DNA of 38,713 nt from assembly GCA_012842325.1 (NCBI GenBank), contig DUTA01000073.1, positions 1 through 38,713 on the forward strand, given 5' to 3'. The position numbers and the translations under genes are program-made. Under the pieces are notes generated by a model that was not told the DNA's origin, did no database searches, and saw only the letters and a list, made by a program, of their open reading frames with translations. The DNA comes from Bacillota bacterium (lineage in GTDB: Bacteria > Bacillota > DTU030). Every line of letters starts with the position of its first letter. The stretch's first letter is position 1. This document shows positions 1 to 38,713 of this stretch, piece after piece.

Positions 1-767
1 CGGGGGTCCAGGCCGTAATTGGCCTTAACCCTCCGCCCGCCCCGGCCGGCCAGGACCGCCACCAGTTCTTCCCAGCTTGCCTCCCGGCAGGTTATCAGGT
101 TGTATTCCCTGGAGATCTTCCCCAGGGAATGGGCATCGGAATTAGAAAGAAAGGTTAAACTGGCAGTCTCGGCGATCCGGTCGGCCATAGAGGTATCGGC
201 ACTCAAGCCCAGTTCCAGCCCGGGCAGGGAAGCCGGTATCCCGGCTGAAAAGAGATACTGTAAACGGCGGGTAGCGTGGCCGTACACCCCTTTGTGGGGG
301 GTAAAGGCGTGGGCAGGGATGGTGATCCCGCCATGCTCGGCAGTGACGGCAACCAGATCCTCCAGGATCAGGTTAATCCGCTGGGTACTGAGATTTATAT
401 TTGTGATCAGGGAAGAAACCCCTTTGGTAAAACCGGTCAGGCTCTCCAGGTCGGGAAAATAGGAAATAATGTGGGCTCCTTCCCGAACTTCCAGCTCTAC
501 CCCCGGGATGAGGGTGATGCCGTTTTTGTACCGGAGGCCGCCCCCGGGCAGCTCCCGCATAAGGCCTGCCCGGCAGAGATGGTGTAATTCCTCCTGGACC
601 AGGGGGCTGAGGGTGTCGACAATGCCAACCAGGTCAAGGCCCTTTTCTGCCCTGGCCGTGGTGAGGATGGCCTCCAGGGTCATTCTGGGAGAAGCCGTTA
701 CCTTGACAGGCCCTCCCCGCCAATTGGCACCCAAATGAATGTGAAGGTCGGCATAAAAATCCCTCAA
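1..767 (-). CDS. Endonuclease Q / TIGR00375-type PHP-domain protein (N-terminal part only; gene continues past the left edge)
   Basis: Absent from the ORF track because there is no stop codon in the window. My translation of the minus frame from TTG at 767 is open down to nt 1: (M)RDFYADLHIHLGANWRGGPVKVTASPRMTLEAILTTARAEKGLDLVGIVD...FLSNSDAHSLGKISREYN. It has an HxH motif near the N-terminus and an SNSDAHS motif, as in PHP-fold EndoQ-like proteins. The TTG overlaps the nudF stop as TTGA. Confidence 0.6.
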   Translation of the reverse strand, partial: MRDFYADLHIHLGANWRGGPVKVTASPRMTLEAILTTARAEKGLDLVGIVDTLSPLVQEELHHLCRAGLMRELPGGGLRYKNGITLIPGVELEVREGAHIISYFPDLESLTGFTKGVSSLITNINLSTQRINLILEDLVAVTAEHGGITIPAHAFTPHKGVYGHATRRLQYLFSAGIPASLPGLELGLSADTSMADRIAETASLTFLSNSDAHSLGKISREYNLITCREASWEELVAVLAGRGGRRVKANYGLDP

Positions 768-1309
768 ACCTCTGCCGGCCCCCTGTTCCTCTCCCAGGCC
801 GCCAGCAGGATGCCGACAATGGTCTTGGCGTCCCGGATCTCACCCCTCTTGATCATTTCCAGGGCAAGGGTGAGGGGTACCAGAAAAGTATGGATGGTCT
901 CATCGGGGTCCAGGGCCTGTTCCCCTGCCGCCAGTCCCCGGGCCAGGAATAAATGCAAGATCTCACTGGCGAAACCGGGGCTTGTATAGAAGCTTGTCAA
1001 TTTTTCCCAGGAAGTCGCCGTATAACCCGTTTCCTCCGCCAGTTCCCGGCTGGCGCAGTGCCGGGGATCCTCACCGGCTTCCAGCTTCCCGGCGGGGATT
1101 TCCCACATTTCCTCTCCCGTAGCCTGCCGGTACTGTTTTATTAAGACAACTTCTTCCCTGTCCGTTAAGGCAATTATTGCCACCGCCCCGGGATGCTCCA
1201 CCACCTCCCGGGTTGCTTCCCGCCCGTCGGGAAGCTGGACCTGATCAATCCGGAGGTTAATTATTCTGCCCCGGTACAGATAATCCCTTGTCAGGGTCTT
1301 TTCTCTCAT
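764..1309 (-). CDS. nudF: NUDIX hydrolase, ADP-ribose pyrophosphatase type
   Basis: ORF 764..1408 trimmed to the ATG at 1309 (cat at 1307-1309), with TAGGAGCG about 8 nt upstream. The product starts MREKTLTRDYLYRGRIINLRIDQVQLPDG. Nudix box: GKLEAGEDPRHCASRELAEETG. Confidence 0.8.
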   Translation of the reverse strand: MREKTLTRDYLYRGRIINLRIDQVQLPDGREATREVVEHPGAVAIIALTDREEVVLIKQYRQATGEEMWEIPAGKLEAGEDPRHCASRELAEETGYTATSWEKLTSFYTSPGFASEILHLFLARGLAAGEQALDPDETIHTFLVPLTLALEMIKRGEIRDAKTIVGILLAAWERNRGPAEV

Positions 1310-1482
1310 TTGGCCATCGCTCCTAAAAATATAGTATAAAATGCCGTCCATGCTCCATACACTATAATAGAAAAACCATGCCTGCCGCCAGAAAAGGGGT
1401 GCTGCCATGCAGGTGCTGGTGACTGCCAGGGGGTTATTCTTGCAGGGAACCGGCCGGGAGATACTGGCCCAGCTGGAACGCT

Positions 1483-2553
1483 TCAGGGGTCGTTACCTGA
1501 CCCTGGGGGAACTCCTCTGGCACGAGCAAGGTGGAGTTCCCAGGCAATAACGCCGGCTGCCGCCGCAGCAGCAAAGAAACTGCTTTCCTCCTCCATGCCC
1601 CGTCCCATGGTCGTAACCTTTATTCCCAGGTCGGACAGGCATGCCAGCCCTTTCCTGCCATCGGCCATCACCACCCGGTGTTTCTGCCACACGCCCTCTG
1701 CCGCCAGCTGCTCCCTGATCTGCCAGTATTCCTCCCGGGGCAAATAGGGCAGGGCCAGGATGGCCGGCCGCAGGGCCACCCTTCCCAGGGCGGTCAGGGT
1801 ATGGTGGCTCACTCCCCGGTGCCGCGGCCTCTTATCGGCGAAGCTGATCCTGGGCACAGCCACCGGCAGGCCCTGAAGGATGGAAACGGCATTAACTATC
1901 TCTCCCAGCTCCAGGCCGGAAAAACCGTATTTTGTTCCCGTCCCCACGATACCCGGGCCCATGCAGGCAATGGCCACATCTGCCTTCAGGACATGCCGGG
2001 CGGCAAGGAGGCCGCTGTAGAGGTTGACAGCCTCCAGGTCCCCCCCAAAGGCATGGCCCACGGTAATGGTATGATCGAGGAGGCCGGAAGCCCGGAGGCG
2101 GGCTACCAGCTGGCTCCAGGCCAGGGGCAGGGCGGCACCATCGGTCATGATATAGACGAGGCGCGCCCGGTGGCGGGAGCGCCATTTTACGGCCGCCGCT
2201 GCCGCCGGGAGCATGCTGTGGAGAGAACCGCAGATTACCGGCAGATTGTGCAGGGACTCGGCCCCTGCCAGCACGGCATGGTGAGGGCTGTCTTCCTCTT
2301 CCACCGCCAGGCAGGAAAACTGGCAGGGGGTGTAGCGCAGCTTCATTATATGGCCCGGTTCCCGGGGTCCTTCCCTCCCCTCCTCCTTGCCCACTATGTG
2401 GATGACAAAATCGTAGCCCCCCGTACCAAGGCTCAGTATCCGGGCCGTCTTATTAACCACCACTGTGTCGCCCAGGGCAACGGTACCCGTCAATGCCTCG
2501 TAGTTAATGGCCCTGGCCAGCCTGGGACCCCTGGCAACGAGGATTTCTGTCAC
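1483..2553 (-). CDS. DUF3866-family protein (uncharacterised); the true start is probably upstream, near 2607
   Basis: The ORF has a GTG start at 2553 with no RBS. The frame is open upstream to a TAA stop and encodes ILLRDTGRVVAITARRPG, which resembles family N-termini as I recall them. GGGAGGGA lies 6-7 nt before an ATC at 2607. The motif NKTARILSLGTGGYDFV is present. Confidence 0.6.
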   Translation of the reverse strand: MTEILVARGPRLARAINYEALTGTVALGDTVVVNKTARILSLGTGGYDFVIHIVGKEEGREGPREPGHIMKLRYTPCQFSCLAVEEEDSPHHAVLAGAESLHNLPVICGSLHSMLPAAAAAVKWRSRHRARLVYIMTDGAALPLAWSQLVARLRASGLLDHTITVGHAFGGDLEAVNLYSGLLAARHVLKADVAIACMGPGIVGTGTKYGFSGLELGEIVNAVSILQGLPVAVPRISFADKRPRHRGVSHHTLTALGRVALRPAILALPYLPREEYWQIREQLAAEGVWQKHRVVMADGRKGLACLSDLGIKVTTMGRGMEEESSFFAAAAAAGVIAWELHLARARGVPPGSGNDP

Positions 2554-2672
2554 TCCCGGCCGGCGGGCGGTTATGGCAACTACCCTGCCGGTGTCCCGCA
2601 GTAAGATGGTTTATCCCTCCCGTGAGAATGGTTGGCTGAACCGCCACCGAACAATGGGGGCATCCTTTTTCT

Positions 2673-2701
2673 AGTATACCACCGGAAGGAGCACAAATCA
2701 T
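2673..2701 (-). promoter_or_regulatory. Possible sigma-A promoter with extended -10 (ATGATT-N17-TGgTATACT)
   Basis: Minus strand reads ATGATTTGTGCTCCTTCCGGTGGTATACT. The TGn extended -10 is good but the -35 is weak (3/6). It lies about 65 nt upstream of the DUF3866 gene. Confidence 0.35.
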
Positions 2702-2778
2702 ACATATTTTCTCTTTCTTACCGCCGGGGCCGGGCCAGGGAACAAGGGGCCAGCCCGTCCGGCAGGGGGGAAGGGGGG

Positions 2779-2806
2779 AAAAATTTGGGGGCCGGTTAAG
2801 GCCCCC
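2779..2806 (-). terminator. Rho-independent terminator after the oxidoreductase operon
   Basis: Minus strand: GGGGGCC-TTAACC-GGCCCCC (7-bp GC stem) followed by AAATTTTT. It starts 10 nt after the gamma-subunit stop codon. Confidence 0.55.
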
Positions 2807-2815
2807 TGTAGTTTC

Positions 2816-3355
2816 TTAAGCTTTTACTTCCTGTGCCCCCCGTTGGATAGCCTGGAGATTTAAGGGGATCAGGCTGTGCCGGTGTTCAGGAAGGACTTTT
2901 TTCAGGACCTCCTCCAGGGTGGAGAAGGATGCGATGCCGGTCAACTGGACCAGTGCCCCCAGGGCCACCATGTTGGTCACCCGGATATTGCCCAGCTCGC
3001 TGGCAATTTCCGTCGCCGGTAGCGCCACGGCCTTGATGTCATCCCGCCGGGGCTCCCTGTCGACCAGGGAACTGTTGATCAGGAGCAGGCCGCCGGGCTT
3101 TACCATCGGTTCAAACTTATCCAGGGAGGGCAGATTGAGGGCGATGACACAACTGGGCTGGGAGACCACGGGGGAACCGATTTCCTCGTCGCTGATTACC
3201 ACCGTACAGTTGGCAGTGCCTCCCCGCATTTCCGGACCATAAGAGGGCATCCAGGATACCTGTTTACCTTCCAGCATCCCGGCATAAGCCAGCATCTGCC
3301 CCAGGAGGAGTACACCCTGCCCGCCGAAGCCGGCGATGATAAATTCCTGCTTCAC
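2816..3355 (-). CDS. 2-oxoacid:ferredoxin oxidoreductase, gamma subunit
   Basis: GTG start with GGGGAGGTGA 7 nt upstream. N-terminus MKQEFIIAGFGGQGVLLLGQMLAYAGMLEGKQVSWMPSYGPEMRGGTANC is typical of the OFOR gamma domain. Confidence 0.85.
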   Translation of the reverse strand: MKQEFIIAGFGGQGVLLLGQMLAYAGMLEGKQVSWMPSYGPEMRGGTANCTVVISDEEIGSPVVSQPSCVIALNLPSLDKFEPMVKPGGLLLINSSLVDREPRRDDIKAVALPATEIASELGNIRVTNMVALGALVQLTGIASFSTLEEVLKKVLPEHRHSLIPLNLQAIQRGAQEVKA

Positions 3356-3357
3356 CC

Positions 3358-4104
3358 CTATTTCACCTCCCCGGGTACTTTGAATTCACCCAATGGATAA
3401 TAAGGTATCATCTTCTCGTCTACCCATTCCATGGCCTTTGCCGGCTGGAGACCCCAGTTGGTGGGGCAGGTGGAAAGGATTTCCACCATTCCAAAGCCCA
3501 GATCATCGATTTGAACCATAAAGGCCTGCTTGATCGCCTTTTTGGCCTTCATAATGTTGGCCGGTTTATTGACAGCAACCCTGGCCAGATAACTGACACC
3601 GGGCAGGGTGGCCAGCATTTCCGCCATCCGCATGGGGTGCCCTGCTTGTTTGATGTCCCGGCCCCGGGGCGAAGTGGCCGTTACCTGCCCCTCCAGGGTC
3701 GTCGGGGCCATCTGTCCTCCCGTCATACCATAAATGGCATTGTTGACATAAATGACCGTTATGCGCTCTCCCCTGTTGGCAGCATGGACTATTTCCGCAG
3801 TGCCGATGGACGCCAGGTCCCCGTCTCCCTGGTATGTGAAAACAACTCGATCGGGCAGGGCCCGCTTAATGCCGGTGGCGACGGCGGGCGCCCGGCCGTG
3901 GGCCGCCTGCTGCCAGTCACATTCCAGGTAATTGTAAGCCAGGACCGCACAACCTACCGGTGCCACCCCGATGGTACGCTCCAGGATACCCAGTTCATCG
4001 ATAACTTCCGCCACCAGACGATGAATGATGCCGTGGGTGCAGCCGGGGCAATAATGGGTGGTGACATCGCTCAAAGCCCTGGGGCGTTCAAATACGACCT
4101 TCAT
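3358..4104 (-). CDS. 2-oxoacid:ferredoxin oxidoreductase, beta (TPP-binding) subunit
   Basis: Contains CPGCTHG cysteines and the TPP motif GDGDLASIG...[11 protein letters not shown]. Its ATG overlaps the alpha-subunit stop (ATGA). Confidence 0.9.
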
Positions 4105-5168
4105 TCTGCCACCTCCTTGCCGGCAACCTTCACTATTTCCCTGCAGATCTCCTCGGGAGTGGGCATCATTCCCCCGGTTCTGCCGTAGAAGTAAACGGGC
4201 CGCTTGCCATTGACGGCCAAACGAACATCTTCAACCATCTGACCGGCACTCAGTTCCACCGTTAAGAGGGCCTTTGCCCCTTCCGCCGCCTGGGCTATCG
4301 CCTCCGTGGGGAAGGGGAAGAGGGTGATGGGACGCAGGAGGCCGGCGGCGATTCCTTGAGCCCGGGCCATGTCCACGGCGGTCCGGGCAATCCTGGCGGT
4401 GATACCGTAGGCGACCACCAGGACCTCGGCATCTTCGCTCCGATAGGTGTCATAGCGCACTTCTTTTTCCGCAATCTCCCTGTATTTTGCCTGCAGGTGC
4501 CAGTTATGTTCTTCCAATTTGGTCGGATCAAGGTAGAGGGAATTGATGATATTCTTCTCCCGGCCCTTTCTCCCGGTGGTGGCCCAGGGTTTGGGGATCT
4601 TGACCGGTTCAAAGTCTTTGAATTCAACGGGTTCCATCATCTGGCCCAGGACGCCGTCCCCCAGGATCATAACGGGGTTCCGGTATTGGTCGGCCAGGTC
4701 AAAGGCCAGGATGGTCAGATCCACCATTTCCTGGACCGAGGCGGGGGCGAGGACGATCAGGCGGTAATCGCCGTGGCCGCCCCCCTTGGTGGCCTGGAAA
4801 TAGTCCGATTGGGCCGGCTGTATCCCCCCAAGGCCCGGACCGCCCCGGACAATATTGACAATGACACAGGGCAACTCCGCCCCCGCTATATAGGAGATGC
4901 CCTCCTGCTTCAAGCTGATCCCGGGGCTCGAGGAAGAGGTCATCACCCGCGCGCCGGTACCGGCAGCGCCGTAGACCATGTTAATGGCGGCTATTTCACT
5001 TTCGGCCTGGAGGAATACCCTCCCCTCCTCCGGCATCCGCCGGGCCAGATACTGGGGCAATTCGCTTTGCGGTGTTATGGGATAGGCAAAGTAAAGCTGG
5101 CAGCCTGCCCTGATGGCAGCTTCGCCAATCGCTTCATTGCCCTTCATGAGAACCTTTTCGCCCAGCAT
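4101..5168 (-). CDS. 2-oxoacid:ferredoxin oxidoreductase, alpha subunit (VorB-like)
   Basis: ORF 4101..5246 trimmed to the ATG at 5168 (AGGAGGGGAG upstream; the delta-subunit stop is at 5183). Product starts [36 protein letters not shown]. Confidence 0.9.
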
Positions 5169-5182
5169 AAGCCACTCCCCTC

Positions 5183-5386
5183 CTATTTGTATACTTTGAT
5201 GACGCAATCGGGACAAACCCGGGCACAGATGGCACAACCGGTGCATTTCTCCATTTCTTTCACCGTGGCCGGATGGTAGCCCAGTTTATTGATCCCCTCC
5301 GACAGTTTGATTATTTTCTGGGGGCAAAAAACGGCACATAATTCACAACCCTTACACCGGTCCACATTAAACTCAACCTTTGGCAC
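5183..5386 (-). CDS. 2x[4Fe-4S] ferredoxin-like delta subunit of the oxidoreductase
   Basis: Two CxxCxxCxxxCP motifs ([12 protein letters not shown] and [12 protein letters not shown]). GTG start with GGGAGGG 6 nt upstream. Confidence 0.85.
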
Positions 5387-5442
5387 TTTTTTCCCTCCCT
5401 TGCCATTCTTTAGATTGGTAACCCAGGGCGCACCCAGTAAAG

Positions 5443-6168
5443 CTAGTGGTTAAGGGTCGGCAGGTACATGCCGGCCGGGGACAGGTTCAGGCCCCGCTCC
5501 CAGGGTTTTTTTATGAAGATCTCCAGGGGAAAGGGGGGAACAGAGGAAAAGGCCCCCACTTCCCCGGCCAGGTCTGACCGCAGGGCAAGGAATGCTATGG
5601 GAAGCTTGAGGACTGAGGCTGCCTCCTGGACAATTCTGTGTCCCTCTTTTATTACGGTTCCCCTGGTTTCCTCGCCCAAATTTGGGTTGCTTACCAGGGC
5701 TGTTACCTTCAGGCCGGCGGCGGCTTCGATTTCCTTTACCAGGGTCGCTATGCCTCCGGCCACCCCCGTCAGGGGGCGGAAGGGGTTGACGACGAAGAAA
5801 AGGTGGTGCTCCCGGGTCTTTATCTCAGCCGCAAACTGTCCCAGGGCGACCGCCCCCAGGTCGTCCCCGCCCACATCGCAGACAACCCGGTACCCCGGGT
5901 CCTGAAGGAGCCCCTTTACCCGGGGCGATATGACGGGCAGATCTGTGTTGGCCCACTCCCGGGGTGCCGCCACCACTTCAATCCCCTTATTCTCCAGGGG
6001 TTGGCCCAGCTGGCGGGAAGTAAAGTAGGGGTTGAGGATGTCCAGGTCCACCAGGGCAACGACGGAGAACTTATCCGCCAGTTGCCAGGCCCAGTTCAGG
6101 GCAATTTCCGTCTTGCCGCTCCCACTGGGGCCAACAAAAATGTTGAGGTGCTTGGCAATGTCTATCAT
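5443..6168 (-). CDS. P-loop NTPase of unknown function (MinD/GPN-like, SIMIBI-type architecture)
   Basis: ORF 5443..6282 trimmed to the ATG at 6168 (downstream of the buk stop at 6188). Walker A is GPSGSGKT, followed by hydrophobic-Asp strands VVALVDLD and VVCDVGGDD. It sits between buk and the OFOR genes. Confidence 0.55.
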   Translation of the reverse strand: MIDIAKHLNIFVGPSGSGKTEIALNWAWQLADKFSVVALVDLDILNPYFTSRQLGQPLENKGIEVVAAPREWANTDLPVISPRVKGLLQDPGYRVVCDVGGDDLGAVALGQFAAEIKTREHHLFFVVNPFRPLTGVAGGIATLVKEIEAAAGLKVTALVSNPNLGEETRGTVIKEGHRIVQEAASVLKLPIAFLALRSDLAGEVGAFSSVPPFPLEIFIKKPWERGLNLSPAGMYLPTLNH

Positions 6169-6187
6169 CTCTCGGTTCCCCCAGTCT

Positions 6188-7276
6188 TTATTCCCTTCCC
6201 CCCGGAGCATAGAGCTTCGCCTGCTCTTCACCTCGCAGCACCCGCAAAGCTCCCTGGGCCAGGGCTTCCAATTCCCCCTCACCCGGGTAAAGGAAAACAG
6301 GGGCCAGGAAACCTATCCGCTCGCGGATCCAGCCCGTTAACATGGTGGAATGGGCCAAACCCCCGGTCAGGACAATGGCATCCACTTCTCCCTTGACAAC
6401 GGTGGCAGCGGCCCCAATTTCTTTGGCCACCTGGTAGGCCATGGCTTCAAAGTAGAAGCGGGCAACCTCTTCCCCGTTATTGATCCGTTCCTCTATCTCC
6501 CTGGCGTCATTGGTGCCCAGGTAGCCCACCAGGCCGCCGCCACCCACTATGTTGCGGTAAATTTCCCTTTCCGTCAGCTTACCGGAGAAACAGAGCCGGA
6601 CCAGATCGCCCACGGGGACACTCCCGGAGCGTTCCGGGGAAAAGGGGCCGTCCCCGTCCAGGGCATTATTGACATCGATGACCCGGCCATTGCTGTGGAC
6701 ACCGACGGAAATCCCGCCTCCCAGGTGGGCAACTATGAGATTCACTTCCGTGTAGGTGCGGCCCAGCTCCCTGGCCGCCCGACGGGCAACCGCCTTTTGG
6801 TTGAGGGCATGGAAAATGCTGCGGCGCTTGATCCCCGGCATGCCCGAAACCCTGGCGATGGGTTCCAGCTCATCGACAACCACGGGATCGACGATATAAG
6901 CGGGAATACCGGCGGCAGCGGCAATTTCGTGGGCCAAAAGGGCCCCCAGGTTGGAGGCATGTTCTCCCCGGGGCGCTTCCCGCAGTTCAGCCAGCATTTC
7001 CTCATTGACGAGATATGTCCCCCCTTCCACGGGGGCCAGGACGCCGCCGCGACCCACCACTGCCGCCAGCGAGTGGGGATCGATCTTTTTTTCCTGCAAG
7101 AAGTTTTCTAAGGCCTGCCGGCGGAAGGGGAACTGGTCAATCACCCGCTTGCAGGTCCCCAATTCCTGGCTGCTGTGGTGTAAGGTCTCCGCGAAAACCA
7201 ATTCCTCCCCCGCAAAAAGGGCTATCTTGGTGGAAGTTGAACCAGGATTAATTACCAAAACCCTTTCCTTTGCCAT
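6188..7276 (-). CDS. buk: Butyrate (branched-chain acyl) kinase
   Basis: MAKERVLVINPGSTSTKIALF... is the ASKHA-fold N-terminus typical of butyrate kinases. 362 aa. Confidence 0.9.
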   Translation of the reverse strand: MAKERVLVINPGSTSTKIALFAGEELVFAETLHHSSQELGTCKRVIDQFPFRRQALENFLQEKKIDPHSLAAVVGRGGVLAPVEGGTYLVNEEMLAELREAPRGEHASNLGALLAHEIAAAAGIPAYIVDPVVVDELEPIARVSGMPGIKRRSIFHALNQKAVARRAARELGRTYTEVNLIVAHLGGGISVGVHSNGRVIDVNNALDGDGPFSPERSGSVPVGDLVRLCFSGKLTEREIYRNIVGGGGLVGYLGTNDAREIEERINNGEEVARFYFEAMAYQVAKEIGAAATVVKGEVDAIVLTGGLAHSTMLTGWIRERIGFLAPVFLYPGEGELEALAQGALRVLRGEEQAKLYAPGGRE

Positions 7277-7317
7277 AGCTCTCCCCCCAAGTAATGTAAA
7301 AATGTAGTTATCCGACC

Positions 7318-8244
7318 CTAACTGTTGCCGGGTGCCAGGGTACTGCTCACCAGCAGGCTCAGGGCAATGGAATTTAACTTGGTCTCATGGGAATCGGCCC
7401 TGGAAGTAAGGACAATGGGGGCCCGGGCCCCGGTGACCAAGCCGGCAATCTTGACCCCGGGACAGAAATAGTGCAGGGTCTTATAGATAACATTGCCGAC
7501 CTCTATGCCGGGTACCAGTAATATATCTGCCTGGCCCGCAACGGGGCTCTGGATGCCTTTCCGCCGGGCGGCTTCCGGGGACACGGCATTGTCCAGGGCC
7601 AGGGGGCCGTCGACTTCCACGCCGGGGAGCTGACCCCGCTGGGCCATCTTGGATAAGAGGGCGGCGTCAACGGTGGCCGGCATCTCCGGATTTACCAGTT
7701 CAAGGGCACAGAGGGGGGCGACCTTTGGTCTTTCAATCCCCAGGGCATTGGCAATGAGAGCTGCATTTCTGATTATTTCTGCTTTTCGCTGCAGATCGGG
7801 AGCTATGTTCATGGCCGCATCGGTAAGAAGAAGTAAACGCCCAAACCCGGGGGGTTCAAAGACGGCCACATGGCTCAGGATCTGACCGGACCGCAGTCCC
7901 CTTTCCTTATCGAGGACTGCCCGGAGCAGGGTGGCCGTGCCCACCAGGCCCTTCATTAAGATATCGGCCTCTCCCGTCCGTACCAGTTCCACCGCCCGGG
8001 CGGCGGCAGCGGCCGGATCCGGCTCGTTGACGATGGTGAAACCCTCCAGATCCAGGCCAATTTCCCCGGCGATGGCCCTAATTTCCTCCTCCCCGCCGAC
8101 CAGAATGGAATTGGCCAGGCCCCTTTCCCGGGCATCGCCGACTGCCTGCAGTATTTCCGGCTCCTGGGCCAGGGCAACGGCGATGGTCCTGGGTCTCTCC
8201 TGCCTCAGGACGGCAGTCATAATCTCCCCAAAGGATCTGATCAC
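7318..8244 (-). CDS. ptb: Phosphate butyryltransferase
   Basis: ORF 7318..8298 trimmed to the GTG at 8244 (GGAGGG 8 nt upstream). The product then starts (M)IRSFGEIMTAVLRQERPRTIAVALAQEPEILQAV, matching the usual Ptb N-terminus. Confidence 0.85.
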   Translation of the reverse strand: MIRSFGEIMTAVLRQERPRTIAVALAQEPEILQAVGDARERGLANSILVGGEEEIRAIAGEIGLDLEGFTIVNEPDPAAAAARAVELVRTGEADILMKGLVGTATLLRAVLDKERGLRSGQILSHVAVFEPPGFGRLLLLTDAAMNIAPDLQRKAEIIRNAALIANALGIERPKVAPLCALELVNPEMPATVDAALLSKMAQRGQLPGVEVDGPLALDNAVSPEAARRKGIQSPVAGQADILLVPGIEVGNVIYKTLHYFCPGVKIAGLVTGARAPIVLTSRADSHETKLNSIALSLLVSSTLAPGNS

Positions 8245-8326
8245 GGTTGTCTTCCCTCCAGAAAGAAGTATAAAGATTTCCACTCCTAGTATCTGCACCA
8301 GAACTTTCCCTTACTATTATACTTAC

Positions 8327-8343
8327 ATGCAAATGTAATGCCG
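8327..8343 (-). promoter_or_regulatory. Sigma-54 (-24/-12) promoter for ptb-buk-OFOR
   Basis: Minus strand reads cGGCATTACATTTGCAt. The GG and GC elements have exactly the consensus spacing of TGGCAC-N5-TTGCA. It lies about 75 nt upstream of the ptb start and directly downstream of a sigma-54 activator gene. Confidence 0.6.
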
Positions 8344-8359
8344 AAGGAATAGGGGGTGC

Positions 8360-8411
8360 AAAAAAATAAAACACGTTTCCCTTTTGCAAAATTTTGCAGG
8401 AAACGTGTTTT
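8360..8411 (-). terminator. Long hairpin plus T-tract after the activator gene; may also act as an enhancer (UAS) site
   Basis: Arms AAAACACGTTTCC (8368-8380) and GGAAACGTGTTTT (8399-8411) enclose the perfect 14-nt palindrome TGCAAAATTTTGCA (8385-8398). On the minus strand this is followed by ATTTTTTT. Confidence 0.5.
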
Positions 8412-8434
8412 CCTTTGCAGGCAATATAATGCAC

Positions 8435-10504
8435 TTAATTAATAATGCCATATTTGGTCAGTTTATAATATAGGCTGCGGATGGAAATGCCCAGGCGGCG
8501 GGCAGCTTCTGTTTTATTTCCCCCCGCATTTTTTAAAGCCCTCTGCAATGCCTCTTTTTCAGCCCGCTGGAGGGTGACCCGTAAAGCCTCAATGGTACCG
8601 GTTTGGTTTTCCCCGGAGGAAGGGACCGGATTGGACACCAGATATTGTTCTCCCCACTGCTGATGCAGGGGAGGCAGGTGGTGGGCCTTCATCACCTTTT
8701 CGTTAAAACGCATATTGATCATGGCCCGGCCAAAGACATTCTCCAGTTCCCGGACATTGCCCGGCCAATCGTAGTCCTGCAATATTTCTATGACCTTCGG
8801 CTCTACCGCCTCCACATTGCGCCCGTATTCCTGGTTAAATTTGCGCAGGAGATAATGGACCAGTTCGGGAATATCTTCTTTCCGCTGCCGCAGGGGAGGG
8901 ATGAAAATGGGCACAACGTTAATGCGATAGTAGAGATCCTCGCGGAAGAGGCCGTTTTTAACAGCCTTTTCCAGATCGGCATTGGTGGCGGCAATAATCC
9001 GCACATCGACGGGAATCGGCCGGGTGGATCCCACCCGCAGTATTTCCTTCTCCTGCAACACCCGCAGCAGCTTGGCCTGCAGGGCCGGACTGATTTCCAC
9101 AATTTCATCCAGGAGGATGGTACCCCCGTTGGCCTCTTCAAAGAGGCCGACCTTTCCCCCGCGCCGGGCCCCGGTGAAGGCTCCCCCTTCGTAGCCGAAA
9201 AGTTCGCTTTCCAGGATTGACTCGGCTATGGCCGAGCAGTTGACGCGAATGAACTGGCCCTTGCGCCGCCTGCTGGCGTTGTGAATGGCATGGGCAAAGA
9301 GCTCCTTGCCTGTTCCGCTCTCGCCGCGCAGCAGGACCGTTGCCGGCGTATCTGCTACCCGCTTGGCCTGCTCTACCGCCAGCCGCAGCTGGTAGCTGTT
9401 GCCGATGATATCATCAAAGGTATATTTGGCTTCCAGGTGCCGGATACGCCTTTTGGCGCGCTCCAATTCATCACTCAAGCGTTTGATTTCACTGATATCG
9501 TGGATTACCGCCACGCTGCCCTTCAGTTCCTTGTCCACCAGGATGGGGGCGACATTGACCAGGACCTCTCTTTTTTTGGGCCCCACCTTCATTACTGCCC
9601 CATGTACGGGCTTGCCCGTTTCCAGAACCTTCAGGTGCATGCTTTCTCCTTCAGCAATATCAACGGTGGGCGGTTTCCCCAGGACATCTTCCTCCACGAG
9701 GCCCGTAAGGCGGGTATAGGCGGGATTAATGAGAATCCCCTTCCCCTCCTTGTTGACAACGGAGATGGCATCCTGGGTCGAATTAATTATGGCTTTCAAT
9801 AATTGCTGTACTTCTTTCAAGTTGGCGATTTCCGCCGTCATCTTGTTAAGGTCGGTGACATCGCGGAAGATAACGGCTGCTCCTGCCGCGGCACCCCTCC
9901 CGGCAGCGAGGGGAATATAATTGCATAAAAGGGTTTTCTGCCCCAGGGTCTGCTGCTCCTTAAACACCGGCCGCCCCCTTTGCAGGGTCTGCTGCAGGCT
10001 GCCGGCAGGGAAGACAGCATCTGCCGGTTTATCCACGGCTTCTGCCGCCCGGATGCCGAGGATCTTTTCGGCCGCCGGGTTGAGCCTTTTGATCTTGCCC
10101 CCCAGATCAACTATGATAATTCCATCGTGGCAGGAATCTATAATTGCCTCCTGTTCGCCGGGGGGCAGGCTGAGCCCTTCCCCTCCCGGTGCCAATTTTT
10201 CCAGAAGGTCCAGAAAGATAAGGGCTCTTTCCTTATCCAGCCACAGGGGTTTAGGTTTTTGTGAATTGTTTACTTTCTCCCAATTCGTATTATTTCCGGC
10301 GGAGAAAATTAGATCTACCTCCTCCAGGGGGATGGCCTGCGGCTCTTCCACCACTGGTATACCCGCCTCCAGGACCGTCTTGTACTCAGCCTTCTTTCCC
10401 GAGGGGACTACTACTCCAATTATCTTTAACACCTTCAGGGGCAAACACCTCTGGATGAGGTCCAGAACTGTTTCCCCCCCATCCAGGAGCGCGATCCTCA
10501 ACAA
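8435..10504 (-). CDS. Sigma-54-dependent transcriptional activator (PAS-PAS-AAA+-HTH; BkdR-like by context)
   Basis: Walker [15 protein letters not shown] motif (YEGGAFTGA), C-terminal Fis-type HTH ([20 protein letters not shown]). TTG start with AAGGAGGGGGTGG 7 nt upstream. Confidence 0.9.
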
Positions 10505-10529
10505 GCGGCAGCCACCCCCTCCTTGGAAG

Positions 10530-11420
10530 CTAACGGTTAATTGTTGTATTCTCTGCTCCAGGGGAGGATTCCTCCTTCAGAGAGGGCTCCGGCCGGGGAT
10601 TACTTGGCCTGCCCAGGCCGTCGAGAACGTTTAAGACCGGTACGCCCGCAATTACCCTGGTTAGGGAGTATTTTTCGCAAAAGCAATGCAGGAGGACCAA
10701 CAATATTATCGCCAGTGTCCTTAGCCGCGCAGAGAGGGACCAGAGGAGGGCCAAACCGGCCACCCCTCCCAGGAGATTGGCTCCGGTATCCCCCAGCATT
10801 ACCTGCCCCTTGAGGTCAAAGGGAAAGTAGGCCAGGACTGCCCCGAGGACGGAATAAAGGAGAACAATGGGCCCCTTGCCGCCGCTGGCAAGGAAGGCCA
10901 GGGCCATAAGGAACAAAAAAGCCTTGACAGCCCGGCCCGGCCGCAGATCCAGGAGGTTCAGGGCATTGCTGGACAGGCTCAGGAGAATCCCGCCCTGGAA
11001 GAAGGTTAAGAAAGAATCGGCCAGCAGCAGGGAAACAAAAAAAGCCCCGGCCAGCCCTCCGACCCCCTTGAGGAGGCCCGTACTGAGGCTGCCCTGCGAG
11101 AGAAGAAAAGACAGGTGGCCCCGCAGGCCCTTCACCTTCTCCCGTCCGGCCACATCGTCCAGCAGTCCCAGGAGGCTGAGGAGGACAAGGAAAAAAAGAA
11201 AGGCCAGCCCTTCCCTTTCCCAGTCCGGCCAATAAAAGGGCAGGGTGGTGATGAGGGTTAAAGCGGAAGCAAAGAGAATAATAATACCCATCCCCAGGGG
11301 TATCCTCTCCCCCCGGTAGTTTTCCCCCACCACCCCTCCCCGGGCCAACAGTTCGGAAAAGGCGGGAAACAGGAGCCAGGTAAGGAGATAAGAATAGAGG
11401 CAGAGCCACATGGTTTGCAC
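10530..11420 (-). CDS. MraY/WecA-family (GT4) polyprenyl-phosphate sugar-1-phosphate transferase-like membrane protein
   Basis: Polytopic membrane protein with the motifs [20 protein letters not shown] and [12 protein letters not shown] start at 11420 (an ATG at 11411 is an alternative), 9 nt after the GT2 stop. Confidence 0.7.
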
Positions 11421-11429
11421 CGACCTCCT

Positions 11430-12104
11430 TTACCCTTCCCAAAAAAGGCGGGCCAGGGCCTGGAGAATATGCCAGAATTGCCGGGCCCGATGGCGGATCC
11501 CCTGCCCATTCCAACCTGTCACAGCATGGGACATGGCAACCGTTATTTCCTGGATCCGCAAGCCCCGGCGGACAGCCCGCACGTTAAAGCCCACCTCGAC
11601 CCCAAAGCCGGGGAGCGGGGGTCCTATGGACTGCAGGGCCTTCTTCGTCAATGCCCGCTGCCCCGAGAGGGGGGCCTGCATCTTCATTCCGGTAAGGAGC
11701 CAGGTGCCATAGCGGGCAAGGGCCAGGGCCAGGCCAAAGCCGGCCTTCGTCCTGGGCAGAGGAAAGGAGGCGACGGTCATATCTGCCGTTCCAGCCAGGA
11801 GGGGCTTTACCAGCAGGCTCCCCTGGGCCGCCGTCCGACCCAGATCAGCATCCAAAAGGAGGATAATGTCCTGCCCCGCGGCCTCTATACCCCTGGCCAG
11901 GGCCTTTCCTTTACCCTGATTGCAGGGCAGGGCTATAACCCGGGCTCCCGCCGCCCTGGCCCTTTCCCCGGTGTCGTCGGCAGAACCATCGTCGACGACG
12001 ATTACTTCCTTCACCCCCGGGATAGTGCGGGCAGCCATGACTGTGGCTGCGATTAGCCGGCTTTCATTGTAGGCCGGAATAACAACACTGATCCCCTTCT
12101 TCAA
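11430..12104 (-). CDS. Family-2 glycosyltransferase (polyprenyl-phosphate glycosyltransferase-like)
   Basis: ISVVIPAYNE...VVDDGSADDT...LLLDADL. The ORF-track start (GTG at 12131) has no RBS. The TTG at 12104 has AGGTGG 7 nt upstream and overlaps the upstream stop as TTGA. Confidence 0.8.
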   Translation of the reverse strand: MKKGISVVIPAYNESRLIAATVMAARTIPGVKEVIVVDDGSADDTGERARAAGARVIALPCNQGKGKALARGIEAAGQDIILLLDADLGRTAAQGSLLVKPLLAGTADMTVASFPLPRTKAGFGLALALARYGTWLLTGMKMQAPLSGQRALTKKALQSIGPPLPGFGVEVGFNVRAVRRGLRIQEITVAMSHAVTGWNGQGIRHRARQFWHILQALARLFWEG

Positions 12105-12991
12105 TTTTCCCCCACCTGCATTCGGAGCCACTGGAGGGGCAAGAGCTCATCTGCTTCCTCACCGGGACCGAAATGTCCCTCCTGGGCGCCGGTGAGGAGG
12201 TGATAGAGGCTGAGGCGTCCGGCCGCCGTGTCCAGATGGCCGATGGTGGAAACTCCCTCCCGCCTGTACTGCACCAGCCTGGAGCCCGGCCCGACCCTTG
12301 TCCCCACAATAACCCGCACCCCCTCCTGCAACCAGGCTTCTATCAGCAGGTTATCCAGCCTGTCAATCCTGGCGGGCTTCCCTTCCCCTTCCCCGCCGAT
12401 GAGCAGGACCACCTCGACACCGGCCGCCGGTGAACCGGAAAGGGTGAGAAATCCCCTGGCCGCCAGCTGCTCTAGCAAGTCCGTGGTCCTGGTCCCGGTG
12501 ACGGCCCCCGCCAGGTATGAAACCAGTTCCTGCCATTTCTGCTCGGACAGGCTGCCGTCCCTTCTCCCCTGGATGATTTCCTGCAGGGCTTCATTCTCCG
12601 GGGCAAGGCCCTCGGCTATGGTGCAGGAAGCGGCCACAGCAAAACCCCACTGCTGCAAATAATGAGTCAGGTGAGAAGCCAACTCCCGGTCACCGGTGTC
12701 GACAATGACAAGCCGGGCCCGGGAAGTTGTTTTTTCCCCGAGGAGGGAAAGGGTAAGATCTTCGAACATCCGGTTTGTTTCTTCCCACACCTGAAAGAGG
12801 CGGAACTGTTCCTGGAGAGAACGGTTCTCCTCCTGGACTTTGGAGAAATTCTGCCGCAATTGTTCTATAACTTCCTGCTGCTGGGCAATGACCAGATCAT
12901 TGCCGAGGAGGGCATTGCCAATGAAGATGCCCAGGGTCAGGGACAAAAAGACAGCGGTGATGGTTATAATATAATATCTCAGATCAAACAA
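12101..12991 (-). CDS. DUF3186 / 'copper transporter' (MctB-like) family membrane-anchored protein
   Basis: N-terminal TM segment (YYIITITAVFLSLTLGIFIG), then a coiled coil (QQQEVIEQLRQNFSKVQEENRSLQEQ). TTG start with GTGGGGGAAG upstream. It sits directly after steA, as in other genomes (from memory). Confidence 0.55.
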   Translation of the reverse strand: MFDLRYYIITITAVFLSLTLGIFIGNALLGNDLVIAQQQEVIEQLRQNFSKVQEENRSLQEQFRLFQVWEETNRMFEDLTLSLLGEKTTSRARLVIVDTGDRELASHLTHYLQQWGFAVAASCTIAEGLAPENEALQEIIQGRRDGSLSEQKWQELVSYLAGAVTGTRTTDLLEQLAARGFLTLSGSPAAGVEVVLLIGGEGEGKPARIDRLDNLLIEAWLQEGVRVIVGTRVGPGSRLVQYRREGVSTIGHLDTAAGRLSLYHLLTGAQEGHFGPGEEADELLPLQWLRMQVGEN

Positions 12992-13008
12992 TCTCTTCTT
13001 CCCCCACT

Positions 13009-14130
13009 CTACAGGCCGACCAGCAGGCGAATTTTAAGGAGCATGAGCTGCAAGAAGTACTGAATGCGGGTGGAGGCCAGCACTGTCACCAGGAAGGGAA
13101 AAAGGCCGGCCAGGAAGACACAGCCCAGGTAGGATAACTTGAGGGAGCCCCGATACAGCTGGCTGACCCCCCTGGCATCCACCAGAATAGGGCCGACCTT
13201 AAGTCTTACCAGCAGGGTGCTGGCCATACCCTGCCTTCCCTTTTCCAGAAAGTCGATCAGGTTGGAATGAAGACCCACAGCTACGATCAGCTCTGCCCCC
13301 TGCTCATAGGCCAGCAACAGGGCGGCATCCTCACTGGTACCCGGGACCGGAAAAAGGAGGGCCGGGAGCTTCAGCTTCCTGATCCGCGCCAGGCCAGGGG
13401 CATGGCCGTTTTTATAAGCATGGACGACGAGGACGGCCCCACAGGCCAGAACCCGGTCGGAGACGCTGTCCATATCCCCGATAATTATATGGGGGGTATA
13501 GCCCAGTTCCAGCAAAGCGTCTCCGCCCCCGTCGACCCCAATCAGAACCGGCTTCTTCTCCGCAATGTAGGACCGGATGGCAGCCAAATCTTCCCGGTAA
13601 TTGTGCCCCCGGGCAACTACCAGGACATGCTTACCTTTTATTTTTACCGGCAGTTCCGGCACCGGGATTTTCCCCAAAAAAACTTCCTTTTCCCGGGCGG
13701 CATAGATTAGGGTGTTGTTGACAAACTGATCCATTTCCCGGACTAGATTGGCTCGTCCCTGCTCCAGGCGCTGGTGCACCGTCGTGGCATCCAGGAACTC
13801 CCCCCGGGCGATCAATTTTTTTCCCCGGTAAATATAGGATCCCCTGATGGTGATCCTATCCCCTTCCCGCAGCTGGTTGAATACATCTTCCCCCACATTG
13901 TCGATAATGGGAATGCGGGCCTGCAGTAATTTTTCCGGCCCCCGGTTGGGGTATCTCCCGCTTATGGAGGAATAGGCATTGATGACTGCCTTGACCCGGG
14001 CCCGCAGGAGGCTGTTGGCCGCCACTTCATCCAGGTCCCGGTGGGCAATCACGGCAATATCTTCGGGCTGAAGGCGGCGGGCGAGTCTCTTTGTCATCCG
14101 ATCCAGGCGCACAATACCCTCCAGGGGCAA
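13009..14130 (-). CDS. steA: SteA-family putative cytokinetic-ring protein
   Basis: GIVRLDRMTKRLARRLQPEDIAVIAHRDLDEVAANSLLRARVKAVINAYSSISGRYPNRGP matches the SteA N-terminal signature as I recall it. It has a C-terminal TM segment and a TTG start with AAAGGGGGTGG upstream. Confidence 0.75.
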   Translation of the reverse strand: MPLEGIVRLDRMTKRLARRLQPEDIAVIAHRDLDEVAANSLLRARVKAVINAYSSISGRYPNRGPEKLLQARIPIIDNVGEDVFNQLREGDRITIRGSYIYRGKKLIARGEFLDATTVHQRLEQGRANLVREMDQFVNNTLIYAAREKEVFLGKIPVPELPVKIKGKHVLVVARGHNYREDLAAIRSYIAEKKPVLIGVDGGGDALLELGYTPHIIIGDMDSVSDRVLACGAVLVVHAYKNGHAPGLARIRKLKLPALLFPVPGTSEDAALLLAYEQGAELIVAVGLHSNLIDFLEKGRQGMASTLLVRLKVGPILVDARGVSQLYRGSLKLSYLGCVFLAGLFPFLVTVLASTRIQYFLQLMLLKIRLLVGL

Positions 14131-14210
14131 GTCACCACCCCCTTTCCCTGGCCATCTTCTACATCTAGTATGAACCAGCAGGCAAGAAAAATGTAGGAAA
14201 AGAGCCGAGA

Positions 14211-14239
14211 AAGCAAAAGAAAAAGGGGGAAGTGCCCCC
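14211..14239 (-). terminator. Weak rho-independent terminator after spo0A
   Basis: Minus strand: GGGGG-CACTT-CCCCC followed by TTTTTCTTTTGC. The stem is only 5 bp. Confidence 0.4.
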
Positions 14240-14247
14240 GTCCTTGC

Positions 14248-15015
14248 TCAGCCCACTTTATGTTCCATGCGGAGTTTGTCGGCAATCATGGCGATAAATT
14301 CCGAATTGGTCGGTTTTCCCCGCTCCAGATCAATTGTATAGCCAAAAAGATTGGTTATGGTCTCAACATTCCCCCTGCTCCAGGCAACTTCAATGGCATG
14401 GCGAATAGCCCGCTCGACCCGGCTGGCCGTGGTGTTGTATTTTTCGGCAATCATGGGGTACAGTTCTTTCGTGACCGCACCCAGGAGCTCCATCTCATTT
14501 ATTACCATTAAGATGGCTTCCCGAAGATAGAGATAACCCTTTATATGGGCCGGTACTCCCAGCTGGTGGATAATATTGGTCACTTCCATATCCAGGCTCC
14601 GGACCCGCTGGGGAGCAATGGGCTTTGTCAGCTGTTCATTGGCGGCCAACTGCCGGATCCTGCTCGCCAGGACATCCAGGCTGAAGGGTTTTAAGATATA
14701 ATAGTCTGCGCCCAGGGCAACGACCCGCTGGGTTATACTTTCCTGGCCAAAGGCCGTTAACATGATTATTTTGGGCCGGCGGGGCATGTCCATGGTTGCC
14801 AGTTTTTCCAGGACGCCTATGCCATCGAGATGGGGCATGATAATATCCAGAATGAGGACGTCGGGTACAGTTTCCTCAAGGAGTTCTATTACCCTTTCCC
14901 CGTTGTAGGCTACTCCTTCCACCTTTAAATCAGGTTGCCCATCGATGTACTCGCAGACCAGATCACAGAACTCTTTGTTGTCATCGGCTAACATTACCGA
15001 AATATGTTTTTGCAA
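14248..15015 (-). CDS. spo0A: Sporulation master regulator Spo0A
   Basis: Receiver domain (ADDN...[12 protein letters not shown]) plus the Spo0A-specific C-terminal domain ([19 protein letters not shown]...[16 protein letters not shown]). TTG start with AGGGGTGA about 6 nt upstream. Confidence 0.97.
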
Positions 15016-16427
15016 GCCTCATCACCCCTTTTTTTATTTTCTTGTATATTCTGGCAGATATTAAGATAATCCTGCCTGAAAAATAAAAAACTGGAAAAAA
15101 TTCGCAAATCGCCCCTGGCCTGGGCCAGGGGCGATATCCCCAGTTCATACAGCATCCACTCGGCGAAAACGCCGTAACCGCGGGCGGGATCGTTGACAAA
15201 AACGTGGGTGACGACCCCAACCAGCTTGTTGTCTTTAATGATGGGACTTCCGCTCATGCCCTGGATAATACCACCTGTTCTCTGAAGAAGCCCGGGATCC
15301 GTAATTCTTATTACCATACCCTTGTTGGTGGGATTATTTTGACTAAAGACCCGTTCAATTTCAATGGTATAGCTTTCGATTTTGTCGTCCTCAAGAACCG
15401 TCAAGATTTTTGCGGGTCCGGGGGTCACCTGGGAAGCGAGGGCAACAGGGATCCCATCCGGGTAATAGGGATTTTCTATCTGTTCATACAGGGTGCCGAA
15501 GATGCCGAATTCGGTATTTTTTTCAATGTCCCCGAGTATATCCTCCTCGGCAGTAAAAACGCCAATTTTCTCCCCCGGCAGCCCCTTGACGCCCTTTTGT
15601 ATTCCCGACACGACCGCCTTTACCACCGTTCCTTCTTCAACATTGAGGGGTTGATTGGTTTCGACGTCGGTAATCACATGGCCAAGGGCCCCGTAACGCC
15701 CCGATTCGGGATGATAGAAGGAAAGGGTGCCCACACCGTTGGCGCCATCGCGAACATAGAGGCCAATCCGGTAGCGTCCAGTTTCCCGGCATAAAACCGG
15801 CTCAATTTCAGATACGAAAACTGTCTCTCCCCGCTTGTATTCGATAGTAATTTTTTCCCCCTGCCGGCCGCACTCATCGACCACTTCGGCCAGATGTACC
15901 ACATTTTTTATCTTTTCCCCATTAACCCTGAGTATGGTGTCTCCTACGGTAATGCCAGCTTCCTGGGCCGGATTCTTGGTGGTGGTGCCCGGCTCACCGA
16001 TGGCCGCCAGGCCGATTACGATGACCCCATGGGAGAGAAGTAAAACGCCGATGGAATGACCCCCGGGGATTACCTTGACCGGCGGGAGGACATTTACCAC
16101 CATCCTTTTTACCGGAACGCCAAAAAAAAGTAACTCGACTTCTACTTCTCCCCGCTTAAGCGGTTCCACTTCCAGAGGTGCGCCCAAATTGACCTTTGCC
16201 ACCTGCGGCGAGAGGGGCAGGCCGTTGAGGTTGATAACTCCTTCCCGATCCGATCTTATATAGACATTGACGGGAAAACCGATATAAAAATTCTGTGTTT
16301 CCCCTTCCAAAAGCTGCAGGACCTCGGGCAGGGTTACCAAGGCCTTGAATTGCGGAGTCAGGGAGATGCCGATAATGAGCAGGGAGAGAAGAACACCGAC
16401 AATTTTGCGGCGGTTTTCCCCTGGCAA
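14994..16427 (-). CDS. spoIVB: SpoIVB signalling serine peptidase (S55, PDZ-containing)
   Basis: PDZ region ([16 protein letters not shown]) and peptidase region ([18 protein letters not shown]...GMSGSPII). TTG start at 16427 (uncertain). The frame continues about 46 codons past the conserved end and stops inside spo0A. Confidence 0.9.
15048..15073 (-). promoter_or_regulatory. Sigma-H-type promoter for spo0A (AGGATTA-N14-AGAAT)
   Basis: Minus strand reads GCAGGATTATCTTAATATCTGCCAGAATAT, which matches the AGGAWWT-N12-14-RGAAT consensus. The -10 ends 32 nt before the spo0A TTG. Confidence 0.45.
15108..15135 (-). terminator. Terminator-like GC-rich hairpin at the functional 3' end of spoIVB
   Basis: ATCGCCCCTGGCC-CA-GGCCAGGGGCGAT (13-nt arms) followed by TTGCGAATTTTTTCCAGTTTTTTATTTTT. 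It lies inside the open spoIVB frame. Confidence 0.45.
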
Positions 16428-16576
16428 CAGCCCATCACATCCCTTCCTTCACTCCCTTCACCCGGATCCCTGTTCTGAATATACTATTTCCTGAACGGTA
16501 ACCATTTATAATGAAATTCTTTGTTGTTTAAGTTAATGCAAACCAATTTAACCAATTTAAAATAATTTTCCAAGGC

Positions 16577-16602
16577 AAAAAAAAAGCGGGTTCAAAACCC
16601 GC
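16577..16602 (-). terminator. Rho-independent terminator of recN
   Basis: Minus strand: GCGGGTT-TTG-AACCCGC followed by T9. The stem includes the recN TGA stop. Confidence 0.75.
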
Positions 16603-18340
16603 CCCCCAATTGCTCCTTATACTTGGCCGCCAGGCGCAGCATTTCCCGGGCATGCTGTCGGGTAGTTTCCGTAACCCTGGCCCCGCCCTGCATCCGGGCC
16701 AATTCCTCCACCTGTTCATCTTCTGCCAATGGCTTTACCCTTGTATAGGTGCGCCCCGCCACAACATCTTTTTTTATCTGATAATGGGAGTCTGCCATGG
16801 ATGCAATCTGGGGGAGATGGGTGACACAGAGAACCTGCCTTGTCCGCCCCAGGGCGGCCAGCCTCTCGGCAACAGCCTGGGCAGTTCGGCCGCCAATGCC
16901 GGCATCGATCTCGTCGAAGATCAGGGTAGGAACGGTGTCGCTGGCCGCCAGGACACTTTTGAGGGCCAACATGATCCGCGATAGCTCCCCACCGGAAGCA
17001 ATGCGGGCCAGGGGTTTGGGGGGTTCACCCGGGTTGGGCGCCAGCAGGAATTCTACCTGATCAATGCCCTCTTCCGTGATGGCCACCCTTTTCCCCCCCA
17101 GTTCGATCCCCTCCCCGTCCTCCTGCTGGGAAATGGCAACGGAGAAGATAGTTTTTTCCATGCCCAGATAGGCCAATTCCCGCATTACTTCCCTTTCCAG
17201 TTGGCAGGCCAGTTTATGTCTGGCCCGGGAAAGTTTCAGGGCATAATCTGCCAGTTTCTTCTTGCTGGCAGCATATTTTTCCTCCAATTCCTGTTTATTT
17301 ACTGTGTACTGCTCTAAAGCCTCGATCTCCCTTTGGAGCCAGTTGTAATAGTCCAAAATTTCCTCAATGCTTTTACCGTATTTTCGTTTCAGTTCACTGA
17401 GCACATAGAGGCGCTCTTCCACCTCTTCCAGGCTTCCCGGATTTAATTCCAGATTGTCCCGGTAGGAGCGGATCTCCCTGGCAATCTCCTCGACTTGAAA
17501 GGATATGGACTCCAAACCCTCGCAGATGGGTCCCAGGCGGGGGTCAATGGCGGCCGCCTGCTGCAGCCAGCCAACAACCTGTCCCATGGAATCTAAAACC
17601 GACTGCCCGCCCCAGTCGTCTTCATAGAGAACCCGGTAAGAATCCCCGCACAGCTGGAAGAGCCTTTCCGTATGCTTCAGAATTTCTCTTTGGGTCAACA
17701 GCTCTTCCTCTTCACCCCGTTGCAGGTTGGCTGCCGCTATTTCCGCCCTCTGAAAGGAATAGAAATCTAGTTTTCGGGCTGTTTCCTTCGCTTCTTCCTC
17801 CAGCTTTGCCAACCTTTTCTGCAAGGAGCGGTATGTATGGTAACAGTCCTGAAACGCCTGACGCAGGCCGGTCAGTTCAGCATCACCGTAGCTGTCCAGG
17901 TAGGTAATATGGTTCTCAGGTCGGAGCAGGGATTGATGCTCATGCTGGCCGTGAATGTCCACCAGCTGCTGGCCGAGGGAACGGAGGAGAGAGACACTGG
18001 CGAGGCGGCCATTTATGCGACAGGTACTCTTGCCACTGGCACTGAGCTCGCGACTGATCAAGAGCTGGCTGTTTTCATCCAACTCAATCCCGGCCTCTTC
18101 CAGGCTTGCTTTCAGGTCAGGCAATGGGGGCAGTTGAAAAAGGGCCGTAACCCTGGCCTGTTCCGCTCCGGCGCGAATATAGTCGGTACTGCCCCTGGCG
18201 CCCAGGACGAGGCCGATGGCGTCTATGAGAATGGATTTGCCGGCTCCTGTCTCGCCGGTGAGAATATTGAGGCCCGGAGCTAAGGCAAGCTGCAATTTCT
18301 CGATCAGGGCCAGATTTTCTATTTCCAGTTCCAGTAACAC
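16592..18340 (-). CDS. recN: DNA repair protein RecN
   Basis: (M)LLELEIENLALIEKLQLALAPGLNILTGETGAGKSILIDA, a long coiled coil, and the C-terminal SGGELSRIMLALK signature. GTG start with AGGGGGAGGA upstream. Confidence 0.95.
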   Translation of the reverse strand: MLLELEIENLALIEKLQLALAPGLNILTGETGAGKSILIDAIGLVLGARGSTDYIRAGAEQARVTALFQLPPLPDLKASLEEAGIELDENSQLLISRELSASGKSTCRINGRLASVSLLRSLGQQLVDIHGQHEHQSLLRPENHITYLDSYGDAELTGLRQAFQDCYHTYRSLQKRLAKLEEEAKETARKLDFYSFQRAEIAAANLQRGEEEELLTQREILKHTERLFQLCGDSYRVLYEDDWGGQSVLDSMGQVVGWLQQAAAIDPRLGPICEGLESISFQVEEIAREIRSYRDNLELNPGSLEEVEERLYVLSELKRKYGKSIEEILDYYNWLQREIEALEQYTVNKQELEEKYAASKKKLADYALKLSRARHKLACQLEREVMRELAYLGMEKTIFSVAISQQEDGEGIELGGKRVAITEEGIDQVEFLLAPNPGEPPKPLARIASGGELSRIMLALKSVLAASDTVPTLIFDEIDAGIGGRTAQAVAERLAALGRTRQVLCVTHLPQIASMADSHYQIKKDVVAGRTYTRVKPLAEDEQVEELARMQGGARVTETTRQHAREMLRLAAKYKEQLGGGF

Positions 18341-18353
18341 CCCGTCCTCCCCC

Positions 18354-18809
18354 TTATGCTTCCATCAGGCTCTCCAACTTGGCCACTATATCCTTAACCA
18401 CCTCGGATGAGCTGGCAACGGCGATAATGGTATCATCGCCGGCTACGGTCCCAATGATTTCCGGCCAAGCAAAGCTGTCGATGACGGCCGCCACCCCCTG
18501 GGCCGAGCCAGTCAGGGTCTTGATCACAACAATATTTTCACTGGTGGCAATCTTGATCACCGATTCGCGGAAGAGACGCTGTTGCCTTTGTTCAATGGCA
18601 CCGCTAACCCTCTCCCCCGGCTGCCCATAGCGGTACCTGTTATTGTCCGTCGGGATCTTGACCAGACCCAGTTCTTTGATGTCCCGCGATACCGTTGCCT
18701 GGGTAACTTCAATCCCATGCTGCCGGAGCAGTTCTGCCAATTCCTCCTGGGTTTCGATTTCCTGGGAAGAGATTAGTTCCAGGATCAATCTTTGCCTTTT
18801 GTTTTTCAC
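18354..18809 (-). CDS. argR: Arginine repressor ArgR/AhrC
   Basis: KRQRLILELISSQEIETQEELAELLRQHGIEVTQATVSRDIKELGLVKIP. The GTG at 18809 gives 151 aa, matching the usual length. The ORF-track TTG at 18836 abuts the nadK stop and is an alternative start. Confidence 0.88.
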   Translation of the reverse strand: MKNKRQRLILELISSQEIETQEELAELLRQHGIEVTQATVSRDIKELGLVKIPTDNNRYRYGQPGERVSGAIEQRQQRLFRESVIKIATSENIVVIKTLTGSAQGVAAVIDSFAWPEIIGTVAGDDTIIAVASSSEVVKDIVAKLESLMEA

Positions 18810-18836
18810 GGCTCCCTTCACCCCCTTTGTTGCCAA

Positions 18837-19718
18837 CTACCCCTCGTCCTTGTCATCCTCGGAAAAGGCTCCTTCCTGGAGACGGGTTCGCAATACCTGG
18901 TAAAAGCTCTGGCCCCTCAGGCGGACCAGTTTCGCGCGAAAGGGGGCGCGGCAAACGGCTATTCTATCCCCCGCTTCCAGGGGGAAACCCTGCTGGCCGT
19001 CGCAGGTCAGCATAATTTTGTTGTGATCGGCCTTTATCGTTATCTCGACCCTTTCCTCCTCGGGGATAACCAGGGAGCGGGAAGATAAGGTGTGGGGGCA
19101 GATGGGGGTGATAATAACACCCTGCAGTTTGGGATTCATGATGGGCCCGCCGGCAGAAAGGGAATAGGCCGTTGAACCCGTTGGTGTAGCCACTATCAGG
19201 CCGTCGCCCGGATAGGTGGCATAATATTCTCCATTTATGAAGGTCTGTAACCGAATTAACCGGGCAAAGGCTCCCTTGGTCACCACGATTTCATTCAAGG
19301 CCAGGTAGCTGTATACTTCCCTTCCTTTCCTGAAGACACAGACCTCCAGCATGAGCCGGTCATCGAGACAGAATTCCCCTGCCAGCACCTTGGTCAGGGC
19401 AGGGATTATATTGGCCGGCTCCGCAGTGGCCAGAAAACCCAGATGACCCATATTGACCCCCATGAGGGGAACCCCTGCCGGGGAGAGGGCGCGGGCCGCT
19501 GCCAGGAGGGTGCCATCGCCGCCCAAGACCAGGGCCAGGTCTATTTGCCGGGCAAAATCCTCGGCTTCTAACCTTTGCCCGGGCAGGTCCAAATCCCTGG
19601 TCTGCCTTTGCAGTAAAAAAACTTCTTTGCCCCGCTGCTGCAGCCAGGCAATTAGTTCCCGAGCAAGCAAGGTCGCGGCTGCTTTTTTTCGATTTATGTA
19701 AAACCCAAAGGACTGCAT
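18837..19718 (-). CDS. nadK: NAD+ kinase
   Basis: GGDGTLL motif and TPTGSTAYSLSAGGPI. ATG start with AAAGGAGG upstream. Confidence 0.9.
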   Translation of the reverse strand: MQSFGFYINRKKAAATLLARELIAWLQQRGKEVFLLQRQTRDLDLPGQRLEAEDFARQIDLALVLGGDGTLLAAARALSPAGVPLMGVNMGHLGFLATAEPANIIPALTKVLAGEFCLDDRLMLEVCVFRKGREVYSYLALNEIVVTKGAFARLIRLQTFINGEYYATYPGDGLIVATPTGSTAYSLSAGGPIMNPKLQGVIITPICPHTLSSRSLVIPEEERVEITIKADHNKIMLTCDGQQGFPLEAGDRIAVCRAPFRAKLVRLRGQSFYQVLRTRLQEGAFSEDDKDEG

Positions 19719-19810
19719 ACGCTACCTCCTTTAACTGCACCCTTTAATTAATATTCCTCTTTTTGCGCCCTTTCCCTTCTGCCCGGCTCACCCTCTCCGC
19801 AAGGACAGGG

Positions 19811-20620
19811 TCAGGTAACCTCCTGCCAGGCAGCAGCTACCGTTTCCCTTACCATTTCCGCCAGGGGGAGATCCTCCTCTTTTCCTTTGCGCAAGTAAAG
19901 CAGATATTCCCTGTTTCCCTGGGCCCCGCTGATGGGAGAAAAGGCAAGTCCCTCTATGCCAAAACCCATGCTCCGTGCTGCCTGGCCAATTCCCAGCAAA
20001 ACTTCTTCGTGGACGGCCGGATCCCGGACTACCCCCTTTTTCCCAACCTTTGCGGGACCTGCTTCAAACTGGGGTTTTACCAGGGCGACAACTTCCCCCC
20101 CGGGCGGCAGGAACTGCGCCACCTTTGGCAGGACCTTTTCCAGGGAAATGAAAGAAACGTCAATACAGGCAAAATCCACCGCTTCCGGGATGGCTTCCCG
20201 CTCCAGGTAGCGAATATTGGTTCGTTCCAGGACAATCACCCTGGGATCCTGCCGCAGGCGCCAGGCCAGCTGGTTCCAGCCCACATCGACGGCATAAACC
20301 CTTTTGGCACCATGCTGTAAGGCACAATCGGTGAAACCGCCCGTCGACGCCCCCACATCCATTACCACTTTCCCCTCCAGGACGATGGCAAAGGTTTTCA
20401 GGGCCTTCTCCAGCTTCAAACCTCCCCTGCTCACATAGGGATGCTCCTGGCCCAGGATCCTGATGGCGGCTCCCGGATCGACCCGGGTGCCGGCCTTTTC
20501 TATTTTTTCACCATTAACCAAGACCAGGCCAGCCATGATGGCAGCCTGGGCCCTCTGCCGGCTGGGGAAAAAGCCCCTTTTTGCCAACAGCACGTCCAGG
20601 CGTTCCTTTTTCTCAGCCAT
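19811..20620 (-). CDS. tlyA: TlyA-family rRNA 2'-O-methyltransferase (S4 domain plus FtsJ-like)
   Basis: [31 protein letters not shown] (S4 domain), then [14 protein letters not shown] (SAM-binding). Confidence 0.85.
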
Positions 20621-22541
20621 GCTCCTTCCCCCGCCCCTGACCCTGGCCTACTGGTTCCCGCCTCGCGGGCAGGTCAAATTCACACCTGACGGTTTCTACA
20701 ATGCCGGCGGCGGTAAGCTTATACTTTTCCAACAGATATTCCCGGCTCCCATGTTCGATAAATTGATCTCCATAGCCCATCATAACCACCCGGCAGCCGG
20801 TAACACCTTTTTGGGCCAATAGTTCCAGCACGGCACTGCCAAATCCTCCCTGGCAGACATGATCCTCTATGGTGACCAGCTTCCCTGTCCTTTGGGCATA
20901 GGCCAGAATAGTTTCTTCATCCAGGGGTTTGACAAAACGGGCGTTTACCACCGCGGCATCGATGCCGTCCCGGGCCAATATTTCCGCCGCCGCCAGGGCC
21001 CTGGCCACCATGGGGCCCAGGGCCAAAAGGGTAAGGTCGGAGCCGGGACGTACTACTTCCGCCTTGCCGATGGGCAGGGGAGCAGGATTCTCCCACAGCC
21101 TGGCCCCTTCTCCGGCCCCCCGGGGATAGCGCAGGGCGATGGGTCCCCGATGGCCAAGGGCCGTAACCAGCATCTGCTGCAGCTCGGCTTCATCCTTCGG
21201 GGCCATCAGGGTCATGCCCGGAAGGGAGCGTAAGTAGGCCAGATCAAAGACACCGTGATGGGTAGGGCCGTCTTCACCGACTACCCCGCCCCGGTCAATG
21301 GCAAAAACCACCGGTAAATTGGCGAGACAAATATCATGGACAATCTGGTCATAGGCCCGCTGGAGGAAGGTGGAGTAGATGGCCACCACCGGTTTCAAGC
21401 CCCCCGTGGCCAGGCCGGCCGCCAGCGTGACGGCATGCTGTTCTGCAATGCCCACATCAAAGCAGCGGTTGGGAAACTGCCGGGCCAGCCTGTCAAGCCC
21501 TGTTCCCATGGGCATGGCAGCGGTGATGCCGACTATCCGGTGATCCCTTTCGGCCAGTTTCACCAGGGTTTCGGCAAAGACCTCCGTATAAGAGGGATGG
21601 GCCTTTTTCTTTTTCGCCTTTCCCGTTGCCGGATCAAAGGGGCCGATACCGTGGAAGCGGTCAGGCTCCGCCTCTGCCGGTGGGTAGCCCTTGCCCTTGG
21701 TGGTTATCACATGGACCAGGACAGGCCCTTTGACCTTGAGGGCGCTGGTAAGGACCTGCTTCAGCCGGGGTATATTGTGCCCGTCTATGGGTCCCAAATA
21801 GGTAAAGCCCAGTTCTTCAAAGACAACTCCCGCCACCAGCAAATACTTGAGACTGTCCTTTACCCTTTCAACCGACTTTACCACCTGTCCCCCTATGGCC
21901 GGAATTTTCCGCAAAATATACTCAACATCGGCCTTCAGTTTCCCGTAGGCCGGATCGGCGCGCAGGCGGCTCAAATAGGAAGACAGGGCGCCCACATTGG
22001 GCGAGATGGACATTTCGTTGTCATTTAAAACCACCAGCAGGTCGGTTCCCACATGGCCGGCATGATTCAGGCCCTCCAGGGCCAGGCCCCCCGTCAGGGC
22101 CCCGTCCCCGATAACGGCACAGACGGTATAATCCTCCCCCTTCAGATCCCGGGCCAGGGCCAGGCCCAGGGCAGAGGAAATGGAGGTGCTGGTGTGGCCG
22201 GTGCCCACCACATCGTGGGGGCTTTCCTCCGGCTTGGGGAAACCACTCAAGCCGCCTGCGGTGCGTAGGGTGGGAAACTGCTCCTGCCGTCCGGTAAGGA
22301 GTTTATGGACATAGCACTGGTGGCCTACATCCCAGATAATCTTATCCCGGGGGCTATTGAGGACGCTGTGGAGGGCCAGGGTAAGTTCCACCACACCGAG
22401 ATTGGGAGCCAGATGGCCACCATTCCTGGCAACAACATCAATGATCGTCTTCCGGATCTCTGCCGCCAGTTCCACCAGTTCTGCAACGGTGAGGGAGGGT
22501 AAGTCTTCTGGACCTTTTATCTTTGCCAAGAGCTTTCCCAA
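20613..22541 (-). CDS. dxs: 1-deoxy-D-xylulose-5-phosphate synthase
   Basis: [18 protein letters not shown]...[12 protein letters not shown]...[12 protein letters not shown] start with GGAGGTGA 7 nt upstream. 8-nt overlap with tlyA. Confidence 0.95.
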
Positions 22542-22548
22542 AAACTTT

Positions 22549-23175
22549 TCACCTCCGTCGCATTTTTCCCTTCTCAGCCAGGATCCTTAGACCGAAGTTA
22601 TCTTCCAGCCAGGCCAAAAAACAACCGACCTGAAAGGTTATTTCCCGGCACCGGTGCAGGGCTATGTACTTTCCGGCCGCCTTTCCCCCTACGGTCAGGG
22701 CGGCAACCAGACCTATGATCAGCAGTGAGGCCAGGGACTGGTCGGTTACCAGACCCCTTACCTGCAAATGAAAAATAATGGTGGCGGCAGCGGCCCCGCT
22801 CACCGTTCCGCAAATGTCTCCCACCAGGTCGTTGCAAAAGCTGCTCACCCGATCGGCATGGCGTACCAGGCGAATGGCTTGGGTGGCGCCGCGGACCTTT
22901 TTGGCCGCCATGGCATGGAAGGAGGCTTCCCCGGTGGCGGTCACGGCAACACCTATGATGTCAAAGATAATACCGGTCGAGATAATGAGCAGCAGGATCA
23001 GGACAGCCATGAAAAGTCCGAGTATATTGAGAACGGAATCGGAGGTTAAGGTCAGCATTATGGTCAGGAGAAAGGTCAGGACACCGACGCGTAAACTGCG
23101 CGCCAGTGGCCTCTGGTTTCCGTTGTTTTTATTCTTTCCTTTATTGGCCAAAAGCTTTTCCACCCGCCTGAACAA
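22549..23175 (-). CDS. oapA: Small polytopic membrane protein; candidate OLE-associated protein A
   Basis: 208 aa, with a basic N-terminus followed by about four hydrophobic segments. It lies immediately downstream of the OLE-like RNA and upstream of dxs, which is the published position of oapA. The assignment rests on context, not on a recalled motif. Confidence 0.55.
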
Positions 23176-23195
23176 TTATCCTTTGGAGGACAATA

Positions 23196-23236
23196 GAAAA
23201 AGGGAAAGCCCTCCTCCCCGGGGTCTCTCCCTTTCC
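23196..23236 (-). terminator. Hairpin plus T5 between the RNA and oapA (possible partial terminator, attenuator or processing site)
   Basis: Minus strand: GGGAGAG-A-CCC...GGG-CTTTCCC followed by TTTTTCTATT. Confidence 0.3.
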
Positions 23237-23258
23237 TGCACTATGTATGCTAGGAGGA

Positions 23259-23871
23259 GGACAGGTGGTAGCAAGCCGGGTAAACATTGTGGCTTAAGGT
23301 CTAGTAGGTTTTCCCGGCAATGCACCAGGATGTTGCCATCCGGGCGGTTTCCCTTCACTGCATTGCCCCATACCGTCGCCGGTCATGGGACTAGATTGCC
23401 ACTTAGTCCACACTGTAATCCCCGACCTGCCCCAATCTAGCTTGGGCAGCCTAGGAGCTTTCCTCGACAGTCAATCACCTTCTAGCCTCTTTTGCAGTAG
23501 AGGTTTCACAGTCAAGTCCAGGTTTTCTTTGGGCCCCACTCGAAAACCCGGTTGTCACTGATCCGCCCCTACCACTCAAGGCAGGCTACACTGCACACAG
23601 CTTTCACCGCATGCAGGTTCCCCCCCAAGCCGTAGCCTTCGGCAAGACCACGCACTTGGGTCTCCACGGAAACAGGGTCAGGCCCCGCATGCCATTGCGG
23701 GCTGCCCTCGCTTCCTTAACTCCCAGCACCGACCCCCGACTGGGCGTCAGCAGCCAGCACCAGGAACTTCATCGATGTGCCCTTGACGGATTTTTAGCCC
23801 CGTCTTCAAAGGTGATTGTTCTGACTAGAATACTGCACCACCTGTCCGTACTGCTATTCATTTTTCCAGCA
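23259..23871 (-). ncRNA. OLE-class (ornate, large, extremophilic) structured RNA
   Basis: There is a gap of about 700 nt with no credible ORF. An 11-bp closing helix GGACAGGTGGT (23837-23847) / ACCACCTGTCC (23259-23269) encloses about 589 nt. Many nested helices are visible by eye, for example CAATCACC/GGTGATTG, CTAGATTG/CAATCTAG, GGCAATGCA/TGCATTGCC, CCCGCA/TGCGGG and CTGCCC/GGGCAG. The region has its own promoter. The context ispA...dxs-tlyA-nadK-argR-recN matches the published OLE neighbourhood. Confidence 0.75.
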
Positions 23872-23877
23872 GTTTAA

Positions 23878-23906
23878 ATAATAGCATATCCGGCCAGGCG
23901 GTGCAA
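23878..23906 (-). promoter_or_regulatory. Sigma-A promoter TTGCAC-N17-TATTAT driving the OLE-like RNA
   Basis: Minus strand reads TTGCACCGCCTGGCCGGATATGCTATTAT with an exact 17-nt spacer. It starts 7 nt after the DUF212 stop codon. Confidence 0.5.
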
Positions 23907-23912
23907 TCATGA

Positions 23913-24356
23913 TTAGGGAACATAAAAACAGGCCACAATCAAGCCCAGCACTCCACCGGCAAAAACCTCCTTCGGGGTGTGCCCCAGGAGTTCTTTCAGG
24001 CGTTCTTCGCGAAATTTGCCCCTGTGGACCACGTCAGCCATAATAATATTCAGAACTTCCGCCTGTTTTCCCACGGCGCGCCGCACCCCTGCGGCATCAT
24101 ACATGACAATGAGGGCGAAAACGACAGCGATGGCAAATTCAATGGAATTCCAGCCCAACTCCCGGCAGACCCCGGTGGCCAGGGCAACGACCAAAGCCGT
24201 ATGGGAGCTTGGCATTCCCCCGGAAGTGACAAAAAGGCGAAAATCAATTTTCCCTTTTACGAGGTAATTGACGATAACCTTTAATATCTGGGCAATAAAG
24301 CCGGCGAGGAGGGCTGCCAGCAACACCCTGTTCTCGAACACCTTGCCTCCTCCCAT
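23913..24356 (-). CDS. Divergent PAP2 / DUF212 (YuiD-like) membrane phosphatase-family protein
   Basis: GGMPSSHTALVVALATG...YDAAGVRR...LLGHTPKEV. ORF trimmed to the ATG at 24356. The GTG at 24341, preceded by GGGAGGAGG, is an alternative start. Confidence 0.8.
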   Translation of the reverse strand: MGGGKVFENRVLLAALLAGFIAQILKVIVNYLVKGKIDFRLFVTSGGMPSSHTALVVALATGVCRELGWNSIEFAIAVVFALIVMYDAAGVRRAVGKQAEVLNIIMADVVHRGKFREERLKELLGHTPKEVFAGGVLGLIVACFYVP

Positions 24357-24366
24357 CCTTTCTGTG

Positions 24367-25254
24367 TCATTTTTCCCGTTCCAGGAGATAGTTGACCAGC
24401 AGGCGCAGGGGGTCTGCCTTGGCGTCAAAGGGACTCAAGGCGGCCAGGGCCCTCTCTCTGCCCGCCCTGGCCCTTTGGCGGGCCCCCGCCAGCCCGTAAA
24501 GGGCCGGGTAGGTGGCCTTGGCCCTCTGGACATCGGTGCCCACCGGTTTCCCCATTATGGCGCTGTCACCCACCACATTTAAAATATCGTCGGTAATCTG
24601 AAAGACGAGGCCAAATTCTTCGGCAAAGGATGTCAGGGCCGCCAATTCTTCCTCCCCGGCACCGGCGAGAATTGCTCCTGTCCGCACCGCTGCCCGCAAG
24701 AGGGCACCTGTTTTGTTCTTATGAATGGCCAGGAGGGTTGCAGCATCGACAGGCTTGCCTTCCGAAAGGATGTCCACGGCCTGCCCCCCCACCATCCCCC
24801 GGGCACCGGCAGCCGCGGCAATTTCCCTTATCACCCGCAGCATTACCCTCCCATCATCGCCGGGAACGGAACAGCCGGCCAGAACTTCGAAGGCCTTGGT
24901 CAGCAGGGCATCGCCGGCCAGGATGGCAATGGCCTCTCCATAGACCTTATGATTTGTCGGCCGGCCCCGCCGGAAATCGTCATCGTCCATGGCCGGAAGG
25001 TCGTCATGGATAAGGGAATAGGTATGGATGAGCTCAATGGCGCAGGCCGCAGTAATAACATCTTCTTCCCGGCCCCCGACGGCTTCTGCCGCGGCAATGA
25101 CCAGAACCGGCCGCAGCCGCTTGCCCCCGGCAAAGACGCTGTAGCGCATGGCTTCCTTGAGAATGGACGCCCGCCCGAGATCCTCTCCCAGGATGCTGTC
25201 TAAGGCAAGTTCGACAGAGGCAGTTTTTTCCTTAAGGTAGTCGTGTAAATTCAC
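24367..25254 (-). CDS. ispA: (2E,6E)-farnesyl diphosphate synthase / polyprenyl synthetase
   Basis: First and second Asp-rich motifs are present: LIHDDLPAMDDDDFRRG and FQITDDILN. The GTG start overlaps the xseB stop (GTGA). Confidence 0.9.
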   Translation of the reverse strand: MNLHDYLKEKTASVELALDSILGEDLGRASILKEAMRYSVFAGGKRLRPVLVIAAAEAVGGREEDVITAACAIELIHTYSLIHDDLPAMDDDDFRRGRPTNHKVYGEAIAILAGDALLTKAFEVLAGCSVPGDDGRVMLRVIREIAAAAGARGMVGGQAVDILSEGKPVDAATLLAIHKNKTGALLRAAVRTGAILAGAGEEELAALTSFAEEFGLVFQITDDILNVVGDSAIMGKPVGTDVQRAKATYPALYGLAGARQRARAGRERALAALSPFDAKADPLRLLVNYLLEREK

Positions 25255-25481
25255 TGTTTTTCCCCTTCCCCCCAGGCTTCCAGCCTGATGGTATTATTCT
25301 CCTGTAAAAGCAGTTTTATCTTTCCCTCGGCTTCATCCAGCCTTTCATTGCAGAAACGTATGAGGCGCACCCCTTCCTCAAAAAGAGCCAGGGCTTCCTC
25401 GAGGCCCAGCTCGCCCCTCTCCAGCTCCTGGACAACCTCCTCCAAACGGGTCAGGGCGGCGGCGAAGGTATCTTCAGACAC
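25251..25481 (-). CDS. xseB: Exodeoxyribonuclease VII small subunit
   Basis: 76 aa. FAAALTRLEEVVQELERGELGLEEALALFEEGVRLIRFCNERLDEAEGKI. Confidence 0.9.
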   Translation of the reverse strand: MSEDTFAAALTRLEEVVQELERGELGLEEALALFEEGVRLIRFCNERLDEAEGKIKLLLQENNTIRLEAWGEGEKQ

Positions 25482-26691
25482 CGGTTTCCCCCTCCTTCAC
25501 CTCTTCAATCCGGCAACCCAATTGTCCCCGGGCCAGTTTAACCCTAATCTTCTCCCCCCGGGAGACTTCACCAGCCCTTTTCACGATCCGGCCATCTTCG
25601 GCAAAGACAATACTGTATCCCCGCTCCAGTACAGCCAGGGGACTGAGGGTATCCAGCCTGCCCGCCTGCAGGGAAAGCCTGCTGCGCCACTGGCCCAGGC
25701 ACTGAGTCATGGCCCGCTCCAGATTGCGGGCGTACCCGTCGAGCAGGAGCCGCTTCTCATTAAAAAAAATCTCGGGGGCAGTAAAGGGACGGCGCCGGCC
25801 CAGGGCGGACAAGTTTTTCCGCTCCTGAGCAATGATTGTTCTGATTCCCTGATAGGAGCGGGCCGCAAGGCTCTGGAGGCGCTGGTGCAGCTCGGCTTTG
25901 TCCGGGACGGCCAGTTCGGCTGCCGCCGAAGGGGTTGGCGCCCGGACATCGGCCACAAAATCAACGATGGTAAAATCCGTTTCATGGCCGACAGCAGTAA
26001 TTACGGGCACGGGGCAGGCGGCAATGGCCCGGGCCAGCTTCTCGTCATTGAAGGGCCACAGTTCCTCCCAGGAGCCCCCTCCCCTCCCGATGATAATCAC
26101 ATCAACACCGGGAACCCGGGCCAGGGCCTCCAGGGCAGCAACCATTTGGGCAGGGGCCCTGTCCCCCTGGACCAGTACCGGGGCGACAATCAGATCCACA
26201 TTGGCAAAGCGCCGCCGCGAGACGGTAATAATATCCCTGATAGCGGCACCGGTGGGAGAGGTAATGACCCCCACCCTGCGGGGCAGCAGGGGTAGGGTTT
26301 TTTTTCGCTCCGGAGCAAACAGGCCTTCCCCGGCCAGCTTTTTTTTCAACTCTTCAAAGGCCAGGTGCAGGGAACCCACGCCGGCAGGCTCCATTGCTTC
26401 CACATAGAACTGATAGACACCATCCCGGGCATAAACCCCTATGGAACCCAGGGCTATGACCTGCAGGCCGTTCCTGGGGGTAAAGCTTAAATTACGATTC
26501 TGGCTGCGAAACATGACACAGCGTAAGGTTGACTCCTCATCCTTAAGGGTAAAGTACATGTGCCCGGAACTGTGGTGTTTAAAATTTGATATTTCCCCCT
26601 GCACGCCCAGATTCCGGAGGAAGTCGTCCCCTTCCAGTTTTCCCTTTATATACCGGTTTATTTCACTGACCTGGTAGATTGTTGGCAGCAT
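25474..26691 (-). CDS. xseA: Exodeoxyribonuclease VII large subunit
   Basis: ORF trimmed to the ATG at 26691 (GGGGGAAGG upstream). Product starts MLPTIYQVSEINRYIKGKLEGDDFLRNLGVQGEISNFKHHSSGHMYFTLKD (OB fold). Confidence 0.9.
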   Translation of the reverse strand: MLPTIYQVSEINRYIKGKLEGDDFLRNLGVQGEISNFKHHSSGHMYFTLKDEESTLRCVMFRSQNRNLSFTPRNGLQVIALGSIGVYARDGVYQFYVEAMEPAGVGSLHLAFEELKKKLAGEGLFAPERKKTLPLLPRRVGVITSPTGAAIRDIITVSRRRFANVDLIVAPVLVQGDRAPAQMVAALEALARVPGVDVIIIGRGGGSWEELWPFNDEKLARAIAACPVPVITAVGHETDFTIVDFVADVRAPTPSAAAELAVPDKAELHQRLQSLAARSYQGIRTIIAQERKNLSALGRRRPFTAPEIFFNEKRLLLDGYARNLERAMTQCLGQWRSRLSLQAGRLDTLSPLAVLERGYSIVFAEDGRIVKRAGEVSRGEKIRVKLARGQLGCRIEEVKEGETGV

Positions 26692-26816
26692 GGCATCCCA
26701 ACCTTCCCCCGGCAGATCGTCCCTGCAGGTAAATATAAATCCGGATTCCCTCAGGATCCGGATAGTGGCCAGCATCTATACTATTACTATTCTCACCCTC
26801 CCCCGCCTTTTCCTGC

Positions 26817-26845
26817 CTAAAACAGAAAAAAGGCCCATGGGCCTT
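26817..26845 (-). terminator. Rho-independent terminator after nusB
   Basis: Perfect 16-nt palindrome AAGGCCCATGGGCCTT followed by TTTTCTGTTTT. It starts 2 nt after the nusB stop. Confidence 0.7.
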
Positions 26846-26847
26846 GT

Positions 26848-27273
26848 TCATTCTCCGCCGGGGACCTGCTCTTCTTTGAGGAGCCGGTTTATTGTCCCCA
26901 AAATACCGTTGACAAAGGGTCCTGACTGGGGGCCACTGTACTTTTTACATAACTCCACCGCCTCATTGATGGAGACACTGGCCGGTATATCCTGACAGTA
27001 TAGTAATTCATAAACAGCCAGCCGCAGGATGGCCCTGTCCACCCGGGAAAGGCGGTCCACCGTCCAATCCAGCGCAAAGCGGTCGATCAGCTCATCTATT
27101 TTCTCTCTGTTTTCCCACATTCCCCAGATCAGTTCCTGCAGGTACTTTTCATTTTCAGGCTTCAGGACCAGGCCCTCTGTCACAGTGCGATAAGCCTCTT
27201 CCGGCTTTGCCCTGGCAACATCCATCTGGTAAAAGGCCTTTAAGGCTTGTTCCCTCGCGATCCTGCGACCCAA
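26848..27273 (-). CDS. nusB: Transcription antitermination factor NusB
   Basis: (M)GRRIAREQALKAFYQMDV...AILRLAVYELLY. TTG start with AAAGGAGAAGG upstream. Confidence 0.93.
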   Translation of the reverse strand: MGRRIAREQALKAFYQMDVARAKPEEAYRTVTEGLVLKPENEKYLQELIWGMWENREKIDELIDRFALDWTVDRLSRVDRAILRLAVYELLYCQDIPASVSINEAVELCKKYSGPQSGPFVNGILGTINRLLKEEQVPGGE

Positions 27274-27300
27274 GATGTCCTTCTCCTTTCCTTAAATCCT

Positions 27301-27522
27301 TTACCGCTTGTTGGAAGGCCAGAAGTGCTCCAGGATTTCTCCCAGTTCTCCCCCGTCATCCAGCCTTTTCCCAATATAATAACCCAGACTGGCACAGATG
27401 AAAAGGACCAATGTTTCTATTATACCCCGGGAAATTATTAACCAGCCCAGGACAAAACCGATGAGACACCCGATAATTTTGCCCCGGTGCCGGGCAAAGA
27501 GGGCAAGGAGTTCTTCCTTCAT
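27301..27522 (-). CDS. DUF2273 small integral membrane protein
   Basis: 73 aa with two TM segments (GKIIGCLIGFVLGWLII...LVLFICASLGYYIG). It occupies the usual position after asp23-amaP. Confidence 0.7.
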   Translation of the reverse strand: MKEELLALFARHRGKIIGCLIGFVLGWLIISRGIIETLVLFICASLGYYIGKRLDDGGELGEILEHFWPSNKR

Positions 27523-27561
27523 CGCAACCCACCTCTTCCTGGAACGTCTGCCAGGGGATTA

Positions 27562-28104
27562 TCATTCTATCTTCTTTTCCAGGGCTTCCTGGCCGATGTT
27601 GGCGATATGGACGTTTACCTCTGCCACTTCAATCCCCATGGTTTCCCTAACCTGCAAGCAAATGGCCTCCTGAATCCTTTTGGAAAGGGCAGGAACATTT
27701 TCTTCGGGATTGACGACTACCTGGAGCTTTACAGCAATTCCCCCCGGTGTGCCCTTCACCCGTACTCTGGTCTCCCGGGCGCCCCTTATCTGCCGCACTG
27801 TCCGTTGGATCAGATTCTCCACTGCCGCAAAGGAAATCTTCAGCTCCCCCAGTTCGGTGCGGGAGCTGATGCCCCTGCCCTGGCCCCTCCTGCCCAAAGC
27901 CAGGTAGAAGAGGCGTAGGCTGGCCAGGAGAAAAAAGAGGGCCACCAGACCCACATCGAGCCTGCCGTACAGAAGGGCTATGCTTGTCCCCAGCTGTTCC
28001 AGGGAGAGGAGGCCGAAGGCCAAAAGAAGGGCGAAGAGGGAAAGGAAGACCAGGGACAACATGGCCACAAAAAGGAGAATGCGATCAAGAAAACCCATTT
28101 TCAC
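27562..28104 (-). CDS. amaP: Alkaline-shock response membrane anchor protein AmaP
   Basis: N-terminal TM segments followed by an Asp23-like C-terminal region. It lies immediately downstream of asp23. Start is either GTG at 28104 or ATG at 28098. Confidence 0.7.
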   Translation of the reverse strand: MKMGFLDRILLFVAMLSLVFLSLFALLLAFGLLSLEQLGTSIALLYGRLDVGLVALFFLLASLRLFYLALGRRGQGRGISSRTELGELKISFAAVENLIQRTVRQIRGARETRVRVKGTPGGIAVKLQVVVNPEENVPALSKRIQEAICLQVRETMGIEVAEVNVHIANIGQEALEKKIE

Positions 28105-28164
28105 TATACTCCTTTCCCCACAGAAAAAAGTTCCTTTCGTATCTATCTTCTCCCGCTAAGGCCG

Positions 28165-28563
28165 TTACTTAACCCGGATATCCTCTTCCTTTTCTTCCGC
28201 TGCGAACCGCACGCCCTGAATGTGGATGTTGACCTCAACCACTTCCAGGCCCGTCATGGTTTCAATTTGTCTCTTCACATTCTCCTGCACCTTGTAGGCG
28301 ACATCGGGAATACGGACACCGTACTCGACGATGACATACAAATCGACGGCGGTCTGGCGTTCGCCAACCTCAACCTTAACTCCCTTTGATAAGTTCTTCC
28401 GGCCCAGCATTTCCGCTATCCCGCCGGCAAGGCCGCCGCTCATGCCGGCCACCCCTTCAATCTCCGTGGCAGCAATACCGGCAATTATGGCCACAACTTC
28501 GTTGGCGATTTTGACCGTACCCAGCGCTTTTTCCCTCTCTACCAGTTCCTGCTCATTTACCAT
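28165..28563 (-). CDS. asp23: Asp23/Gls24-family envelope stress protein
   Basis: ORF 28165..28767 trimmed to the ATG at 28563 (AGGGGGTG 7 nt upstream). GTVKIANEVVAIIAGIAATEIEGVAGMSGG...VDLYVIVEYGVRIPDVAYKVQENV. Confidence 0.85.
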   Translation of the reverse strand: MVNEQELVEREKALGTVKIANEVVAIIAGIAATEIEGVAGMSGGLAGGIAEMLGRKNLSKGVKVEVGERQTAVDLYVIVEYGVRIPDVAYKVQENVKRQIETMTGLEVVEVNIHIQGVRFAAEEKEEDIRVK

Positions 28564-28635
28564 CACAATACACCCCCTGAGGATTGTTTTGCTGATGCAT
28601 CTACATAATACCAGAGGAGTCTGAACTTGTTTATA

Positions 28636-28664
28636 ATTATACCAGACTCCCCGGGGCAAGACAA
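28636..28664 (-). promoter_or_regulatory. Sigma-A promoter TTGTCT-N17-(TGg)TATAAT for asp23-amaP-DUF2273-nusB
   Basis: Minus strand reads TTGTCTTGCCCCGGGGAGTCTGGTATAAT. It has a perfect -10 with a TG extension and a 17-nt spacer, and lies about 70 nt upstream of asp23. Confidence 0.55.
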
Positions 28665-28687
28665 TCTTTTCCAACCTGAACCGTCCT

Positions 28688-29260
28688 TTATCTGGGACGG
28701 CTATCAATGACAATTGCCTCCAGGGGGACACCGCACATACCTTGCACCAAATCACCCAGCTGGGCAACCTGTTTTTTCTCCAAATGCTCAGCTTTTACCA
28801 CAACATGCACCTGTCCGCCGTTGATAAAAACCACCGCTTCCCGAAAACCCTTGGCTTTAATCAACCCTTCCAGCTCCATTTCCCGTTCCAGATCCTGGGA
28901 AATCTGCAACAAACGGTCATGGGCTTCCCGGCGATTTTCCGGTTCGATGTTGGGATTATGGACAATCTCCCGCAACATATCCATCTGCTGGCTGCGGACC
29001 CGTTCCCTTTCCAGGCGATACTCGATAAAGAAATCCGTCTCAGCCTCCTTGAGCTGTTCGGGCAGTTCTTCCCCTTCTTCCTTTTCTTCCTCTTTTTCCC
29101 CCTCATTTTTTTCCCCTTCTCTTCCTTCCCCTGCCGCCAGCTCCCCCTCTGTACCGCCCGGCGCCCCGTCGGAAATCTGCAGCGAATAGAGAATAATAAA
29201 GAGCACCAGGAGGAGACAGAGGACCAACCACAGCCATTCCCGCCGCAATAACAGGGCCAT
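28688..29260 (-). CDS. spoIIIAH: Stage III sporulation protein AH
   Basis: N-terminal TM segment, an acidic low-complexity linker, then FFIEYRLERERVRSQQMDMLREIV...LIKAKGFREAVVFI (YscJ/FliF-like domain). It is the last gene of the spoIIIA cluster. Confidence 0.8.
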   Translation of the reverse strand: MALLLRREWLWLVLCLLLVLFIILYSLQISDGAPGGTEGELAAGEGREGEKNEGEKEEEKEEGEELPEQLKEAETDFFIEYRLERERVRSQQMDMLREIVHNPNIEPENRREAHDRLLQISQDLEREMELEGLIKAKGFREAVVFINGGQVHVVVKAEHLEKKQVAQLGDLVQGMCGVPLEAIVIDSRPR

Positions 29261-29271
29261 AGGAGCAACAC

Positions 29272-29943
29272 CTACCTTTCCTTTGGCAAGACAACAATTT
29301 TATGACTGCCTATCCCGAGGGCTACTTGGACCGCCCGCAGCAATTCTGCCTTAACCCGGGAATTGCCCGCCCCGGCAGCCACTACCAGCACCCCCTGGAC
29401 CGGGGGGTGCGACTCCTTGCGCACCAGCCCCTGGTTTCCGGTCCCCTGGATGCCGGCCACCATAACCAGCTGCTGGTCTTCCCTTGTCTCCTGAATGACC
29501 CTTTGCCCGCCCCCGGTGTCCCTTTCTTCCGTTGTACGGGCTTCCACACTCCTGTTCTGGGCATAATCGTATTCCGGGCCGCCGGCTAGACTGACATAGA
29601 CGGCCACTTCCCCGGCACCCTGGACTTCCGTTAAAATCCTGGCCAGGCGCTCCGAAAGAACCTGTTCATATAGTTGAAGCTCCGTTAAATTCTCCTCCCC
29701 TGTTGGGACATTTACTTTAATCCCTCCTTCCGGGATTTGTGTGTCCGGTTTCAGGGGTAGTTCCGCCCCCCGCCGGCCCCAGATGCCGGCGGTGAGGAAA
29801 AGGAAAAAACCGATGATTCCCAGCAGCACCAGCTTCACAGAAATCCCCCGCTGGGGCTTGCCCCAGGAACCGTTTTCCCCGTCCACCTCCCCTTTGTCAG
29901 CCCCGAAGAGCAGCTTTCCCTTTACCATGCTAAAGAACCCCAT
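29272..29943 (-). CDS. spoIIIAG: Stage III sporulation protein AG
   Basis: The C-terminus VQGVLVVAAGAGNSRVKAELLRAVQVALGIGSHKIVVLP is typical of SpoIIIAG. The ATG at 29943 has AGGAGGTG 9 nt upstream; the ORF-track GTG at 29955 falls inside that RBS. Confidence 0.8.
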   Translation of the reverse strand: MGFFSMVKGKLLFGADKGEVDGENGSWGKPQRGISVKLVLLGIIGFFLFLTAGIWGRRGAELPLKPDTQIPEGGIKVNVPTGEENLTELQLYEQVLSERLARILTEVQGAGEVAVYVSLAGGPEYDYAQNRSVEARTTEERDTGGGQRVIQETREDQQLVMVAGIQGTGNQGLVRKESHPPVQGVLVVAAGAGNSRVKAELLRAVQVALGIGSHKIVVLPKER

Positions 29944-29962
29944 CCTCCACGGCACCTCCTAT

Positions 29963-30604
29963 TTAATCATAATTATCCTTCTCCCAGGCAAAGACAGAGA
30001 TGGTTTCCGGTTTCAGGTCAAAAAAGGTTGTCAATACCGCCCTGATTTTTCCCTCAAGGGCAGCCGGCAAGGTATCCTCTCCCCCTTCCCGGGAGCCGGC
30101 TTCCCCCCCTTTGCTTACCCTTATCTGTACCGGTTCCACCAGGGACACCCCATTCCCGGGCTCACCTTCCCCTTTGACCCAGAGGACAAGGCCGATAACA
30201 TCCCCTGCCCCTTCCCCCAGAAAAACCTGCGCCCGAGCCCGGGTCACTTCTTCCAGGGACAGCACCAGGGCTTCGGCCTGTTCTTCCAGCTGGCGTCGGT
30301 AGAGGGCCAGGGCTTGCTCCTTCGCCTTTTCCGCCAGGGCTTCCCCTTGACCGGCCACCCCCCTTAGTCCCTCTCCGGCAAAGACCCTTTCCTCCAATCC
30401 GGCCGGGCTCCAGGACACGTCCTGCCGCAGGAGGAGAAGGAGGGGATTGACCAGGGCCATAAGGACAAAGAGGCCGACGACGACCCGGGCAAACCTGCGT
30501 ATGTTGCCGGAGGGGAGTATCAGATCGAGAAAAGCGGCCAGGCTGACAATCAGGATCAGCTGTTTAACCCACTCGCGAAGATAGGCCAGCAGTGACAATC
30601 CCAA
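29963..30604 (-). CDS. spoIIIAF: Stage III sporulation protein AF
   Basis: LREWVKQLILIVSLAAFLDLILPSGNIRRFARVVVGLFVLMALVNPLL parallels B. subtilis SpoIIIAF. The TTG at 30604 has GAGGAGG 6 nt upstream; the exact start is uncertain (30598-30619). Confidence 0.8.
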   Translation of the reverse strand: MGLSLLAYLREWVKQLILIVSLAAFLDLILPSGNIRRFARVVVGLFVLMALVNPLLLLLRQDVSWSPAGLEERVFAGEGLRGVAGQGEALAEKAKEQALALYRRQLEEQAEALVLSLEEVTRARAQVFLGEGAGDVIGLVLWVKGEGEPGNGVSLVEPVQIRVSKGGEAGSREGGEDTLPAALEGKIRAVLTTFFDLKPETISVFAWEKDNYD

Positions 30605-30615
30605 CACCACCCTCC

Positions 30616-31803
30616 TCAACGGAGCATGACCGTTATATTGCCAACCCCGATGATCACCGTTATGGTTATAAAAAACATGATGGCGATGGTGGCAATGGAG
30701 ACCAAAACCACCGTCAGGCTGTTGGCCAGGGAATTAAGGCACTGGACCAGCCTCCCCTCGGTAATAGGCTGGATGGCGGCAGCCGCTACCTTATAAATCA
30801 GGATCAAGGCCGCCACTTTAAGAATGGGAAAGGAACAGAGCAGGATGACGGCCAGAACTCCTGCAATGCCGATGGCATTTTTTAAGAGGAGGGAGCAGCT
30901 GGCAACGGCGTCGACGGTGTCGGCCAGCATTTTGCCCACCAGGGGGACAAAGGTCCCGGCAAGGAATTTTACGGTCCTGAGGGAAACGCCGTCGGAGACG
31001 GAAGCTGCCACGCCCTGCACCACAATGACACCGATGAAGATGCTGATGGCCAGGCCAAGGAGGACCACAGCCCCCTCCTGGATTAAACCGGCCAGGCGGG
31101 AAATGCTGATCCCTGCCGTCAACTGGCTGACGATGGCCAGGATGACGGCAATATAGATGAGGGGGAAAATGGTGGATTCGATGACTGTCGCCAGAATACT
31201 GATGACCATAAACAAAAGGGGATGAAAAAGGGCAGCAGAGGCTAAACCACCCACGGCCGTCAGGAGGGCCAGCATGAGGGGGAGTAAGGCCTGCATAAAG
31301 GTGACCATCCTATCTATTGCTTCCTGCCCGGTACTGATGGCAATGGTAAAGGTCTGAACAGCCAGGGCCAGCAAAACAAGGAAGCATACCGAGTAGCCAA
31401 CCTGTCCCACTTCCTGGGCGGAAAAAGCCTGCTGGATATTGTTGAGAACGGCTGCAATTACCGCCAGCAGGATGAGCTGTCCCAGAAGGCGAGAGTTGGC
31501 CACCACTTCCTGGAAAAGATATCGGAGCAGGCCGCCAAGGAGGGCCCTGAAGTTAAAGGCCTCCTCACCCCGGGCGATCCGTCCCACCAGTTCCTGCAGG
31601 TTTATCTCCGGCAGAAACTCCCTCCCCTGCCGGTTGATTTCGGCGAGAAAGGCTTCGATTTTTTCCAGCTCCAGCTCTTCCATCTGTTCTCTAATAAGCG
31701 CTTCCCGATCAAAGGCTGTTTCATCTTCCGCAGCGGCGGCAACACTGTAGGCAAGGCAGAGAAAGAGGGTGACAACCAAAAGGGCAATACCTTTTCCCGT
31801 CAT
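30616..31803 (-). CDS. spoIIIAE: Stage III sporulation protein AE
   Basis: Signal peptide followed by a polytopic membrane protein of 395 aa. Its position in the cluster fits. Confidence 0.9.
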   Translation of the reverse strand: MTGKGIALLVVTLFLCLAYSVAAAAEDETAFDREALIREQMEELELEKIEAFLAEINRQGREFLPEINLQELVGRIARGEEAFNFRALLGGLLRYLFQEVVANSRLLGQLILLAVIAAVLNNIQQAFSAQEVGQVGYSVCFLVLLALAVQTFTIAISTGQEAIDRMVTFMQALLPLMLALLTAVGGLASAALFHPLLFMVISILATVIESTIFPLIYIAVILAIVSQLTAGISISRLAGLIQEGAVVLLGLAISIFIGVIVVQGVAASVSDGVSLRTVKFLAGTFVPLVGKMLADTVDAVASCSLLLKNAIGIAGVLAVILLCSFPILKVAALILIYKVAAAAIQPITEGRLVQCLNSLANSLTVVLVSIATIAIMFFITITVIIGVGNITVMLR

Positions 31804-31825
31804 TCCTGATCCACCCCATCCAGTT

Positions 31826-32212
31826 TCAGGGTAAAAGTTGCAGGACAGAATCCAGAATAACCAGTAACATTGGAACGGCTAGAAACATGATCATGATCTT
31901 GCCCGCCAGTTCTATCTTCCCACCGATGGCGCTTTCACCGGCATCGCGGCAAATCTGGGCGCCGAATTGGGCTATATAGGCAATGGCCACAATTCTGAGG
32001 ACCGTATTGAGATACAGGAGGTCCAAATTGGCGCGCCAGGCCAATTGCTGCAAGAGATTGAAGACGGTGGCGATGCGGTCCATGAGGAGGAGAAAGATCA
32101 TAATCCCGGCCGTTAAACTGAGAAGCAGGGCCAATTCCGGCCGGTCTTCCCTGAGAAGCAGGACCAGAATGGTAACGGCCAGCCCGAGGCCGGCAATGGG
32201 CACAAGTTCCAT
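31826..32212 (-). CDS. spoIIIAD: Stage III sporulation protein AD
   Basis: 128-aa membrane protein. IAQFGAQICRDAGESAIGGKIELAGKI is the conserved SpoIIIAD core. Confidence 0.9.
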   Translation of the reverse strand: MELVPIAGLGLAVTILVLLLREDRPELALLLSLTAGIMIFLLLMDRIATVFNLLQQLAWRANLDLLYLNTVLRIVAIAYIAQFGAQICRDAGESAIGGKIELAGKIMIMFLAVPMLLVILDSVLQLLP

Positions 32213-32225
32213 CTAACCCACCCCT

Positions 32226-32423
32226 TCAATAGATGCGAAATACCGTGCGCACGGCAGTGAAGAGCTGGCTGAGGAGCTGCACCACCATCAGTAAAACAAT
32301 CACAACTCCGGCCAGGGTGAGCATCTGGGCCTGCTCCTGTTTGCCGGCCTGGTGTAAGACGGTATTTAAGATCGAGATCAGAATCCCAATCCCGGCAATT
32401 TTAAAGATCAGGTCAAAGTCCAC
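32226..32423 (-). CDS. spoIIIAC: Stage III sporulation protein AC
   Basis: ORF 32226..32498 trimmed to the GTG at 32423 (AAAGGAG 8 nt upstream). The 65-aa product (M)DFDLIFKIAGIGILISILNTVLHQAGKQEQAQMLTLAG parallels B. subtilis SpoIIIAC. Confidence 0.9.
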   Translation of the reverse strand: MDFDLIFKIAGIGILISILNTVLHQAGKQEQAQMLTLAGVVIVLLMVVQLLSQLFTAVRTVFRIY

Positions 32424-32443
32424 GGCCGCCACTCCTTTCGATC

Positions 32444-32962
32444 TTAGTAAAAGGTCAAGATCAGCATGGCCCCAAAGAGAAATCCCAGGTAGCGCCACAT
32501 CCGCTCGTTTTTGCCGCTTATCTCCCTTGCCTGTTGCTCCATCCCCTTGAGCTGCTCCCGGGTAAGCTGGAGATGTTTCACCTGGTCCTGCCGGTCTGAA
32601 CCGCCCAAAACTCCTCCCAGGGTTGCCAGGGGTTCTAAGTCCCGGGCATTGAGGACAGTAAAAAAAACCAGCTCCTCCAGACCCCTGGTCCAGGCCTCCT
32701 CCAGGCCCTTTCCCCCGGGCTCCAGGAGGAATCCTCGCACCCGGTGAAAAAAGGGGGCAATCTGGGGATCAGCAGCTGCCGCCACCGCCGCCAGGGCATC
32801 GGGCAGAGGCGTGGCACCATAGTTTATCTCTGTTTCCAGGTGCTGCAGGGCCGACTGCAGGGAACGGAGCAACCGGGGGCGCTGGGCGTAGGCCCGGGCA
32901 ACATTGTTTCCCAGCAGCCCACAGGCCAGGATGAGCAAAAGGGCCCCGGTCAATTTCAGCAT
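32444..32962 (-). CDS. spoIIIAB: Stage III sporulation protein AB
   Basis: Trimmed to the ATG at 32962 (AGGTGGGGGGA 7 nt upstream, after the spoIIIAA stop at 32980). MLKLTGALLLILACGLLG...LETEINYGATPLPDAL. Confidence 0.85.
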   Translation of the reverse strand: MLKLTGALLLILACGLLGNNVARAYAQRPRLLRSLQSALQHLETEINYGATPLPDALAAVAAAADPQIAPFFHRVRGFLLEPGGKGLEEAWTRGLEELVFFTVLNARDLEPLATLGGVLGGSDRQDQVKHLQLTREQLKGMEQQAREISGKNERMWRYLGFLFGAMLILTFY

Positions 32963-32979
32963 AATGGCATCCCCCCACC

Positions 32980-33999
32980 TCAACGGATCGGTTTTGCCAG
33001 GAGAGCAGAGTAGGTCCTGCCGTCGACAACCCCTTCCAGGGTACCGACCCCCAGGGAAAAACCAAGAATTACTATCCGCTCAAAAATCTTCTGGTCCAGG
33101 ATCCGGGCTAAAAGGGGCCGCTGCTTGAGAGCGGCCAAACTGTGGCCGTGGACAGTTGTCACCAGTTTCACCCCGGCATGGAGGGCTTCTTCCAGGGCGG
33201 CCACATCCTCTTCCTGGCCCAGTTCATCGGTGGCGATTACCTGGGGCGACATGGATCTAATCAGCATCATCATCCCCTCGGCCTTGGGGCAACCATCCAG
33301 AATATCTGTCCTCGGTCCCAGGTCCTTCTGGGGAACGCCGGCATAGGAGCCGCCGATTTCCGACCGCTCATCGACCAGGCCGACACGGCGGCCCGGGAGG
33401 CCCAGGGCGGGGATGCCCCAGCTTATCTGGCGCACCATATCCCGCAGGAGGGTCGTCTTGCCCCCCCGGGGCGGGGAAACTATCAGTGTGTGGTACAAGT
33501 TCCCTTCCTCCCGATTAATGACATAGGGCATCACTTTGTCGGCAACTCCGGGCAATTCCCGGGCAACCCGCACATTGAGGCCGGTAATATACTTGAGGGC
33601 CCGAACCCTGCCCCCTTCCAGGACAACCTTTCCCGCCAGCCCCACCCGGTGTCCCCCCGGCAAGGTTATGAATCCCTGGCGCAGTTCTTCTTCCAGGCTG
33701 TATATGGAACAGTTGCTCATTAACTGCAGGGTCCTCTTCATATCTGCGGCGGAAACCAGGTAGGCGCCATGAGTCGTAGCCATCAGCTCCCCCCGGGGAC
33801 TCACAAAGGCATCGCCCTGGGAGAAACCCAGCATCAGGGGCCTGTCCTGCCGCAGCCGGATTTCTTCGACCTGGGACCATACTTCCGGGGTTATCCTGGC
33901 CAGGATATCCTGAATTGGCGGGGCCAGGAAAGAGAGGAGTTGCCGGAAATCCTGGAAAGCCGGGCGGGTTTCCCTGTCTGCCAGCGGCAGGAGATCCAT
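32980..33999 (-). CDS. spoIIIAA: Stage III sporulation protein AA (AAA+/secretion-ATPase-like)
   Basis: Trimmed to the ATG at 33999 (GAAGGAGTGG 6 nt upstream). Walker A SPPRGGKTTLLRD, Walker B VIATDELG. Confidence 0.9.
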   Translation of the reverse strand: MDLLPLADRETRPAFQDFRQLLSFLAPPIQDILARITPEVWSQVEEIRLRQDRPLMLGFSQGDAFVSPRGELMATTHGAYLVSAADMKRTLQLMSNCSIYSLEEELRQGFITLPGGHRVGLAGKVVLEGGRVRALKYITGLNVRVARELPGVADKVMPYVINREEGNLYHTLIVSPPRGGKTTLLRDMVRQISWGIPALGLPGRRVGLVDERSEIGGSYAGVPQKDLGPRTDILDGCPKAEGMMMLIRSMSPQVIATDELGQEEDVAALEEALHAGVKLVTTVHGHSLAALKQRPLLARILDQKIFERIVILGFSLGVGTLEGVVDGRTYSALLAKPIR

Positions 34000-34021
34000 T
34001 TCCAACCACTCCTTCTCTTCT

Positions 34022-34050
34022 ATAGATATGGTTCTGCTGGCAAAAATATG
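34022..34050 (-). promoter_or_regulatory. Sigma-E-type promoter for spoIIIA (TCATATT-N14-CATATCTA)
   Basis: Minus strand reads TTCATATTTTTGCCAGCAGAACCATATCTAT. The -35 fits ZHATAxx and the spacer is 14 nt; the -10 matches CATAcaHT in 5 of 8 positions. Confidence 0.5.
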
Positions 34051-34087
34051 AAACAAAAAAAGACTGCTGCAGCCTTAACTGCAGCAG
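34051..34087 (-). terminator. Rho-independent terminator after the acidic zinc-ribbon gene
   Basis: CTGCTGCAG-TTAAGG-CTGCAGCAG (9-bp stem) followed by TCTTTTTTTGTTT. Confidence 0.75.
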
Positions 34088-34131
34088 CCGGAAAATTACT
34101 AATTACCCCTCCCGGGGGAAAAGGGCAATCC

Positions 34132-34611
34132 TTATTTCTCTTCTTCTCCTTCTACTACCTCATCATCTTCCTCTTCTTCGTCATCGAAATCTTCAAAAAC
34201 TAAATAGTCCTCGTCGTCATCATCATCTTCTTCAGTGCTAAACACTACGGTGCCACAATTGGGACAGGTAATCTCGATCTCGGTCCCGTCTTCATCGAGG
34301 ACATCTTCCTCAAAATACACCTTTTCCCCACATTGGGGGCACTCAACTTCTATATAGTCATCCTCCTCGTCCTCATCATATTCCCCATCGTCGTAATAAT
34401 CATCCTCCAGTTCACCCAGGCTTTCATCCACAGCGCTCACATACTCCTCCAGCTCCTGATAGTCCTCGGAAAGCTGTTCCAATTCATCGACCATTTCGCT
34501 TAAGACGGCCAGGATCTCTCCCAGGATGCGGCCTTCTCCCGTTTCTTGCTTTAATTCAAGGCCTTCAGCCAGTCCCTGGAGGTAGGCAATCCTCTCCTTC
34601 AGTTCCCGCAT
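34132..34611 (-). CDS. Highly acidic coiled-coil plus zinc-ribbon protein (CD1247 N-terminal-domain family, uncharacterised)
   Basis: Trimmed to the ATG at 34611 (GGAAAGGAGG 8 nt upstream). It has two CxxC pairs (CPQCGEKVYF...CPNCGTVVF). By my count, 67 of its 159 residues are Asp or Glu. Confidence 0.6.
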   Translation of the reverse strand: MRELKERIAYLQGLAEGLELKQETGEGRILGEILAVLSEMVDELEQLSEDYQELEEYVSAVDESLGELEDDYYDDGEYDEDEEDDYIEVECPQCGEKVYFEEDVLDEDGTEIEITCPNCGTVVFSTEEDDDDDEDYLVFEDFDDEEEEDDEVVEGEEEK

Positions 34612-34680
34612 GTGACACGCCTCCTTTCCTTGCTTTACCAATACTCAGTCATAGTATATCACAGAAAGGGAGAAATAACA

Positions 34681-35238
34681 CTAGACCCTTTCGATATATT
34701 CTCCCGAACGGGTATCGATCTTGATCACATCCCCTTCCTCAACAAAGAGGGGAACCTGGACTTCCGCCCCCGTTTCCAGCACAGCCCTTTTGGTAGCCCC
34801 GGACACGGTATCGCCCTTGACGCCGGGATCCGTTTTGACGACGGCCAGCTCCACAAAATTGGGCAGCTCGATCCCGATGGTGGTCCCCTTATGTAAGAGC
34901 ACACTGATCATCATGCCTTCCTTCAGGAACTGGACGGCTTCACCCAGTTGCTCCGCGGAGAAATTGAGCTGCTCATAGTTTTCTGTATCCATAAAGGTAA
35001 ACTGATCCCCCGCCCTGTACAGGTATTGCATCTCCCGCTTGTCGAGATGGGCACGGTTTACCTTTTCCCCAGCCCGGAAGGTCTTTTCCACCGTCGCACC
35101 GGTCCTTACATTTTTCAGCTTGCTGCGGACAAAGGCCGCCCCCTTACCCGGCTTTACATGCATAAAATCAATTACCGTGTATACCTCGCCATCCAATTCA
35201 ATGGTCAAGCCAGTGCGAAAATCATTGGTTGAAATCAT
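34681..35238 (-). CDS. efp: Translation elongation factor P
   Basis: Trimmed to the ATG at 35238 (GGAGGTG upstream). [47 protein letters not shown]. 185 aa. Confidence 0.95.
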
Positions 35239-35339
35239 CTGGGCACCTCCTTTGGAAAAGTAAGCTACCAGAGACAGGCTTCCGACTCTGCCCTTGCTCT
35301 TCAGGGACGGCTCCAGGGACCAAAGGGCCGGCACGACCG

Positions 35340-36410
35340 CTATCCTGCCTGGACCAGTTCCCGGTGCGATTGGTTGAGAACCTCACAACCCCTTTCGGTG
35401 ACGACAACCAGGTCCTCGATCCGCACTCCGCCCCAGCCCGGCAGATAGATCCCCGGCTCAATGGTAAGGACCATGCCCGGTAGCAGGACCGTGTCGGCAC
35501 CCGGTGTCAAATGGGGTTCTTCGTGGATGCAGAGGCCCACACCGTGTCCGGTACCGTGGCCAAAGTAGTCGCCATAGCCGTGGTCAACAATTATTTTGCG
35601 CGCCGCGGCGTCAACCTCACCGGCGGTGCGCCCGGGAGCAACGGCGGCTATCGCCGCCGCTTGCGCCTCCTGAACAATCCGGTACACCTTCACTTGCTCC
35701 GGCGTTGGCTTCCCCAGAACAACGGTCCGGGTAAAATCGGAATGATAACCGTCCACCACCGTCCCATAATCCATAATAACAAATTCTCCCTCCTGGAGCA
35801 ACTTGTTGCTGGCAACCCCATGGGGCAAAGCGGCACGGGGGCCCGAAGCAACTATGAAAGCAAAACTTGCTCCTGTTCCCCCGTGCCGGCGGGCAAATAG
35901 CTCCAATTCCAGGGCTATTTCCCGTTCCGGCAGGCCGGGTTTTAAAAAGGACAGGATGTGGGCAAAGGCCCGGTCATCCAACTGGGCTGCCCTTTTAATG
36001 GCCGCAAGCTCTGCATCGTCCTTCTGCCGCCGCAGGGCCTCAACATGGCCGGCACAGGGAACCCACTGGACCTCCCTGGTCTTCTCCACCAGGTTGCGGT
36101 AATCCCGGTAGGATAAATAGTCCTCTTCAAAGCCCACCCGCCGCAGGCCATATTCCGCAAGGAGCGGGGCCAGGGTGGCGGTGAAAGGCCGCCGGGAGCG
36201 CACAATTTCCCATCCCACTGCCTCCTGGCCGGCCTGTTCCAGGTAACGAAAATCGGTACAGAGGAAGGATTTCTCCCGGGTGACCAGGAGCCAGCCCTCC
36301 GAGCCGGTGAAGCCGCTTAAATACCTGCGATTTGCTCCATGGCCGACGAGGAACCCATCCAGCTCTAAAGCCGACAATCTCTCCCTGAGTTTTTCCACCC
36401 GCGCCAGCAT
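35340..36410 (-). CDS. M24-family Xaa-Pro aminopeptidase/dipeptidase (YqhT-like)
   Basis: Creatinase-like N-terminal domain plus the M24 metal ligands ([12 protein letters not shown]...GHGTGHGVG...EPG...RIED). Confidence 0.85.
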
Positions 36411-36484
36411 GACTTCACCTCTCCCACCAGTTACTGAACCCCCGCTGGCCGGGGGTGTTTATTCCACCTTCCCGGCCGGGAGCT

Positions 36485-37822
36485 TTACTCGCCGCTTACC
36501 GCTATGGGCTTGAAGCGCAGGGTCGGGGAACCGTAGCCGAGATAAAACCGCAGATCGTTGCCTATGGCCTCGACACCCTGGAAAAGTTCCAGGATATTGG
36601 ATGCGACAGCCACGCCCCGGACAGGATAGGCAAGTTCCCCCTTTTCAATCCACAGGCCGGCGGCGCCGACGGAAAAATCCCCGGAAATGGGATTGGCTGT
36701 ATGCATGCCCAGGACTTCGGTAATGTAAAAACCCTGGGAAATATCCCGGAGTAATTCCTCCTTGCTGGCCCGGCCGGGCTGCAAGAAAATATTGCTGGGA
36801 CCGACTTCCGGTGTGCCCTTGTAGGAGGGCCGGGAAGCGTTGCCGGTAGATTTGGTACCGTCCTTGGCTGCGGAATAGGTGTTGTGGAGGTAACTCCGGA
36901 GGACCCCTGCCTCAATCAGCACCGTTTTCCCCGAGGGAACCCCTTCCCCGTCGACGGGACTGGAATTGATGCCTCCCGGTAAAGCACCGTCATCGATGAG
37001 GGTTACATCCCCGGCTGCCACCACTTTCCCCAGCTTCCCTGCCAGAAGGGAACGCCCCTTCTGCACGGCCTCCCCGCTCAGGGCCGGCACCAGTACCCCG
37101 AGGAACTGGGTTGCCACCCGGGGGGGCATCACAATGGGAACCCTCTGGGTGGGTACCTTCCTGGCCCCCAGCATCGAGACTGCCTCTTCCCCGGCTTCTC
37201 TGCCAATGGCCCGGGGATCCAGGTCGGCAAAATTCAAGACATAATCCATGCCAGAGCCGGTCTGGGTATCGCCATTTTCCTCGGCCACCACCGACACATA
37301 GCCGCCGCAGAAGGAACCCCGGTAACTGACATCGACTCCCCGGGAGTTGACGATAGTAACCTGGTAAAGGGTGTCTTCATAAGCGGCCTGCTCCGAGCGG
37401 ACGACCCGCCGGTCATAGCTGAAAGCCGCATCCTCAATGGCCAGGGCCAGTTCGATTTTTTTATCAACTGGTGTTTTTTCGAGCAGGGGATCATAAATTG
37501 CGACTTTCGGCAGCTTTTCTACAGGCTCCGGGAGAAGATTGCACTCATCGGCGGCCGTCCTGCCGGCATTGGCAATGGCCTGGGCAAGGGTCTCGGCAAC
37601 GGGGGCGGTATCCAGTTGGGAAGTATAGGCATAGCCCATCCGCCCCTCGATTATGACCCGGATTCCCAGCCCCACTTCCTGCGCCTGTTTTATTGATTCC
37701 ACCTTCCCGTGGCGCACCTGGACACTGAAGGACTTATGTTTCAGTAAAAAAGCCTCTATTAAATCTGCCCCTTGCTCTTGCCCCTTAGTTATAACCCAGT
37801 GGGCAAGTTCCCGTTCCTTCAT
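36485..37822 (-). CDS. pmbA: PmbA/TldE metalloprotease-modulator family protein
   Basis: TldD/PmbA-fold protein of about 445 aa, immediately downstream of tldD. The ATG at 37822 has AAGGAGG 7 nt upstream; the ORF-track start at 37825 is the preceding GTG. Confidence 0.85.
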   Translation of the reverse strand: MKERELAHWVITKGQEQGADLIEAFLLKHKSFSVQVRHGKVESIKQAQEVGLGIRVIIEGRMGYAYTSQLDTAPVAETLAQAIANAGRTAADECNLLPEPVEKLPKVAIYDPLLEKTPVDKKIELALAIEDAAFSYDRRVVRSEQAAYEDTLYQVTIVNSRGVDVSYRGSFCGGYVSVVAEENGDTQTGSGMDYVLNFADLDPRAIGREAGEEAVSMLGARKVPTQRVPIVMPPRVATQFLGVLVPALSGEAVQKGRSLLAGKLGKVVAAGDVTLIDDGALPGGINSSPVDGEGVPSGKTVLIEAGVLRSYLHNTYSAAKDGTKSTGNASRPSYKGTPEVGPSNIFLQPGRASKEELLRDISQGFYITEVLGMHTANPISGDFSVGAAGLWIEKGELAYPVRGVAVASNILELFQGVEAIGNDLRFYLGYGSPTLRFKPIAVSGE

Positions 37823-37869
37823 CACAAAGCCTCCTTATTGCATCAAGTTCCCAGCCACAAATGAAAGTA

Positions 37870-38713
37870 TTACCCCGTTCCCCCGACAATGAGCTGTTTG
37901 ATCAGGATCGTTGGTTGGGCATCGGAGACCGGGACACCCTGTCCATCCTTGCCGCAGGTGCCAATGCCAAAGCCCAGGTCATTCCCGACCAGTTCTATTT
38001 GCTGCAGTGCCTCCGGGCCATTGCCCGTCAGGGTGGCACCCCGCACCGGGACAGTGACTTTACCCTTTTCAATGAGATAGGCTTCCATAACATCGAAGAC
38101 AAAGTCCCCGGTGGTGGTATTTACCTGGCCGCCGCCCATCTTTTTCACCAGGAGTCCCCTGGGGACCCGGGCAATGATTTCCTCCGGGTCCGTTTCCCCG
38201 GGGGCAATATAGGTATTGGTCATGCGGGGGATAGGACGATGGGCAAAGGATTGCCGCCTGCCGTTACCCGTCAGGGAGTGACCGTCCCTGGCGGCGGTAA
38301 GGCGGTCGTACATATAGGACCGGAGGATGCCATTTTCAATCAGAATATTCCGCTGGGAGGGAGTCCCTTCATCGTCGAAGCGGAAGGAGCCATACCTGTT
38401 GGGCAGGGTGCCGTCGTCGATCACGGTAACGATCTCGGCGGCTACCTTTTCTCCCAGCTTGCCGGCATAGACGGAGAGTTCCTTTTGGGCCAGATCGGCC
38501 TCCAGGCCATGGCCGCAGGCTTCGTGGACCATTGTGCCTCCAGCCTCCGCTGCCATAACGACGGGCATACGCCCCGCCGGGGCCGGCCTGGCCGACAGCA
38601 TCTGGACAGCCTGCCTGGCCGCCCGCTCGGCCAGAAGCTCCGCTTTCTCTCCTGCCAGGAGTTCGAAGCCTGCTAAACCACCTATGGCTTCATAACCGGT
38701 CTGGATTATCCCC
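37870..38713 (-). CDS. tldD: TldD metalloprotease (C-terminal part; gene continues past the right edge)
   Basis: My translation shows the frame upstream of the ORF-track Met (38601) stays open to nt 38712. It contains the HExxxH-type motif (VHEACGHGLE) and the GxC motif (GIGTCGKDGQ). Confidence 0.85.
   Translation of the reverse strand, partial: GIIQTGYEAIGGLAGFELLAGEKAELLAERAARQAVQMLSARPAPAGRMPVVMAAEAGGTMVHEACGHGLEADLAQKELSVYAGKLGEKVAAEIVTVIDDGTLPNRYGSFRFDDEGTPSQRNILIENGILRSYMYDRLTAARDGHSLTGNGRRQSFAHRPIPRMTNTYIAPGETDPEEIIARVPRGLLVKKMGGGQVNTTTGDFVFDVMEAYLIEKGKVTVPVRGATLTGNGPEALQQIELVGNDLGFGIGTCGKDGQGVPVSDAQPTILIKQLIVGGTG

Follow-up and report, generated by a model that had tools for sequence, protein, structure and literature searches.

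The minus strand of the DNA studied here carries, between positions 23857 and 23249, what is almost certainly a functional, full-length gene for an OLE RNA, lying among partner genes and probably sharing the ribonucleoprotein (RNP) role proposed for this class. OLE RNAs are about 600 nt long and come from anaerobic or extremophilic Firmicutes. They were reportedly first described in 2006 by Puerta-Fernandez et al. (Breaker laboratory).

Scanning the window, that is the whole 38.7-kb stretch of DNA that was analysed, against Rfam 15 gave RF01071 (OLE) as the sole match, on the minus strand, with 519.5 bits and an E-value of 1.1e-149, where the gathering score of the family is 50 bits. The match is untruncated and covers positions 1-616 of the 616 positions of the RF01071 covariance model. 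The original prediction had called an OLE RNA at this place, had given the accession RF01071 and had named a covariance-model search as a check; the call and the accession were both correct, and the search was decisive.

23249 to 23857, minus strand: OLE RNA gene, full RF01071 match, 609 nt

In the OLE numbering used below, position n of the RNA corresponds to window coordinate 23858-n.

For comparison, OLE loci were sampled by the conserved motif GGGCACATCGATGAAGNTNCNNG, taking one genome per GTDB species. This yielded at least 120 loci, and an OLE homologue was present in all of the 120 that were listed from the scan; a published catalogue of GTDB genomes holds approximately 2,800 OLE RNAs (PMC11332333). 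Set beside 104 other OLE RNAs, the window copy agrees at all 166 columns with a conservation of 97% or more, and at 225 of the 227 with a conservation of 90% or more, differing at two. Its identity to the other copies among the loci listed has a median of 64% and reaches 71% at best. To retain all invariant columns at a median identity of just 64% is the mark of a functional member of the class that evolves independently. The length of 609 nt and the 166 intact columns also fit the description of OLE as an RNA of about 600 nt with about 25% near-invariant nucleotides. Moreover, the folding energy of the 609-nt core is -285 kcal/mol (z = -7.7), which none of 20 dinucleotide shuffles equalled. 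Judged from the sequence, we regard the identity of the locus as an OLE RNA as very nearly certain.

Gene neighbourhood, OapA and DUF212

Using Pfam and NCBIfam, we found that the minus-strand genes are arranged in the order spoIIIAA-AH, two Asp23 genes, nusB, xseA, xseB, ispA, DUF212, OLE and oapA, followed by dxs, tlyA, nadK, argR, recN, spoIVB and spo0A. The neighbourhood of xseAB, ispA, oapA, dxs, tlyA, nadK, argR and recN that had been predicted around the RNA is thus present, and it recurs in other OLE loci. Among the 120 loci listed, ispA lies directly upstream of OLE in 69 and dxs downstream in 76, always in the same orientation. No sampled OLE locus has a Dxs more than about 65% identical to that of the window. 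As a separate observation, an identical NadK is encoded on contigs from biogas-fermenter metagenomes, which carry the same downstream genes, namely part of oapA and then dxs through spoIVB.

24367 to 25254, minus strand: ispA (farnesyl diphosphate synthase)
23913 to 24428, minus strand: DUF212 (divergent PAP2; PF02681, 6.5e-51), between ispA and ole
22549 to 23151, minus strand: oapA, 200 amino acids as placed by the gene callers; the longest open reading frame (ORF) extends to 23175
20613 to 22541, minus strand: dxs (1-deoxy-D-xylulose-5-phosphate synthase)

In 106 of the 120 loci listed, OLE is directly followed, in the same orientation, by a homologue of the ORF that lies downstream of it in the window, and the 200-amino-acid protein is for this reason assigned as OapA. 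At default thresholds the ORF had no match in NCBIfam or Pfam. With a relaxed threshold it shows similarity to CNNM/DUF21 (E 0.006, 16.7 bits, below the Pfam threshold of 28.4), a similarity which is common to 53 of 77 OapA homologues and reaches 4e-9 in the best of them. A profile of these 77 homologues found no sequence relative in the PDB at E-values up to 1. The window protein has four hydrophobic segments and keeps all eight family-invariant residues (D64, G67, D108, G111, D112, G119, K157 and K161), among which is the basic motif GGKxxGK. Published OapA has been described as crossing the membrane with four transmembrane helices, as carrying a basic cluster on its cytoplasmic side and as distantly related to MpfA/CNNM (PMC12265935), and the segments, the basic motif and the weak CNNM similarity of the window protein match this description.

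The spoIIIA operon, spoIVB and spo0A are located within the window, and the nearest OLE copies among the loci listed come from Peptococcaceae and Symbiobacterium metagenome-assembled genomes. This gene content is consistent with an uncultured, spore-forming anaerobic member of the Bacillota as the host, which would agree with the host range of OLE.

The gene between ispA and ole deserves a comment. DUF212 separates ispA from ole in 12 of 100 loci, which belong to several Clostridia lineages and always show the order ispA-DUF212-ole; in a 13th the genes lie about 2.3 kb upstream. DUF212 might work with the OLE-OapA particle as a functional partner and not be a passenger, which we consider unlikely; it could, for example, be a membrane lipid-phosphate or isoprenoid-diphosphate phosphatase with an activity coupled to the OLE RNP. 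If this were true, DUF212 would provide a concrete biochemical link between the OLE RNA and the surrounding isoprenoid and cell-envelope genes. The association was not found in the literature searched, which included Fernando & Breaker 2024 and a 2025 review; Breaker et al. 2023 lay outside this search and may already list it.

Covariation-supported structure of the RNA

Of the 159 consensus pairs of RF01071, 157 project onto the window copy and 147 of these 157 are canonical. The ten non-canonical pairs, read from the NC line, are mostly found at the tips of P7 and P9, which vary in length. To the projected pairs of the window copy we added P1, P2, P3 and P3.1, for which the Rfam consensus line shows no pairing. 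The combined structure was examined in a MAFFT alignment, not structure-guided, of 104 complete OLE copies and the window copy itself (105 sequences).

In this alignment the structure of 182 pairs in 29 helices is 87.6% paired over 18,084 cells, and when the 3' partners were slid by 1-3 columns as a control, pairing dropped to 37-47%. Compensatory double changes were seen at 151 of the 182 pairs of the window-derived structure in the MAFFT alignment, and none of 500 shuffles reached the observed values. A pairing of 40-45% in the variable P9 tip is due to the alignment not being structure-guided. Covariation among relatives, proposed earlier as a further check, hence supports the fold. The ornate structure of about 25 helices that marks OLE is matched by 29 helices here, including the domain-closing P1-P3, in the MAFFT alignment and with the structure projected from the window copy. 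On the evidence of this comparison, the window copy is able to form the covariation-supported P1-P15 architecture.

All complementary segments listed in the original prediction exist in the sequence, and their conservation was tested separately. The outermost helices are formed by the following strands:

23837 to 23847, minus strand: 5' strand of P1, GGACAGGUGGU, OLE 11-21, with the core at 16-21 and a variably conserved extension at 11-15
23259 to 23269, minus strand: 3' strand of P1, ACCACCUGUCC, OLE 589-599
23825 to 23835, minus strand: 5' strand of P2, CAG (OLE 23-25) and UCUAG (OLE 29-33)
23447 to 23454, minus strand: 3' strand of P2, CUAGGCUG, OLE 404-411
23811 to 23823, minus strand: 5' strands of P3 (CAG, OLE 35-37) and P3.1 (CAAUCACC, OLE 40-47)
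23468 to 23479, minus strand: 3' strands of P3.1 (GGUGAUUG, OLE 379-386) and P3 (CUG, OLE 388-390)

The predicted 11-bp closing helix is P1: GGACAGGTGGT (23847-23837) is exactly complementary to ACCACCTGTCC (23269-23259), and the helix spans 589 nt. However, not all of its length belongs to the class. The inner 6 bp (GGUGGU/ACCACC) are paired in 96% of the 105 sequences and covary, and the five outer pairs, from the outermost to the innermost, are paired in 40, 63, 65, 70 and 87%; by these figures the class-conserved part is about 6-7 bp.

P2 (CAG..UCUAG with CUAGG.CUG) was absent from the predicted helices and is 100% paired across the class. Its one covarying pair is U-A in 85, C-G in 19 and U-G in one of the 105 sequences, the sole U-G being that of the window copy. 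The palindromic CUAG in P2 has been reported as part of an OapA-binding site (PMC12265935).

A long-range helix beginning with AGTCA had also been proposed, and it stands in part. Its 8 bp CAATCACC/GGTGATTG are P3.1, which is strongly covarying, being 71-85% paired with many compensatory changes over the 105 sequences, but the adjoining AGU/ACU pairs were misregistered. This register was rejected as it shows zero compensatory change, and the supported short helix is CAG/CUG, namely P3, which is 94.6% paired in the 105 sequences and covaries between CAG/CUG, CAA/UUG and CGG/CCG. P3 and P3.1 together comprise 11 bp in the window, compared with the typical 12 bp of the OLE class (PMC12265935), and this helix has been proposed to span the membrane (PMC12265935).

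The second long-range helix that had been suggested, CTAGATTG/CAATCTAG, did not hold: it is paired in 40% of the 105 sequences, is not class-conserved and competes with consensus pairs. The same was found for one of the local hairpins, CTGCCC/GGGCAG, which is paired in 55% of the 105 sequences and clashes with the consensus fold. Both were rejected and, given their poor pairing and their competition with the consensus, are regarded as species-specific chance complementarity. The other proposed hairpins agree with the Rfam consensus, namely GACGG/CCGTC, which is P4 (GACGG/CCGUC in the RNA), CCCGCA/TGCGGG (CCCGCA/UGCGGG) and GGCAATGCA/TGCATTGCC, which as GGCAAUGCA/UGCAUUGCC around GGAUG-GCAA-CAUCC forms the P12/P13 region.

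Three loops and stem-loops bear on the known contacts of OLE:

23791 to 23798, minus strand: A-rich P4 loop, GCUAAAAA, the A-A dimer bridge in cryo-EM structures (PMC12286853, PMC12265935)
23531 to 23536, minus strand: self-complementary GGGCCC in the distal P9 loop, a kissing-loop dimer contact (PMC12286853, PMC12265935)
23324 to 23345, minus strand: P13 stem-loop, GCCCGGAUG-GCAA-CAUCCUGGU, helix 29, 87% paired

The motif CUAAAAAU is found in L4 of 100 of the 105 OLE RNAs, the window copy included, and GGCC in the P9 loop of 92 of the 105, and both dimerisation motifs, the A-rich L4 and the palindromic P9 loop, are present in the window copy at the sequence level. The P13 region is bound by OapB in B. 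halodurans (PMC12265935), and the presence of P13 marks the window copy as a full-length OLE and not a reduced variant.

The interval between the stop codon of DUF212 (TAA, 23915-23913) and the next gene, which begins at 23175 with the longest ORF or at 23151 with the gene-caller start, comprises about 737 nt without a credible ORF. A gap of about 735 nt with only short ORFs that lack an RBS had been described earlier; its coordinates were exact, and Pfam gave no family match for the three ORFs of at least 60 amino acids that overlap the OLE interval:

23176 to 23358, minus strand: ORF of 60 amino acids, no Pfam family
22778 to 23440, plus strand (antisense): ORF of 220 amino acids, no Pfam family
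23611 to 23877, plus strand: ORF of 88 amino acids, no Pfam family

These three frames could be taken to mean that the interval codes for a protein, through small ORFs on the gene strand or through the 220-amino-acid antisense ORF. We regard this as vanishingly improbable, since none of the three matches a Pfam family and the conservation is of the RNA type, with compensatory double substitutions at 151 base pairs and hairpin tips of variable length. The G+C content of the window is 51-60%, and long spurious ORFs are expected where it is 56-59%.

Another reading is that of a decaying, non-functional OLE relic. The ten non-canonical pairs among the 157 projected ones, the unique U-G pair in P2 and a promoter below the class norm in strength (see below) would all suit a relic, but most of the non-canonical pairs fall in tips of P7 and P9 that vary in length. 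None of the 166 class-invariant positions has been lost, only two of the 227 positions conserved to at least 90% differ, and oapA is likewise intact with its family-invariant residues all kept. Decay is therefore extremely unlikely, and we retain the reading of a functional OLE RNA.

Promoter and 3' side

A promoter of its own had been predicted for the RNA, in the form TTGCAC-N17-TATTAT:

23878 to 23906, minus strand: putative sigma-A promoter, with the -35 element TTGCAC at 23906-23901, a 17-nt spacer and the -10 element TATTAT at 23883-23878

The consensus promoter scan missed this site because merely 8 of its 12 positions match. A TG at 23886-23885 provides an extended -10 element, and TTGCAC-N17-TGcTATTAT is the best site upstream of P1 in the window. 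In 88 of the 104 other OLE loci, a site that agrees with the consensus at 9 or more of the 12 positions lies within 90 nt of P1, where shuffled sequences gave 22 ± 3; 70 of those 88 carry TGn and 61 an exact TATAAT. The frequent motif of the class is TGCTATAAT, to which TGCTATTAT corresponds in the window. The -10 element of the window ends 35 nt before the P1 core; in the class this distance has a median of 16 and spans 0-60. In B. halodurans the OLE-proximal promoter has been shown to be active, raising expression by more than 100-fold and responding to ethanol, and the 5' ends of OLE map near the start of P1 (PMC3413148). The predicted promoter thus fits both the class-wide signal and these experiments, and on the strength of the sequence comparison the prediction of an own OLE promoter is probably correct; such a promoter is already known.

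Taken together with the class comparison, the sequence suggests that an extended -10 sigma-A promoter belonging to OLE itself, some 25-35 nt upstream of P1, would drive its transcription, with a start expected near 23871. Some read-through into OLE from upstream genes has been documented (PMC3413148, PMC12265935), and OLE is here probably also transcribed by read-through from the xseA-ispA-DUF212 genes.

On the 3' side, one element lies between OLE and oapA:

23193 to 23219, minus strand: G-U-rich hairpin and U tract, weak, z = -1.8

The hairpin owes its weakness to a stem built on G-U pairs with the U tract, and as an efficient intrinsic terminator it was rejected (z = -1.8). It may act as a partial terminator, and would be compatible with partial termination or processing that keeps OLE in excess over the oapA mRNA. 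Terminator-like sites within 130 nt past P1 occur in a minority of loci, 18 of 103, where shuffles gave 3.2.

Their scarcity, together with the location of OLE and oapA on the same strand about 100 nt apart and with this weak hairpin and U tract alone between them, is what one would expect if the region acted for the most part in cis, serving oapA-dxs as a long structured 5' leader, and not as a stable trans-acting RNA. However, OLE of H. halodurans is a single discrete species, exceptionally stable and abundant, and a knock-out was rescued by ole and oap genes placed at a distal locus (PMC3413148). OLE also binds OapA, OapB, OapC and bS21 and forms RNA dimers (PMC12265935, PMC12286853), and about 25% near-invariant nucleotides over 600 nt are far beyond the needs of known leaders. 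A role mainly as a leader is thus very unlikely, and the trans-acting OLE RNA is the reading followed below.

Proposed function and comparison with known systems

OLE has been described as an abundant, stable and membrane-localised RNA that is bound cooperatively by OapA (PMC12265935, PMC3413148). It requires OapA, OapB and OapC, and bS21 is bound as well (PMC12265935). Knock-outs are sensitive to ethanol, cold, Mg2+ and poor carbon sources (PMC12265935, PMC3413148). Cryo-EM revealed RNA-only OLE dimers, with a projection of P3/P3.1 that suggests membrane spanning (PMC12286853, PMC12265935). OapA is a putative divalent-cation transporter, and OLE genes anticorrelate with MpfA, which suggests that OLE replaces the regulatory domains of MpfA (PMC12265935). 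The transmembrane model and the idea of transporter regulation are both labelled hypotheses by their own authors (PMC12265935).

By homology with the H. halodurans and Clostridium systems, the OLE RNA of the window would be abundant and stable, and would dimerise through the A-rich P4 loop, the P5/P6 loops and the palindromic P9 loop. A dimer of OapA, encoded immediately downstream, may bind it at palindromic sites near P2 and P4a and so tether it to the cell membrane, and in the newest model P3/P3.1 would thread OLE through the membrane. With OapA, OapB, OapC and bS21 it would form an RNP for adaptation to short-chain alcohols, cold, excess Mg2+ and poor carbon sources; neither oapB nor oapC is located within the 38.7-kb window. 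OLE might then modulate the CNNM-like divalent-cation transport of OapA, in place of the CBS and CorC domains of the all-protein MpfA. An RNA regulatory module of a CNNM-like transporter within a stress-sensing RNP is the most likely mechanism, and one that on current knowledge is slightly likelier to be right than wrong.

Compared with full-length OLE (RF01071; Fernando & Breaker 2024), the window copy shares the length (609 nt), the invariant nucleotides, P1-P15 with P7, P8 and P9, the P13 OapB site and the place between ispA and oapA-dxs. Its putative proximal extended -10 promoter and its host, probably a spore-forming anaerobic member of the Bacillota, would fit as well. It differs in the extension of P1 to 11 bp, in a P7 tip that is 7 nt shorter than the model, in the lone U-G in P2 where others have U-A or C-G, in the -10 element at 35 nt from P1 against the class median of 16, and in the insertion of DUF212 between ispA and ole, as in approximately 12% of loci. 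These differences are minor.

The OLE variants 1 (TANB77) and 2 (RF39) have conserved core nucleotides in common with the window copy, but shorten or lack P7, P8, P9 and the P13 OapB site (PMC11332333). All of these elements are present in the window copy, which hence belongs to neither variant.

With regard to the MpfA/CNNM-CorC Mg2+ transporters, OapA is weakly similar to the CNNM transmembrane domain and the knock-out phenotypes of MpfA and OLE-OapA overlap (PMC12265935), whereas OapA is without the CBS or CorC domains of MpfA, for which the OLE RNA has been proposed as the replacement. GOLLD, ROOL, HEARO and raiA are, like OLE, large and highly structured non-coding RNAs. GOLLD and ROOL form nanocages associated with phages and are not membrane RNPs. 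The Rfam scan of the window gave OLE alone, with no sequence or structure match to any of these four. GOLLD and ROOL also form homo-oligomers (PMC12286853).

Overall, the locus is a routine, canonical representative of OLE, of an already known kind, and raises no new question. For annotation its value is that the 'empty' interval of 0.7 kb can be labelled ole, the hypothetical protein downstream oapA, and the operon read accordingly. The interest lies in the class to which it belongs, RNAs that are large, conserved in a ribozyme-like manner, membrane-bound and, in current models, possibly membrane-spanning.

The gene neighbourhood of ole

In the window, the OLE RNA gene (ole) is separated from ispA, the farnesyl diphosphate synthase gene, by a gene of the divergent PAP2 family.

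23913-24428, minus strand: DUF212 (divergent PAP2) gene, between ispA and ole

Among the matches listed in our scan of OLE loci, which covered one genome per GTDB species, the order ispA-DUF212-ole was found again in 12 of 100 loci (L013, L021, L023, L033, L043, L045, L071, L075, L083, L102, L110 and L112), with several Clostridia lineages represented. At locus L048, the genes are located about 2.3 kb upstream. No mention of the ispA-DUF212-ole association was found in the literature open to search.

Two further genes in the window belong to the Asp23 family.

27562-28767, minus strand: pair of Asp23-family genes, side by side upstream of nusB

The match of the first is restricted to the C-terminal part of the domain. 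Envelope-stress genes of the yqhY type have been described as frequent neighbours of ole (PMC12265935), and the pair in the window probably corresponds to these genes.

Other genes and reading frames include a regulator and an ORF on the opposite strand.

8435-10504, minus strand: sigma-54 activator with PAS domains
22778-23440, plus strand: 220-aa ORF with an ATG start, antisense to oapA and the 3' part of OLE

The sigma-54 activator is located upstream of a phosphate acetyl/butyryl-transferase gene and an acetate/butyrate-kinase-like gene (region 5443-10504, minus strand). Pfam searches gave no match for the antisense ORF, whose open frame is most likely explained by high G+C content, nor for a 279-aa ORF at 5443-6282 (minus strand) and a 227-aa ORF at 29272-29955, inside the spoIIIA operon.

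A base pair in helix P2

Helix P2 of the OLE RNA is part of a palindrome reported to be bound by the membrane protein OapA (PMC12265935).

23829 with 23450: P2 base pair, OLE positions 29 and 408

The window is alone among 105 aligned OLEs in having U-G at this pair, the remainder being U-A (85) or C-G (19). Judged from the alignment, the U-G pair looks like an intermediate of a compensatory change.

Predicted transcription signals flanking OLE

We surveyed the 90 nt upstream of helix P1 at loci L001-L120 for promoter sites, defined as at least 9 of 12 positions matched. Among the matches listed, such sites were found upstream of ole at 88 of 104 loci, 70 of the 88 carrying TGn. At the loci listed, the -10 element and the P1 core were a median of 16 nt apart. 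An extended -10 promoter (TGnTATAAT) directly upstream is a predicted class-wide feature of ole. Experimental evidence for an ole-proximal promoter comes from B. halodurans only (PMC3413148).

A second candidate signal lies between the 3' end of OLE and oapA.

23193-23219, minus strand: weak G-U-rich hairpin followed by a U tract

Among the matches listed, 18 of 103 OLE loci have a terminator-like site here, compared with 3.2 expected from shuffles. The hairpin may set the OLE:oapA ratio by partial termination.
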